Assembly: GCA_963758525.1 (NCBI GenBank)
Contig: CAVWVQ010000003.1
Span: 3,808,001 to 3,872,000, forward strand
DNA length: 64,000 nt
Direction of reading: 5' to 3'
Source of the DNA: an uncultured Phycisphaerales bacterium
Lineage (GTDB): Bacteria; Planctomycetota; Phycisphaerae; Tepidisphaerales; Tepidisphaeraceae
The translations under genes were made by a program, and so were the position numbers. This document shows positions 1-64,000 of this stretch, one piece after another. The stretch's first letter is position 1; every line of letters begins with the position of its first letter. The notes under the pieces are model-generated. The model saw nothing but the letters and a program-made list of their open reading frames with translations. It had not been told where the DNA came from and made no database searches.

Positions 1-652
1 GATGCCGGCGGGCGACGTGCATGACGCCTTCCCATTTGTTCACTGCCGGGTCGAATATTTCCATGACTTCCATTCCCGCCGACGGCACCGACAGGTTCTG
101 CGAAAAGATTCGCTCGCCGAACCGTGCGATCAACTGCTCGCGTACCGTTGCCAATTGCTCTGTCGTGGCGACGATGCCGACCCGCACGGTGTGCTCGTGC
201 GAATAATTTCCCAGCAAGGGCACGCGATGCACCACCGCATCGGTCAATTCCATCCAGACGGCCGTCGGTACGTTCAGCGGCAAGTCGCCGCTGACCAGAT
301 AATCCACGCCAGCGGTCCCCTTGTCCTGCAGCGCCAGGACCGCGTGGCCCGTCGACTCCAGAAACTCGCAGACTTCCGCCGCCAGCGTCGGCTCCATCAT
401 CGTTCGATGCAGCGTGACACACTGATGCGTATCAATCACCATCGCGCCGCCGGCGAACACCGCTGTTGCGTAATGCTCGACGGCATCCAGCACCATCCGG
501 CTCTCGGTCCAGTTGCGCCCGGTGGCGAAACAGACCAGCAGACCGGCCTGCAACGCGCAATGCACCGCCGCCTTGGCTCGCGGAGTGACATGCCCGCCGG
601 GCGACAGCAGCGTGCCGTCCAAATCAATTGCAATCATTCGATACTGAGGCAT
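1..652 (-). CDS. Cof-type HAD-IIB family hydrolase (3' end runs off the window)
   Basis: Manual minus-strand translation from ATG at 652: MPQYRMIAIDLDGTLL (HAD motif I DxDGT), FATGR (motif II), then EIFDPAVNKWEG (motif III K). Absent from the ORF track because its stop lies outside the window. Confidence 0.9.
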   Translation of the reverse strand, partial: MPQYRMIAIDLDGTLLSPGGHVTPRAKAAVHCALQAGLLVCFATGRNWTESRMVLDAVEHYATAVFAGGAMVIDTHQCVTLHRTMMEPTLAAEVCEFLESTGHAVLALQDKGTAGVDYLVSGDLPLNVPTAVWMELTDAVVHRVPLLGNYSHEHTVRVGIVATTEQLATVREQLIARFGERIFSQNLSVPSAGMEVMEIFDPAVNKWEGVMHVARRH

Positions 653-778
653 TTACGCAACTGTCTGCAACGACGTACGGAAAATATCAATCCTCAGACG
701 CATTGCAAGAAAAAACTGCTCAGACGACACAATTAGTTGATGGCGGTGGATAACTCCGCACAACTGGTGGTGCAACCC

Positions 779-3002
779 TCATTTTTCGGTGTCGGCTGCC
801 TTCTTGCGGACAATGAGCATCGAAGTGGAGCAGGCCTCTGCAATACGCTCGGAACGCCAGCCGAACAGGTGCGACGCCAGACCCCATTCTCCCGAGACTC
901 CGATCACGATCAGATCGAAGTCGTGCGACGCTTCGAGAACCGCGTCGACGGGATATTGGCTCTCGACGACGCGGACGTGCACCGGCACCGGCTGCGTCGG
1001 GTCGTTGAAGACCCGGTCAATCACGGTACTGGCATGGAGCGAATCGCCGGTCACCCGCTGAGGAGCCACGATATGGAGCGCGGTAATTTCGGCCTTGGCT
1101 TCCCGCGCCAGTCTGCCCCCAAGTTCCAGAGCGAATCGATCGTGTTCGCTGCCCAGGTAGGGAATTAAAACACGCTGCGCGCCTAAAAACCCGCGATCGA
1201 CAAAGACCGCCGCGTCGGCCGGCGTTTCCTGCAAAATTCGGTGGACGGTTCCGCCCAGAATCGTTTTGCCGAACACCGGCCGGTGGAAGCCCGTCAGCAC
1301 CAGATCGACGCCAGTATCTTTCGCAACACGAGCGATGTCGTGCGGCACGTCGCGGGTGACAAACGAGATCGGCTCGACCTTCACGTGATTCTTGTTGGCA
1401 TGATCGAGCAGCGGTCGAAGCGGATCAGCCAGCGGCTCAGCAAGCCCGCTGCGAAATTCCTCGCGATCGTCAGCCCGGCGAAGATGCAGTGCGACGATAC
1501 GTCCCTCTTCCGAGGTCGCGCCCACCAGCATCTCCGCGATGCGAAGCAACGGCCCGCCGCTGCGCGGATCGGCAACCGGTATGAGGACCGAGTAGTTGCG
1601 CTGCTCTGAGGCCTTCCGCGGCGCAACCAGCCGTCTCGCGGGATAGACCCAGTGCAGCAGCGGCGTGGTCATGAATGTGGTCAGCAGGGCCATCAGCACC
1701 ATGATGGCAAAAACAGCGTCGGTGATGATGTGAAGCTGCAGGCCGACCGTGAGGATCACCAGTTCCATGAGGCCGCGCGTGTTCATCAGCACGCCCATCG
1801 CCCCGGCTTCGCGCCAGTCGCTGCCGAAGAGTTTGGCGGGAATCGCCGTTCCCAATAGCTTCCCCGAGCAGGCCAGACCGATGATGATCGATGCGTACAC
1901 CCAAAGCTGCGGGCTGTTCAGCAAGCCGATCCGCGTCTGCAGGCCGGCATACGCGAAGAAGACCGGCAGCAGAAACACGACCGTGAAATCCTCCAGCTTC
2001 TCCGTCACGTGATGAACGAAGCGGGTTCCCTTCGGCATGACGCAGCCGATCAGAAACGCTCCGAACATCGCGTGAATGCCGATGGCTTCCGTCGCCCATG
2101 CCGAGCCGAGCACCAGCAGGAAGATCACCGCCACCAGATTCTGCGACAGCCGGTTCTGGCGCTCGTAAACTTGCTCCAGCCGCCGAAGAAACGGACGAAT
2201 GACCAAAAAGATCACCGCCGCAAATGCCGCGGCGAGCACCAGCGTCCGGATCGCCGTTTTGGCTCCACTCCCCGCGGAGTGGGCAACCCCCACGACAAAC
2301 GCCAGCATGACCCACGCAGCCACATCGTTGACCGCCGCGCACGCGATTGCGATCGTCCCCAGATGAGTCTTCTGCAGGTTTCGTTCAGCCAGAATGCGCG
2401 CCAGCACCGGGAATGCGGTCACGCTCATAGCCGCCCCGAGGAACATCGCCGCGGCAAATCGCTTTTCTCCAGAAGGATCCTCAAAAAGACTTGTGTGGTA
2501 GAGGGTTAATGTCATCCCAGCGCCCAACACGAATGGCGTTGCGATGCTCGCCAGCGCGGTCACGACGGTTGATTTCCCCCGGTTTCGCACCAGATTTGGA
2601 TCCAATTCCAGTCCGATGAGAAACAGGAAGAAGATGATCCCAATCTGGCTGAGGATGTTGAGCAGCACCACGCTCTCAGGCGGGAACAACTGGCGCTGCA
2701 GGCTCGGGGCGAGCCAGCCGAGCAGGCTTGGCCCCAGCATGATGCCGGCGACCATCTCCCCGACGACCTGCGGCTGGCGCATTCTCGCGAACAGAATCCC
2801 CATCACCCGGCTCAGTCCGAGGATGAGCCCCACCTGCACCAGCAGGAGCAGCACCTGGTTTTCAGGATTCCGCGGGGGTAAATGCGCTCGCAGTGGTGGG
2901 GTGCGACAAAGCTCCCAAAGCCGATGCCGCCATGGGCGCCGCGGCAATCCAAATGGCCGTCAGAAAGGTCGCGAGGCTGGGGAAGCGTGTGGCATTTCGC
3001 AT
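779..3002 (-). CDS. CPA2/Kef-type cation:proton antiporter with C-terminal universal-stress-like domains; probable frameshift near 2870
   Basis: ORF 779..2947 has QPQVVGEMVAGIMLGPS, SVTAFPVLARIL and MNTRGLMEL, many TM helices, then USP-like SVLIPVA and RVLIPY segments. A signal-like N-terminus (MRNATRFPSLATFLTAIW, ATG 3002) lies in an adjacent frame. Confidence 0.88.
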
Positions 3003-3241
3003 CTCGGCCGGATCACGGCGGCGACAACTTAGCACGCAGTGCCCGTGGACGGAACCGCCCGTCCCTGACGTATGTGCAAAAATCCGGAAGCCGCTTGGCC
3101 CCAGCAGAAAGTGTTCAACGAACAACGGCCAACACTAGACCGTGCCGGCCTCGGCGCGGATGCAGCAATAAAACTTTTTTCGGGCAAACAAACCCGGTGC
3201 GCCTGCATGTGTCCGGCTATAATCGCCGACCGGGGAGTGCG

Positions 3242-3780
3242 ATGGCTTATCGACTGATCGAAAAGCAGGTCATTTATCGTGGACAGAAGGTCCAATTAGA
3301 GCTGCACCGGCTCGAAAACGAAGCCACGGAAAAACGCCATACCCGGGAGGTGTGCGTACATCCCGGCGCGGTGCTGGTGCTCGGCCTGCTAGATGATCAA
3401 AGATTGTTATTGATTCGTACCTTTCGCTATGCGATTGGGCAATATCTTTACGAATTGCCCGCCGGTACTTTGGAAAAGGGTGAAGACCCGCTCAACTGCG
3501 CGGGCGCGAGCTGCTGGAAGAAACGGGGTATCTGGCGGGTCGCCTGCAACCGCTCATGACATTTTACACATCGCCGGGAATCCTCAGCGAGAAGATGTAT
3601 GTTTTCACGGCGTATGATTTGCAGTTATCGCAAACGGCGTTGGAAGAGGGCGAAGACATCGTCGTTCACCCCGTGGCGTTTGACGATGCGATTGCGATGA
3701 TTCGCGACGGTCAGATTCAGGATGCCAAGACGGTCGCAGCCTTGTTGTTCTACGCCAGTTTTCGAAGGGACTCACACTGA
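3242..3780 (+). CDS. NUDIX hydrolase (ADP-ribose pyrophosphatase-like); 1-nt frameshift near 3503
   Basis: HPGAV and YELPAGTLEKGEDPLNCAG continue in another frame as RELLEETGY, completing the Nudix box. C-terminal part has FYTSPG and IQDAKT. Confidence 0.9.
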
Positions 3781-3805
3781 CACGGAAAAGGCTGGTCGCT
3801 TTTCA

Positions 3806-4852
3806 ATGGCCTGGGAAGACCGTCGATCTTATCGCGATCCGATCCGTCCGACCGGAAGGTACTGGGCGGTTCTGAACGGCACGGTGCCGCTTCTGCCGGT
3901 GCGCGGGGTGCGTGTGCGACTGCATTCCACGTTTGTCCTGCTGTGCGCGATCATTCTGCTTGCAGGGCCGGTGCGAAATTCATCCTGGCAGATTCGCCTG
4001 GAATGCATCGCCGCGCTGTTCGTGGCCGCCATCTGCCACGAGTTGGCGCATCTGCGGGGGCGGCGCTGGTACGGAGAGGCCGGCAGAGATCGGGTGGTCC
4101 TCACGCCGATTGGCGGGATGCCGGCCGTCAGCTCCCGCTGGCGGCTGCCCTCTATCTTGGGGCTTCTCGCCGGCCCGGCGGCAAACCTTCTGATTTGCGG
4201 CGCATGCCTGGCCGCGCTGGTCGCTCTCCGCCATCCCCCGCCGAATCCCACCCACTTCGTATCGTACCCATTCACTCGCTGGCGCGATCCGGTGTTTCAT
4301 CTCGGCTGGCTCTATTCCGTGAGCCTGCTGCTGCTGGTGATCAATCTGCTTCCCTTTTTCCCATTGGATTTCGGGCAGGTGGTGCATGTGGTTCTCGCCC
4401 GGCGGCGCGGATTCGAAGTCTCCGTCCGCGTCATGAGCGGGTTTTCCATCATCGGGTCCATCGTGCTGGCGATCCTGGGGATCGGGATGCAGAACTGGCT
4501 CGTGGTTGCCGCTGCCGTGACGTGCCTCCTCTTCTCGGTCGGGCTGTTCCTTCGCTGGATGCGCGAAGTGTCTGGCGCGGTGGAGTTATCCGAAGGCCTG
4601 GATGATTCGTACATGAGCGGGTTGCTCGTCGCCGAGCCCCGGCCCAAGCGGCATCGCCGCCGGCTGAGCCGCTGGGCGGTCCGCCGGCTGCGCCGCATGG
4701 CGCATCAGGAAGAGCTGGACCAACTGCACGTCGACAGAATTCTCGCCAAGGTCTCGAAGCTGGGGCTCAAGAGCCTGACGTGGAACGAACGCCGCGAATT
4801 GCGCCGCGCGACCAGCAGACAGCGCCTCGGCGAGGGCGACGAGACGATATAA
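3806..4852 (+). CDS. Site-2 protease (peptidase M50) with C-terminal DUF6576-like helical tail
   Basis: HELAH zinc motif, AGPAAN, NLLPFFPLD and multiple TM segments. Tail reads VDRILAKVSKLGLKSLTWNERREL. Confidence 0.85.
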   Translation: MAWEDRRSYRDPIRPTGRYWAVLNGTVPLLPVRGVRVRLHSTFVLLCAIILLAGPVRNSSWQIRLECIAALFVAAICHELAHLRGRRWYGEAGRDRVVLTPIGGMPAVSSRWRLPSILGLLAGPAANLLICGACLAALVALRHPPPNPTHFVSYPFTRWRDPVFHLGWLYSVSLLLLVINLLPFFPLDFGQVVHVVLARRRGFEVSVRVMSGFSIIGSIVLAILGIGMQNWLVVAAAVTCLLFSVGLFLRWMREVSGAVELSEGLDDSYMSGLLVAEPRPKRHRRRLSRWAVRRLRRMAHQEELDQLHVDRILAKVSKLGLKSLTWNERRELRRATSRQRLGEGDETI

Positions 4853-4912
4853 GCCCAGTTCTTTTCGGAGCAATACCAGGGCAACCAGGCGAAGGCGCGG
4901 AATTCGCCGTGA

Positions 4913-5677
4913 TTACAGTGGCTGAGAGATTCGCTGAGGGCCCGGGAGCATCCCTTCTGGAACCAGCTCAAGCGGGTGATCTCGCGTCAGCTTCATCACC
5001 TTGTCCTCGCCAACGAGTTCAATCGCACGGTTCAATCCCCTGATTCGGACCGGCAGCGTTTCGATGTTGTGCGTGTCGGAGCCGAGCATGAAATAGCGAT
5101 CCTCGAGCAAATACCGTTCGGCCAGCTCGCGCGTCGCTGCCCGGGGCGGGTCGCCGAAGCATTGAAGATTGCCTTGGAGCAGCAAGCCCATGTCCGCAAA
5201 GCGGTCGGCCAGCTCCGGTTGCAACTGAATCGCCCGAACGCGCTCCGGATGCGCGAGCACCACCGTCAATCCAAGCGATTGCAGCCAGCGAATCGATGGC
5301 TCGAAAAACTGCGGCAGCCGGTCTGCCCAAAAATCCACCAGCACGTGCTTGCGCGCCATCGCGTAGGTGACGACCTCCGCCGGCGGGGTTTTGATGAAAT
5401 CCGGCCGAAGATTCAGCTCGCCGCCGGCAATGAGCCGCAGCGGAACCGCCGCGGCATCAAATGCCGCCTGCAGCTTCGCAACGTGCGGCGCGATGTTGCC
5501 GATCGTGTTGTCCGGAAAGCTCGGCCAGATGTGCGGCGTGCAGAAGCTGTGCGTATAGCCCGCCTTCACCAACTCTCGCGCGCAGGCGATCGACTCCTCG
5601 ACCGTGGCGCATCCGTCGTCGATCCCCGGCAATAAGTGCGAGTGAACGTCAAAACGTCCGATCCGGGTCGCGTCCAT
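4913..5677 (-). CDS. CpsB/CapC family (PHP-type) tyrosine-protein phosphatase
   Basis: DVHSHLLPGIDDG, TPH, LAHPER and GSDTH motifs. Confidence 0.9.
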   Translation of the reverse strand: MDATRIGRFDVHSHLLPGIDDGCATVEESIACARELVKAGYTHSFCTPHIWPSFPDNTIGNIAPHVAKLQAAFDAAAVPLRLIAGGELNLRPDFIKTPPAEVVTYAMARKHVLVDFWADRLPQFFEPSIRWLQSLGLTVVLAHPERVRAIQLQPELADRFADMGLLLQGNLQCFGDPPRAATRELAERYLLEDRYFMLGSDTHNIETLPVRIRGLNRAIELVGEDKVMKLTRDHPLELVPEGMLPGPQRISQPL

Positions 5678-5682
5678 GCTCT

Positions 5683-6297
5683 TCAAGGCCTTTCGCTTTG
5701 CTTTCTCATCGCCACGGTGCAATCGCCGTGCAAATAATCCTGATACACATCGACGCGATCGGTCATCGTGTGGGCAAACTGCACCACATCCGCCACGGAT
5801 CGCCAGTACAGATACAACTTTCCCGCCAGCGCCGGCGACGAGAGAAAATTGAAGACGACTGCATCGCCGCTCGCCATGAAAGCATGTCTCAGCGTGGAGC
5901 GAAACTCCCGGTCGCTCAGTGTGTTCAGAGATCCGCTGAAGACGATCACTTCCGCGCCGACGCACAAACGCAGCGGCTCCGATACAAAATCCCCGCGCAG
6001 GATGCGCGATCGTTCATGGGAGCATTGCTCGGCGGCGCGGGCCAGCGCCTCGACGGCTTCGAGCCCGATATATTCGAACGGAACCACGCCGCGGTCCAAC
6101 AGAAACTTCAGCAGATCCGCCCGGCCGCATCCCGCGTCGAGCACCACGCGTCCGTGCAGCGGAGCCGCCCGCTCGATCGCCGCGAAACGCGCCCGCTGCG
6201 TCTTCGGACTCGCCCACAGCAGCGACCGAAAGCCGCCGCCATGCTCAGCGGCGGCATCGAGATACGGTGCAAGATAAGGTTCGACGTCCGTAGGCAT
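5683..6297 (-). CDS. Class I SAM-dependent methyltransferase
   Basis: LLWASPKTQRARF, VLDAGCGRADL (motif I) and SGSLN. Confidence 0.85.
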   Translation of the reverse strand: MPTDVEPYLAPYLDAAAEHGGGFRSLLWASPKTQRARFAAIERAAPLHGRVVLDAGCGRADLLKFLLDRGVVPFEYIGLEAVEALARAAEQCSHERSRILRGDFVSEPLRLCVGAEVIVFSGSLNTLSDREFRSTLRHAFMASGDAVVFNFLSSPALAGKLYLYWRSVADVVQFAHTMTDRVDVYQDYLHGDCTVAMRKQSERP

Positions 6298-6359
6298 TGG
6301 CTCTCGCCGGTTGCGGCCGATTGTAGGAGCGACCGCTTCGATTCTCAAAATGCGTCCCC

Positions 6360-6468
6360 GTGGCATGGGCCTCCCGCCCATGTTAGCGGCGCAGAGCTTG
6401 AGAAATATTTTGATTTCGAAGGGTTTTCCACTCCCGCGTCGCTGACACAGGCGAGACGCCCGTGCTAC
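6360..6468. repeat. 109-bp REPIN-like inverted doublet (copy 1)
   Basis: Arms GTGGCATGGGCCTCCCGCCCATGT and ACAGGCGAGACGCCCGTGCTAC. Same length as, and homologous to, the reverse complement of 22673-22781. Confidence 0.8.
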
Positions 6469-6528
6469 GGGGAGAGCCGTGGCATCACATGCGTCGCAAA
6501 CGAATTCTCGCGGGGATATGCTGTAAAA

Positions 6529-7086
6529 ATGGTTGCACTCCGCGATCTCCTCCGTGAGCGGGTCGATCAAGTAACCGGACCACTGGCGATGACGCTTGCG
6601 ACAGTTGCCGCCGACGGCGCACCGCGAGCGCGGACCGTCATCTGCCGGCGGATCGACGATGATCTATCGCTGTGGTTCACGACTGATGGGCGCTCCGCGA
6701 AGGGCAGGCAACTTCGAGCCGTTCCCGCTGCCGAGGCGGTCTGGTGGATCCCTGATGTCCGTCAGCAATTTCGCTTTCGCGGAGCGGTGGAAATCTTCAA
6801 TGCTGAGCATCCGATCCGCGAGCGCGAAATATTCTGGAAGCAATTGAGCGACGAGTCCCGGGCAATGTTCTTCTGGCCCGCGCCGGGCCTGCCGCGAAGC
6901 AAGGGCGCCGCGGCTGATACCGCACTTGCCGTTCGAGTCTCAGCCGATCAATCGCCGCCGGCGACGTTCGAGTTGCTTGCCCTTCGCGGGAGCGAAATCG
7001 AGCACCTCGATCTGGGTCGCACGCCTCACGACCGCCGCCTGTGGCGTGCCGCAAACCAGTGGAATCGCGAAGAGCTCAATCCGTAG
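6529..7086 (+). CDS. Pyridoxamine 5'-phosphate oxidase family FMN-binding protein
   Basis: MTLATVAADGAPRARTV, FTTDGRSAK, QFRFRG, EHLDL and C-terminal WNREELNP. Confidence 0.85.
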   Translation: MVALRDLLRERVDQVTGPLAMTLATVAADGAPRARTVICRRIDDDLSLWFTTDGRSAKGRQLRAVPAAEAVWWIPDVRQQFRFRGAVEIFNAEHPIREREIFWKQLSDESRAMFFWPAPGLPRSKGAAADTALAVRVSADQSPPATFELLALRGSEIEHLDLGRTPHDRRLWRAANQWNREELNP

Positions 7087-7134
7087 GAGCGCGCTGCGTT
7101 GTTTGCCGTCGCAACGCCCGCTACCATCCCGCTC

Positions 7135-7500
7135 ATGCGCTGGTTACTTCACGGTCAAATTGCTTCGTCTGTCGCCGAGGCGTTGCGCCGGCACGAACAA
7201 ACCTCTGCAGCCGCGGAGGCGAATCTCACCGCCCTTGAGCTCTTTGAATCCGCCCGCAAGCAGCAGATGGAGGTGATGACCGCCGACGCGACGCTTGCCG
7301 CTTCGCTCTTTGCGCACGAAGCCGAATTCAAGCGACTGATCGTCCATCTCAACGTGGAGCACGGCGCGGTCGAGCAGGACGATGCGGTAGATCGCCTGTT
7401 CGCCCGCTACAAGCGGCTGACGCCCGGACGCCTGTACACGGTCACCGCCTCGCGGGTCAAAGTCCGGCAACTTCCGACGCGCAAGCTGTCGAAATCGTGA
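7135..7500 (+). CDS. Hypothetical protein, weak resemblance to DUF5615 PIN-like fold
   Basis: MRWLLHGQIASSVAEALRRH...VMTAD...RVKVRQLP pattern. The acidic PIN catalytic residues are not evident. Confidence 0.5.
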   Translation: MRWLLHGQIASSVAEALRRHEQTSAAAEANLTALELFESARKQQMEVMTADATLAASLFAHEAEFKRLIVHLNVEHGAVEQDDAVDRLFARYKRLTPGRLYTVTASRVKVRQLPTRKLSKS

Positions 7501-7587
7501 GTGAATCGCCTCTTCGTCACGTTCCAATCACCAATAACCGGAACCATTACACTCAGCTTCTTCAATCACCCTTCGGAGTTCAAACCC

Positions 7588-8489
7588 ATGTCTCTTCTCG
7601 TGACCGGATCGATCGGCATCGACACTGTGGAAACCCCCGCCGGCAGGCGCGAGGATATCATCGGCGGATCTGCCATCTATTTTGCCTACGCCGCCAGTTT
7701 CTTCACGCCGGTTCGGCTCGTGGGCGTGGTGGGGGAGGACTGCCCCAAGAGCCTGTTCTCCCTCTTTGAAGGGCGCGACGTCGACACTAGCGGCCTGGAG
7801 GTGCGCAAAGGAAGCAAGACCTTCCGCTGGCATGGTTCGTATGTGAAGGATCTCAACGAAGCGGTCACCGTCGAGGTGGATCTCAATGTCCTGGCGGAGC
7901 GCACCCCAAAATTCCCGAGAAGTTTCTCGACAGCCGCTACGTCTTCCTCGCCAACACGCACCCCGTATTGCAGCAGCAGATGCTCGGCAGTCTTAAGAAC
8001 GCGAAGCTGGTGGTGGCCGACACGATGAATCTGTGGATTCAGACGGAGCGGCCCGAACTGGTCAAACTGCTGAAGAATATCGACGGGCTGGTTCTCAACG
8101 ACGGCGAAGCGCGTCTGCTCACCGAGGAGAAGAACCTCGTCGCCGCCGCCCGCGCAGTGCGCAAGATGGGTCCGAAGTTTGTCGTGATCAAGAAGGGAGA
8201 GCACGGCGCACTGCTCAGCACCGATCGCGGCGAATTTGTGCTTCCCGCCTTCCCGACTGACTGCGTGGTCGATCCCACCGGCGCCGGCGACAGCTTCGCC
8301 GGCGGCATGATGGGATATCTCTCCACGCAGGGGACGTTCTCGGCGGCGACGATCAAACGCGCCCTCGCGTTCGGCACCGTTGTCGCGAGCTTCACGATCT
8401 CCGACTTCTCGCTCGACGGGCTCAGCCGGGCCACGCGCGACGCGATCGACGATCGCTGGCACGAGCTGAAGCAGTCGATGAGCTTCTGA
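7588..8489 (+). CDS. PfkB family carbohydrate/nucleoside kinase; frameshift near 7908
   Basis: MSLLVTGSIGIDTVETP, GGSA, KKGEHG and DPTGAGDSFAGG. One base appears missing in the CCCCAAAA run. Confidence 0.9.
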
Positions 8490-8496
8490 GCCGCCG

Positions 8497-9057
8497 ATGA
8501 TGCGCGCCGGCATGCTCCTGTTGCTGATCCTGCCAGTCTCCTGCCAGGCGGTGCGTCCTGCGTCCGAACCGGCGCGGCTGCATTTCTCCGCCTCGATCGC
8601 CGGCGCTACGCTTTCCGTCATCGCCGACGGGAAAACCGGATCGCTCGATCTCTCCGATCATCTGCCAGCCGGAGACTTGATCGGATCTCAATCCATCTTC
8701 TCGGCAAGAACCACCCGCGGCGTCTTCTTCGTGATCGATTTCGTCAGCAGGTCAAACCGCGGACCGGCCGCCGGCAACTGCGTCAACGGAATTGAGGAGA
8801 AGCTTGTCTGGGCCGCGTTTGATTCATCTCTTCACCCGGTCAACGCGACGTCCGCACTCATCAATTCCTGTCTCTACTCCGTGACCGCCTCCGACGTACA
8901 GCAAAACGCACGCTCCATCACCGTGCGGTACGACTCGGCCACGGAGCACGTCCGGCGATTTCTCTTCTTCCGCAAAACCGCGCCGGAACTTGGCTTTGCG
9001 TTTCAGCAAGAGCCGTTATCAGAGCTCGCCCCCGATGCGAGCGGGACCGGCAGATGA
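8497..9057 (+). CDS. Hypothetical exported protein
   Basis: Hydrophobic N-terminal signal (MLLLLILPVSC) and a Cys pair. Starts 8 nt after the pfkB stop. Confidence 0.6.
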   Translation: MMRAGMLLLLILPVSCQAVRPASEPARLHFSASIAGATLSVIADGKTGSLDLSDHLPAGDLIGSQSIFSARTTRGVFFVIDFVSRSNRGPAAGNCVNGIEEKLVWAAFDSSLHPVNATSALINSCLYSVTASDVQQNARSITVRYDSATEHVRRFLFFRKTAPELGFAFQQEPLSELAPDASGTGR

Positions 9058-9123
9058 CCCGAGGTGGGGGCGGCGTTGCTCCCAAGTGAAGAATCGAGTG
9101 CGACGGATTCTCTCCGACTGGAA

Positions 9124-9163
9124 CCCCCACCCTGACCCTCCCCCGGAGTACCAGGGGAGGGGA
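9124..9163. repeat. REP-like hairpin (CCCTCCCC...GGGGAGGG family)
   Basis: CCCCCACCCTGACCCTCCCCCGGAGTACCAGGGGAGGGGA is nearly identical to the reverse complement of 53881-53920 and related to 41059-41178. Confidence 0.8.
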
Positions 9164-9244
9164 GAAGAGAGCCGCGCGAAAGCGGGACGCACCTACCCCG
9201 CATCAGATTACCTCAAGTCTTCGTGAACTCTCTCAGTACGTTGC

Positions 9245-11782
9245 TCACTGCGGGGGCGCACTTGGCGCCGTGGCCGGCGCCGTCGTCGGCGGGAGCTTCG
9301 ATGCGTCGACGATCGCGGCGGCCAGCGCCTTCACGACCGGATCCGCGTCGCCCGCGGCCACGGGTCCGCAAAGGCGTTGCTGCGCGGCCGCCGGTTGCAG
9401 GCGTGCGGCGGCGAGCCCCAGGAGGCGTGTCTGCCAGGCGGCGCCGCGGAGCATCTCGTCAATTGTGTCGGAGCGGCCGGGAAGTCCCGGAAGCGTTGCC
9501 GCCAGATAACCCGCCCAGGCCGCGACTTCCGGCGTCGCATCGGATCGCGCTTTGATGATGTAATGGATAAAAAGATCCGCCGAACCGCGAATCGCCGCAT
9601 CCGTTTCCTTGTCCATCCCGGCGACGAACGACGCCATCAGGTCCAGGTCGTGCATGCGGTCGTCGGCCGATCCGCTGACAAAGTCCTCGCGAAGCTCGCG
9701 TTGCGCCGCCGCCGTCTGCAATTCGTTCGGAAGGCGCACAAACGAACGTCCAAACACCACAGATTGCCCGCCGGCGCCGGGGGCGATCCCCTGGCCGAAT
9801 CGGCTTGCGTTGGTCATGACATCGCCGGAGACAATCATCGACCCATTGGCCCGCTGTCGAAGCAACTCGCCGAGTTCGCCCTGATCGACGCGCACCACCT
9901 GGCTGGTGGAGCCGTGTGCTCGAAGAACGATCTGCCCGGTGATCTGGTCGTTTGAAACTGCCGGGAGCTCCTCCTGGGCAATACCTGACACTTTGGCGTC
10001 GATCCAGATCGCCGGTGCGATCGGCCCGCCGAAGCCGATGACAAGATCGCGATCCGATCGATTGGTCAGCGTCACCCGGGCCATCAGCGGATCGCCGAAG
10101 CGGAGGGTGGTCTTGAGCGGCTCGGCATCGACCGAATAGAAAAGTTGCGGCTGATCGATGAGCGAAAGGAACGTCGTCGGAAAGTTTTTGAGCTCCGCGC
10201 GGATGGCATCGACCACCGCCGGGTCATTCCCGGGCGCCGTTGCCGGAGCGGTCGCCGGCGCGGGGGACGGTTCAGAAGCTGCCGGCCCAGTGGTTGGATT
10301 TGTCGCCGGCGGGGGCGCCTCTTCCGACAGCAGCGCCTCGCGAATGACTGCCGCCTCGAGCCCGGTCGGGTGGTCATGGAGCAGTTGGCGAAGCTTGTCC
10401 CGCGTGTGCGGCGGGTCCTTGGCGCGATCCAGCCGGATCAGCCCCAGCGCCGCGAACGGATCGCTGTCCGCGGCCGCCGCCAGGCGTTGACGCGCATCGT
10501 CCCCTTTTCCGATTTCAGCCAGGTACCATCCCTGCAGGCGTTGCAGTGTCACATTATCCGCGGGCAGCGCTTGTTCGAGCGCGTGGAGCACCGGCTCGGC
10601 GCTCTTGGCATCGTTCACATAGAACAGGTCGAACCAGGCAATGTCCTCCATCAGCAACGCGAACGCTTCGTTCAATTTGGGGTCGCGGATGGCACGCAGC
10701 TTCCGCAGCGTCGCAACCGGATCGGGAGTCTCTCCCTCTGCCGGTTGCGTCGCGGGCGCACCGGGCGTTTTGCCGGCGATCAACGTGTTGATTTGCGCCC
10801 AGCGCCGCCACAGCGCGTCGCGCGTCGGGCCGGTCGTCTCGATGTAACCCTGCTGATCTCCGTTGCTGCGCTGGAGAGTCAGTTGCATGAACCACAGCTC
10901 GACGTTCGCGTTGTCGGCTCCCAGCACCTTGCCGATCCACTGCTGGGCGGCCTGAAATTGCCCCGCCTGGAACAGCTCGGAAACGAGGTTGACGTAAAAC
11001 TGCTGATCGTTGACGAGCCCCATCCGCTGCGTGATGCCGAACTCCGTCGAGAACCACTCGGCCGAGTCCTCGGGCATTCCGGCCGCCGCCAGCTCGCGGG
11101 CGATCGCATCGGCCACCAGCGGCTGGATCGGATTGCTGCGCAGCAGGCCGAGCAGACCCCGAATCCGCTCCAGCGGTGTTCCCTGCCTGGTCACCAATTG
11201 ATATTGCCATTGCAGCAACGCCGGGAGCGGGTACAGCTTTAGACCCTGGGCGATCATTGCCAGCGCATCGTCATTGGAGCGATCCAGCAGGAGGGGGACG
11301 CACAGCGCCGCCAGATGTGCCCGGACTTCCGGCGGCAGCTTCGCGTTGCCCACCAGGCCTTTGAGATAATTCAGTTTCTTGTCGGCGGTATCCAGCTTCC
11401 AGACATACAGCTCGATGACGCGCACCGCGGCAACCCGGTCTTCGGGGACAAGCCGCCGATAGGCGTTCCATGCGGCGATCTGCCCGTCAACGTCGTTCAG
11501 GTCCGCGTTGGCGCTGGCAAGCAGCCGCGGATAGCGCGTGTCCCGCGGATCGGACCGCATCGCGGCCTGAAGCATCGCGGCGGACTGCTGCAGCAGTGGA
11601 GCGCTGAGCGAACCGGTGCGAAGCCAGTTTTGCGCCATCTCCGAAATGCGGGCGGCGAACCCGGTGCGGACCGCCACCGCGTCGGCATCGTCCTGCGCCC
11701 GGGCAGCAGGAACGACCGCTCCCGCCAGAAACGCTGCGAGGAGCCAATGAGCGGCAATGCGTTGCGAACCTGACAAGTGCAT
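9245..11782 (-). CDS. Large exported alpha-helical (TPR/HEAT-like) protein, about 845 aa
   Basis: ATG at 11782 preceded by AAGGA. Signal peptide ends AARA-QDD. Helical repeats, PATQP/PATAP linkers and a beta-rich segment near the C-terminus. Confidence 0.75.
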   Translation of the reverse strand: MHLSGSQRIAAHWLLAAFLAGAVVPAARAQDDADAVAVRTGFAARISEMAQNWLRTGSLSAPLLQQSAAMLQAAMRSDPRDTRYPRLLASANADLNDVDGQIAAWNAYRRLVPEDRVAAVRVIELYVWKLDTADKKLNYLKGLVGNAKLPPEVRAHLAALCVPLLLDRSNDDALAMIAQGLKLYPLPALLQWQYQLVTRQGTPLERIRGLLGLLRSNPIQPLVADAIARELAAAGMPEDSAEWFSTEFGITQRMGLVNDQQFYVNLVSELFQAGQFQAAQQWIGKVLGADNANVELWFMQLTLQRSNGDQQGYIETTGPTRDALWRRWAQINTLIAGKTPGAPATQPAEGETPDPVATLRKLRAIRDPKLNEAFALLMEDIAWFDLFYVNDAKSAEPVLHALEQALPADNVTLQRLQGWYLAEIGKGDDARQRLAAAADSDPFAALGLIRLDRAKDPPHTRDKLRQLLHDHPTGLEAAVIREALLSEEAPPPATNPTTGPAASEPSPAPATAPATAPGNDPAVVDAIRAELKNFPTTFLSLIDQPQLFYSVDAEPLKTTLRFGDPLMARVTLTNRSDRDLVIGFGGPIAPAIWIDAKVSGIAQEELPAVSNDQITGQIVLRAHGSTSQVVRVDQGELGELLRQRANGSMIVSGDVMTNASRFGQGIAPGAGGQSVVFGRSFVRLPNELQTAAAQRELREDFVSGSADDRMHDLDLMASFVAGMDKETDAAIRGSADLFIHYIIKARSDATPEVAAWAGYLAATLPGLPGRSDTIDEMLRGAAWQTRLLGLAAARLQPAAAQQRLCGPVAAGDADPVVKALAAAIVDASKLPPTTAPATAPSAPPQ

Positions 11783-11799
11783 CTGGTGATTTCCTTCTT

Positions 11800-12114
11800 T
11801 TATCGTGCCGCCATGCTCAGCGCAATTGCGCTGACGCACGCCAGCACGCAGGCGATGCCGAAGCATAGCCGCAGCACGTCGTCGAGCAGTCTGCGGGGAT
11901 ACATTCGCCCGATCACAAAATACAGCAGGATCGTCTGCGCCAGCGCCCCGGCTGCCATCGCCGCGCTGCGGGCGGCCCAGATCGCCGCTTCCGGCCGGCC
12001 CGTTTGCATGTCGGCCGCCAGATCGGGGGCCGACTCCCAGGTCCAGAGCGCTGCAATGAGCAGCAGCGCGGAGACGAACACGGCTGATGCGATTCTGATC
12101 GTCAAGCGCATCAT
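11800..12114 (-). CDS. Small three-TM membrane protein
   Basis: Three hydrophobic helices. Its ATG overlaps the TGA of the upstream gene. Confidence 0.7.
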   Translation of the reverse strand: MMRLTIRIASAVFVSALLLIAALWTWESAPDLAADMQTGRPEAAIWAARSAAMAAGALAQTILLYFVIGRMYPRRLLDDVLRLCFGIACVLACVSAIALSMAAR

Positions 12115-12950
12115 CCCTGGCCCGCGCCGCGGGCGTCCGCTTGCCACAATTCGCGCAGCATCGGCCGCTCATCCACCAGTTGCTTTGCATCCACCAGCAG
12201 CCGGGCTCGCGCGCCAGCCATTGCGCCCAATCCTCGCGTCCGAGCTTCATCGCGGCAAGCGCCAGCAACGCCTGCGATCGCGCGGCAGCCTCTGTCGGCA
12301 TCAGCTCGGCAAGCTGCACCTTGTTCGTCAGGTTTTCAAACATCGATTTCCAGGCGCCGATCCGCGCTGTAATCCAATTGCAGGAGCATCAGATGCAGAA
12401 CCTCGGCCAGCGAAAGCCGTTCGCGATACAGGCTTGCAATCGCGTCGTACGCGCCGCGGACGTCGCCCATCTCCAGCAGGGCGTCGGTGAGGATCAGCCG
12501 CGCCGGGTTCGACAGCCCGCGCACCGCTCCGCGGCGATGCCCCAGCAGCTCCCGGCAGAGCAGCGCCGTCTCCTGCCAGCGCCGCTGCGCGTGCCGCAGC
12601 AATGCCAGATGATGCAACGGGCGGAGTTTCGCGGCGCTAAACGGGGAAAATGACCGGATGGCTTCGTCGATCTGCTGCTCGGCTTCTTCAAATCGGCCGG
12701 CTGCAATCAACCCGGGCGAAATGGCCGCCAGTTGCGCCCGCCTGACGCTGCTGAGCCCCAGCGCCACCCATCCTCCGACCACGCCGAACAGCATCGCCAG
12801 ACGAAGGGACTCGGGCCCAACGAGGAACGATCCCGCCACTGCCAACGGCAGCAATGCCTTGAGGGCGAGCCCCAACACCAGATCCCGCCGCGTGCGATGA
12901 ATGGCTGCTTCCGCAGTCAGCATGTTGCTCAACATTGCGTCATCCTTCAA
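12111..12950 (-). CDS. Membrane-anchored TPR-like protein; two frameshifts (near 12362 and 12210)
   Basis: Two N-terminal TMs then TPR-like helices. Reading continues LDYSA/RIGAWKSMFENL and WLAR/RARLLVDAKQL to a TGA overlapping the next ATG. Exact start uncertain. Confidence 0.7.
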
Positions 12951-13825
12951 ACCGCGGGCATTTCCGCCGGCAGATAGCGTGTGGTGAGCTTTCCCAATTC
13001 GGGATATCTCCGCAGCAACTCCGCCGGCGGCGCAAGCAGCGTTGCGTTGAGAATGGCCTGGCGCGCCTCGGTCTGATGGCCCAGCAGATCGTGCGCCCGC
13101 CCGATCAGCGCCCAGGCGTCCGCCACGCGATGTCCCAGTTGCTCGCGCAGTTGCGGGAGCCGTTTCTCGAACATCTCAATTGCTTCCAGCGGATGTCCGG
13201 TGGTCACGTCGCGATAAATCTCCACTAGCGCCAGCCCGGCAGACTCTGCCGCTCCCGGCGACCGGCGCAGTTCCGAGATCGCCCGGTCGGCATCGAATAG
13301 CCGCTCCTGCCGCAGCATCGCCATCGTGCGTGCCACTTGCAGTCCGAAGGCGCTTCCCGGGTCGACCAGTTGATGATCCAGCAGATACTCCTGAATGACG
13401 ATCGCCTCATCAAACCGGTCGTAACGCGCCAGGGCGACTGAGAAATAGACCAGCGCCTGGGATCGGAGCTGACGAGAGATGGCCGGCTGCGACAACATCT
13501 GCCGAAGCGTTCCCGCCGCCTCCGGCCACCGCCGCAATTGGATCATCTCCGCGACCTGATCGAGCTTCTGATGCTGCGTCCTGACGGCCCGCACGTTGGC
13601 AAACGAAATGCCCATCAGCGTCAGGAGCACGCCGGTCATCGCAACCGCGCACATCGCGTTGAGTGCAGCGTCAATCTCTTTCGATTGGCCCGAAAGGGCA
13701 TGATCCACGACTGCCAGCAAAACCCCCACGCCAATGCCATACCACACCCATGGCACGCGCGGCTGCGGCTCGCTGACCTCCAGCAGGAGGGGAACATCCA
13801 GTTGATCCACCGGCGACGAACTCAT
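12947..13825 (-). CDS. Membrane-anchored TPR-like protein
   Basis: Two TMs followed by TPR-like repeats (IQLRRWPEAA, YDRFDEAI, DAWALIGRAHDLLG). Confidence 0.75.
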   Translation of the reverse strand: MSSSPVDQLDVPLLLEVSEPQPRVPWVWYGIGVGVLLAVVDHALSGQSKEIDAALNAMCAVAMTGVLLTLMGISFANVRAVRTQHQKLDQVAEMIQLRRWPEAAGTLRQMLSQPAISRQLRSQALVYFSVALARYDRFDEAIVIQEYLLDHQLVDPGSAFGLQVARTMAMLRQERLFDADRAISELRRSPGAAESAGLALVEIYRDVTTGHPLEAIEMFEKRLPQLREQLGHRVADAWALIGRAHDLLGHQTEARQAILNATLLAPPAELLRRYPELGKLTTRYLPAEMPAV

Positions 13826-13997
13826 ATTGAAACGATTCTACGGGTCCGGTCAGCAAATGAAAACGCCCCAGCAGCGAAGACCCGCAGCGAACGCTCTCCG
13901 ACAGGGTGTCCTGATTTCGCGGGAGCGTGCAACTTCGGATGCTGCAACTATTTCACCCTCCCCTGATGCTGCTCGGAAGGGAGATACCAGAGACGAA

Positions 13998-14113
13998 GAA
14001 ATCCCCAATGCCCAATGGCCAACAAAATCCCAAGCCGCAATGACCCATGTAAGAACACCAGCCTTTGGCCTTGGGGTTTGGTGCTTTGTTGGCCATTGGG
14101 CCTTGGACATTTC
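13998..14113. repeat. Intergenic inverted repeat (CCCAATG/CATTGGG type)
   Basis: Perfect 17-bp core GCCCAATGGCCAACAAA (14010-14026) versus TTTGTTGGCCATTGGGC (14085-14101), with imperfect extension on both sides. Confidence 0.75.
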
Positions 14114-14210
14114 CGCTGGCCCCCAGCTTCTGGTGTCCCACGCGCTACTTATGGCCGTGCGCGGTAAAGTCTGAAGCGGCTCTCTCGCCAAAGGAAACCG
14201 AAGAAGGCGC

Positions 14211-14333
14211 ATGATCTTGATTCTCGAGGACAACGATCGCGTCTATCCATTCGGAGATGATTGGATCGATAAGAGTTGGGTTCCTGTCGCACGCCGACTC
14301 CCATCGGATTGCTCAAGGCGGCGAAAGTGTTGA
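14211..14333 (+). pseudogene. 40-codon stub resembling the joined N- and C-termini of a receiver-like protein
   Basis: MILILEDNDRVYPFGDDWIDKSWVPVARRL. Its TGA overlaps the next ATG. Confidence 0.4.
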
Positions 14334-14923
14334 TGTGGGATTGTACTCCTCAGACTCTTCTCGGTGGTGGCGTCGAGCGGTTTGTTCCGCGCCAGAATGG
14401 CTCCGCGATTTCATATGCCGAGGCACTGCGGCTGTGGCAAAATAATGAGTCGTTCAGGTCGTTCTTTATGTCGCTTCTGGCCGAATCGCGTTTTTCAGGT
14501 TATCGGTGGGAAACGCCCCCCATCACATCCGCCAGTGCTGGCAGGGAGTTCGAGTTTGTTCTGGTAGATTCGCCCGGGTTGGATGGCACTCCCGATCGCC
14601 TTGCGTTCGCGGATCAGTTCGAATCGTTAGACGTTCATCGCCAGGTGGTCGTATTCCCCAACCTGGGAAAGGACGCGGTTCTAGTTGTGCCGCGGCTTGT
14701 CGGGGTTGCGTCCGCTTACGCTCACCTCGCGCTGTTCATGCGTAACGCGCCCTCGCCGCAACAACATGAATTGTGGCGCACCGTCGGCGCGGCAATGCAA
14801 GCGCGATTGGGGTCGACGCCCGTCTGGCTGAGCACCGCAGGGATGGGCGTCTCTTGGCTTCACGTTCGACTTGACGACCGACCGAAATATTACGCCTTCG
14901 CGGAATACCGCCAAGTTCCATAG
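14333..14923 (+). CDS. DUF6940-like hypothetical protein
   Basis: WETPP, FEFVL, FPNLGKDAVLVVP and PVWLSTAGMGVSWLHVRLDDRPKYY motifs. Confidence 0.7.
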   Translation: MWDCTPQTLLGGGVERFVPRQNGSAISYAEALRLWQNNESFRSFFMSLLAESRFSGYRWETPPITSASAGREFEFVLVDSPGLDGTPDRLAFADQFESLDVHRQVVVFPNLGKDAVLVVPRLVGVASAYAHLALFMRNAPSPQQHELWRTVGAAMQARLGSTPVWLSTAGMGVSWLHVRLDDRPKYYAFAEYRQVP

Positions 14924-15142
14924 CTTTCTCCCCGCGCGGATCGTATACTGTGTTCGGCGGATTGACGATTCCAGTCAGGGCACGCGATTCACTCCTAACG
15001 CGCCGTCCGCTGCACTTGCCCCCTGTAGGCCAATACGCTGGCGAATCTTGATCTCTGTTGACGGTGTGTGACGCGCGGTCTGTCAAGGCTTTCGCGTCGC
15101 CCCTCCTCTTTAGGGACCGGCGAAGTTCGCCGGAAATGATTT

Positions 15143-15442
15143 ATGGCTAAATTTATGGTTCGAGTGGATCTCCACGACGCCGAAACTCCCGAGCAGTACG
15201 AATTTCTCGATGGTGCGATGGAAAAGAAGGGCTTTTCACGCGAGTTTTCGGGGAAGAAGGCGATCTACCAGCTTCCCTGCGGCGAATATTGGTACGTCGC
15301 GAGCGCGACAACCACCGCAGATGTACGCGCCCTCGCAGCGACGGCCGCGGAAAAAACCAAGCAGGCGTTTGGCATCATGGCGGTCCGCGTGGACGGCTGG
15401 AGCGCGATGGGCCTCAAAAAACCCGCCGCGTCTGCCAGTTGA
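15143..15442 (+). CDS. DUF2622/GhoS-like small ferredoxin-fold protein
   Basis: MAKFMVRVDLHDA, YEFLDGAMEKKGFSR and YQLPCGEY match the family pattern. Confidence 0.7.
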   Translation: MAKFMVRVDLHDAETPEQYEFLDGAMEKKGFSREFSGKKAIYQLPCGEYWYVASATTTADVRALAATAAEKTKQAFGIMAVRVDGWSAMGLKKPAASAS

Positions 15443-15565
15443 TCCAGATTCGCAGCCGTTCACCCGCAACGGCTCGCAGTTGTGGCCCAGGTTAGCCGCA
15501 ATGCGAAGCGGAGCCCGTATTGCCCCGAAATGAAGACCGATCCCAGACCGCAGAAAGGTGTTTCA

Positions 15566-15904
15566 ATGAGTGAGATCACTCCGTTTCGAGATCCCGCTTC
15601 AGCTCCCGATGCAGCGGACTTGTCCGCGGAAATCGCGCAGTCGATCGAACGCGGATACGGAGAACGCGTTACCTGCCGAAGAATCTCCGGCAGCAAATAT
15701 CGATGCAACTGGTGGTCCCCCCATTCGCCCAAGGGGTACGACAATCCCGCCATGCAGGGACTGCTGGTGACGACGCATGTCGTCAAGCGAAGTCGATTTC
15801 TCACGATCAATGCAACTCCGCAGGGCCTTGTGATCAGCGAATCGGCCGGCGATCGCAACGGACCGCCCCTGAAGTTTTCCCGGGCAGTCGCCGTCGGGAA
15901 GTGA
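15566..15904 (+). CDS. Hypothetical protein
   Basis: GAAAGG ahead of ATG 15566. Contains YRCNWW and HVVKRSRFL. Confidence 0.65.
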   Translation: MSEITPFRDPASAPDAADLSAEIAQSIERGYGERVTCRRISGSKYRCNWWSPHSPKGYDNPAMQGLLVTTHVVKRSRFLTINATPQGLVISESAGDRNGPPLKFSRAVAVGK

Positions 15905-16028
15905 TCCGTATATCCGTGCGCATTCAAGCGATTCCACAACCTTTTAGCGGCTGCCCCAAAGGGCAGCGTGTTGCTTGCACATGCGCCCACCCGCGCACAT
16001 TCATCCAGTCGATCACGGAGCAAACAGA

Positions 16029-16718
16029 ATGAACACGCAGCTCTCAGGCCCCCATCAAATCACCTACGAGGCGGTGTTTCAGCATCCGGTGTCGCGCAAT
16101 CTGCAATGGCGCGACGTGCGGTCGATGCTCGCCGCGCTGGCCGACACCACAGAAGATCGCGACGAGACCGTGAAGTTCACCCGCAATGGCAAAACGCTGC
16201 TCGTTCATCCCCCCAAGCGAAAAGATTTCTCCGACGTGCATGAACTGATGAAAATTCGCTCGTTTCTGGAGCAGTCGGAAGCGCCTGAACCCAAGGCAGC
16301 GGGGGGCTTGCATCTCCTGGTCGTGATCGATCACCGCGAAGCGCGGATTTTCAAGACCGAGCTGCACGGCTCGACCCCGCAGCGGATCACGCCTTTCGAC
16401 CCCCACGAATCGCGCCGACATCTCCATTACGTGGCGGACGATTCAAACGGTCAGCGCCGCCCGGAGCTCAAAAGCTTCTACGAGGCGGTCACGCGCACGC
16501 TCGGCGGAGCCGAGAAGATTCTCATCCTCGGGACTGCCACCGGGTCGAGCAGCGCGATGGAGCATCTCGTCGCGGAATTAAAGGAACATCACCCCGATCT
16601 CGCCCGCCGGGTCGTCGGCACCATCGCCGTGAATGAACATCACATGACCGAGCCGCAGATGCTGGCCGAGGCCCGCGCGTTTTACGCAAAAGCTCCTGTT
16701 GCCCCCAGCGCCAAGTAA
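16029..16718 (+). CDS. HicA-like N-terminal domain fused to an eRF1/baeRF-like domain
   Basis: N-half VFQHPVSRNLQWRDVRSML...LVHPP...KIRSFL. C-half VVIDHREARIF...FYEAV...KILILG...TEPQMLAEARAFY. Confidence 0.7.
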   Translation: MNTQLSGPHQITYEAVFQHPVSRNLQWRDVRSMLAALADTTEDRDETVKFTRNGKTLLVHPPKRKDFSDVHELMKIRSFLEQSEAPEPKAAGGLHLLVVIDHREARIFKTELHGSTPQRITPFDPHESRRHLHYVADDSNGQRRPELKSFYEAVTRTLGGAEKILILGTATGSSSAMEHLVAELKEHHPDLARRVVGTIAVNEHHMTEPQMLAEARAFYAKAPVAPSAK

Positions 16719-16788
16719 CACGCCTGTTTCCGCATCCTGGAATTGTTAAGGACTGGTAAATCCATCGCAGCCGGATAACACTGTCATC

Positions 16789-17895
16789 GTGGCCGACGCC
16801 GACGACGACACCTTCCCTCTGCTCGAACGCGAAGACGCGCTCGTTGAAGAGTTGCGCTTAAACGTCCCAAAAGCCCTCAAGGAGTGGGACGAAGAGGCGA
16901 TCCATGCCGCGCGCGTCGCAACCCGGCGCCTCAAGGCAGCGCTCACTCTGATGAAGCCGGTCTTGTCGAGCGACCAGCACAAGCCATTTGGAGGCACGCT
17001 CCGCAAGCTCCGCCGCCGGCTTGGCCCATTGCGCGATCTCGATGTCATGATCACGCACCTGCAAGAAATGCGGCCGCGCAATCAGCGCCTCGGGCCGGCC
17101 CTGGTCTGGCTGATCGAACAATTGCAGCAGTCGCGCGTCGCAGCCCGCGAGCATTCCCAAAAACGCGCTTCGGCGGGTCACGTGCTGGCGCGGCTCGGAA
17201 CCTGGTGGGACGTGCGCGAGGAAGTGCTCGCCGCGCATGAAGCGATCGACTCATTGATAGCCGAACAACTCCACCTGCAACTCGACTCGTTTGCCGAGCG
17301 CGCCGATCGCCTTGTCGGGGCATCAACCCACGCAGGCCCGCCCAAGCAGCCTGCGATCGATCCTCACGAGCTTCGGATCGCCGGCAAGTCGCTCCGCTAC
17401 ACGCTGGAAATGGCAGAATTGGAAGGGCACGAGCTGCCAAAGAAAATCACCAAGGCTTTCAAGAAAATGCAGGAATCCCTGGGTCTCTGGCACGATTACG
17501 TCGTGCTGAGCGAGCGCGTCATGCAGCTTTCGCTTGAGGCACTGCTCCCGCATCACAACGCGCCCCTGCAGGCCGACGTGCTCGACGTCGCCAAGAACCT
17601 GCTGGGCCGATCCACCACGCACTTGAAAGAGTTCGCCTCCCTCTGGTCGCTGCGCGGCCCGGAGCTGTCGGCCAGCATCCGCCAGCATTTCCCCTTGTCG
17701 CGCCCGGTCAGCGCGACAGACGCAGCTTCACCGGTCGCGCCGGAAGCGACCCCCATTGTCGCGCCGCCGGCCGATCACGTTGCCACGCCGGCGCCAGCGC
17801 CCCTCACCGCACCGAAAACGGATCCCGATCCGCCTGACTCAGCAGAAACTCCAGCCCCGGCAGCGCCTGTTCCAGACGCTGCTTCAGTCGTTTGA
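16789..17895 (+). CDS. CHAD domain protein with Pro/Ala-rich tail
   Basis: EAIHAARVATRRLKA, LGPLRDLDV, HELRIAGKSLRYTLE and QESLGLWHD. Confidence 0.9.
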   Translation: MADADDDTFPLLEREDALVEELRLNVPKALKEWDEEAIHAARVATRRLKAALTLMKPVLSSDQHKPFGGTLRKLRRRLGPLRDLDVMITHLQEMRPRNQRLGPALVWLIEQLQQSRVAAREHSQKRASAGHVLARLGTWWDVREEVLAAHEAIDSLIAEQLHLQLDSFAERADRLVGASTHAGPPKQPAIDPHELRIAGKSLRYTLEMAELEGHELPKKITKAFKKMQESLGLWHDYVVLSERVMQLSLEALLPHHNAPLQADVLDVAKNLLGRSTTHLKEFASLWSLRGPELSASIRQHFPLSRPVSATDAASPVAPEATPIVAPPADHVATPAPAPLTAPKTDPDPPDSAETPAPAAPVPDAASVV

Positions 17896-17953
17896 GGGCG
17901 ACGCGCTCGCTGTTGGAATGCAGCGTGCACACCACCGTGATCCCCGCGGCCGC
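17799..17953. repeat. Direct repeat copy 1 (duplicated nif3 3' end / CHAD gene 3' end)
   Basis: 155 bp identical to 19032-19186 except one base (17930 versus 19163). Confidence 0.95.
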
Positions 17954-17997
17954 CGCGCGAAAGGCGTCATGATGAGCGGCTCGCTCTGCGACCTGAC

Positions 17998-18612
17998 TCA
18001 CGGCGACGGCGGTGGATCGGCACACATGATCCTTCCCAGCAAGTTGGGTTCGGCAGCGAGCAGCGGTCGGAACCCAAGATCATTCTGAACTTGAACCGCC
18101 AGTGCCGTTCCGCGAATTTCCTCTTGTCTGATGAAGCGGATGATTTGCTCAACTGCCCAGACGACGGCACCCCCGTCCACTCGCGCCGGAGCATAAAAAC
18201 GTGCTCGCTGAAGAAGCGGGTTCCATGCAGAGCGCACCAGGATCGGATGACCGTGCGGAAGGAAGATCAGCGGAAGCTGGACGTGGCAAAGCTCCAACCC
18301 TCGTTCATGGAGGTTCGCCTGCAATATGTTGGAATAAGCGTTCTCAACGCTGTTCCAGCCGCGCCCCTGCGAAAGAAATCTCGCGGTGACAAAGTAGATG
18401 ACGTGGCGGCAGTGGACGATGCCTTCCCGCAGCGCCTCGTAGGCGTCTTGGCCGGCCGGATAGTGATGCTGGTCAAACCAAGGAGAGAACCTCGCGTTCT
18501 GCAACGCCTGGAAGACGGGCAGCACCAGTCGATCTCGATCCTCGGCGCAGTGTGATAGAAATGCATGATGGGTACATCGAGGGAGGCTCCTAACATTCCA
18601 ATCGCCGATCAT
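17998..18612 (-). CDS. Stand-alone TIR domain protein
   Basis: AFLSHCAED (beta-A), PWFD, GIVHCRHVIYFVTARFL and WNSVE with the putative catalytic Glu. Confidence 0.85.
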   Translation of the reverse strand: MIGDWNVRSLPRCTHHAFLSHCAEDRDRLVLPVFQALQNARFSPWFDQHHYPAGQDAYEALREGIVHCRHVIYFVTARFLSQGRGWNSVENAYSNILQANLHERGLELCHVQLPLIFLPHGHPILVRSAWNPLLQRARFYAPARVDGGAVVWAVEQIIRFIRQEEIRGTALAVQVQNDLGFRPLLAAEPNLLGRIMCADPPPSP

Positions 18613-18621
18613 TCCGAATGC

Positions 18622-18942
18622 TCAATGGTGCAACGCGGGGAACGGGGGTACGCCCGCCTTTGCGGGATGCCCGTGGGTCACCGCGGCAATGAGCTGCTCC
18701 CCGCTCTGCGTCGGGGTGGCAAAAATAGTGTTCTGGATCTCCATCACTCCCGCCTTGGCCATCTCTTCGCATGCCAGCTTGATTTCACCAAGGCTGTATT
18801 TGCCGTTCAAAGCTGAATACAGCGATTGAAATGACAAGCCATAGCCCGATTTGCGCGTAGGATCAAATTGAGGAAAAGCCGCGAGGATATCGCGGTAAAT
18901 CGCGGGCAAACTCTCTGCATATTCGGCGGTGATTGGCATCAA
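18622..18942 (-). CDS. Small hypothetical protein, possible winged-helix fold, directly upstream of the TIR gene
   Basis: 106 aa, 9-nt gap to TIR. LSFQSLYSAL...YSLGEIKLACEEMAKAGVMEI...ATPTQSGEQLI resembles a helix-turn-helix plus wing. Confidence 0.7.
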   Translation of the reverse strand: MMPITAEYAESLPAIYRDILAAFPQFDPTRKSGYGLSFQSLYSALNGKYSLGEIKLACEEMAKAGVMEIQNTIFATPTQSGEQLIAAVTHGHPAKAGVPPFPALHH

Positions 18943-19031
18943 TTAACTCCTGGACGCGCTCGTCCCTTGCCAGCCGCTGGCGATTCTACCTCGAAGCCTC
19001 GCGACGGTCGAATGCCTGCGCGAAAATCAAA

Positions 19032-19186
19032 GCCCCTCACCGCACCGAAAACGGATCCCGATCCGCCTGACTCAGCAGAAACTCCAGCCCCGGCAGCGCC
19101 TGTTCCAGACGCTGCTTCAGTCGTTTGAGGGCGACGCGCTCGCTGTTGGAATGCAGCGTGCAAACCACCGTGATCCCCGCGGCCGC
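19032..19186. repeat. Direct repeat copy 2 (3' end of the intact nif3 gene)
   Basis: Matches 17799-17953 at an offset of 1233 bp. Confidence 0.95.
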
Positions 19187-20126
19187 TGGCGCAGAGCGTC
19201 GTGATGACGCATCTCGCCGGTCAGATACAAATCGGCTTTCGCGGCGATCGCGTCCGTGAGCATCTCGCCGCATGCGCCGGCGCAGACTGCCGCGCGGCTC
19301 ACTGTTCCCTCGACTGGTCCTGCCACCAGCAGGTGCTCGATCGCCAGTTCCCGCCTGAGGCGATCGAAAAGCACCGCCCGCTCGACCGGTGGATCAAGCA
19401 CGCCAAGGCGTCCCTGCCCCGGCCCCTCCGGCGGAGCCGCGAGTTGGTTCAAATCAAACGCGGGCTCTTCATACGGATGCGCGCTGCGAAGAGCGCGGAT
19501 TACTTCAGCCGCTTTGTCGATGAGCAGAACCGTTTCCAGTCTGACTTCAGTTGCCTGTTCCAGACGCCCGCTTTGTCCGACCGCGGGATTGCTCCCCTCT
19601 TCGCCAAAAAACGTCCCGGTCCCCCGCGTCCGGAAGCTGCACGAAGAATATTTTCCAATCCGCCCCGCGCCCGCGGCGAACAAGGCCTCGCTCACTTCCT
19701 CGACCCGCTCAGCCGGCACAAAAGTAACGAGTTTGTAATGCGTGGCCTCTTTCGGCGCGAGCCGTAACGGATGACATTCGGCCAGCCCAAGGACATCGCA
19801 TAACACGTCATTGGTTCCACCCTCCGCGACATCCAGTGCCGTGTGGGGCGAATAAATTGCCAGGCCGCGACGAATCGCATCGTGGATCAGTCCGCGTCCA
19901 TCGATGCGTTTGATCGCCGCAAAAATCGGCGGATGATAGGCAATTACGCCATCGCAATTGGCCGCCTGCCCCTCACGCGCGACCGCTTCGGTGTAGTCAA
20001 TCGTCAGCAAAACCCGCGTGACCGGCTGAGCAGGATCGCCAACGAGCAGTCCCACGTTGTCCCACCCCTCCGCGAACCGGGAAGGCGAATTTGTTCCATT
20101 GCCGCGACCAGTTCCTTGAGTTCCAT
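19037..20126 (-). CDS. Nif3-like dinuclear metal-centre hexameric protein (YbgI/YqfO, with PII-like insert); frameshifts near 20088 and 19190
   Basis: MELKELVAAMEQI, AEGWDNVGLLVG, YHPPIF, HTALD, YKLVTFVP, AHPYEEPAFD, TGEMRHHDA and LHSNSER. Confidence 0.92.
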
Positions 20127-20184
20127 TGCTGTAATGTAAAGGGTGGGCGAGCCGTGAGAAAGGTACAGTGAGAACGCGGGGGTG

Positions 20185-20379
20185 GGCGTGCCCTGAATTT
20201 AGGGAAGCAGTATTTTCCCCCCTCCCCGGCAGAATCCGGGGCGGCGCGAGTACGCTCTGCCCCGGCGTGCGGGCGATACACATCGACCCACCAATCACGC
20301 CGGGACAAAGCGTACTCGCGCCGTCCCGGATTCTGCTCGGGGAGGGGAAAACGCTTCCTCCCTAAATTCCGGGCACGCC
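20185..20379. repeat. Long intergenic palindrome (about 85-bp arms, 26-nt loop)
   Basis: 20185-20269 pairs with 20296-20379, e.g. GGCGCGAGTACGCT versus AGCGTACTCGCGCC. Confidence 0.9.
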
Positions 20380-20507
20380 GCCCCGTTTCGATCGGCGGGA
20401 AATTTTAGACTTTGCCCGATTTGTCGTTACTCTTCCTCGACTCTTGGAACGGCGCTGCGACGGGCTGCGCCGCCAGATGCGCAGTCCTATGGATATTGGA
20501 AAGAGGC

Positions 20508-22649
20508 ATGAGGAAATATTTCGGTTTTAGCGCCGGCATCGGCGCCGCGTCAGCGTGTTGGGCATTTTCCGCAATCGCGTTCGGACAGGCGGCAACGCAG
20601 CCGGTCTCCACGAATGAGCCCGCGCCGCAGGTCACGCTTCAGCCCGTAGTAGTCACGGCCCAGAAGCGCGAAGAGCCGATCGAGACGGTTCCCGTCAGCG
20701 TCACTGCCATCGACTCACAGACGATCCAGGACGCGAATATCGAAAACATTAAGGATGCCTCGTATTTGGCTCCGAATCTCTACATCTCGCAGTTCACTCC
20801 GCCGCGCGAGAGCTTCCCGTACATTCGCGGCATCGGGTCAGGTCAGAACAGCCCGGCGGTCACGACCTACATCGACGGCGTTCCGCAGCTTTCTTTTTCC
20901 ACATCGAACATCCAACTCGCCGACATCGACCGCATCGAGTTTCTTCGCGGACCCCAGGGCACGCTCTACGGCCGCAACACGCTCGGCGGCGTAATCAACA
21001 TCTACACGCTGCAGCCCGGCGATGCCGCGCACGGCGACGTCAACGCCACCGGCGGCAATTACTCGCTGCAGGATTACCGCGGCGGCGTTCGCGGGCCGAT
21101 CGTTCCCGGCAAAGCGTATTACGCGTTTGCCGGCGGATATGTCAGCCGCGATGGTTACTCCCTGAACACTTTCACCGATCACGATCTCGATCACGTGAAC
21201 GAACTGTTCGGCCGGCTCGAGTTGCGCTTCACGCCCACCCCGGACTGGGATCTGCGCCTCACGCTCAATGGCGAGCGCGACGCCGACGGCGATTTCCCGC
21301 TGTACGACCTCGGCTCGCTCCGCAGGACTGACCATCAGGTCAATCACAACTACGAAGGCGAAGCCCATCGCAACGTCGGACAGCTTGCATTCAACGCGAT
21401 CTTTCACGGGCAGGGCGTGGACTTCACCTCCGTCACCGCGATCCAGTATTTCCAGTCCAAGGAACTGACGGATCTCGATGAAACGCAGTTCAATGCCGCG
21501 ACGCGAAGCAATCTCGAGCAGCAGCGCAACGCGATTGAAGAAGTGCGACTCATGTCCCCCGATGGGGAGCCGATCGTCGTCGCCCGGGATGTCAACTTCA
21601 GTTGGATTACCGGCGCGCTTTTCTTTGCCACGGGCGATGAGCCTCGGGTTGCAAATTCGGAAACCGCTCTCGCGTCGCCTGTCGCGTTCACAGCCAATCA
21701 AAACGCCAACATCGATCAGGTCGGCATCGGCGTCTATGGGCAGGGAACGCTCACTTTCTGGGACAAGCTCGACCTGACCCTCGGCGGCCGCGTCGATTAC
21801 GAATACCAGCACGCGCATCTGGTCAACTCGTTTGCTCCGCCCATCGCCCCGACGTTCTCCGGCAGCGACACCAAGGACTACACGCAGTTTGAGCCGCGCG
21901 CCGCGCTCGACTACCGCTGGACCAAGCAGTTCATGACCTACGCAACCGTGGCGGAGGGATACCGCGCCGGCGGCTTTAACTCGACGTTTCCAACGCCCGC
22001 GCAAATCCCCTTCGGTCCCGAACGAAGCTGGTCGTATGAGCTTGGCGCCAAGACGAGCCTGATGAACAACCGCCTGACGCTCGACGCCGACGTGTTTCAC
22101 ATCGACTGGCATCACCTTCAGCTCGACACGCCGATTCCCGGCGAGGCCAGCGCCTTCTACATCAGCAACGCGGGCAACGCCCGCAGCACCGGCTTCGAAG
22201 TGGAGGGAGATTATCTGGTGCTTCCCGGCGTCGATGTCTTCGCCGGGCTCGGCTTCACGCATGCCCGCTTCGAGCATTCCATTCAACCCAGCGGCGCCAG
22301 CGCCTCGGGAAATCGTCTGCCGCAGGCGCCCGAGACCACTTGGAACGTCGGGGCTCAATACACGCTGCCGTTGCCGCACGATCTGCGCGCGTATGCACGC
22401 GTCGAGGTCCTCGGCGTCGGTCCGTACTCCTACGACGCGACGAATATCGAGGGTCAGGGCGCTTACATCCTGACCAATTTCCGCCTGGGCGTCGGCGGCC
22501 CGTGGTGGCGTGTCGAAGGGTTCGTCAACAACGCCTTCAACACCAACTACGTCCCCATCGCGTTCCAATTTCCCGGCTCAGCCTCGGGCTACGTCGGCCA
22601 AAGCGGAGACCCGATGACCTGCGGAGTGACAGTAGGCCTGAACTTCTAA
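20508..22649 (+). CDS. TonB-dependent outer-membrane receptor
   Basis: Signal peptide, VVVTAQKREE, plug RIEFLRGPQGTLYGRNTLGGVINI and C-terminal Phe. Confidence 0.95.
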   Translation: MRKYFGFSAGIGAASACWAFSAIAFGQAATQPVSTNEPAPQVTLQPVVVTAQKREEPIETVPVSVTAIDSQTIQDANIENIKDASYLAPNLYISQFTPPRESFPYIRGIGSGQNSPAVTTYIDGVPQLSFSTSNIQLADIDRIEFLRGPQGTLYGRNTLGGVINIYTLQPGDAAHGDVNATGGNYSLQDYRGGVRGPIVPGKAYYAFAGGYVSRDGYSLNTFTDHDLDHVNELFGRLELRFTPTPDWDLRLTLNGERDADGDFPLYDLGSLRRTDHQVNHNYEGEAHRNVGQLAFNAIFHGQGVDFTSVTAIQYFQSKELTDLDETQFNAATRSNLEQQRNAIEEVRLMSPDGEPIVVARDVNFSWITGALFFATGDEPRVANSETALASPVAFTANQNANIDQVGIGVYGQGTLTFWDKLDLTLGGRVDYEYQHAHLVNSFAPPIAPTFSGSDTKDYTQFEPRAALDYRWTKQFMTYATVAEGYRAGGFNSTFPTPAQIPFGPERSWSYELGAKTSLMNNRLTLDADVFHIDWHHLQLDTPIPGEASAFYISNAGNARSTGFEVEGDYLVLPGVDVFAGLGFTHARFEHSIQPSGASASGNRLPQAPETTWNVGAQYTLPLPHDLRAYARVEVLGVGPYSYDATNIEGQGAYILTNFRLGVGGPWWRVEGFVNNAFNTNYVPIAFQFPGSASGYVGQSGDPMTCGVTVGLNF

Positions 22650-22672
22650 TCCACGACTTTTTTGGCTTCCGC

Positions 22673-22781
22673 GTGGCACGGGCGTCCCGCCCGTGTTAGC
22701 GACTCAAGATTGAAAAGAGATGTCGAAAGCAAGAATGGTTTTACTGCTGCGCCGCTAACACGGGCGAGACGCCCGTGCCAC
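22673..22781. repeat. 109-bp REPIN-like inverted doublet (copy 2)
   Basis: GTGGCACGGGCGTCCCGCCCGTGTTAGCG ... CGCTAACACGGGCGAGACGCCCGTGCCAC. Confidence 0.85.
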
Positions 22782-22799
22782 GCGGCACAATTCGTTCAG

Positions 22800-24152
22800 A
22801 TGCCGAATCGTCGTCAATTCTCCGGCTGGACCGCCTTGGCCATCGCCTCGCTGGCGATGGTCTGCACGCTCCCCGGTCGCACGCAGGGCCTGGGTCTCAT
22901 CACCGATCCTCTCCTTCGCGATCTGAACCTCCGCGAGCTTCAGTGGGCAAATGTGAACCTCGTCGCCACCCTGATCGGCGCGGCGTTCTGCATCGGCGTC
23001 GGAAGATTGATCGATCGCCTCGGCGCCCGCACCGTTGTCGTAGTGGTGATCGCGCTGCTTGGCCTCTCAGTCATTGCAATGAGTCGGGTGCATGGCCTGA
23101 TCGGTCTGGTCCTGACAGTGACACTTACTAGAGGCTTCGGACAAAGCGCGCTCTCCGTTGTCAGCCTCGCGATCGTCGGAAAGTGGTTTGTGCGAAAACT
23201 CTCACTGGCGATGGGCATCTACAGCATTTTCCTCGGCATCGGATTCATGATCGCGTTCCCCGTAGTTCAATACGCAGTTGAGCACACCGGCTGGCGCCCC
23301 GTCTGGTCGGCAATGGGCTGGGTCATGATCCTCATCGTCGCGCCCCTTTCTGCTCTGTTGCTTCGCAGCACCCCAGAGAGCGTGGGTCAGCATGTCGACG
23401 GAGCTCCCACAGCGATTGACGATGCGCAACGACACGGTTCCCGCCCCCGTTTAGCGGCCGCCCAAAGGGCCGCGCTCCGATCGCAAGACCGCCCACCGGC
23501 CGAGTCGGATTCAGATGATCCGCTCGTCGGCGCAACTCTCTCCCAAGCCCTTGCAACCCCCGCTTTTTGGACATTCGGAATCGCAAGCTCGGCATTCGGC
23601 TTGATCAGCTCGGGAATACTCCTCTTTAACGAATCGCTCCTCCGCGAGCTCGGCTTCGGATCCGATGTCTTTCGCCAGCTTCAGGTGGTGCTGGTCTTCA
23701 GCGGGCTGCTGGCCAATTTCGCGGGGGGTTGGCTGGGGCAGAAGTGGTCCCTCAGCCGACTGATGGGGATCGCCATGCTGCTGATGGGCGTGGCTTTGGC
23801 GGCCCTTCCCATCGCGCGCTCGCGCAGCCAGATCGTCGCCTACGCGCTGTCGATGGGAGTTTCCGGCGGAATCGTCACCGTCGTCTTCTTCACCTGCTGG
23901 GGCAGGATGTTCGGCCGCCTGCACCTCGGAAAGATCCAAGGTGTGGCGCAGATGCTGACGGTTGTCGCCTCGGCGCTGGGCCCATTGCTGGTTGCCTGGT
24001 CGCTGAACTCCACCGGCTCATATAAGCCGCTGCTGTACTGGGCCGCTCCGGTGGCGCTCCTGCTCGGCATGGTCTGCTTCTTTGTCCCGCTTCCAGACGC
24101 CGCCAGCCAGGGAAGCACCAGTCTCACAATCGCCGAAGAAACCAAGGGTTAG
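22800..24152 (+). CDS. MFS transporter
   Basis: About 12 TMs, motif A GRLIDRLGAR, KWFVRK and FGRLHLGKIQG. Confidence 0.9.
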   Translation: MPNRRQFSGWTALAIASLAMVCTLPGRTQGLGLITDPLLRDLNLRELQWANVNLVATLIGAAFCIGVGRLIDRLGARTVVVVVIALLGLSVIAMSRVHGLIGLVLTVTLTRGFGQSALSVVSLAIVGKWFVRKLSLAMGIYSIFLGIGFMIAFPVVQYAVEHTGWRPVWSAMGWVMILIVAPLSALLLRSTPESVGQHVDGAPTAIDDAQRHGSRPRLAAAQRAALRSQDRPPAESDSDDPLVGATLSQALATPAFWTFGIASSAFGLISSGILLFNESLLRELGFGSDVFRQLQVVLVFSGLLANFAGGWLGQKWSLSRLMGIAMLLMGVALAALPIARSRSQIVAYALSMGVSGGIVTVVFFTCWGRMFGRLHLGKIQGVAQMLTVVASALGPLLVAWSLNSTGSYKPLLYWAAPVALLLGMVCFFVPLPDAASQGSTSLTIAEETKG

Positions 24153-24371
24153 GTTAACCAAGTAAAACAGTAGAAATAAGTGAGTATGAGTCTTGACGCG
24201 GCCCGCGCCGTCGTTAGACTTGCCAACCCCATGAACGCGGCGTCATCAGTCTTTGCGCGGTATTCCTCAGTCAGCGGCTTTGACGCGGACCTCGCGTGTT
24301 GCTGTCGCTGAATCGCACAGCCTGCACCCGGTTTCCGTTTCCGCTTGCTCCCATTGCATACTGAGGATCTC

Positions 24372-25422
24372 ATGAAACTCGCCACCGCTCTCAAGCTTGC
24401 CATCATCACCGGTTCTCTGACTCTCGCCCTGGGCTGCAAGCAGCGCTCAACTTCTGAATCCTCTTCCACGCAACCTGCCGATACGCAGGTCTCGGCGATT
24501 CTGAACGTCTCCTACGACCCGACGCGTGAGCTCTATAAGGACATCAACAAGGCGTTCGAGGAAGAATGGAAGACCAAAACGGGCCAGGACATTTCGGTCA
24601 AGCAATCGCATGGCGGCTCGGGCAAGCAGGCTCGCGCGGTCAGCGACGGTCTGCAGGCCGACGTCGTCACGCTCGGCCTCGCGTACGATATCGACGCTCT
24701 CCACGAGAACGGCAATCTCGTTCCCGCCGATTGGCAGAAGCGCCTTCCCAACAACAGCACCCCGTTCACATCAACGATCGTTTTCCTGGTCCGCACGGGA
24801 AACCCCAAAGCCATCCGAAGCTGGGACGACCTCGTGAAGGACGGCGTTTCCATCATCATTCCCAATCCCAAAACCTCCGGCGGCGCACGCTGGGGTTACC
24901 TGGCGGCGTACGGCGCGGCGCTGCAGGAGAACGCCAACGACGATTCCAAGGCCCAGGCGTTCATCACGAAGTTCTACCGCAACGTTCCCATTCTCGACTC
25001 GGGCGCGCGACGCGACTGTCACGTTCACCAAGCGCGGCCAGGGCGACGTGCTGGTCTCATGGGAAAATGAGGCGCAGCTGGCCGTTCAGGAATTCGGAGC
25101 CGGGCAGGTCGAATTGGTTTACCCGCCAACGAGCATACTCGCCGAACCGCCCGTCTCCGTCGTGGACAAAGTCGTCGACGATCGCGGCTCGCGCAAGGTT
25201 GCCGAAGCGTATCTCTACTTCCTCTACACCGAGCCGGCGCAGGAGATCGCCGCGAAGAACCATTACCGGCCGACGCTCACTTCTGTCGCATCGCGCTACA
25301 CGAGTCGCTTCCCGCAGATTAAGCTGTTTACCGTGGACGAAGTGTTTGGCGGATGGAAGAAGGCGCAGGCGACTCATTTTGCCGATGGCGGAGTCTTCGA
25401 CCAGATCTACAAGCCGAAATAG
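24372..25422 (+). CDS. sbp: Sulfate ABC transporter substrate-binding protein; frameshift near 25008
   Basis: [35 protein letters not shown], then SWENEA and [12 protein letters not shown] in the next frame. Confidence 0.95.
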
Positions 25423-25425
25423 CAC

Positions 25426-26259
25426 GTGGCCCAACTCAAACGTCACAGCGTCCTCCCCGGGTTCGGCCTCAGCCTCGGCTATACGCTCTTTTATCTCAGC
25501 GCCATCGTGCTCCTGCCGCTTTCGGCGCTGGTCGTCATGACGATGCGCCTCACCTGGCGGCAGTTTCTGCATACCGTCACCGACCCGCAGGTGATGGCCG
25601 CGTATCGCGTGAGCTTCGGCGCGTCCTTCTTTGCCGCAATTCTCAACGCGATCTTCGGGCTGATGGTGGCATGGGTTCTGGTGCGCTATCAATTTTTCGG
25701 CAAGCGCATGATGGACGCGATGATCGATCTGCCTTTTGCGCTGCCGACCGCGGTCGCGGGTATCGCGCTGGCGACTCTTTACGCCCCCAACGGATGGATC
25801 GGCCGGCTGCTGGCGCCGCACGGAATTCGGATTGCCTACACATGGTGGGGCATTCTGCTGGCGCTGACGTTTATCGGGATGCCGTTCGTTGTGCGAACCG
25901 TTCAACCCGTCCTGCAGGATCTGAATCCCGAGCTCGAGGAAGCCGCCGCCAGCCTCGGCGCCGGCCGCTGGCTGATCTTCCGCCGGGTCGTCTTCCCGGA
26001 AATCTGGCCGCCGCTGCTCACTGGCTTCTCACTCTCGTTTGCGCGAGCGGTGGGGGAGTACGGCTCGGTGATCTTCATCTCCAACAATCTGCCGATGAAG
26101 ACCGAAATTGCCCCGGTGCTGATCGTCTCCAAGCTCGAGGTTCATCAGTATCCGCAGGCAACCGCCATTGCCGTGGTCATGCTGCTCGCGTCGTTCATCA
26201 TTCTGCTGCTGGTCAGCCAGCTCCAGAAATGGACCGCAGGCAAAGGAGCAGGGCGATGA
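25426..26259 (+). CDS. cysT: Sulfate ABC transporter permease CysT
   Basis: SVLPGFGLSLG, IDLPFALPTAVAGIAL and PFVVRTVQPVL. Confidence 0.95.
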   Translation: MAQLKRHSVLPGFGLSLGYTLFYLSAIVLLPLSALVVMTMRLTWRQFLHTVTDPQVMAAYRVSFGASFFAAILNAIFGLMVAWVLVRYQFFGKRMMDAMIDLPFALPTAVAGIALATLYAPNGWIGRLLAPHGIRIAYTWWGILLALTFIGMPFVVRTVQPVLQDLNPELEEAAASLGAGRWLIFRRVVFPEIWPPLLTGFSLSFARAVGEYGSVIFISNNLPMKTEIAPVLIVSKLEVHQYPQATAIAVVMLLASFIILLLVSQLQKWTAGKGAGR

Positions 26260-27197
26260 AGACCGCCGCGTCATTGGTGAGCCGGTCGCAGGCGCAGCTG
26301 CGGCAGGGCGGAACAACCGAGCCGGCCCTGGTGCGCTATCTGCTCATCGGGGCGACCTTTTTCATCCTGGGCCTCTTCCTCGTTCTCCCCTTGATCATCG
26401 TTTTTCACGAAGCGTTCGCCGATGGCGTCGCCGTCTATTTCGACGCGCTGCGCGATGACGACACGATCAGCGCCATCAAGCTCACGCTCATCACTGCCGC
26501 CATCGCGGTTCCGGCAAACCTGATCTTTGGCGTCGCCGCCTCCTGGTGCATCTCCAAGTTCGAGTTCGCCGGCAAACGCCTTTTGCTCACGCTCATCGAT
26601 CTCCCCTTCGCGATTTCTCCGGTCATCTCCGGTCTCATCTTCGTCCTGCTTTTCGGCCTGCAGGGGTGGATGGGCCCATGGCTCGATTCGTATCACGTGC
26701 ACATCATCGGCAGCGTCTTCGGCGTCGTCCTCGCGACAGTCTTCGTCACCTTCCCCTTCGTGGCCCGCGAGCTGATCCCGCTGATGGAATCCCAAGGCAC
26801 CGAAGAAGAGCAGGCCGCGCTCTCTCTGGGAGCCAGCGGCTGGCGCTGCTTTGTCAAAATCACTCTGCCCAACATCAAGTGGGGCCTGCTGTACGGCGTA
26901 ATCCTCTGCAACGCCCGCGCGATGGGGGAGTTCGGCGCGGTTGCGGTCGTGAGCGGGAAGATCCGGGGCGAAACCGAGACGATGCCGCTCCATGTCGAGT
27001 CGCTGTACAATGACAACCAATCCTCAGCGGCATTCGCGGTGGCGTCGCTGCTGACTCTGGTGGCGGTGGCGACGTTGATCGCCAAGTCGATCATCGAGTG
27101 GAGAACGGCCGCCGTCGCGCAGCCCATCCCGGAAGCCGCCGCTTCGATGATGGTCCCCGCAACCCCTCTGCTCAGCGAGGCCGGATCGGATATATGA
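26256..27197 (+). CDS. cysW: Sulfate ABC transporter permease CysW
   Basis: [26 protein letters not shown] and [15 protein letters not shown] overlap with cysT. Confidence 0.95.
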
Positions 27198-28264
27198 GCA
27201 TCGAAGTCATCAGCATCCGCAAGACCTTCGACAACTACGTCGCCCTGCGCGACGTCAGCATGCACGTCGGGCATGGCGAGCTGATCGCGCTGCTCGGTCC
27301 CAGCGGCTCGGGCAAAACCACGCTGCTGCGCATCATCGCCGGCCTCGAACAGCCCGACCCCGGCAGCGGCGCGATCCGATTCCACGACGAAGACATGACC
27401 GGCCGTCGCATCGGCGATCGCCAGGTCGGATTCGTCTTCCAGCACTACGCGCTGTTCCGTCACATGAGCGTCTTCGAAAACGTCGCCTTTGGCCTCCGCG
27501 CCCGTCCCAAAAAGACCAGGCCGGATAACGCGACCATCAAAGCCAAAATCAGCGAGCTGCTCCGCCTCGTCCAGCTCGAACGCCTCGGCGACCGCCTCCC
27601 CGGCCAGCTTTCCGGCGGCCAGCGCCAGCGCGTCGCCCTCGCCCGCGCCCTGGCCGTCGAACCGCGCGTGCTTCTGCTGGACGAACCCTTCGGCGCCCTC
27701 GACGCCCGCGTTCGCCGCGACCTGCGCCGCTGGCTCCGCCGCCTGCACGACGAGATGCACATCACCAGCGTCTTCGTCACCCACGATCAGGAAGAGGCGC
27801 TCGAGCTTGCCGACCGCGTCGTCGTGATGAATGAAGGCAGAATCGAACAGATCGGAACCCCAGAGGAAGTCTACGACAAGCCCGCCAATCCCTTCGTCTA
27901 CAGCTTCCTCGGCAACGTCAATCTCTTCCACGGTCGAATCGACCACGGCCAACTCCGGGTAGACGGCCACGACGCCCACGCGCCAGAGGCCGCCCAGACG
28001 CCCAAATCCAACGGCGTCGCCTACGTCCGCCCCCACGACGTCGAAGTCGCCCGCTCCGGCAACGGCAACGCCATCAAGGCCCGCATCGAGCAGATCAATT
28101 TCGCCGGCCCCGTCGTCTACCTCCTGCTCCACCGCCAGGACGGAGACCCCGTCGAAGCCGCCGTCCCCCGCGACCGCTTCCGCGAACTGGCGCTTCGTCA
28201 GAGCGAGGAAGTCTTTATCACTTTCCGCAACGCACGGGTGTTTTCCGAGGATTATTCAATCTAA
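27194..28264 (+). CDS. cysA: Sulfate ABC transporter ATP-binding protein CysA
   Basis: [32 protein letters not shown] and a TOBE-like tail. Confidence 0.95.
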
Positions 28265-28324
28265 ATAAACCTGCGCTCGTTCGTTGTCCCAAGACTAAAA
28301 TCGCTAGTTGGTTGTATTCGTTCC

Positions 28325-28545
28325 ATGAGCATGAAGAGGATTATTCAAACCGTCGTCATGAGAGGTGAACCCAAGTGGGGCTCACAGCCCCCGGCTGGTG
28401 CGCTGGGTGAAGTCCTGCGCCTCTTGGCGCCTGCGGTGCAATACGCAATTCGCATGAAGTTTGAAGGGCGCAGCACCTCGCGTGGTGCCTTACCGGCTTG
28501 GTTGGAAGCCGCATCTGATTTGCGATTTGTCGGACAGGAAGGAAG
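28325..28545 (+). pseudogene. Probable truncated N-terminal fragment of an unrelated hypothetical gene
   Basis: Protein-like MSMKRIIQTVVMRG...MKFEGRSTSRGALPAWLEAASDLRFVG, then the frame becomes a shadow of the next gene. Confidence 0.4.
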
Positions 28546-28553
28546 CGATCAGA

Positions 28554-29240
28554 ATGAACGGCCAACCTCCGCGGTACCGAATCAGCGCGGCGGCTGCGCT
28601 CACTCTCGGTGCGATCCTCCTCGCGTTTCTTTTCCTCCAGCTCTGCGCCGCCGGCGTTGGCGGCTGGTCTGTGCTCTTCCACGACCCCGTTCGGCGGGAC
28701 GCCGCGATCGCGCTCCTCGCGCTCGCCGCGCTCACGCCGCTTTGCGGCTGCCATGTCGGCCCGGGGTCGCAAAAGGATCACGCCAACGACTGGGTGCTGT
28801 TCGCCCTCCTGGTCGGCGGCCTCTCGCTCGGCTACTTCTCCGCGCGCTCCGACCGCACCGGCTTTCTCACGCTCGGCCGCGAACCTCTTCGCTATGCCGG
28901 CCTGCTCCTGTTCCTCACCGGCTCGGTCCTGCGAGTTCTCGCCATCCGCACCCTCGGCAGCCGATTCACCATTTGGGTCGCTATCCAGGAAGGGCACGAA
29001 CTGGTCACCGACAGACTCTACCGCCGCCTCCGTCATCCCAGCTACTCCGGCGCCATCCTCACTCTCCTGGGCTGGGCCCTCGTCTACCGCAGTGCCGCCG
29101 GGGTGCTCATCGCCATCGCCATGGGGCTGTTGCTTATCTCCAGAATCGAAGCCGAAGAACGCCTCTTGCTCGCAGAATTTCCACTGGCCTACGCCCAGTA
29201 CATCCAGCAGAGTTGGCGCCTCTGCCCGTTTGTATATTGA
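28554..29240 (+). CDS. Isoprenylcysteine carboxylmethyltransferase (ICMT/PEMT) family protein
   Basis: HELVTDRLYRRLRHPSYSG, RIEAEERLL and multiple TMs. Confidence 0.88.
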   Translation: MNGQPPRYRISAAAALTLGAILLAFLFLQLCAAGVGGWSVLFHDPVRRDAAIALLALAALTPLCGCHVGPGSQKDHANDWVLFALLVGGLSLGYFSARSDRTGFLTLGREPLRYAGLLLFLTGSVLRVLAIRTLGSRFTIWVAIQEGHELVTDRLYRRLRHPSYSGAILTLLGWALVYRSAAGVLIAIAMGLLLISRIEAEERLLLAEFPLAYAQYIQQSWRLCPFVY

Positions 29241-29279
29241 ATCATTTTGTCGCAGGATTCGTCCCCGCGCTTCACTCGA

Positions 29280-30185
29280 TCACGACGCGATTGCCTGCAC
29301 ATTGCCGTCAACGGTGACACGGTTTCGGCCGGAGCTCTTGGAGCGGTAAAGGCATTGATCGGCACGGACGAGCATCGCGCTGGGGTCCAGCGACGCTTCG
29401 GCGACGCCAAAGCTGCAGGTGATGGGGATATCGTGTTCACCGCACGTGAGCGTGGCCGCCGCGATTTCACTGCGGAGCCGCTCGGCGAGCATTCCCGAGC
29501 CGGCGGCGCCGACGCCAGGGCAGAGAATCGCAAACTCTTCCCCGCCGTACCGGCAGACAATGTCTTCGGCGCGACTGTGCTCCAGCAGGATGTTGGCCAG
29601 CAGTCGAAGCACCGCATCCCCGCTCGGGTGGCCGAAGCGGTCGTTGATTGACTTGAAGTGATCGACGTCCAGCATGACGCACGACAGCGCCTGATGCCGC
29701 CGCTGGACCGATCCCACTTCTTCGGCAAGCCGACGGTCAAGATGCGCGCGGTTCCACAGGCCCGTCAGCCCGTCCATCTGAGCGTTCTGCGCGAGCAGAT
29801 CGAGAAGGAATTTCGTTCGCAGCGAGGTGCGCACGCGGGCCCGCAGCTCGGCGGGATCGAACGGTTTTGTGACGTAGTCGGCGGCGCCCAGGTTCAAGCC
29901 TTCGATTTTCCGCTGCGGCGACGACGCACCCGTCAGAAAAATCACGGGGATGATTTGCGTCGTCGAATCCTCTTTGAGCCGGCGGCAGACCTCAAATCCA
30001 TCGAGCCCCGGCATTTCCACGTCGAGGAGGATCACGTCCGGAAGCGTCGCGGCAGCGAGCTGCAGTCCCGATTCGCCGTCAAAGGCGAGGGAGATGTCGA
30101 CCGGCTCGTCGTGAAGGTGCTTTCTGAGAAACGCGTGCACCGTCCTGGAATCCTCGATGATCAGCAGCTTCTGTCGCGATTTCAT
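29280..30185 (-). CDS. Response regulator diguanylate cyclase (REC-GGDEF, WspR/PleD-like)
   Basis: REC with LIIED, LLDVEMP and KPF. DGLTGLWNR, I-site RAED and RYGGEEF. Confidence 0.95.
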   Translation of the reverse strand: MKSRQKLLIIEDSRTVHAFLRKHLHDEPVDISLAFDGESGLQLAAATLPDVILLDVEMPGLDGFEVCRRLKEDSTTQIIPVIFLTGASSPQRKIEGLNLGAADYVTKPFDPAELRARVRTSLRTKFLLDLLAQNAQMDGLTGLWNRAHLDRRLAEEVGSVQRRHQALSCVMLDVDHFKSINDRFGHPSGDAVLRLLANILLEHSRAEDIVCRYGGEEFAILCPGVGAAGSGMLAERLRSEIAAATLTCGEHDIPITCSFGVAEASLDPSAMLVRADQCLYRSKSSGRNRVTVDGNVQAIAS

Positions 30186-30189
30186 GGAC

Positions 30190-31374
30190 TTACCTTCTTT
30201 CGGTCTGCCGGCGCTTCTGCCGGCCGGGCGCGGGGATGACCTGCGCCATTTCTATCATCGCGCGGGCGATCTGATCCAACGGAAGCACCCGCTCCACCGC
30301 CCCCAGTGCGATCGCTGCGCCAGGCATTCCAAACACCGCGCAGCTTGCCTTGTCCTGGGCGATGGTGCGTCCGCCCGCTTCACGAATGCAACGCAGTCCT
30401 GCCGCGCCGTCATCGCCCATGCCGGTGAGCAGAGCCGCTATCGCATTGGCCCCGGCGTGCTGCGCCAGGGATTGAAAAAGCGCGTCTGCGCTGGGCCGGT
30501 GATGCGATACCGGGGGATCATCGGAAAGACGAACGCAGTAACCGTCCGAAGAGCGAACCACGCGCATGTGGCGACCCCCGGGCGCAATCAACACGTGCCC
30601 TGCCAGCGCCAGGTCCCCATCGGCAGCCTCTTTCACTCTCACCCGGCAGGTATCCGCAAGCCGTTCCGCGAAGGAGGCGGTAAATGGCGCGGGCATGTGC
30701 TGAACGACCACCGTCGGCGGCGCATTGGCCGGGAGCGCGGCAAGCAGTCGCATCAACGCGCTGACTCCGCCGGTCGAAGCTGCCAGTGCCATCAGACTCG
30801 CAGGATTGCATCGCGACAGCATCAACGGCGCGGAATCGTGCGGCGCATCCGCTGATCCCGCGTTTGCGGATCCGCAACCCGCGCCTTCAAAGCGAACCGC
30901 GGCGGCGGCTCTTACTGCCGCAATCAGCCGCGGGCCGATCTCCGACATCCCTCCCGAAAGGCTCGGCTTCTCGAGCACTTCAACGGCGCCGGCGGCCATC
31001 GCCTCCACGGCCGCTCGCGTTCCAGCGGCGGTGATGCTGCTGAGGATCACCACCGGAGTCGGGCAATGGACCATCAGGCGCTTCAGGAAGGTAATTCCAT
31101 CCATCCGCGGCATCTCAACATCCAATGTCAGAACGTCGGGTTGAAGCTGAAGAATCAGGTCGCGGGCCGCATAGGCGTCGGGCGCGGTTCCGACCACCTC
31201 AATCTCCGGATCGCGCGAAAGCATCCGGGTCAGTGCGTGCCGCACCAGCGACGAGTCATCCACGATCAGTACGCGGACAGGGCCGCGGGTGCGCGGTGCG
31301 CCAGGCACGAGCGTCCAGGGCGACGTTGCCGCCGCGGCGGCAGAAGGTTGCGATGATTCCCCAACGCGCATCAA
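30190..31374 (-). CDS. cheB: Chemotaxis methylesterase CheB
   Basis: REC domain plus ASTGG, QHMP and TGMGDDGA catalytic motifs. Confidence 0.95.
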   Translation of the reverse strand: MMRVGESSQPSAAAAATSPWTLVPGAPRTRGPVRVLIVDDSSLVRHALTRMLSRDPEIEVVGTAPDAYAARDLILQLQPDVLTLDVEMPRMDGITFLKRLMVHCPTPVVILSSITAAGTRAAVEAMAAGAVEVLEKPSLSGGMSEIGPRLIAAVRAAAAVRFEGAGCGSANAGSADAPHDSAPLMLSRCNPASLMALAASTGGVSALMRLLAALPANAPPTVVVQHMPAPFTASFAERLADTCRVRVKEAADGDLALAGHVLIAPGGRHMRVVRSSDGYCVRLSDDPPVSHHRPSADALFQSLAQHAGANAIAALLTGMGDDGAAGLRCIREAGGRTIAQDKASCAVFGMPGAAIALGAVERVLPLDQIARAMIEMAQVIPAPGRQKRRQTERR

Positions 31375-31382
31375 CGGTTACC

Positions 31383-32267
31383 TCATTTGCAATAAATGGT
31401 CGGCTCGACGTACCGGAAACGATGGTCAAATCCCGTGAGCGATTCCGCGTGCCCGGTGAACAGGAGTCCGCCTGGCCGCAGGTGATTCCAGAATCGGTGC
31501 ACGAGAGATTCCTGCGTCGGGCGATCGAAATAGATCATGACGTTGCGGCAGAAGATGAGGTCAAACGTTCCGGTGAAAGGCCATTCCGCGATCAGATTGA
31601 GCCGTCGAAATACCACCAGCTCCCGAACCGCCGGCGTAATTGTCATTCGCGCGTCATCGACAGAGCCCGACGGAGCGAAGCCGATCGCCCGGCAACTGCT
31701 GGGTACGTCGCGGAGGCTCTCCAGCGGATAGAGAGCTGCGCTGGCCGCGTTCAGGGCGCGCGTGGAGATATCCGTCGCGAGGATTTTCGCGTTCCATTGA
31801 CGACGTTCTGCTCCGAGCACTTCCAGGAGCGTCATCGCCAGGGAATAAGGTTCTTCGCCGGAAGAACACCCAGCGCTCCAGGCGCATATGCGCCGATTTC
31901 CCGCCCGGCTCTTTTGTGCGATCAGTTGGGGAAGAAACCGATTTGCCAGAAACTCGAAGTGTCTGGCCTCGCGGAAAAAACCGGTGAGGTTGGTGCTGAG
32001 CGAGTCGACCATCTGGATCAATCGGCGACCTGATGCGTCCGCAAGCACGTGGCGCAGGTATTCTCCCACGCCGCGAAAACCGCCCGCCCGAATCGGGGCG
32101 GCAAGCCGGGCCTGTACAAGGTCTTTCTTCCCGCTGTGCAGGTTGATGCCGCAGTGAGTGCGCACGACTTCGCTAAGCTCGGAATAATCCCGCTCATTGC
32201 AGTCGAGCGGATCTCGCGGGAACAGTTGTGGCGACAATGGAATCGCTTCCTCACTGACCATGTTCAT
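31383..32267 (-). CDS. cheR: Chemotaxis methyltransferase CheR
   Basis: TNLTGFFRE, WSAGCSSGEEPYS, FCRNVMIYF and GHAES. Confidence 0.95.
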   Translation of the reverse strand: MNMVSEEAIPLSPQLFPRDPLDCNERDYSELSEVVRTHCGINLHSGKKDLVQARLAAPIRAGGFRGVGEYLRHVLADASGRRLIQMVDSLSTNLTGFFREARHFEFLANRFLPQLIAQKSRAGNRRICAWSAGCSSGEEPYSLAMTLLEVLGAERRQWNAKILATDISTRALNAASAALYPLESLRDVPSSCRAIGFAPSGSVDDARMTITPAVRELVVFRRLNLIAEWPFTGTFDLIFCRNVMIYFDRPTQESLVHRFWNHLRPGGLLFTGHAESLTGFDHRFRYVEPTIYCK

Positions 32268-32273
32268 CTTGTT

Positions 32274-33884
32274 TCATGCGGCATTGTTGAATTCACTGAA
32301 ATCCTGCGGCCCTGCCGCGGGGTCGCCATCCAGCGGGAAGGTCTTCGGTGCATTGGCACCATGACTCGGCGTTCGCGAGCGACTGGCGGCGGCGGATCGT
32401 TGTCCGGGACGCGCCGTCAAGACGCTTCGAGGATGCCTTCTCTCGCCATAGGCAGCCGCGCTCGATCCGCCGACGAGGCTGATCAGTTCGCGCACGACGT
32501 TTCTCAAATTCTCCGCCTGGCTCGTCAGTTCCTCCGCGGCGGAGGCGGATTCTTCGGCGGCAGAGGCGTTGGCCTGGGTCACCTGGTCCATCTGACCGAC
32601 CGCAACGTTCACCTGCTGAATCGCCTGCGTCTGCTCCTGACTGGCGGCTGAGATCTCGTTCACAAGATCGTTGAGCCGCGTCGACTCCACCGTGATCTCG
32701 TCCAGTGATTTGGCAACCTCGCCGCAGATCGCCGCGCCGTTGCGAGCGCTGCCGGTGGAGTCCTCGATCAGCGCGGCCGTCTCTTTGGCCGCGCCGGCCG
32801 AGCGCATCGCAAGATTGCGCACTTCCTCGGCCACCACCGCGAAACCTCTGCCCGCCTCCCCGGCGCGGGCCGCTTCGACGGCAGCATTCAACGCCAGCAG
32901 ATTCGTCTGAAATGCGATCTCGTCGATGGTCCGGAGAATCTTTCCCGTCTTGACGCTCGAGGCGAGAATCGCCTCGATGGCCGACAGCATCCGCGCCATC
33001 GTTTCGTTGCTGCGTCCCGCCGCCTGCTTTGCCTGCGAAGCCGCCTTGGCGGCTTTCAATGTTGTTTCAGAGTTCCGCACCGTCATCGACCCCATCTGCC
33101 TCAGCGCGCTGGTGGTCTCTTCCAAAGCCGTCGCCTGCTCCGTGGCGCCCTGTGCCAGGGACTGGCTGGAACCCGACAACTGGGACGCGGCTGATGCCAC
33201 CTGGGCGCTTCCTTCGCCGAGCGTATCCGCCATCCGGGTCAGGGCGGTCTTGATCGCCCGGCAGATCAGATATCCCAGAACCGTCGCCGCCAGAATTGCG
33301 GCAATCACGCCCCACAGCAGCCCCGCGCGCGCCGTGTTGAGCGCTGTCTGAATCTCTTTCGCCGCGTCTGCCGCGTCCGCCTCGTTGAAATCCGTGAGAG
33401 CGCTGGTTGCGGTGTGCAACTTCTGAAACAGCGGATCCAGTTCACTTGCCATCAGGGCCGCGGCCTCCACCGGTTTATTCTGACGGCTCAACGTCAGCAC
33501 CGGTTGCCGCGCCTTCCAGTAGGCATCGCGCGCCGCGAGGATCTGGTTGTAGATTTCGCGCTCGGCAGCGCTGGAGACCACGGCAGAATAATCGTTCAGC
33601 AACTTCTCGCACGATTGCCGCAGGGATTCCATGTCCTGCTCCAATGCCTGCTTCTGCGCCGGGTCGGATGCGATGATGTGCTGCAGAAGGCGTTTGTCCG
33701 CCTGACCCACGATGGATTCGATTTTGTCTCCGAGAATGACGCTGGGGAGCGCATCGCCGGTGACGCGCTCGCTGTTGCGCGAGATCGCCTGCATGCAACT
33801 GTAAGCAACGATCCCCAGGCCCGCGGTGATTGTCACCGCGAGCGTGAAGCCGAGTCCGACTTTTTTGCCAATGGTCATGGTCAT
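32274..33884 (-). CDS. Methyl-accepting chemotaxis protein with four-helix periplasmic sensor
   Basis: Two TMs and [37 protein letters not shown] 33884 overlaps the cheW stop. Confidence 0.95.
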
Positions 33885-34369
33885 GGTGTCTCCGAAGCAA
33901 ATAAATGATCCGCGTCCAGCAACACTTTTACCGATTGTCCGCTCCGCGCGATGCCCAGGATGTAGCTGGGCGGCGCCGCCGCGCCCAGGGCGGGCGCCTC
34001 TTCCACGTCTTGTGCTGGGATGGTCAGCACCTCGCAGACGGAGTCGACCAGCAGCCCGGTCTTCACCGTCCCGGCGGCGCGGGCAATTTCCACGATGATG
34101 ATGCACGTTTTGTCCGACCGTGCCGCGGGCGTCATGCCGAACACCTGACGCAGATCGGTCACCGCGATCACCTGTCCGCGCAGATTAATCACCCCGCCAA
34201 CGTTCGCTGCCGCGCCAGGCACGGGAGTGACGTGCAGATATTGAATGATTTCGCGCACCTTGAGGATCGGGAGCCCGTATTCCTCGGAGCCGAGGGTGAA
34301 CGTGAGGTACTTGCCCGCGGCCGCGCCGAACTTCTGGGGCATCGTTGCCACGCTGGATGAGTGATTCAC
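33881..34369 (-). CDS. cheW: Chemotaxis coupling protein CheW
   Basis: [22 protein letters not shown] and GLLVDSV. Confidence 0.95.
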
Positions 34370-36182
34370 GCGTGAACTCCTTGCAATGTGTCACAGTTTG
34401 ACGTGGCGCGGCTCGCCCGCCGGATGTTTTGCCGCTGCACACCTGCCCGCTGAATAAGTCCCGGCACGTCCAGCACCAGGGCAATTCGCCCATCTCCCAG
34501 CACAGTGCCTCCGCAAATACCGGGCGTGTTTCCGACCAGCGCGCCCATCGGTTTGAGAACAACCTGCTGCTGCCCAAGCAGCGCATCCACCAGCAAACAG
34601 TACCGGTGCTGCCCATCGCGCACGACCACGCCAATGGCGCCGGGGCGATTCACCGCCTCGGCGGCGACGCCAAAGAGCTGATCCAGCCGCACGACCGGAA
34701 TTGGTTTGCCGCGAACCAGGCACATTTCCCCGGCTCCGGGTGCATGGAACAATTGATCGGGCTTCGATTGAACGCTTTCTTCGATGGTCGTGATCGGCAG
34801 CAGATATCGCTCGGGCCCCACGCCAACGGCCAGCGTATCGATCACCGCCAGCGTCAGGGGAAGCCGCACTTTGAACGACGTGCCGGCGCCGTGCACGGAA
34901 TGGATGTCGATTCTTCCGCGCAGGGCTTCGACATTCCGCCTGACCACGTCCATGCCGACGCCGCGCCGGAAATCTCCGTCACGTCGCGGGCCGTGGACAG
35001 ACCCGCATGAAACACGAATGCCCAGACGTCCTGATCGTCCGGCTCGTCACTCTGCTCGACCAACCCCGCGTCCCGAGCCTTGGCGAGAATACGCTCGCGA
35101 TCCAGCCCTCTGCCGTCGTCGCTGATTTCGATGAGAATTTCTCCTGCTTCGTGGCGTGCAGCGAAAGCGACTGTTCCGGCCCGCGGTTTTCCCAGCCGCA
35201 TGCGATCCGCCGGCGATTCAATCCCGTGGTCGATCGCGTTGCGGATCATGTGAAGCAGCGGATCGCCAACGGCTTCGATGAGCTTCCGATCGAGTTCGGT
35301 GTCGGCTCCGCTGATCTTCAGTTCAATTTCCTTCTCCATTTTGCGGCCCATGTCGCGAGCGGCGCGTGCCATCCTTTGAAACGTGGCGCGGATCGGAACC
35401 ATCCGCATGGCAACCGACAGGTCATACAGTTCGCGCGTCGTCCGGCCCAGGTGCGCCAATCGCTGCACCATCACCGGATTGCTTGACGAGCCCTCCTGCG
35501 CCTCGCGCACCATCAATTCAGCCACCACAAGTTCCCCAACGAGATTCATCAGCGCGTCGAGGCGTTGCGTCTTGATTCTGACGATGGAGTCGACGCCCGC
35601 CGGCGATGACTCGACAGCATCGAATTGACGTTGTGCGCCAACCGGTTTCCCCAATTTGTTTAGCGGCTGCCCTCCGGGCAGCGCGCATTGCTCCGTTGTC
35701 GATTCTCGTTGTTGGGCGGATTGAAGGTCGAGTGGTTCGAGCCGTGCGCAACGCTTCAGGCGCGACAGCAGGTCAGGCACGGCCGGGTCATCCGAAGGCA
35801 ATTCGCCGCCAGAGCGAACCACCTCCAGGGCGCCGACCAGAGAACGAACGCGGTCGGTCGCCTCCAGCACCAGATCCATCGCGGGACCAACCAGTTCCAA
35901 CCGGCGATGTCGGGCCTGTTCCAGAACCTCTTCGGCGACGTGCGCCAGTTCCCCGAGCTGACGCAGGCCCACAAATCCTGCCCCGCCTTTGACAGTGTGG
36001 AATCCGCGAAAGATCGCGTTGATGCTGCTGTCATCCCCGGGCGACGTTTCGAGCTTGAGCGCCGCCGCTTCGATCGAATTCACGTGCTCGATCGCTTCGG
36101 CGATGAACTCGCCCAGAAGGGCCAATTCGTCCTCGCCCATCGGGCGCGACGGCTGTCGGTCTGCGCTTGTCGACTCCGACAT
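34366..36182 (-). CDS. cheA: Chemotaxis histidine kinase CheA; frameshift near 34965
   Basis: HPt FHTVKG, LMNLVGELV, HMIRNAIDHG, DDGRG, SG/RGVGMDVV across the shift, and a C-terminal CheW domain. Confidence 0.95.
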
Positions 36183-36815
36183 CAGTTGTGAAGGCCTGCC
36201 GAGGGGTCGCCCCCAAAATTGCAGCGAATTCCGATTCGCCACACCCCTACAGTCGGTATGTCTTGACACGGTATTTACCCCTATTCGTTTAATTTGGTCG
36301 CAAATTGGTCACACACCGGCCGCCGGGGGCGTGCGCCAATTTCCAGTCGCATTTTTGTTGTGGTGCGGCTTCCAGCCTGCAAACACAGCGTTGCAAAGGC
36401 AGCTCGCTCCTTTGGCCAGGAATTCGCCTCCCGCGCCCCGCGTATATCGGACGTTCTTCCCCCACTCATTCGGTCGCTGGCAGTTAAACGCTCCCCGATA
36501 CATCTGCGCGACACTCAAATCCGACTCCGATCTCTCCCAAAGTCGACGGATCCTCCGTCGGAAATGCCCCGCGTGTCGGAGCGCATCCTGCCTCCGTCTT
36601 TCATCATGCGACATCGCGCGACAGATTTTGCAGCGCCGCATGTCACACCCGTCGTGCAACTCCTTGCCCTGCCGCAGGATGTTCGCCAGCCTGGCGCGAC
36701 ACCGCGCGCAACAGTTGCGCGCCGTTTGCTGAAAACGGGGTTATCGCCACGCGCTCGCCGTGTACGATGCACCTCCTTCGCCGGTCTCCAGCCGCGCGAG
36801 CCCAAAAGAGTGATT

Positions 36816-36940
36816 GCGACGAAAAAACACAAACGACACAAAAAAAGAGAGCCTGGGGACGAGAGCAGCTTCCGATTCACTTCCTGCTCTTGCGCGTCGC
36901 CTCTCTCTTTCCCTTTTTGTGTTTCTGTGGTTTTTGTGGC
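36816..36940. repeat. Imperfect inverted repeat (CACAAA/TTTGTG type)
   Basis: GCGACGAAAAAACACAAACGACACAAAAA versus TTTTTGTGTTTCTGTGGTTTTTGTGGC. Confidence 0.65.
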
Positions 36941-37128
36941 CATTCGCTCATTGATTCCAACGCGCTCGGCCATGGTCTGCGTGCATCGTCAATGAAGTGC
37001 GCCTCGGTGCTGAACCTGCCGCTGTCCAGGCGGATCTGTTGCCATTGCGTCACGACATCTTTTTCGCTCGCCCCCGTGCGACATCGATTTGCCTCCGGTT
37101 TCTCCTCTGCCAACGATTCGGTCTGTTC

Positions 37129-38197
37129 GAGGCGTAGGGTCCGCTCGGCGGCTCCTAAGGTACGCCTCGAATGACCGAAAGTGTCGAGCCGCCGTGCGGA
37201 CCATTCCTCGACTTCCGCGAGGATCCTCGACGGCGCTCTCCGCCGTCCATGCTGAGCGACCCATTCGGCGGTTGTTTAACAAATTCCGCAAATGGCAATC
37301 CACCTCGATTGTGAATCTCCCAAAGCCGACGGATCCTCCGTCGGAACTGATCTGCGCCTGGGCATCTGGTGCTCTGGCCCAGGCGAACCGAGGATCTTTC
37401 CCGGTTCATGCAATGGATCACCACCACCCACGTGCGGCGATGGCGCGAGCACCGCAACAAAGCTGCGAGGGGACCGCGGCTTGCGGTTGGACCGGCGATC
37501 CGCGACGACGCGAAGCGACACCGGCGTGCCTTGGCGAAAAATGGCGTCACGCGAACGAAACTTGTCATGGGTCGAATCACCCGCGCTGACAGCATCGACT
37601 TCGCAACCGATCGCTCTCTGTCGCGGCGTGGGGGATGAAGCCCGATGGATTGCTTTGACGCAGAGGCGTAGGGTCCGCTCGGCGGCTCCTAAGGTACGCC
37701 TCGAATGACCGAAAGCGTCGAGCCGCCGTGCGGACCACTTCTCGACTTCCGCGAGAATCCTCGACCGCGCTCTCCGCTGTCCATGATGAGCTATGCAATC
37801 AACCTGTTTCTAACAGATTTCGCAGACTGCAATCCACCTCGATTGTGAATCTCCCAAAGCCGACGGATCCTCCGTCGGAACTGATCTGCGCCTGGGCATC
37901 TGGTGCTCTGGCCCAGGCGAACAGAGGATCTTTCCCGGTTCATGCAATGGATCACCACCACCCACGTGCGGCGATGACGCGAGCACTGCAACAAAATCGC
38001 GAGGGGACCGCGGCTTACGGTTGGACTGGCGATCCGCGACGACGCGAAGCGACACCGGCGTGCCTTGGCGAAAAACGGCGTCACACGAGCGAAACTTGTC
38101 TTGGGTCGAATCACCCGCGCTGACAGCATCGACTTCGCAACCGATCGCTCTCTGTCGCGGCGTGGGGGATGAAGCCCGATGGATTGCTTTGACGCAG
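37129..38197. repeat. Tandem duplication of a 534-bp composite unit of REP-like hairpins plus a transposase fragment
   Basis: Units start at 37129 and 37663 with GAGGCGTAGGGTCCGCTCGGCGGCTCC and end GGATTGCTTTGACGCA. They differ by scattered substitutions. Confidence 0.92.
37363..37455 (+). mobile_element. Fragment of a REP-associated tyrosine transposase (Y1/RAYT-like); second copy at 37897-37989
   Basis: HLVLWPRRTEDLSRFMQWITTTHVRRWREHR resembles the segment just after the HUH motif. Copy 2 carries an in-frame TGA. Confidence 0.7.
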
Positions 38198-38306
38198 CTT
38201 CGCCGGGGGGGCGGGCAGTCGCTTCGCGTCGTCGCGGACGTCGGGCTGCCGCCGCCTGCGGAGCAGAAAGCGTGCTATTGAAAGCGATCCATCTCGGCAG
38301 GTTCGT

Positions 38307-38849
38307 TCACAGTCCTGGGTACGCGGCGGTATCGGCGGCGATCGCCTTCCCCAGCGCCTCGCAGTCCGCTTCGCTGAGCCTGACGCCTTGCTTGTTGAGC
38401 AGATGGTGTTTGTCGACCACGGCGTAAGCTTCGGTGTAAATCTTCTTGCCCGCGGGGTCGGCGCCGATGCGGGAGAGCCCGACGCCGGATGCGCTGAGGT
38501 AGATGCTCTCGGCAATGTAGGCGACCGCCTCGTCGAGCCGACCGCCGATCGCGGACTGGCCCGACAGGTCCACGACCGCGTGCACACTCTCGTGAACGAT
38601 TCCCGAGCGGTCCAGCGCGTCGACGATCTTGTCACTGGAAAGAGCCATCTTTCGGATGGGCGCCGGGGAGTATCCCGCCGACAGCCTTCCGCCGGTGCTC
38701 CTGACCTCTACCTTGATGGTGCCGTTGCGCATCGCCGAGGCGACATCGCCGAGCTTGGCGGCGCTGACACTCAGCTTGCCGAGGTGGAAGTCTATCTTTT
38801 TCACGAGCGGCCCTGCCAGCACAGCTGTCACGTCGTCCACGATTGCCAT
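38307..38849 (-). CDS. Hypothetical protein with HExxH...E zinc-metallopeptidase-like motif
   Basis: IVHESVH followed by LDEAVAY. GGAGG upstream of the ATG, and strongly GC3-biased codons. Confidence 0.7.
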   Translation of the reverse strand: MAIVDDVTAVLAGPLVKKIDFHLGKLSVSAAKLGDVASAMRNGTIKVEVRSTGGRLSAGYSPAPIRKMALSSDKIVDALDRSGIVHESVHAVVDLSGQSAIGGRLDEAVAYIAESIYLSASGVGLSRIGADPAGKKIYTEAYAVVDKHHLLNKQGVRLSEADCEALGKAIAADTAAYPGL

Positions 38850-39015
38850 GGGAGTTCCCTCCGCTTGTGAGCTGGCGAAATCATACTTGGCGCTCCCGCT
38901 ATGTCCAATGGATGATCCTGGCCGACAATGGGGCGGCGAGCAATTGCGGATCGATCATTCCTCTGCTCAGAGGCTCCGGTGAACTCTTCGATCGCTCGGG
39001 GTTAAACTGCGCCCC

Positions 39016-39936
39016 ATGCATCTTTGCGACATTCAAATCCGCGATCCGTTTGTGCTGCCGGTCGCTTCGCTCGGAGAGTATTTTCTCTTCGGCACGACCG
39101 ATCAAAATCCCTGGAGCGGGCCGGGGGTGGGGTTCGACGCCTACCGCAGTCGCGACTTGATCGAGTGGGAGGGACCGATCGCTGCGTTTCGGCCGAGCGA
39201 GTATTTCTGGGGACGAACGCAATTCTGGGCGCCGGAGGTGCATGCCTGGCGCGATCGATATTACATGCTCGCAACCTTCAAGGCCGACGGCTTGTCGCGC
39301 GGCACGGCAATCCTTTCATCGCATCGGCCCCAAGGTCCCTTTGAGCCTTGGAGCGACGGCCCGATCACGCCGCGCGGTGCAATGGCGCTGGATGGGACGC
39401 TGCACGTCGACCCGTGCGGTGTCCCTTGGATGATCTATTGCCACGAGTGGGTGCAACTCCACGACGGAACCATCTGCGCGATTCAGCTTTCTGAGGATCT
39501 GCGGCAGACCGTCGGCGAACCCGTCCTGCTTTTTCACGGTTCGGACGGAGCGTGGGTGCGTGCACTTGAGCCGGCTTATCTACGGGAGACCGTCGGCGTT
39601 GAAACAAACTTCGGCGGGCCAAAGCGATACGTCACCGATGGTCCATTCCTGCACCGCACGCGCAGCGGCGTTCTCCTGATGCTTTGGAGCAGCTTCGGTG
39701 AACAGGGGTACGCCATGGGGCTCGCCCGGTCGATTTCCGGCTCGGTCCTTGGCCCCTGGACGCTCGACCCAGAGCCCCTCTGGCCGACCGATGGCGGACA
39801 CGGCATGTTGTTCCGCGATTTCTCCGGCCGGCTTTTCGTCACATTGCATCAGCCAAACAACACGCCCTTCGAGCGCGCCGTTTTTTTCCCGGTCGATGAA
39901 TCCGACGATTCGCTTCGATTGAAGTCTCCCTCATAG
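39016..39936 (+). CDS. Glycoside hydrolase family 43
   Basis: IRDPFV, FWAPEV, ALDGTL, HEW, VTDGPF and GGHGMLF. Confidence 0.9.
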   Translation: MHLCDIQIRDPFVLPVASLGEYFLFGTTDQNPWSGPGVGFDAYRSRDLIEWEGPIAAFRPSEYFWGRTQFWAPEVHAWRDRYYMLATFKADGLSRGTAILSSHRPQGPFEPWSDGPITPRGAMALDGTLHVDPCGVPWMIYCHEWVQLHDGTICAIQLSEDLRQTVGEPVLLFHGSDGAWVRALEPAYLRETVGVETNFGGPKRYVTDGPFLHRTRSGVLLMLWSSFGEQGYAMGLARSISGSVLGPWTLDPEPLWPTDGGHGMLFRDFSGRLFVTLHQPNNTPFERAVFFPVDESDDSLRLKSPS

Positions 39937-40099
39937 CGAACGATCTCGGCCCCAGCAGGTAAGCGGCGGCTGCGCGAGTCTTATTCGCCGCTCGGTATCT
40001 GAGAAGACAGTGAGACCGGCATGAAGCGTCGCTTGTTCAACCTGCTGGCAGCGCTGCCGCCGCTCCTGTTGCTGGCATCGCCTCGTTAGACTACCTGGC

Positions 40100-40666
40100 G
40101 TGCGTCGCCGGCTCTTCACCATCGTCTCGGCAGTGTCGCTGCTGCTCTGCCTTGCAATCGGCGCAATGTGGGTCCGCAGCTATCTGGTTCAGGACGAGTG
40201 GACCCTTCGCGCATTGCCGCGTTACCAGCCCGACGAATTCACCGCTTGGTATCAGATATGTTCGCTGAACGGGGGAATGGGGTTGATTGTTTCCCCCACG
40301 AATCCATTCAGCATGTGGGCGCGCGGCCCAAACTTTCGGTATGAACGGTGGGATCATCCCCGCTCGACGGCGTATCCAGCCTCGGGAATGATCGGGGATA
40401 TAGGATGCCACTCGTGGTGCGGGTTCATAGCCTATCACTCCGACGAATTTACGGCCGTGCCGCCGCCGCGATGGTGGATCGCCGTCCCCTACTGGGCTGT
40501 TCTCGCCACCTGCGCGTTGCTTCCGCTGTTGTGGCTCTGTCTCTGGCGACGCGCTGCGACGCGAAGAGAGGCGGGCTGGTGCCCTCAGTGCGGCTACGAT
40601 CTGCGCGCCACGCCGGATCGATGTCCCGAGTGCGGGACGATCTCTCCGCCTCGTTCGTTGGATTGA
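40100..40666 (+). CDS. Two-TM protein with C-terminal zinc ribbon (Phycisphaerae-type family)
   Basis: RRRLFTIVSAVSLLLCLA...WVRSY and VPYW...CPQCGYDLRATPDRCPECG. Confidence 0.8.
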   Translation: MRRRLFTIVSAVSLLLCLAIGAMWVRSYLVQDEWTLRALPRYQPDEFTAWYQICSLNGGMGLIVSPTNPFSMWARGPNFRYERWDHPRSTAYPASGMIGDIGCHSWCGFIAYHSDEFTAVPPPRWWIAVPYWAVLATCALLPLLWLCLWRRAATRREAGWCPQCGYDLRATPDRCPECGTISPPRSLD

Positions 40667-40678
40667 TGTCGACGCCAA

Positions 40679-42981
40679 TCATGGCGGAGTTTGAGGAATT
40701 TCTCGCCACGTGAATGATGCGCCATTCGTCCGGTCGGACTGGGCGCCAGGCTCGTCGGCGGTGACCGTCCCGTCCTCCTTGATGCGCAGGTGTCTGTGGC
40801 TCTCAAGGGAGAGGAGGAGCAAATCGCCACGCGGCATTTCGGTCCATTGAAAGCATTCATTAGCGGCACCGCTGCTTTGATCGACCGGCGTCAGTGAGAC
40901 TCGGCCCGCGGCGCCGAGTCCCGATACCGTCACAAATCTCCCGTCGAGGACGGACTGAAGAGCGACGCGGCCGAGCTTTCGATCGATCACTTTGAATTGT
41001 GCTGCCGATATTTGTGTGATGTCATTCGACGGGACACCATCGAGCGCCCGCGCCATTACCCCCTCTCCCGGTACGCCGGGAGAGGGATGGGGTGAGGGTG
41101 ATTTCGCGCTTGCGACGATCTTGTACGATTCCAAAGCGCCCTCGCCTCTGCCCTCGCCCGGGAAACCGGAAGAAGGGGAAAAGCTTTCTGCGATTCGGGA
41201 CTGGGCGATCAGCCCATCGCCCTTGACGACAAGCGCTGCGCCGTCCGCCATATTTTCCAGCGTGATGGTCTTCCCGATCGGAATCGGACGAGTGAATCCG
41301 TTGGGATGTGGCTCTTCGACGGTGAGTCCGTCGAAATCGGCGAAACCGCCGGGCGAGTCGCCGGTGTTGTAGTGGAACAGTGAATAGCGTACGCCCTGAA
41401 ACGTCTTGATCTGGAAGATCATGGTGAATTCATCGCCGAGGGGTTGGAAGGTTTTGCCGTCGGTGCTATAGCTGAATGTTGCCTTCTCGGTCAGGAAATC
41501 GCACGCGGCCCGAAGCCAGACGCGTTGGGCATGGAGAGGGGCGCTGGAGGTTTTGCCCGTGCTCTGATCGTATCGACTGAGGGATGCGCCATCGGCATGT
41601 TTCGTTACGCCGATCCACGCATACGGATGGTTCAGCAGGGCCAGTCCGGCGACGTCGCCAGGTTGCATTCCGGTCGTGACAAGTTCGGCCGTCGGCGTGG
41701 ATTGCGGACCAACGGCGCGCTGCGTGAGCGTGTTGCGCGCCAACCAGAAATCCGTCGCGGGCAGCGAATGGAGGCGCAGGAATCCAGGGCGTTCGGTGAG
41801 CGACCATTTCGAATCATCCGGAACGTGATTCCATTGCCAGATCGGCTTGAGCGTTGGTCCGGCAAAGTCGTCGCTCCGCTGATACGGCGTGGCGGGCTCG
41901 GAGAGGTAACCGGTATCAGGCTTGACCCACGTGCGCGGCGTGCGTTTGAGATTCCCCGGCAAGCCGAAATAAGGCCACCCGTCTTGCCAGGTCACAGGCG
42001 AGAGGCAGGTCAGTCGGCCGACCGAGTTATAGTCCATCATCGAAAAACCCCACCACTGGCCGGTGGGCGTATCAACGATGCCGCCCTGATGCATTGCCAA
42101 TCGGCCAACGCTGTCGGGACTGGGAGCCTTCAGGGCAAACGTCTCTCCCTTTCCGTTGCCCACCAGCCGGTTGCCTTCGGAGATGCCAAACTCCTCGTCA
42201 ATGCTGATTTCCGGATTCACCTCGTAAGGACCTTGCGGCTTGCTCGCGCGGCGCAGAGCATCCGCATGTGCCCATCGAACCTGTCGTTGCAGAGATAGTA
42301 CTTGCCATCGATCTTGTAAAAGTGGTTCCCTTCGCCCATGCCGGCTTCTTTTGGAATAATGATGCGCTCTGTCCCCGGCACGACGTCGGTCAGATCACCG
42401 GTCAACTCTGCCAAGCGGATATCGCCGTATCCCCAGACGACATAGGTTTTGCCGGCGTCGTCAAAAAGAACCGACAGGTCGTGGAAAGAGCCCTTCATTT
42501 CCAGATGCTTCCAGGGGCCGGCAGGATTTGTTGCGGTGAAGAGCTGAGTCTTGCGGCCGTTGACGTTGGAGAAGATATAGAAGGTCCCATTGTGATAGCG
42601 AAAGCAGGGGGCCCAGATGCCCTGTCCATAGATCGACCCGCCATTCTCCAGGCGATACTCGGGCCCAAGGTCAAGGCGGTCGAAGGCATAGCCGACAAAG
42701 CCCCAGTTCACCAGATCTTTCGAATGCAGCATCGGCAGGCCGGGCATGCAGTGCATGGTGGTGCCGGTGAGATAGAAATCATCTCCCACGCGAATCATGT
42801 CCGGGTCGGAGAATTCATCGTAGAACAGCGGATTGGTAAAGGTCCCGTTGCCGTTGTCAGCGGTCCATGATTTACCGGCGGGAGTTGATGTGTGAATTGA
42901 CTGCGCTTGGGTCGGCATGGCAGCCTCCAATGGAATTGCCATCAGAGCAATCGTAAGTATAAAGCGTCGAGTAAAGTGCAA
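40679..42981 (-). CDS. Secreted GH43 beta-xylosidase-like enzyme with ConA-like and C-terminal beta-trefoil-like modules; frameshift near 42250
   Basis: NPLFYDEFSDPD, GIWAP, MGEG, then ARASKPQGPYEVNP, HQGG and WQWNH. Confidence 0.9.
41059..41178. repeat. 120-bp REP doublet lying in frame within the GH43 CDS
   Basis: Arms CCCCCTCTCCCGGTACGCCGGGAGAGGGATGGGGTGAGGG and CCCTCGCCTCTGCCCTCGCCCGGGAAACCGGAAGAAGGGG, same family as 9124 and 53881. Confidence 0.85.
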
Positions 42982-43038
42982 CGGTTCCTGATGAACGCGT
43001 TGACCAGATCTTCCTTGATTTTGGTAACCGGCTAAGGA

Positions 43039-45188
43039 TCAATCAGACACTTCATACTGACCGCGCGAACGAATGTCCTTCGCCGAGCTTCCCGCCATCA
43101 CGTCGAACTTGCCCGCCTCGACGACGAACTTGTGCTGTTTAACGTCATAGATCGACATCCGATCCGCCGGCACCTCCTGCGTGACCGTTTGCTTTTCGCC
43201 GCGGTTCAGATGGACGCGGACAAATGCAATCAGCTTCTGATTCGGCTGCTTCACGCTGCATACCTTCTCATGAGCGTAAAATTGCACGACTTCATCGCCG
43301 GCGCGGGAGCCCGTGTTGGTCACCTCGACAGAGAGCGTGAGTTTGTCGCCTGGCTTCGCGTTTGCCGAGAAGAGTTTCAGATCGCCATATTTGAATGTTG
43401 TATAGCTCAGCCCGTGCCCGAAGGGGAACACCGGCTCCTTGTCGAAATACATGTACGTGTACCCGTGCGTGATGTCGTAATCCGTATCCGGCGGGACCTG
43501 GTCGGCCGATTCGTACACCGTGTACGGCAACCGCCCGCCGGGGTTGAAATCGCCCAGCAGCACGTCCGCGATGGCGTTGCCTCCTTCTTCGCCGGCATAC
43601 CACGCTTCGAGCATGGCCGGAACGTTGTCCCGGGCCCATTTCGTCGAAAGCGGGCCGGCGTTCATCAGCACGACGACGGTTTTCGGATTTGCCGCGTAGA
43701 CCGATTCAATCAACTTTTCCTGAGCTCCGGGCAGATTCAGGCCCTTTCGATCGCGGCCTTCGCCTTCTACCTTCAGGTTCGTACCGACGAAAACCAGCGC
43801 CACGTCCGCGCCCTTCGCCGCTTCGACGGCCTTTGCGATATCGTCGTCGTCCGTCTTGTTCGGCAGCATCTCGCAGCCGACCGCTGAACGAATTTCCACG
43901 CCATCTTTCAGGCGGTTCTTCAACCCCTCGAGCGGGTCGATCTTCTTCTGGCCCCTGGTGTAGATGTAGTAATTTCCATACTCCGGCGCAACCGACGCAG
44001 GGCCGATCACCGCAATCGTTTTAAGCTTCGATTTATCCAGCGGCAGGAAATTGTTCTTGTTCGTCAGCAACACCATCGACTCGCGGGCGCACTTCAGCGC
44101 CAACTCACGATGCTCCGGCGAATCGATCACCGATTCAGGAATTTTCGAGAACGGCACCATCTCCGGCGGATCGAATGCGCCGAGTCGAAACGCCACGGTC
44201 AACACGCGCTTCAGCGAGCGATTGAGCGTCTCCTCGGAGACCAGCTTCCGTTGCACTGCCGCCGGGATGTTCTTGCGATACTCTTCATCGTCGAGATCGC
44301 AGCCGGCGTTGATCGCCTGCGCGACGGCCTCCACCATGTCAGTGCTGATGTGATGCGCAGTCACGAGATCTTTAACGCCTCCCAAGTCGCAGACGATAAA
44401 GCCGTCCCAGCCCCACTGATCGCGTGGGATGTCGCTGATCAGCAGTTTGTTGATGGCGCACGGCACGCCGTTGATCGCGTTGTACGCCGCCATCATTGAA
44501 GTGGCATGTCCCTCGACGATGCAGTCGCGGAAGTGCGGCAGCCAGTATTCGTACAACATCCGCTCATCCACCTTTGCAGAGAGCGTGAGCCGGTCCTTCT
44601 CGACGTTGTTGACGGCATAGTGCTTGAGCGTCGCCGCGATTTTCAGGTATTTTGGATCGTCCCCCTGCAACCCCTTCACGTAGGCCACGCCCATGCGGCC
44701 GGTGAGGTACGGATCTTCACCATACTCTTCCTGAATTCGCCCCCAACGCGGGTTGCGGCTGATGTTGATCACGGGCCCGCGATACACCAGCCCCGCCGGC
44801 GTGCTCGGACCCATTGCGTGGATGTTGTACAGCGCCCGCGCTTCATCCGAGATCGCAACCGTCTCTTCGTGAACGAGCGGCGGGTCCCACGTCGCGCCCA
44901 TGGCGATGGAAACGGGAAACACCGTCGTGGTCCGCGTCTTGGACATGACGCCGTGCAGGCACTGATTCCACCCGCCCCACGCCGGCACCTTCAACCGCGC
45001 AATGTCCGATGCCTTATGATCCAGCTCGGCCGCTTTCTCCTCGAGCGTCATCTTCGAGATCAGGTCATCGACACGTTTGCCGATCGGCTGCGTCGGATCC
45101 AGATACAGCGGCGCGGGCTCGGCGCGCGCCGGGAAGCAAGAAATATGGCGACTGTTGAGAAGACTACTAACGCTGGTTTGAGATTCAT
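43039..45188 (-). CDS. Glycoside hydrolase family 3 (beta-glucosidase/xylosidase) with FnIII-like tail; frameshift near 45130
   Basis: Signal peptide from ATG 45188, MTLEEK, PRWGRIQEEYGEDP, LKHY, IVCD, EGEGRDR and FGHGLSYT. Confidence 0.93.
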
Positions 45189-45243
45189 GAGAAATGCTCC
45201 ACTGATTGGTTTGAATATGAGTACGTTGCGCCGGGGTCTCGTT

Positions 45244-47384
45244 TCACGGACTCCGTGGTGTCACGGAATCGTCTGGTGAGTCGGGGCTTTCGCCCGCGGA
45301 GTTCGTGGCGCTCACCACGTAATAGTACGTCTCCCCGTTTTTCATCCCCTTGTCGACCAGACTCGTGCCTTGCACGGCGGCGACGGTGTGATAAGGGCCG
45401 CCCTTGGCCATGGAACGCTTGACGTTGTAACTCGTCGCGCCGAATGCCTCGAGCCAGCGCAGCGGAACCTGCCCGTCTCCCGGCCCACCATAGATGGCAA
45501 AAGGCGCCGCGGGCTTTTTGACCTGCTCGACTCCGCCCCCGCCGGTCATCCGCACGCTGTCGAATGTCGCTGTGGTGGGCTTTCCGTTGATGGTGGAACA
45601 TACAAACAGGCCAAGGCACGCGGTCTTGCCCATGTCCGGAAACAGTCCGTCCTCAATGGGGGTCCAACTGGCGCCGTCTGGCGAATGCCAGCAAGTGATG
45701 CGCTCGCCCACGCGCTCCAGTTTCAGCCAGTGAGGGATGGCCGCGTTCTCGTGCGACTGCGATGAGCTGTCATGACTGGAATGCGAGAAGCCCCGCAAAT
45801 CCGTCTCGACGCCCGGGCCTTTATCCCTGGCGTTGGGTGTTGACCATACCGCCATTCTCGCGGCCTTCGGCTGCAGCGAGTCGCGGATCATGAGGCCTGC
45901 CATTGTGAAATTCTGCACTTCCTCGACGGAGGTCACTTTCGCGATGAGGGTGGCGTCGCCCGTCACCTTCCGGTAGGCAAAATGGCAACTGTCATCCCCT
46001 CGCCAGGCCCATTTCCACCACGGGGGATTCAACATCCCGGCGGTTCCACCCCCTCGAATCGTCCACGTGCCTCCGGCAAAGGCGCCGACGCCGCGCGGCG
46101 ATGCATCGCCGATCTCGACGTTATCCAGGCCCGCGGTCAGTGGCTCGGTCGACGCCGGCGCGGGCATGGGGGCGCGGGAAGCGCCTTCGAATGATCCGTG
46201 ATTTTGTAGTACACAAAGCTGTCGCCTTCGAACGGGTTGGCGTCCATGGCCTGGTCGCTGAAAGGTGCGCCCAGTCCCATTCTGATCGTATAAGCCTTGT
46301 GAATCATGCATGCGATCCAGGGTGACGCTTTCGCGGGCGGACCGCCGTGGGCCGGATAGAAGCTGTACTTTGTCCCGAAGGGCATCCATGGTGTGGGGTA
46401 GTTCAGGTTGTAGCGGGCGTAGAACTCGCCCATCGTCAGCAGGCGGTTTTCCCGTGCCGAATACACGTCAACGCCTTGTTTCCAAAAGATCTCCGCGGCC
46501 AGCAACGTCTTGGCGAGTTCGCCGGCCGCGTGGCCCTGATCGCGCCCGCTGTCGCCGATCTCCCCGTTCGGCAGCGAGTCGGTCAACCCCGTCTCCGGGT
46601 CGGACAAAAACATCCGCACGCAATCATTGAACATCTGCCAGTCGTCCAGGAACACGGAGACGCAGACATAATTGATCAATTGCAACGAGCCCTGGTTTGC
46701 GGAGCGCAACGGATTGGTCGACCATTCGCGCGCGTAGAGGTTTCTGAAATAGGTCTTGCAGAGCGCGGTGTCTTCTTGCGTCCAGCCCGGCCACGTACCG
46801 CGCAGGATATCCGCGCCGCCGAGGATGGGCCCGGCGTAATCCCCCAGCGACAGATACATCTCCGCGCCGCCAAAACTTTTCTGCCCCGTCACGTACGCCA
46901 TCAGAACGTCGTGGCCCTGTTTCGCGTAAGCCTCGTTGCGCGTGAGATACCACAGAAGCGAGTCCTTATAGAAAGCATCCATGTCCCGCTTCCACGCGGT
47001 GAGATGGATGTCGGGCGTCCGGCAAACGGTGTCGAACGGTCCGTTCATTTTGCGGCCAAGCTGAGATGCGCGGTCGCTCTTGAGCGCCTCGAACGCGGAT
47101 TTCCATGGCTCGCGGCCGATGTTTCGCTTGACCTCGTCGAGGTCCTCTTTCGTGAGCGGAATGCCGGGATGGATGAATGTCCGCGGACCCAGGCTGATTG
47201 GGGCTCCGCGCGTGCGCCCGGCAGGCGAAGAACTCAAGCTCGCAGTCTCAGCCGGCGCGGCATTCGTCAGTCCCTGCGCCCACGATACCGTTGGAGAGGA
47301 CAGGCAAAAGAGCACCACGGGGAGCGGTCCGAGCCAAAAGTACCGGATCGGAAAAGGACGAAAGTTGTGGGAAGATAGTTGCAT
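45244..47384 (-). CDS. Secreted alginate-lyase-like (alpha/alpha) protein with ConA-like and FN3 modules; frameshift near 46170
   Basis: Signal peptide, FIHPGI, SANQG, DSGRDQGHA and C-terminal FN3 (GATSYNVKRS...YYYVVSATNSAGES). Confidence 0.75.
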
Positions 47385-47406
47385 TGTGTTACTCAGTCCT
47401 TAGTTG

Positions 47407-48444
47407 TTACTGCGGCACGATTGCGCCGACCACCGCTCGCATGACGAGCCCCGCGGGGATACTCCCCGGCATGTCGGGTCCGATTTCTCCGCTGTCATAC
47501 ATTCCGAAAATCGCTGGCCCGACCGACCCATTCGAGATCGCGCTGAATTCCTCCGCGAAGTTCCCTGCTTTCACCATCTCCCGGCGGCGGTAATGATCTT
47601 CAAAGAAAAACACCATTGAGGCCTTTCCATTGCTTCCCGACAGGACCGTCTGCAACAGATCGCCGGCAGCTTTGGTGGATTTATCCTTCGTGCTCCCGGT
47701 AACGACTTTGAACTTTCCCGTGATAAGAATGGCGATGTTGGTGCCCTTGACGGTTTCGCCCCCGACGATCTGCCTCGTGTCCGGCCCGCCGGAGGCGCCG
47801 CCGATCATGTTGACATTTCCGTCCTTATCGAGAGCCTCGGCGAGGCCTTTCGCAAATGAAAGATTGTCTCCCGCATGCTGACTGCCAAAAGTAATGAGAA
47901 GCTTTCCGGGGTCGGACGATTCATACGCAGCCTTGAGGGCGTCACCGATGGTTTTCCCATTGTCGTGGAGGGCCTTTGGCCGCTCTCCCTTGGCAAATGG
48001 AGCGATCGGAGCCGCCGCGGGAGTCACGGTGCAATCCCCACCGATTGCCATCACCGCAATCCCATGCGGAATGTCGGCGCCTTGCTCCGTGAAATTTCCT
48101 TCCTGGGTGATTGGAGAGGCGGCTTCACAACCATAAATGATCTTCTCGTCAAAAACCGTGGCCACGCCCTCCACCACCTCCGCACCGAATTGCGGCTTGG
48201 CGCAAAAGACGATAACCATCTTGGCTTCCTGCCCGCCGAGGGCGGCCCTGGCTTTCGTGGCAGCTTCTGTGCCGGCGGCTTTCGGATCCGGCAGCGCGGA
48301 CTGTCCGGTGGTGAATACAGGAATCGATGAGGTAGGCGGACTGGGCTCGGCTGCCGATGTTGGCGCTGTACATAGAAGAGCCATGCCATAAATGAGCGAA
48401 GCGACCAGCCGCGCAAGCTGATGGGAGAAATATCTAACAAGCAC
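47407..48444 (-). CDS. FIST-domain-like protein with N-terminal signal peptide
   Basis: AAGGAG then GTG at 48444. AGTEAATKARAALG, IYGC, IGGASG and FGMYDSGEIG. Confidence 0.7.
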   Translation of the reverse strand: MLVRYFSHQLARLVASLIYGMALLCTAPTSAAEPSPPTSSIPVFTTGQSALPDPKAAGTEAATKARAALGGQEAKMVIVFCAKPQFGAEVVEGVATVFDEKIIYGCEAASPITQEGNFTEQGADIPHGIAVMAIGGDCTVTPAAAPIAPFAKGERPKALHDNGKTIGDALKAAYESSDPGKLLITFGSQHAGDNLSFAKGLAEALDKDGNVNMIGGASGGPDTRQIVGGETVKGTNIAILITGKFKVVTGSTKDKSTKAAGDLLQTVLSGSNGKASMVFFFEDHYRRREMVKAGNFAEEFSAISNGSVGPAIFGMYDSGEIGPDMPGSIPAGLVMRAVVGAIVPQ

Positions 48445-48574
48445 GGGTGCTCCTTGTCGGGATGGTTGCCGAGGGCAAATGGGAAACAATTGGAGTTTGA
48501 ACGGCTGCGTGCGGGAAGTCGTACGCCATGCGCCGTCGATCAGGATGCTGTGTTGTTTCATCGTTAAGCTCCGC

Positions 48575-50893
48575 TCAGTGTCGCTCGGCTGCGGGCATTT
48601 CATTGATCCAGCGGGTCAGTAAGTCGATGGCTCCCGGATCCAACTGATGCGTGGCCAGCGGCGGCATGCGCGGCACGCCGTCGCCCTTCAACCGCTTGAG
48701 CACCATCGAATGCCGGGGATCATGCGGCGCCGCCCAGCGATTGGCCGGGTCGTCGCCAGTGCGAACCAGCGCCCCATTGACGAGGTTTGCCTCGGCAAGT
48801 GACAGCGTCGGCCGGGCGTCAAAATTTCCCTGCGACGCGCCGCCCGGCTGATGGCACTGCACGCAATTCACCGCGAGATACGAGCGGACGCGATACTCCA
48901 GACTCTGCGTCTGGTCATCAGCTCGCGCAAAGACCGGCAGGCCCGCTGCCTCCGCCGGCGGGTTGGAGAAATATCCCGCCTTGGCCATCGCTTCGATCTG
49001 ATTAACCTCGCTCCCTGCGCTATTCACCGCGAAGGCAAGTTGGCGGGTGTTGAACCCCAGCGCATATCCCGCGACGGGTGAGTGGCAGGTCCGACATTCG
49101 CTGCGACTGGGATATCGCCATTGCTGCCGGGCCGGCTTGCCGCCGACCTGCAGTTTTATCGTTTCATCCAGCCCCGCCTCGGGAACCAGGTCGGCATCGG
49201 ATTGGTCCGGCCGCCACTTGTAGGTGATGCCGTAGACGCCATCGGTGGTCTTCACAAGGAACCGCGTCTCCAGCCGCCTTCGCGAAGACGGGTCGCCGCG
49301 CCGTGTCTCGATCTCGAAATGCTTGACCCACACCATTCCCGCCGGAAATGTCCAGTTTCCATCGCGGCTGAACTGCATCCTCGGCGCCGACCGCGGCAGG
49401 TAAAACCATCGCGTTTTGATCGCGTAATCCGACCAGAACGCCACCCTCGGCGTGTAAGCCATCAGTTCATCCGCCGGCGTCAGCGTCTTCAAATCGGCGA
49501 ACGCGCCGGTCTGCGACAGGAGCGCGGGGGGATTGATCCCCTGCGTCGATTTGTGCACCAGACGATCGATCGTGCCCTTGCCATAATCGGCGAGCAACAC
49601 GCCGCCGTCGCGCGGATCAACGCCAAACGCAGTCACCCCGCCGTCGGTGTACCCCAGCCTCTGGCATTCCCACTTTCCTTCATGCTCGCGCAACGCCCAG
49701 ATATGCCGATCGGTGTAATCGCAGAAAAGGTACTGACCCTCGAGCTCCTTAAATTCGCTTCCGCGATACACAAACCCGCCGATGATGCATTTGCCGTTGA
49801 AAGGCGTGTCTGGATTGTGCCCGTATTCATAAATCGGTGCGATGGTCTTCACGTCGGCCGGCTTGCTGTTCAGCCGCGGGCCGTCGTGCGTGCCTTCAAA
49901 AAAGCTCCAGCCGTAATCCCCGCCCTTTTGCAGGAGATCGATCTCCTCCCAAAGATCCTGCCCCACATCAGCGATGAACCACCGCCCCGTTGGCTCGTCA
50001 TACGAGAATTGCCACGCGTTGCGGAGACCGGTCGCGTAGATCTCGGTGCGAATCTGATGAGGATCAAGGGGACGGTCATCGTGCGTTGCGGCATTGATGA
50101 ACGGATTGTCCGGCGGGACCGCGTAGGCGTCAGGATTGACCGCCGACGGAAAGGTCACTGAGGGCTGCGAGTGCGGATTAGGCGGCAGGCTGCCGGGCCG
50201 CTTATCCACGTCGATTCGAAAGATGGCGGCGAAGAAATTCTTGTCGATAAAGCGGGCGTTGTTGTAGCGATCGTTGGCGTCCCCCTCGTCGCCGTTGGAA
50301 AAGTAAAGATATCCGTCCGGTCCGAACTTCATGCAGCCGCCGTTGTGATTCGCCGCGTGATCCAGTTGGGTAATCAGCGGCAACTCACTGTCGGGGTCGG
50401 CCTTGTTGGGGTCATCCTTTGCAACGGAAAATCGGGAGAGCCGGTCGAATGTCAGCTTCTTGCCCCCTTCCTCGATGGTGAAATCGTAGGTGATGAAAAA
50501 GTAGCCGTTCTCCTGGTATTTCGGATGAAAGGCTATTCCCAGCAGGCCCCATTCGACCTTTTGCGCAAGCGTCCCTGCATGCTTTGCGTTGAGCATCGCC
50601 GGCAGATCGAGAAAGACTTCTTTCTTCGGCGTTGCCTTCAAATCCGTGACGACGATCACCCGGCCGGTTTTCTCGCAGACAAAGAGACGCTGCGTCTCTC
50701 CCGGCGGCGTCTTGATACAGAGCGGCTGGTCAAACACCAGTCCCAGCGCATCTTCCGTGCCGTACCCCGTCTCCGAAGGCAACTCTGGCGGAAGTTGCGG
50801 AACGATCGATCGGCCCGGGTCACCAAACACCAACGGCAATATCGCCAGGACGGCTGCCGTGAGGGAAATGGCGGCGAATTGTGTCCTGCGCAT
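48575..50893 (-). CDS. Glucose/sorbosone dehydrogenase (PQQ-type propeller) fused to a cytochrome c domain
   Basis: NHNGG, GLRNAW, DVGQDLWEE, FWSDYAIKTRW and two CxxCH motifs (CRTCH, CVQCH). Confidence 0.9.
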   Translation of the reverse strand: MRRTQFAAISLTAAVLAILPLVFGDPGRSIVPQLPPELPSETGYGTEDALGLVFDQPLCIKTPPGETQRLFVCEKTGRVIVVTDLKATPKKEVFLDLPAMLNAKHAGTLAQKVEWGLLGIAFHPKYQENGYFFITYDFTIEEGGKKLTFDRLSRFSVAKDDPNKADPDSELPLITQLDHAANHNGGCMKFGPDGYLYFSNGDEGDANDRYNNARFIDKNFFAAIFRIDVDKRPGSLPPNPHSQPSVTFPSAVNPDAYAVPPDNPFINAATHDDRPLDPHQIRTEIYATGLRNAWQFSYDEPTGRWFIADVGQDLWEEIDLLQKGGDYGWSFFEGTHDGPRLNSKPADVKTIAPIYEYGHNPDTPFNGKCIIGGFVYRGSEFKELEGQYLFCDYTDRHIWALREHEGKWECQRLGYTDGGVTAFGVDPRDGGVLLADYGKGTIDRLVHKSTQGINPPALLSQTGAFADLKTLTPADELMAYTPRVAFWSDYAIKTRWFYLPRSAPRMQFSRDGNWTFPAGMVWVKHFEIETRRGDPSSRRRLETRFLVKTTDGVYGITYKWRPDQSDADLVPEAGLDETIKLQVGGKPARQQWRYPSRSECRTCHSPVAGYALGFNTRQLAFAVNSAGSEVNQIEAMAKAGYFSNPPAEAAGLPVFARADDQTQSLEYRVRSYLAVNCVQCHQPGGASQGNFDARPTLSLAEANLVNGALVRTGDDPANRWAAPHDPRHSMVLKRLKGDGVPRMPPLATHQLDPGAIDLLTRWINEMPAAERH

Positions 50894-50993
50894 ACTCGGA
50901 CCATCCAGAAGCGGCGCGTAACCAGATGAGTGCCGCCCACCGCGCAGCTTCGCAACTTTGGTCAGCAGCAGCGCAAAAGTCCCGCAAAGTTCA

Positions 50994-51488
50994 TTAAATC
51001 CCGGGCACGACCGCGAGGGGTCGTTCTCCATTAGGACAGGCCACGTCGCTGATCGCGGTGCCTTCGACACTACCGAGTGCGACCCACCTGGGATCGCCTG
51101 GCCTCTTCACTTCCATCGCGCCGACAGACTTGCTGCGTGCGATGCCCGCTTTGACGGCATCCCCGGTGCTTTCCATCGGACCTTGCGACTTCTCATCGGG
51201 ATTCTGGCGGGCGAGATAGCCGACAAACGTCGCGCGCGAGCCGGTGCACCGATAGACGTACGCCCGATAGGCGGGCTTTCCCTCGTGGTCAAAGGGGCTG
51301 GATTTCCCCAGTTCATCCACGAAATAGTTCTTGCCGTCATCGTCGGAGTAAAAAGCCTGCGTGATCCGCGTGCCTCGCCCCGGACCGAATGATCGGCGCA
51401 AGGAAAGACTCAGGGCCAGTGCAACCACGACCACCATCGCTCCCAACGTTAGCGCCCGGTGGCGGTTGATCATTTCTCTCATTTGCAT
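50994..51488 (-). CDS. Single-TM hypothetical protein adjacent to the prepilin gene
   Basis: N-terminal TM, AFYSDDDGK, RAYVYRC, EVKRPGD and CPNG. Confidence 0.75.
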   Translation of the reverse strand: MQMREMINRHRALTLGAMVVVVALALSLSLRRSFGPGRGTRITQAFYSDDDGKNYFVDELGKSSPFDHEGKPAYRAYVYRCTGSRATFVGYLARQNPDEKSQGPMESTGDAVKAGIARSKSVGAMEVKRPGDPRWVALGSVEGTAISDVACPNGERPLAVVPGI

Positions 51489-51502
51489 GGTCCGCCCTGA
51501 AT

Positions 51503-52546
51503 TCAGTTAATCCCCAGCCCGCCCTCTGTGTTCGTGGGATTGAACATGTCTCCTTCGTTCGGCTGCATCATGCTGTCATTTGGATTCGCCAGAACCCAGG
51601 GGTTGGGCGTCTGGGCGGCAGTTGTCCACTTATTGGCCAGACCAGTGGTGCCCGAACCGAGACAGGTCGTGTAGATGTTGTCCTGGTTGTAGCCTGCGAA
51701 GGCCGTGGGCGACCACTCGCAATGACCGTCGGCGAACAAAACGTTCTGCCCTTTCTTGTTGTGGTTTCTGCTGTTGGCCATCATCTGCAGTTGGGGGCCA
51801 TCGGTGGGTGTCGACGGTCCATTGGATCCATATAAGCCGCTGTGGGAGACACAGCAGCAGTCGGAGTACTTTTCGCCGGGATTCAGGTCCGCCATGATTG
51901 CGAAGCCGGGATTTGCCGCGATGCCCCATCGGTAACCAATCTTCCAGGCGGTGGTCGGAGGGAATGGAAGTGAAACGCTGTAGCTGAGATTGTAGACGGA
52001 GCTGAAGTTGGATCGATGCTGCGGATCCGTGGATGCGCCGGCAACCCCGAAGGTGTTGCTGAAGTCATCGGGATACATGTCATAGCGACCCGGGCAGATG
52101 AAAAGGGCCGACGGAAGCTGATAGGTCCGAAGCAGCAGAAAGAGACACCCCGTTACGTCATTGTCGCCCGGGCGCTTGGCAACCTGCCAGGGAGGGAGCA
52201 CGTCATCGGCAAAGAGATTGGTCGCATTGGCAAATGGACTGTTGGCAATCGGATCAGAGAAACCGCGCAGCCCGGCCCAGGTGTCGGGATGGGGGGGACT
52301 GCTGGCGTAGAAAAGATCCGGGAAATAGACCCCGCGCGGGAACGAGCCCTTGTTGTCGTTGGCGTACATGACCATCGCCTGGCCCAGCTGCCGCAGGTTG
52401 CTCATGCAGGCCACCCGCCGAGCGTCGAACCTGGCCCCGGCCAGCGCCGGCAACAGCAGCGCAATCAGCAGCGCGATGATACCGATCACTACCAAAAGCT
52501 CGACCAGCGTAAATCCAGCACGCCGTTGTCCGGTTCTCGCAGACAT
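51503..52546 (-). CDS. Prepilin-type N-terminal cleavage/methylation protein (DUF1559-like, H-X9-DG)
   Basis: [32 protein letters not shown] and [14 protein letters not shown]. Confidence 0.92.
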
Positions 52547-52715
52547 GTCAACTCCTCCAATTGCGGCTTGTGACAGGGAGTCATTGCGGCTGACTGCTGT
52601 GTCCAGTTACCAGCGTACCCGATATCGTGCAGTCGCGCCTGCGATTTTGCGGCTCCTTGCTACGAAATTCAGGGTCATTGCCCGTCAAAACGTGAATCGC
52701 GTCATCGTTTCACGC

Positions 52716-53768
52716 TCAGATCGCAAGAGCCGGTTCCCTCGCGGGCGCACTCGCCTTGCCCGCGGGTCGATGCGAGGTTCGCATCACCGACTCCCGTTTC
52801 AGGCCGTATACCAAAGGCTGACCCGCAAGATATCGCCGCAGTTCCTCCACCATGTATCGTCCCATCCGCCCGCACTCCGCGCCGGCCGAGCCGGCGATGT
52901 GCGGCGTGAGCACCACGTTCTCCAATGTATAGAGAGGCGAATCGGCCGCGGGAGGTTCGGGGTAGGTGACGTCCAGCACCGCCTGCAGATCAGCCCGGCT
53001 GGAGAGAATCTCGATCATCTCCTCCTCGCGCACCAACTCGCCGCGCGCTGTGTTAACGAAAGTCGCTCCCCGCTTCATGGACGCAATGTGCTGGCCGGTG
53101 ATCATTCCCCGCGTTTCTGGGAATGACGGGGTGTGGAGCGAGACCACATCGGATCGCTGGAACAGAGCTTCCAGTGATACCAGCTCCACATCCAGCGCCG
53201 CCGCGTCATGCTCAGCGACGAATGGGTCGTACACCAGCACGTTCAAATCAAATGGCCGAAGCAACTCCAGCAATTTCCTGGCGATTGCCCCCAGCGAGAT
53301 GAGCCCGACGGTGCTCCCGTAACATCCCGGAACGTGATTCCGATCGGGATGGCAGCGGACCGCCCGCGTCATTCTCGCCAGCTTCCACCCGTGCTTGAGA
53401 GAAAAGAGGATGGTGGCCAGCGCGTACTCGGCGACCGGAACCGCGTTGGCTTCGAGCGCGCTGGTCACGACAATGTCGCGCTCCCAGACTGCGGGAGTGA
53501 GAATGTACCCCATCGAACCGGCGCCATAGAAGATGGCCTTGAGGCTTGGCGCGATGGCAAAAAACGCCTCGTTGAGAACAGGTCCCTGCCAGCCGGAAAA
53601 GATGAGATCCGCTCGAGCCAGCAGATCAGGCCGCGCCAGCGCGTCGGCCGCCGAGAGGGGAGGAGCCATGATCTCCACCATCGCCGCGATGTCGCGCTGC
53701 TCATCGGGGCCATAGATCAGCCCGAAGGAGTTGGGATCGAGAATATAGAGGCCGCTTTGTCCAGACAT
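52716..53768 (-). CDS. D-isomer-specific 2-hydroxyacid dehydrogenase
   Basis: NAVPVAEY, VGLISLGAIA, FVNTARG, AVLDV and TPHIAG. Confidence 0.92.
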   Translation of the reverse strand: MSGQSGLYILDPNSFGLIYGPDEQRDIAAMVEIMAPPLSAADALARPDLLARADLIFSGWQGPVLNEAFFAIAPSLKAIFYGAGSMGYILTPAVWERDIVVTSALEANAVPVAEYALATILFSLKHGWKLARMTRAVRCHPDRNHVPGCYGSTVGLISLGAIARKLLELLRPFDLNVLVYDPFVAEHDAAALDVELVSLEALFQRSDVVSLHTPSFPETRGMITGQHIASMKRGATFVNTARGELVREEEMIEILSSRADLQAVLDVTYPEPPAADSPLYTLENVVLTPHIAGSAGAECGRMGRYMVEELRRYLAGQPLVYGLKRESVMRTSHRPAGKASAPAREPALAI

Positions 53769-53880
53769 TGAGAAAGCCTTCCGGAACGTCAGGAGACTTC
53801 TTAGCCGCGCCGCGAAGCGCGTGGAGCGACGTTTTCCGGACGCGCCGCAAAGAACTAACCGATGCGGACGCGCGTTCTTT

Positions 53881-53920
53881 CCCCCTCCCCTGGTACTCCG
53901 GGGGAGGGCTGGGGTGGGGG
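53881..53920. repeat. REP-like hairpin (CCCTCCCC...GGGGAGGG family)
   Basis: Reverse complement is near-identical to 9124-9163. Confidence 0.8.
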
Positions 53921-53963
53921 TGGCGCAGTTCACTAAACCGGCCCTTACAACCGAACGCACATG

Positions 53964-56900
53964 TCAACCCAGGAGCGAGCCGTCGCGAACTGCAACGGGC
54001 ATACCCGATATGTTCCGACGCCGGCGGCGACTCGTCAGCATCGGGAGTGCGCCGGCCAGCAGCAACAGCGCGGTGCCCGGCTCCGGGGTGGCGTTGTATC
54101 CAATATCGAGGCTCTCCCCGCCCCCGCCCAACGACTCGAGTTCGAGGAAGAAGTTGCCGCTCGCGGGAATCCCCGGCGGGGTGTTTGCCGCCACGAAGCT
54201 GCTGGTATCCAACGTAAACTGTTCGCCGCTGACGGGGAGGTTCGCGCCGGTGTTGCTGGCGACGGCCAGATAGGAGCCAATCGGAGCCCCGCTCACGGCA
54301 CCGGTGATCGATGCGATCTGCCAGTCGTAGTTCTTCGTTGGATCGAAGGTCGTCGTTGGGGGCGTGGCCGGTGCGGTCAGGATGATCGCGAAAGGTGTGG
54401 TGCTGGTGGAGCTGTCGACGGTCAGTGCCGACATGGTGATTTCGTCAAATGTCGTGCTCGTGCCGCCGGCCTGCGGAGCAGGCATACCTGCGGCGCCAGT
54501 TCCAGCTCCGATGATCTTGGGCGTATAGGTTCCCCCGCCGAAGAAGGTTCCCGCTGCGGTGGTCAGCGCCCCGACCGTGCTGGCGTCGGCGCCCAAGGCG
54601 AGAGTTCCGCCGGACTTGATGGCGAGCGCGCCGCTCCCAAAAGCATGGGTGTTTGCCGCCCGGAGCGTTCCCCCCAAGATCGTTGTGCTGCCGGTATACG
54701 AACTTGACCCGCTCAGGATTTGCGTTCCTGCCCCCGTTTTGGTGAGGGTCATTCCAGCGGCTCCATTGACTACTGCGCCCGAATAGGTGTCGGTAGCGCC
54801 GGTCCCAGGATTCAGTGTGAGCGCGGTAACGTTGCTGTACCCGGTCGTAATAGCCGTAGCCAGATTCGTGCTGCCCTTCAGACCGCCGAAGGTGGGCGTT
54901 GTAACGCTTAAAGTAATTTTCCCTGCGCCGGAAGTGTCGAAGGCGCTATTCTGCATGGCAAGATTGTTGCTCAGGGCCAGAGTCCCAGCCGTCACTTTGG
55001 TGTCGCCTGTATAAGTATTTGCGTTGGAAAGCGTGGTCGTCCCGCTGCCCTGGAAGGTCACGCCGCCGCTCACATTGATCGTGGAATTGACGGTAAAAGA
55101 CGATGCGGCCGTTCCGCCTGAAGCGACGTTTCCCGTGAGCGTAATTCCTGTCGGCGCTGTCGAGTAGTTGCCCGGATTGGTGACGACGATGCCGGTGACG
55201 GCCCCGGTGGTGGGACTGATCGTGGCGTACCCGGTCGCTCCGCTGCCGGTCCCGCCCGTGAATGTAACCTGGGGTGGGACAACGTAACCGGAACCTGCCG
55301 TTCCCACCGTCACACTGCTCACACCGCTGCCGGTGGGGGTCAGCAGCGGCTGGGCAATGGTGATCAACTGACCATTGTTGTCGATCGTGCCGTTGCCGCT
55401 GTAGACATAAGCGGCGGTAAGACCCTGCAGGAACGTGGTGTTGGTGGCGTTGCCCGCCTTGAGCGTGCCGCCGTTGAAATTGAGGACACTGCCGACTTCG
55501 TCCGTGGGAGTCGTGCTCACGGCCTGCCCAAAGCCCAGGGTCTGCAGGGTTCCGCCGTTCAGGTTGAAGGTGGTGACGTTTGTGGCACTGTCACTCAGAT
55601 TGGGCTTGACTGTAAGGCTGGGAGTGAGGAATTGCCCCGTGCCGCTAATGGTGATCGTCGCCGTCTGGGTGCCAGTCCCCCAGTTGGCCGTGAGGCCATT
55701 GAATCCGCTGTTGGTTTCAGCGGCCCCCCCGCTAATCTGGACAGTTCCGCCGGAAATATTGACAACGCTGACTTCTCCCGCTGCACCCCGGTTGGGCAGG
55801 AAATACGTGCCGGCGATGGCAGGCAGGTTGACGGTGCCGCCGCTCATGTCGAATTCGCCGAAGGTACCCGCACCGCCGGCGGAGCCGCCCGGATCGATCT
55901 CACCTCCCACGTTGATGGTGCCGGATGAGAGGTTGTAGTAGCCGGCCGCCCCGACGGAACTGCCGATCTGGAAACCACCGCCCAGAGCGCTGGTATTGGT
56001 GACCGTGCCGCCGGATTGATACATCGCTGCCCCCACGCCGGTCCCGTTGTTTCCAATCAGGATCTGCGTGGAGTTGCCGATCGAGCCTCCGGTGACCGAA
56101 AGTTCGCCGCCATTCACGACGGTATTGCCTGAATACGTGTTTGAGGCTGACAGCGTCGTCGTTCCGGTACCCGCCTGCGTGAAGCCGCCGGTGCCCGTGA
56201 GAGCAGCACCGCTGAAGTCGGTGCCCTGCGCCACCGCATTGCTGCGATTGATAATCAGGGTTCCGTTGTCCGTGATGGCACTGCTGGTGGAGATCGAGCC
56301 GGTCGTGCTTCCGCCGCCAAGCTGAACGGATGTGCCGGCGGAAATGACCGTTGTGCCGGTATACGTATTTGCGTTTGTCAGAGTGACCACGCCACCGGCG
56401 CTGGTGCCTGGATTGGTGGTGATGCCAAAGCCGCTGCCGCTGATGACCCCGCTGAAGGTGCCGCTGGTTGACGTGCCGTAAGCATACCAGTCGCGGAGAC
56501 CGATGGTCGCGTTGGCATTCAGCGTCACGTTGCCCGAAAAGACGCCGGTAGTGCCATTTTCGAAGCTGATAACGCTGTTCGTGCCGCCATTGATGGTGAT
56601 GGCGTTCGGAAGGCTAACGCCAGTATTTACAGCCGCCTCGCCCTGGCCATTGATTGTAATCGTGCCGGCGGAGGCGATGGCACTGGCAACACCATATTCG
56701 AGAATCCCACCGCTTTGGAGGATCACATTGCCGCTGAATGTGTTCGTCTGGGCAAGTCGAAGGTTGCCGGTGTTAGCGGTGAGCGTCCCGTTTCCTGTTA
56801 CGGTTAACGTGCCGCTGCCGAGCAGCGTGTTGGGGGTATTGAAAAAGTATTGGCCCGTGGTGGTGACATCGATTGTACCGCCGGAGGCACCGATGGTAAA

Positions 56901-59900
56901 CGCATGCGTGTTGGTGACGCCGGCGGTGGTGGCCAGCGTGCCGCCGTTCAAGGTCACCGGGGCCTGGCCGACGGTCGTGCTGCCGAGGTTCGCGTTTGAG
57001 GAGATGGATAATGTGCCGGACGAGATTATGGTTCCGCCTGTAAACGTGCTTGCGCTGAAAGGGTCCAGGTTCCCGAACTGGTCTGGGTGACGGTGCCGGC
57101 TCCCGTCCCAATGATGCTGGCGATGCTGCCGTTGCCGCTGCCGGCGAGAATCAGATTGAAGCCCGAACCGCTTATCGTGCCGGTGTTGGTGAGAGCCAGT
57201 GTGCCGGCGTCGGAACCGATCGTTGCGTTGCTGCCCAGCGCGATCAGACCTGAAAAGGTATTCGACCCGCTGACGTTCTCCAGCGCGCCGTTCGGGCTGG
57301 CGGTCACACCGGCGCCGTTGAGCGTCAGGGCAACGGCGGTCGTGGTGGAGATGTTGCCCTGCATCTGCAGAGCAGCGCCGCTTGCAACCGAGACGCCTGA
57401 TGTGGAAGTCCCCGAACCCGTGCCCAAAGCGCTGTTATTCTGGATGTTCAGCGCGCCGCCACTGATCGTTGTCGAGCCCGTATAGCTGTTTGTGGTACCT
57501 ATCGTCAGGCTTGCAGTTCCGGTTTTCGTCAAGCTGCCGGTTCCGGCGATGCCGTAGCCGCCGGTGCTGGAGACCGTATAGTTGATGACGCTGTTGTTGA
57601 ATGTCGTTGCCGCCGGGGTCACATTTGCCGCCGATATGTTCACCGCTCCGGGCGTACTCTCGCCGGTGGCTGAGTCATCGAAGAGGACCGTATCGCCGGA
57701 AATGTAATCGGTCGGCGTACCGGCGAACATCAATTGCCAGTTGTGGTTTGAGCCTGTTGAGCCGACCTGCCAATTGCTGTTGTCCAGCCCAGTCCACTTT
57801 GGAGCATCGGCGGCAATCGTCAATGTGAGATCGCTGCCGGTCAGTCCAAGCGTTGCGCTCTCCCGGCTGGTCAGGCTCCCGATCGTCCCCTTGGTGAAGT
57901 CGCTCAAACTTCCGGTAACGCCGCTGAAGCTGACGACATTATAAACGGTTGTGCCAACTGCCCAGAGGGAGCTTGGGGTCACATTGACGGTGATTTCTCC
58001 GGAGCCGGTGTTCGCCGTCACCAAGGCGCCGCTGTCGACAATCCCCGGCGTCGTGGTCGAACCGCCTGCCACATTGACACTCAGTGTGCCCGCACCGCTG
58101 AACGTCAGCGAACCGGTCGTGAGCTGTGAGGATGTGCCATTGCCGTTGGTTACAATACCGCCGGTGCCGGCACCCACTGCCACTGCTCCCACGGTACCCG
58201 TGCCGTCGAGGGTGCCTTGGGTCAACGTGATTGCGGGCGTGCTCGCCACGGAGCTGGTCTGGACGAACTTGGCGCCGCTGCCGTTGATGGTGATGCCACT
58301 GCTGCTGTTGATTGATCCGGTGCCGCTCACGGTCAGCGTCCCGCCGCTGACAGTCGTTGCGCCTGTATAAGTACTCACAGTGCTGAGTGTGACCGAACCG
58401 CTCGTTGTTTTTGTCAGGGCAGAGCCGGAACCGCCAAGGATGCCACTGACGGTGCCGCTTTGGAGATTGTAGGAAGAACCGCTCAGGACACCGCTGGTGC
58501 CGGTGATGCTGCCGCTGGTCAGCGTTACCGCTCCGACCGAGTCCGTGAAGGTCGCCAGGTTAAGCGTGCCGCCATTGACGTTGACCGCGCCGGTGGAAAC
58601 CAGCGCATTGTTGACGCCCAGCGCCAGCGTGCCGGCCGAAATGGTGGTTCCGCCTGTATACGTGCTCACGCCCGTGAGGGTCGTCGTGGCCGCCGCGCCG
58701 GTGTCGGTGAAGGTCACGCCGCCGCTGGTATCGGTGGTTTGGGTCACCGTGCCGATGGTCGCACCCGATCCGCCGCCGCCGGTCAGGGCGAAGGACAGCG
58801 CCTCCGATATAGCCGGTGCCCGGATTGGTGATCGTGATACCGGTGACCGCCCCGCCCGAGATAGTCGCAACCGCGGTCGCGCCCGTGCCTCCCGCGCCGG
58901 TGACCGCTACGTAGGGGGCGGTGATATAGCCGGAACCGCCGGATGTCACCGTCGGGCTGCTATTTGCACCGTTGCCGTTGATGCCTGCGGGCGTCAGAAG
59001 TGCTTGGCCGATGGTGATGGACTGTCCATTGTTGTTGATCGTACCGCCTTCACCATACACGTAGGCACCCGTCAGCCCCGTGAAAAATCCCGTGACCGCC
59101 GACGTGCTGGCTTGCAGCGTGCCGCCATGGAAGTTAAAGATGCCGGTGGCGGTGCCTCCGGGCTTCTGAACGATGCCGGTGGTGATGAGGCCATTGTTCG
59201 TATTGCCAGCGCCAATCGCCCCCAAGTTCACGACGCCGAAGGCGCCGTTATTCCTGCCGATAACTAGCCCTTCTGTGACCCCATTGCCTTGCGTGAGAGT
59301 CAGGGAGCCGCCGCCGGAGACGTTCAGGGTGCCATTACCGCTCTCGCCAATGTATATGCCTACGGTGCCCGTGGTCGAATAACTGCCGGAGCCTGTGACG
59401 TTCACCTGTCCAAAGGTGTTAGCACCCGCGCCGACCGTACCACCGTTGTTGTTAGCTGGTGTCACCGACCCGCCGGAGATGTTCCAAATACCGTAGGCAC
59501 CGGCGGTGGTGATGCCGGCGACGAGAAATTGGCCGGGGGTGACATCACCACTGGTGACGTTAATTGTTCCCAACCCGGCCACGGTTCCAGCGTCGATTGG
59601 GCTGTTGCCGCCACTGAAGTTGCCGCCACTGAAGTTCAAGACCCCGTTGGTATCCGCTCTGTCAACGAAGCCGTTGGCGGTGCTGGTATTGGAGCCCGTC
59701 AAGGTCAGAATACCGCCAGTGACGATTGTCGCCGCGCTGTATGTGTTGGCCCCAGATAGAACCCATGTACCTGCACCGGTTTTTGTTACCGCGACGGTTG
59801 TGGCCGTGCCATTGATAATCTTGCCGCTGATCGTGTTGTTGTTCGTGTTCGAACCGCTCAGGGTGAGAACGGTAGCCCCCGCCACGCCGCCGCTGATTTG

Positions 59901-60500
59901 GCCGCCGAAGTCCAGCGTGCCCGCGCCCGCACCGGTCCCGTTGGCGCTGTTGTTCGCGAAAGTATAGGTGCCGCCCGCGCCTTCGATCACCAGCGGCGCG
60001 TTGAGGGTTTCCACGGCATTGGTGGCCGTGAGCGTGGAAAGAATCTGGATCGTGCCGCCGCTGGTCAGGAGGAGGGAGTTGCCGCCGGTGGCGCCGATGG
60101 TGTAGTTGCCCGCGGCGGTGTCGAAGCTAACGCCGCCGATGTTCTCGCTTGCCGAGTCGATGACGATGGGGCTGCCGGACGTCCCGTAGGTCCCGACAGC
60201 CGAATTGAATGTGGCAACGTCTGTGTCGGTCGTGCCCGAGGTGGCGCCCGGAACCGTTGAGCTGATCCAGTTTGTGAAATTGGTCCAGTTGCCGCTGGTG
60301 CCGCCGATCTGCCAGGTTCCGTTGGCGGCATGGGCGGCGCGGCCCATCAGGCCGGAGACCACGGGAAGAGCCACAGCGGCCGCCAGGCGCAGCTTCCGCT
60401 GTCGCGTAGCCTGCTGGGATGACGCTGCGTTTACTTTCCTGCTGCCGATCTGCTTAATATGGCCAACCATTTTATCCGCCTCCGGAAACTTAAGACCCAT
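53964..60500 (-). CDS. Giant (about 2180 aa) PEP-CTERM surface protein with autotransporter-associated beta-strand repeats; frameshifts near 58800 and 57050
   Basis: Three consecutive ORFs share GxGTxTLSGxNTYTGxTxxxxGTL repeats. N-terminal signal ends AAHA. C-terminus TPEPGTALLLLAGALPMLTSRRRRR. Confidence 0.9.
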
Positions 60501-60561
60501 TCAACGCTTACTACAAAACCCGAACCTGACCCGTCCCCCCAACTTCCTTCCCCTCGTGCCT

Positions 60562-60586
60562 CCCTTCGGCTTCGCTCAGGACAGGC
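60562..60586. repeat. Short repeat motif CCCTTCGGCTTCGCTCAGGACAGGC
   Basis: Resembles a widespread intergenic CTTCG(A/G)CTTCGCTCAGG repeat. Only one copy in this window. Confidence 0.4.
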
Positions 60587-60634
60587 CGTGCCGCAGTTTA
60601 CCGGCCGCGGCGGGTGCCTTCCCCCATCCGTCCT

Positions 60635-62365
60635 TCACTCCGGCTTTCCCGCCTGATACATCTCTCTGACCTGCTCCGCAGACAATGCCCGGCGGAAGAC
60701 CGCAAACTCATCGATTCGGCCGGCCACGGGCGGCAGGTAATCCGCGCCTATGCGAGATCCCAAGCCAAGGGGAAAGCTGGATTCAGGAAGTTGCGGGGGG
60801 GCATCATTTCGCTGGGCGACAAGAGCGCCATCCAGATAAAGCTCCAACGTGCCGTGGATGGGGTCATAGACAAACGCGATCTGCTGCCATTGTCCGTTGG
60901 CCCTGGCTTGTGGGCCGGTCGCAACAACGTCCCCGACCGAAGCCCGGATTGAGGAGTCAGGATAGATTTCCGCTGCGAACTGTGGGCTCCTGGCCTTCCC
61001 TGTGCCCCGCAGGAACATCGAGGAATGCTGCGGATGGGGATCCTCAAGACGGAACCAGGCGCAAATTGTGAATGGAGCCGCGGTTTGCCTGCCTCGCGAA
61101 AAATCGAGAACACTTCCCGCCGGAGCCTTCATCGTAACAAACTCGTGGCTGTCGCGGTCGAACGCCAGAGCGCCCTTCTGCGGCCAGCGACCCTCGGTCC
61201 AGCGAGGGCGTTCGTGAATGCGATCAATGCCGTGGAGCTCGGCGTCCAAGGCTGTACCGGTTGTGGACACGCGATTCAAAAGTCGTTCTGGAGCCGCATC
61301 GCTCTTGTCGAACGTGTAGTACGCCACCAGGTCCGGATTACTCCGAAGCCGTTCGCTGTAGGCTTTCCAACGTTGATACGGTGTGCCGTTCGCTTTCCAG
61401 TCGTCAAACTGCTGCGGCCGTACAAACGTCGTGGTATTTGCGGATACTTCCGTGATATCACCGGAAGCAATCACTCGTCGCGCCAGTCCGGCGGTGATCA
61501 AGCTTGCGGGGGCCGAAGGCGGGCTCGTGGATGAGGTCAGCGAGACCGTGCCGCGGAAAGTCTGAACGTCGGTCTGTCCCGAAGGTTCGACCGAGACGCC
61601 AAACTCCGTCCCTAGATCAACAACATGTGCGATCGGTGTGTTCACCGTGAATCCGCGCGCGGGCTTCGGAACACTAGCCGTCAATCGACCGGACATGAGC
61701 GAGACAACCCCGGGCTTTTCGACGGTGAACGTCGCCGGTCCCTGAAGAAGGACGACCAGGCCATTGGAGGAAGTCAGCTCCGCACAACCGGATTTGAGCG
61801 ATTGCGGCACGCCGGTTTTGACGAGAGTTCCTGCAGCGGCGACGGCACCCGGGTCAGACCAGATTGCGTCCAGCGATGGCCCCATGGCAATCGGCTGAGG
61901 CGAATGTCCGCCGAAGATTCCCAACTGATACAGGATGATGACCAGAGTGGACCCGGCCACGAGCAAGATTGCCGCGGCAAGCCCGGTTCGCACATTCCTA
62001 TGCCTTGAGGGTACACGCCCAGCTGCTGGCAAATTGATCGGAGAGGGTTCAACCGCAGGCGCGTCATCCAGATCGGATTCGGGATCGTCAGTGATGGCCG
62101 GCAGGATCATGGCATTGCTGAGTTCCGCTGCCGTGGCCCGCCTGTCTGGGTTGCGCAGAACTGCATTGATTCCCATGTGCTGTTCGGCCTCACGCCGTAT
62201 CCTGGACACGCTCAGCAGATCGTCGAGCGCCCAATGGAGTTCGCAGCGGCTGATAAACGCCTCCACGTTGGCAGGGGAGGCCTTCAGCCACGACTGGAAC
62301 TCGGCCGCTTCCTGTGCCGTCAGGTCGTCATCGAGATACGCGCTGATCGTCAGGTCCACATCCAT
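60635..62365 (-). CDS. FecR-like anti-sigma factor with C-terminal LamG domain
   Basis: Anti-sigma N-terminus, one TM, GFTVNTPIAHVVDLGTEFGV, LVAYYTFD and GRIDEFAVFRRALSAEQV. Confidence 0.9.
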   Translation of the reverse strand: MDVDLTISAYLDDDLTAQEAAEFQSWLKASPANVEAFISRCELHWALDDLLSVSRIRREAEQHMGINAVLRNPDRRATAAELSNAMILPAITDDPESDLDDAPAVEPSPINLPAAGRVPSRHRNVRTGLAAAILLVAGSTLVIILYQLGIFGGHSPQPIAMGPSLDAIWSDPGAVAAAGTLVKTGVPQSLKSGCAELTSSNGLVVLLQGPATFTVEKPGVVSLMSGRLTASVPKPARGFTVNTPIAHVVDLGTEFGVSVEPSGQTDVQTFRGTVSLTSSTSPPSAPASLITAGLARRVIASGDITEVSANTTTFVRPQQFDDWKANGTPYQRWKAYSERLRSNPDLVAYYTFDKSDAAPERLLNRVSTTGTALDAELHGIDRIHERPRWTEGRWPQKGALAFDRDSHEFVTMKAPAGSVLDFSRGRQTAAPFTICAWFRLEDPHPQHSSMFLRGTGKARSPQFAAEIYPDSSIRASVGDVVATGPQARANGQWQQIAFVYDPIHGTLELYLDGALVAQRNDAPPQLPESSFPLGLGSRIGADYLPPVAGRIDEFAVFRRALSAEQVREMYQAGKPE

Positions 62366-62892
62366 CAGGCCACCGCTCCCGCGCCCAATCGACGCTCAGT
62401 GCAGTTCCGCAGGGTGCTGCGCACTTTGCTGAGGGCCGTGCGGATCGCGGCCGGCGTCGCGCCGAGCATTCGGGCGATCTCGCCCGGCTTCACCGCTTCG
62501 GCATAACGCATGTCGAGCAACTTCCGCGATTTGTCGTTCAGCCCCTTAAGGCACTCCGAAAGCGCTTCCTGGAGGGGCGTGTGCTGCTCCGAGAGCCGCT
62601 GATAGCTGATCGCGATCTGATCCAGCAATTCATCATCAATGACATGCACCTTTGCGGACAATCGTTCGCGCCGAAATGCCTTGACCTCAAATTTGGCGAA
62701 ACCGATTGCCCAGGCATTGAACGGAAGCCGCGGATCATAATCATCGAACTTCCGAACGAGCGTAACCGCCACCCGTTGCAGCACTTCCTCAACGTCGTTT
62801 GGATCAAGCAACAGCGTTCCCACGAACGCCGTCACGATCCGCTGTCCGGCGATCCATCGGGCAGCAAGCTGTTCGGATTTTTGCGCGTCCAT
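62365..62892 (-). CDS. ECF RNA polymerase sigma-70 factor
   Basis: DVEEVLQ, FNAWAIGFA, LSECLKGL and region 4 HTH. Stop overlaps the anti-sigma start. Confidence 0.92.
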   Translation of the reverse strand: MDAQKSEQLAARWIAGQRIVTAFVGTLLLDPNDVEEVLQRVAVTLVRKFDDYDPRLPFNAWAIGFAKFEVKAFRRERLSAKVHVIDDELLDQIAISYQRLSEQHTPLQEALSECLKGLNDKSRKLLDMRYAEAVKPGEIARMLGATPAAIRTALSKVRSTLRNCTERRLGAGAVA

Positions 62893-63147
62893 GGAATAAC
62901 ACCGGTCAAAATCAACGATTCTGAGGTATCTCGTCGCGAGAACTCAAATCGTTACCGGAAAAATCCTGATTTTGCCATTCGCGCCCTCAAGCGTGGAGGC
63001 ACCGCCGGTTTGCGTGTAAGCTCCGGCCGAAGTTCCGATAACGCCGGTGCTGGCCGACGCTGGAAGTATCGAAGGTGATGCTCTTCATGTTCCTGTTTGC
63101 GTCAATTTAGGATGGTGCGGCAGGGATTCATTTACCACGCTCCGTCG

Positions 63148-63240
63148 GGAATCGTCCGAAGGCAAAGCACCGACATGCTGGCCGTCAATCAGCCCGACGT
63201 GGCGGCGGCGCTCCGATTCATCCGCGAGCACGCCTGCGAT
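63148..63240 (+). pseudogene. Internal fragment of a XylR-type (LacI-sensor/AraC) regulator
   Basis: GIVRRQSTDMLAVNQPDVAAALRFIREHACD with no upstream sensor domain and no downstream AraC HTH. Confidence 0.7.
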
Positions 63241-64000
63241 CGTTACGGATTCTCACGACTAAACGCCGAGGATATCCGCTTCGTGAAGATTCGTGCGATT
63301 CGTGTCGATTCGTGTTCTGCATTTGCCGGATTTCGCAGCAGCGTGCCGCAAAATCGCAGGCACGACTACACAATCTGCCGGTACAATAGACGCGTTGGAT
63401 CATCTCGGCATGATTGCGCGGAACGGATTGCCAGCATAATGGCATGATCCGCGTCGCAACTGGAGGAACTGACATGTCCAAGTACACCGCGCGAAAGCGT
63501 GAGGGTTTCATCTCTGAAGGGGCTTCTTGTCAACGGCGAGACGGCTTGATTGCTAAGTTCCGTTCATTGCTCTCTCCGATCAGCTTCGCGCACTCCCCCT
63601 GCGCCCTTGGCGGGGAGGCTAACGAGGCGGGGGTTTGGGGGCAGAGCCCCCAAGTCTTTGTCGTTCTCGGCGGAACCGTGGCTGCCATCCGGCACCGCGC
63701 GGGCGGCGCGATGCGGCGGTTGAATTCATCTCTACGCGGTCATCGGACGGACGGGTCGCAATGCCAGGCCGTGTGTTCCGAGCCGAATAAAACCTTGTTC
63801 GCGTCAACCGGGCCGAATTCACACTGTCGCAGTCACCAGCAGAACCCGAATCCGACGCCAGTGGCGTCCGATTCGAACCAATGCCTGCCGGGCCGAATGA
63901 AGCCGAGTCGCGGTCTCCAGATTGACGAGACATCGTCTTGCATGGCTGCAAGAACTATTGATGTCATAAGCGTTCCGCCGAGCCGCTGGTCATGCCAGGA

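Follow-up and report, generated by a model that had tools for sequence, protein, structure and literature searches.

A stand-alone TIR gene and a small gene encoding an acidic winged-helix protein form a real, undescribed two-gene TIR module that is present across phyla. In the window, i.e., the whole stretch of 64,000 nucleotides that was analyzed, both genes are on the minus strand, with the partner gene at positions 18622 to 18942 followed by the TIR gene at positions 17998 to 18612. The conserved catalytic TIR protein was not found without its partner and the partner can outlive the loss of the TIR protein, which makes a toxin plus an antitoxin the simplest reading. We propose, at slightly below even chances, that this conserved and patchily distributed module is a toxin-antitoxin or abortive-infection pair in which the partner holds the TIR protein inactive. 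At 0.95 kb and two genes, it is a compact candidate defense system.

Open reading frames and repeats were identified anew, and the two co-directional genes, separated by 9 nt, are indeed the whole content between two 155-bp direct repeats. The partner encodes 106 aa if translated from a TTG codon, or 105 aa from an ATG at position 18939 behind an AGGAG motif, and the latter is more probably the start. A sigma-70-like promoter match (TCGACC-N17-TAGAAT, positions 18983 to 19011, minus strand) precedes the partner, which is the first gene, but one such match against 0.4 expected by chance is a weak signal. The lower GC bias of the pair relative to its flanks was also recovered: GC at third codon positions (GC3) is 0.64 to 0.65 in the two genes versus 0.73 to 0.74 in the neighboring CHAD and nif3 genes. 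Compared with 1,658 genes that were called over 2.5 Mb of the host genome, these values fall in the lowest 3 to 4%, a percentile that is probably overstated, since the gene caller favors host-like genes and misses the TIR gene at this very locus. Both genes are under purifying selection, with pN of 0.11 to 0.22 versus pS of 0.63 to 0.80 in five of five comparisons and dN/dS of 0.06 to 0.13 where dS is unsaturated.

The TIR protein (204 aa) matches the Pfam family TIR_2 above the cutoff (E = 7.6e−11), and its predicted structure (pLDDT 89) resembles the TIR domain of TIRAP (Z = 13.0; rmsd of 2.7 over 137 residues). The motifs noticed originally in the sequence, FLSH (residues 18 to 21), WFD (45 to 47), and WNSVE (86 to 90), are all present, and the C-terminal helical extension corresponds to helices at residues 147 to 196 of the model. 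Among solved structures, the best matches by both sequence and Foldseek were AbTir (7uxu, 7uwg, and 8g83) and Cat1 (9mud), and profile comparison aligned Glu90 with the glutamate of WTNYE in AbTir and that of WDE in Cat1. This glutamate, the catalytic Glu in helix C and part of an invariant RGWxxxE motif, is kept in all 80 paired copies, together with Gly85, Trp86, Arg69, His16, and Trp152. Homology with AbTir and Cat1 predicts NAD+ cleavage by the TIR protein. Cys13, His16, and His70 are near-invariant in the family, are absent from the third clade described below, and may form a metal site. Profiles of known defense systems in PADLOC and NCBIfam gave only generic, subthreshold TIR matches. 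The family has about 100 close relatives, and a search at E = 1e−10 returned no longer (fused) forms, which is weak evidence that there are none.

The small partner, which the original prediction had described as winged-helix-like, does adopt this fold in its model (pLDDT 88), with its closest structural matches in the N-terminal domain of Rio2 (Z = 10.9; rmsd of 2.8 over 85 aligned residues) and TubR (Z = 9.9; rmsd of 2.4 over 84 aligned residues). Its family is unnamed: no match was found in Pfam, PADLOC, NCBIfam, or PHROGs, and the best Pfam score was that of HTH_35 (E = 0.11, in 3 of 78 members). A viral cluster of the ESM Atlas (feature score of 0.92) was considered as a lead but not confirmed, with PHROGs matching 1 of 86 members and BFVD giving no match at E < 0.001. 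About 95 close relatives are known, and clustering at 50% identity yields 156 representatives, of which the best 150 are all at most 206 aa long, with no long fusion among them. The family is acidic, with a median pI of 5.3 and a net charge of −2, and the putative recognition helix is variable and rich in glutamate. Conserved positions include the near-invariant Tyr7, Tyr15, and Arg29, a PTxxG wing, and a C-terminal proline. The acidic character and the lack of a shared upstream palindrome across 43 upstream regions (simple scan for perfect arms) suggest that the partner acts by binding protein rather than DNA.

The partner adjoins the TIR gene at 54 of 55 TIR loci in GTDB, the exception (L050) carrying a truncated TIR, and in metagenomes 24 of the 28 loci with a partner gene also have the TIR gene; three of the other four end at a contig edge and the fourth (L070) keeps a TIR tail only. 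A matched genome-wide search of 402 genomes with broad profiles for both proteins found the partner at all 56 TIR loci (54 times whole and twice cut down to its tail by the edge of the contig), and the TIR gene at 55 of 65 partner loci, after one DtxR false hit had been dropped and tandem copies merged. One of these 55 loci belongs to a third, distant clade, and 7 of the 10 orphan partner loci represent a single Latescibacterota clade. Pairing at the GTDB, metagenome, and matched-genome loci rules out chance adjacency. Regarding the independent occurrence of homologs, raised in the original prediction, no intact TIR gene was found without the partner, and the partner does occur alone. The usual layout has the small gene first, with 9 nt as the commonest gap, and the order is swapped in 5 of 55 loci. 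No third conserved gene was found; recurrent neighbors are lineage-specific housekeeping genes. The other alternative raised there, a fragment of a known larger system, was likewise not supported. Small, tight, and co-directional genes that move together are also the layout of type II toxin-antitoxin systems.

The way in which the module decays is central to its interpretation. Several loci (L070, L181, L251, L164, and L189) carry remnants of the TIR tail or truncated TIR genes beside the partner. This asymmetry, where no intact TIR gene was found alone and the partner sometimes is, is what a toxin-antitoxin pair would show, though the independent losses are few. They amount to perhaps 5 or 6 events, and we estimate the probability of such an outcome by chance at about (2/3)^5 to (2/3)^6, i.e., 0.13 to 0.09, given that the TIR gene is a target twice as long. 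One locus (L220, genome G556), at a contig edge, weighs against the toxin-antitoxin reading, as an intact TIR gene follows a partner gene cut by an intron-like sequence. The interruption (L220:1-143; G556:C93) looks, by its motif, like the 3' end of a group II intron; Rfam gave no hit. In the proposed mechanism, the TIR protein would cleave NAD+ unless bound and kept inactive by the small acidic winged-helix protein, and phage infection or stress would remove this inhibitor and free the TIR protein. The toxicity of the free TIR protein is suggested by the loss pattern, and its release upon infection would follow the general analogy with toxin-antitoxin systems that act in defense.

The same two proteins could be wired in the opposite sense, which we regard as unlikely, though less so than the other alternatives. 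The TIR protein would be harmless alone, and the winged-helix protein would recognize a phage protein or nucleic acid and nucleate TIR assembly and NAD+ cleavage, like a split TIR receptor. It is the partner and not the TIR gene that is duplicated, in tandem or fused copies, at 5 of 83 loci (L016, L020, L028, L029, and L075), as expected of sensors, but this also fits the dosage of an antitoxin. The partner is also the more variable of the two proteins, with identities down to 16% versus 30% for the TIR protein, again as expected of sensors, and AbTir and Cat1, the closest solved bacterial TIR proteins, are reported to act as filaments. Such a mechanism leaves unexplained why an intact TIR gene is not found without its partner when the reverse occurs.

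The pair is found in Planctomycetota, Latescibacterota, Gemmatimonadota, and Spirochaetota, and none of the 55 GTDB loci of the TIR family is from Proteobacteria. Its presence is very uneven: hits came from 1 of 400 evenly sampled Planctomycetota, from 34 of the 251 genomes in the order to which genome G439 belongs, from 22 of the 151 in G438's phylum, and, with the partner as the sole query, from 11 of the 251 in G440's order. Phyla are interleaved on a tree of the TIR proteins of 59 full-length pairs, from which broken and partial copies were left out. The divergence of the two proteins is correlated (Mantel r = 0.52 versus a maximum of 0.16 upon shuffling), which shows their co-inheritance only and not their binding. 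In the third clade (L248:2263-3165; G636:C106), a winged-helix gene is paired with a shorter TIR gene, whose product keeps RGWxxxE and lacks the C-terminal helices, beside a restriction-endonuclease-like gene.

TIR genes with a single adjacent partner are known from other systems, and the comparison with these bears on the novelty of the module. One likeness is with Thoeris types I to XI and the predicted two-gene TIR operons of Yirmiya et al. 2025 (10.64898/2025.12.03.692087), where a stand-alone TIR protein also has one adjacent partner. The effectors named in the text of that paper are enzymes, membrane proteins, or DUFs, and the words “winged,” “helix-turn-helix,” “HTH,” and “Planctomycet” do not occur in that text. 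In contrast, the partner here is a nonenzymatic acidic winged helix, and it is the only recurrent partner; no Thoeris-type effector (SIR2-SLOG, Macro-TM, caspase, or another enzyme or membrane protein) was adjacent, a comparison that covers the effectors named in the text of the paper. The TIR systems TIR-I to TIR-IX of Escherichia coli (Wang et al. 2024, PMC11350192) likewise consist of one or two genes and are reported to depend on the catalytic residue and to act by abortive infection. The partner domains named for them are TM, AAA, TPR, and DUF4238 instead of a winged helix, a contrast that covers these named partners. Unlike AbTir and Cat1, which carry coiled-coil or CARF control domains, the TIR protein of the module has a helical extension of its own at the C terminus and a partner encoded by a separate gene.

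If the module works as proposed, its nearest functional parallels would be the type II toxin-antitoxin systems that degrade NAD, namely RES-Xre, NatRT (PMC11535050), and MbcTA, each a small two-gene operon that combines a protein antitoxin with an NAD+-cleaving toxin. The fold of the toxin differs, being TIR for the putative toxin of our pair and RES/ART in the known systems, whose antitoxins are Xre-type DNA binders. The literature searched gave no account of a TIR toxin that is paired with a protein antitoxin. The original prediction had called the system unrecognized, and this stands: no description of the pair was found in the literature searched, which included the available text of PMC7159879, PMC9503650, and 10.1101/2025.09.30.679545, although figures and supplements of bioRxiv papers could list it.

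A signaling role as in Thoeris, where the TIR protein would sense the phage and make an ADPR-derived signal bound by the winged-helix protein as effector or regulator, seems improbable to us. According to the text of Yirmiya et al. (10.64898/2025.12.03.692087), about 30 kinds of effectors are encoded together with a TIR protein in two-gene operons, and the near-invariant Tyr7, Tyr15, and Arg29 of the partner could line a ligand site. Yet the partner has no enzymatic or membrane domain and is acidic, as opposed to the positively charged signal pockets mentioned in that text. The TIR protein scores poorly with the PADLOC models of ThsB (E = 0.0096 to 0.017) and with the NCBIfam model of ThcB4 (18.4 bits versus a cutoff of 220), and at the examined loci no other effector accompanied this TIR family. 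As had been stated at the outset for the window, the partners of Thoeris, CBASS, Pycsar, and Argonaute systems are lacking: neither they nor any cyclase, Argonaute, reverse transcriptase, or STAND NTPase (CBASS, Pycsar, SPARTA, TIR-retron, and TIR-NLR) recur among the clustered open reading frames of 84 loci or the 148 + 31 scanned neighbors.

As for defense islands, one clade of Latescibacterota and Gemmatimonadota is located in them, but most copies lie among housekeeping genes, and any enrichment would be patchy. Among the 148 nearest called neighbors, a defense, toxin-antitoxin, or mobile gene was identified at 6 of 44 loci (RadC, WYL, Fic/DUF2442, Mrr/IS, or DUF559) and at none of the other 38, these being raw counts. 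Since the gene caller missed low-GC genes, 124 further open reading frames were listed, and 31 of them, picked by eye, were scanned. This second pass added genes for AbiEi, type I and II restriction-modification (RM), HNH, PIN, HicB, and PDC-S01, most of them at loci of Latescibacterota and Gemmatimonadota. In the clade mentioned above, the module is surrounded by AbiEi, type I and II RM, HNH, HipA, PIN, and PD-T4-4/AriA-like genes. In one Latescibacterota clade, the partner stands alone at a defense hot spot with a type IIG RM gene, HipA, DpdA, UvrD plus a nuclease, and PD-T4-4/AriA-like ATPases; genome G761 has three copies of it, and in G813 it follows a remnant of the TIR tail.

At these Latescibacterota loci (L191 [G761:C10:60000-78000], L250 [G839], L251 [G813], L168, and L171), the orphan winged-helix gene and its flanks are repeated or fixed. 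The gene anchors a variable array of defense and toxin-antitoxin genes beside a gluconolactonase gene, an arrangement that resembles a cassette array.

The housekeeping surroundings of most copies, and the sites held across relatives, weigh against the toxin-antitoxin reading, as they also fit a domesticated role. In Planctomycetia, the pair lies directly behind dnaK, usually before a Clp ATPase gene (L008, L025, L043, L044, L047, L049, and L075), and this site is occupied by TIR genes of two different clades. In one Latescibacterota lineage (L011, L014, L016, L017, L020, L022, and L051), the pair is found beside nadC, encoding the quinolinate phosphoribosyltransferase of NAD+ biosynthesis, and these copies are probably one insertion. 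Both the site between dnaK and clpB and that beside nadC are stable across related genomes. No copy of the pair was found on viral contigs, phages, or plasmids, where one search gave four unrelated TIR genes. All this would suit a small stress or NAD+ homeostasis unit without a role in defense, but the very patchy presence, the many unrelated insertion sites, the cross-phylum spread, the frequent decay, and the clade in defense islands render it rather improbable.

Autoregulation through an operator is usual among type II antitoxins, and the failure of the simple palindrome scan to reveal such a site is a further point against a type II system. It also counts against a partner that binds DNA and keeps a toxic TIR protein in check solely by repressing transcription, a reading that we hold to be very improbable: TubR, MarR, and PadR-like DNA-binding proteins are the closest folds of the partner (Z of about 8 to 10) and promoter-like hexamers lie directly upstream, but the protein is acidic with a variable recognition helix and is encoded downstream of the TIR gene in the five loci with swapped order.

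The direct repeats at the locus derive from the neighboring nif3 gene. The two copies (positions 17799 to 17953 and 19032 to 19186) are identical at 154 of 155 positions, extend to about 177 to 187 bp with mismatches and one gap, and have no further copy in the host genome. Translated on the minus strand, both correspond to the last ~50 codons and the stop of nif3 (DUF34; positions 19037 to 20076, minus strand). The right copy (19032 to 19186, minus strand) is continuous with the rest of nif3, and the left copy (17799 to 17975, minus strand) is a second 3' end made of 155 near-identical and ~22 diverged bp. The left copy begins ~20 bp past the TIR stop codon and overlaps the 3' end of the convergent CHAD-domain gene (16789 to 17895, plus strand), with the stop codon of nif3 within the repeat overlapping the end of CHAD. 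An apparent 1-nt deletion at about position 19188 puts nif3 out of frame; the base is present in one independent contig (depth of 3), and the frameshift is likely an assembly error.

In relatives, neither cassette gene occurs within 1.5 kb of nif3 at 28 nif3 loci (a count that excludes genome G004), and CHAD lies directly beside nif3 at 12 of them, including both genomes of the same genus, whose 12-kb nif3 regions lack the pair. Given this empty site and the duplicated nif3 3' end, we conclude that the pair inserted here and that the end of nif3 was duplicated. A duplicated target 3' end and an empty site in relatives are hallmarks of integrative elements at gene 3' ends; there is no integrase or transposase between the repeats, where only the two genes are found. 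No joint of the excised or empty form was seen in read-derived contigs, which are sparse over the locus. The repeats are a property of this one insertion and not of the family: of 83 loci, 7 were too short to test, and close same-strand repeats flank the pair at only 2 of the other 76 (L019, 241 bp, 78% identity; L027, 78 bp, 94% identity).

A bolder form of the toxin-antitoxin reading, which we put forward tentatively as a distinct possibility, is that the pair is a new kind of TIR toxin-antitoxin system, in which the winged-helix protein, its fold put to a new use, would be the dedicated inhibitor of a constitutively active TIR NADase, would double as infection sensor, and would have spread as a minimal cassette without integrase. 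The bacterial TIR enzymes known so far become active in response to a phage trigger or a nucleotide signal, or through a fused sensor. A TIR protein kept inactive by a small protein from another gene would bring a new control logic for TIR NADases. Such a pair would also provide a natural inhibitor, a protein that specifically blocks the catalysis or assembly of TIR enzymes. We did not find this type of control described in bacteria, and the binding site of the inhibitor could inform work on plant and animal TIR proteins such as SARM1. The module is a candidate defense system from phyla whose immunity is little studied (Planctomycetota and Latescibacterota), and screens of defense islands would mostly miss it because it usually lies among housekeeping genes.

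Other elements of the host genome (G000) were noticed as well. It holds 64 other or overlapping close repeat pairs, and the 14 inspected were mostly RAYT transposases, MITEs, and REP-like units. A loose end at position 19039, considered as a second insertion site, turned out to be a host MITE, inserted at 19039/19040 of the window in one contig of run X1. This element has 143 bp, the ends GGGTG...CACCC, an internal hairpin, and apparent target duplications of 8 to 9 bp, and across the genome it has 66 exact matches and 87 near ones (e.g., C1:608-750); its near-identical copies suggest recent activity. Long intergenic inverted repeats with arms of 43 to 56 nt, probably REP-like, occur in the window at 20180 to 20384, 22669 to 22785, and 13998 to 14113. 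Elsewhere in the same genome (C3:1896975-1898688), another gene has its own 3' end repeated three times downstream of itself.
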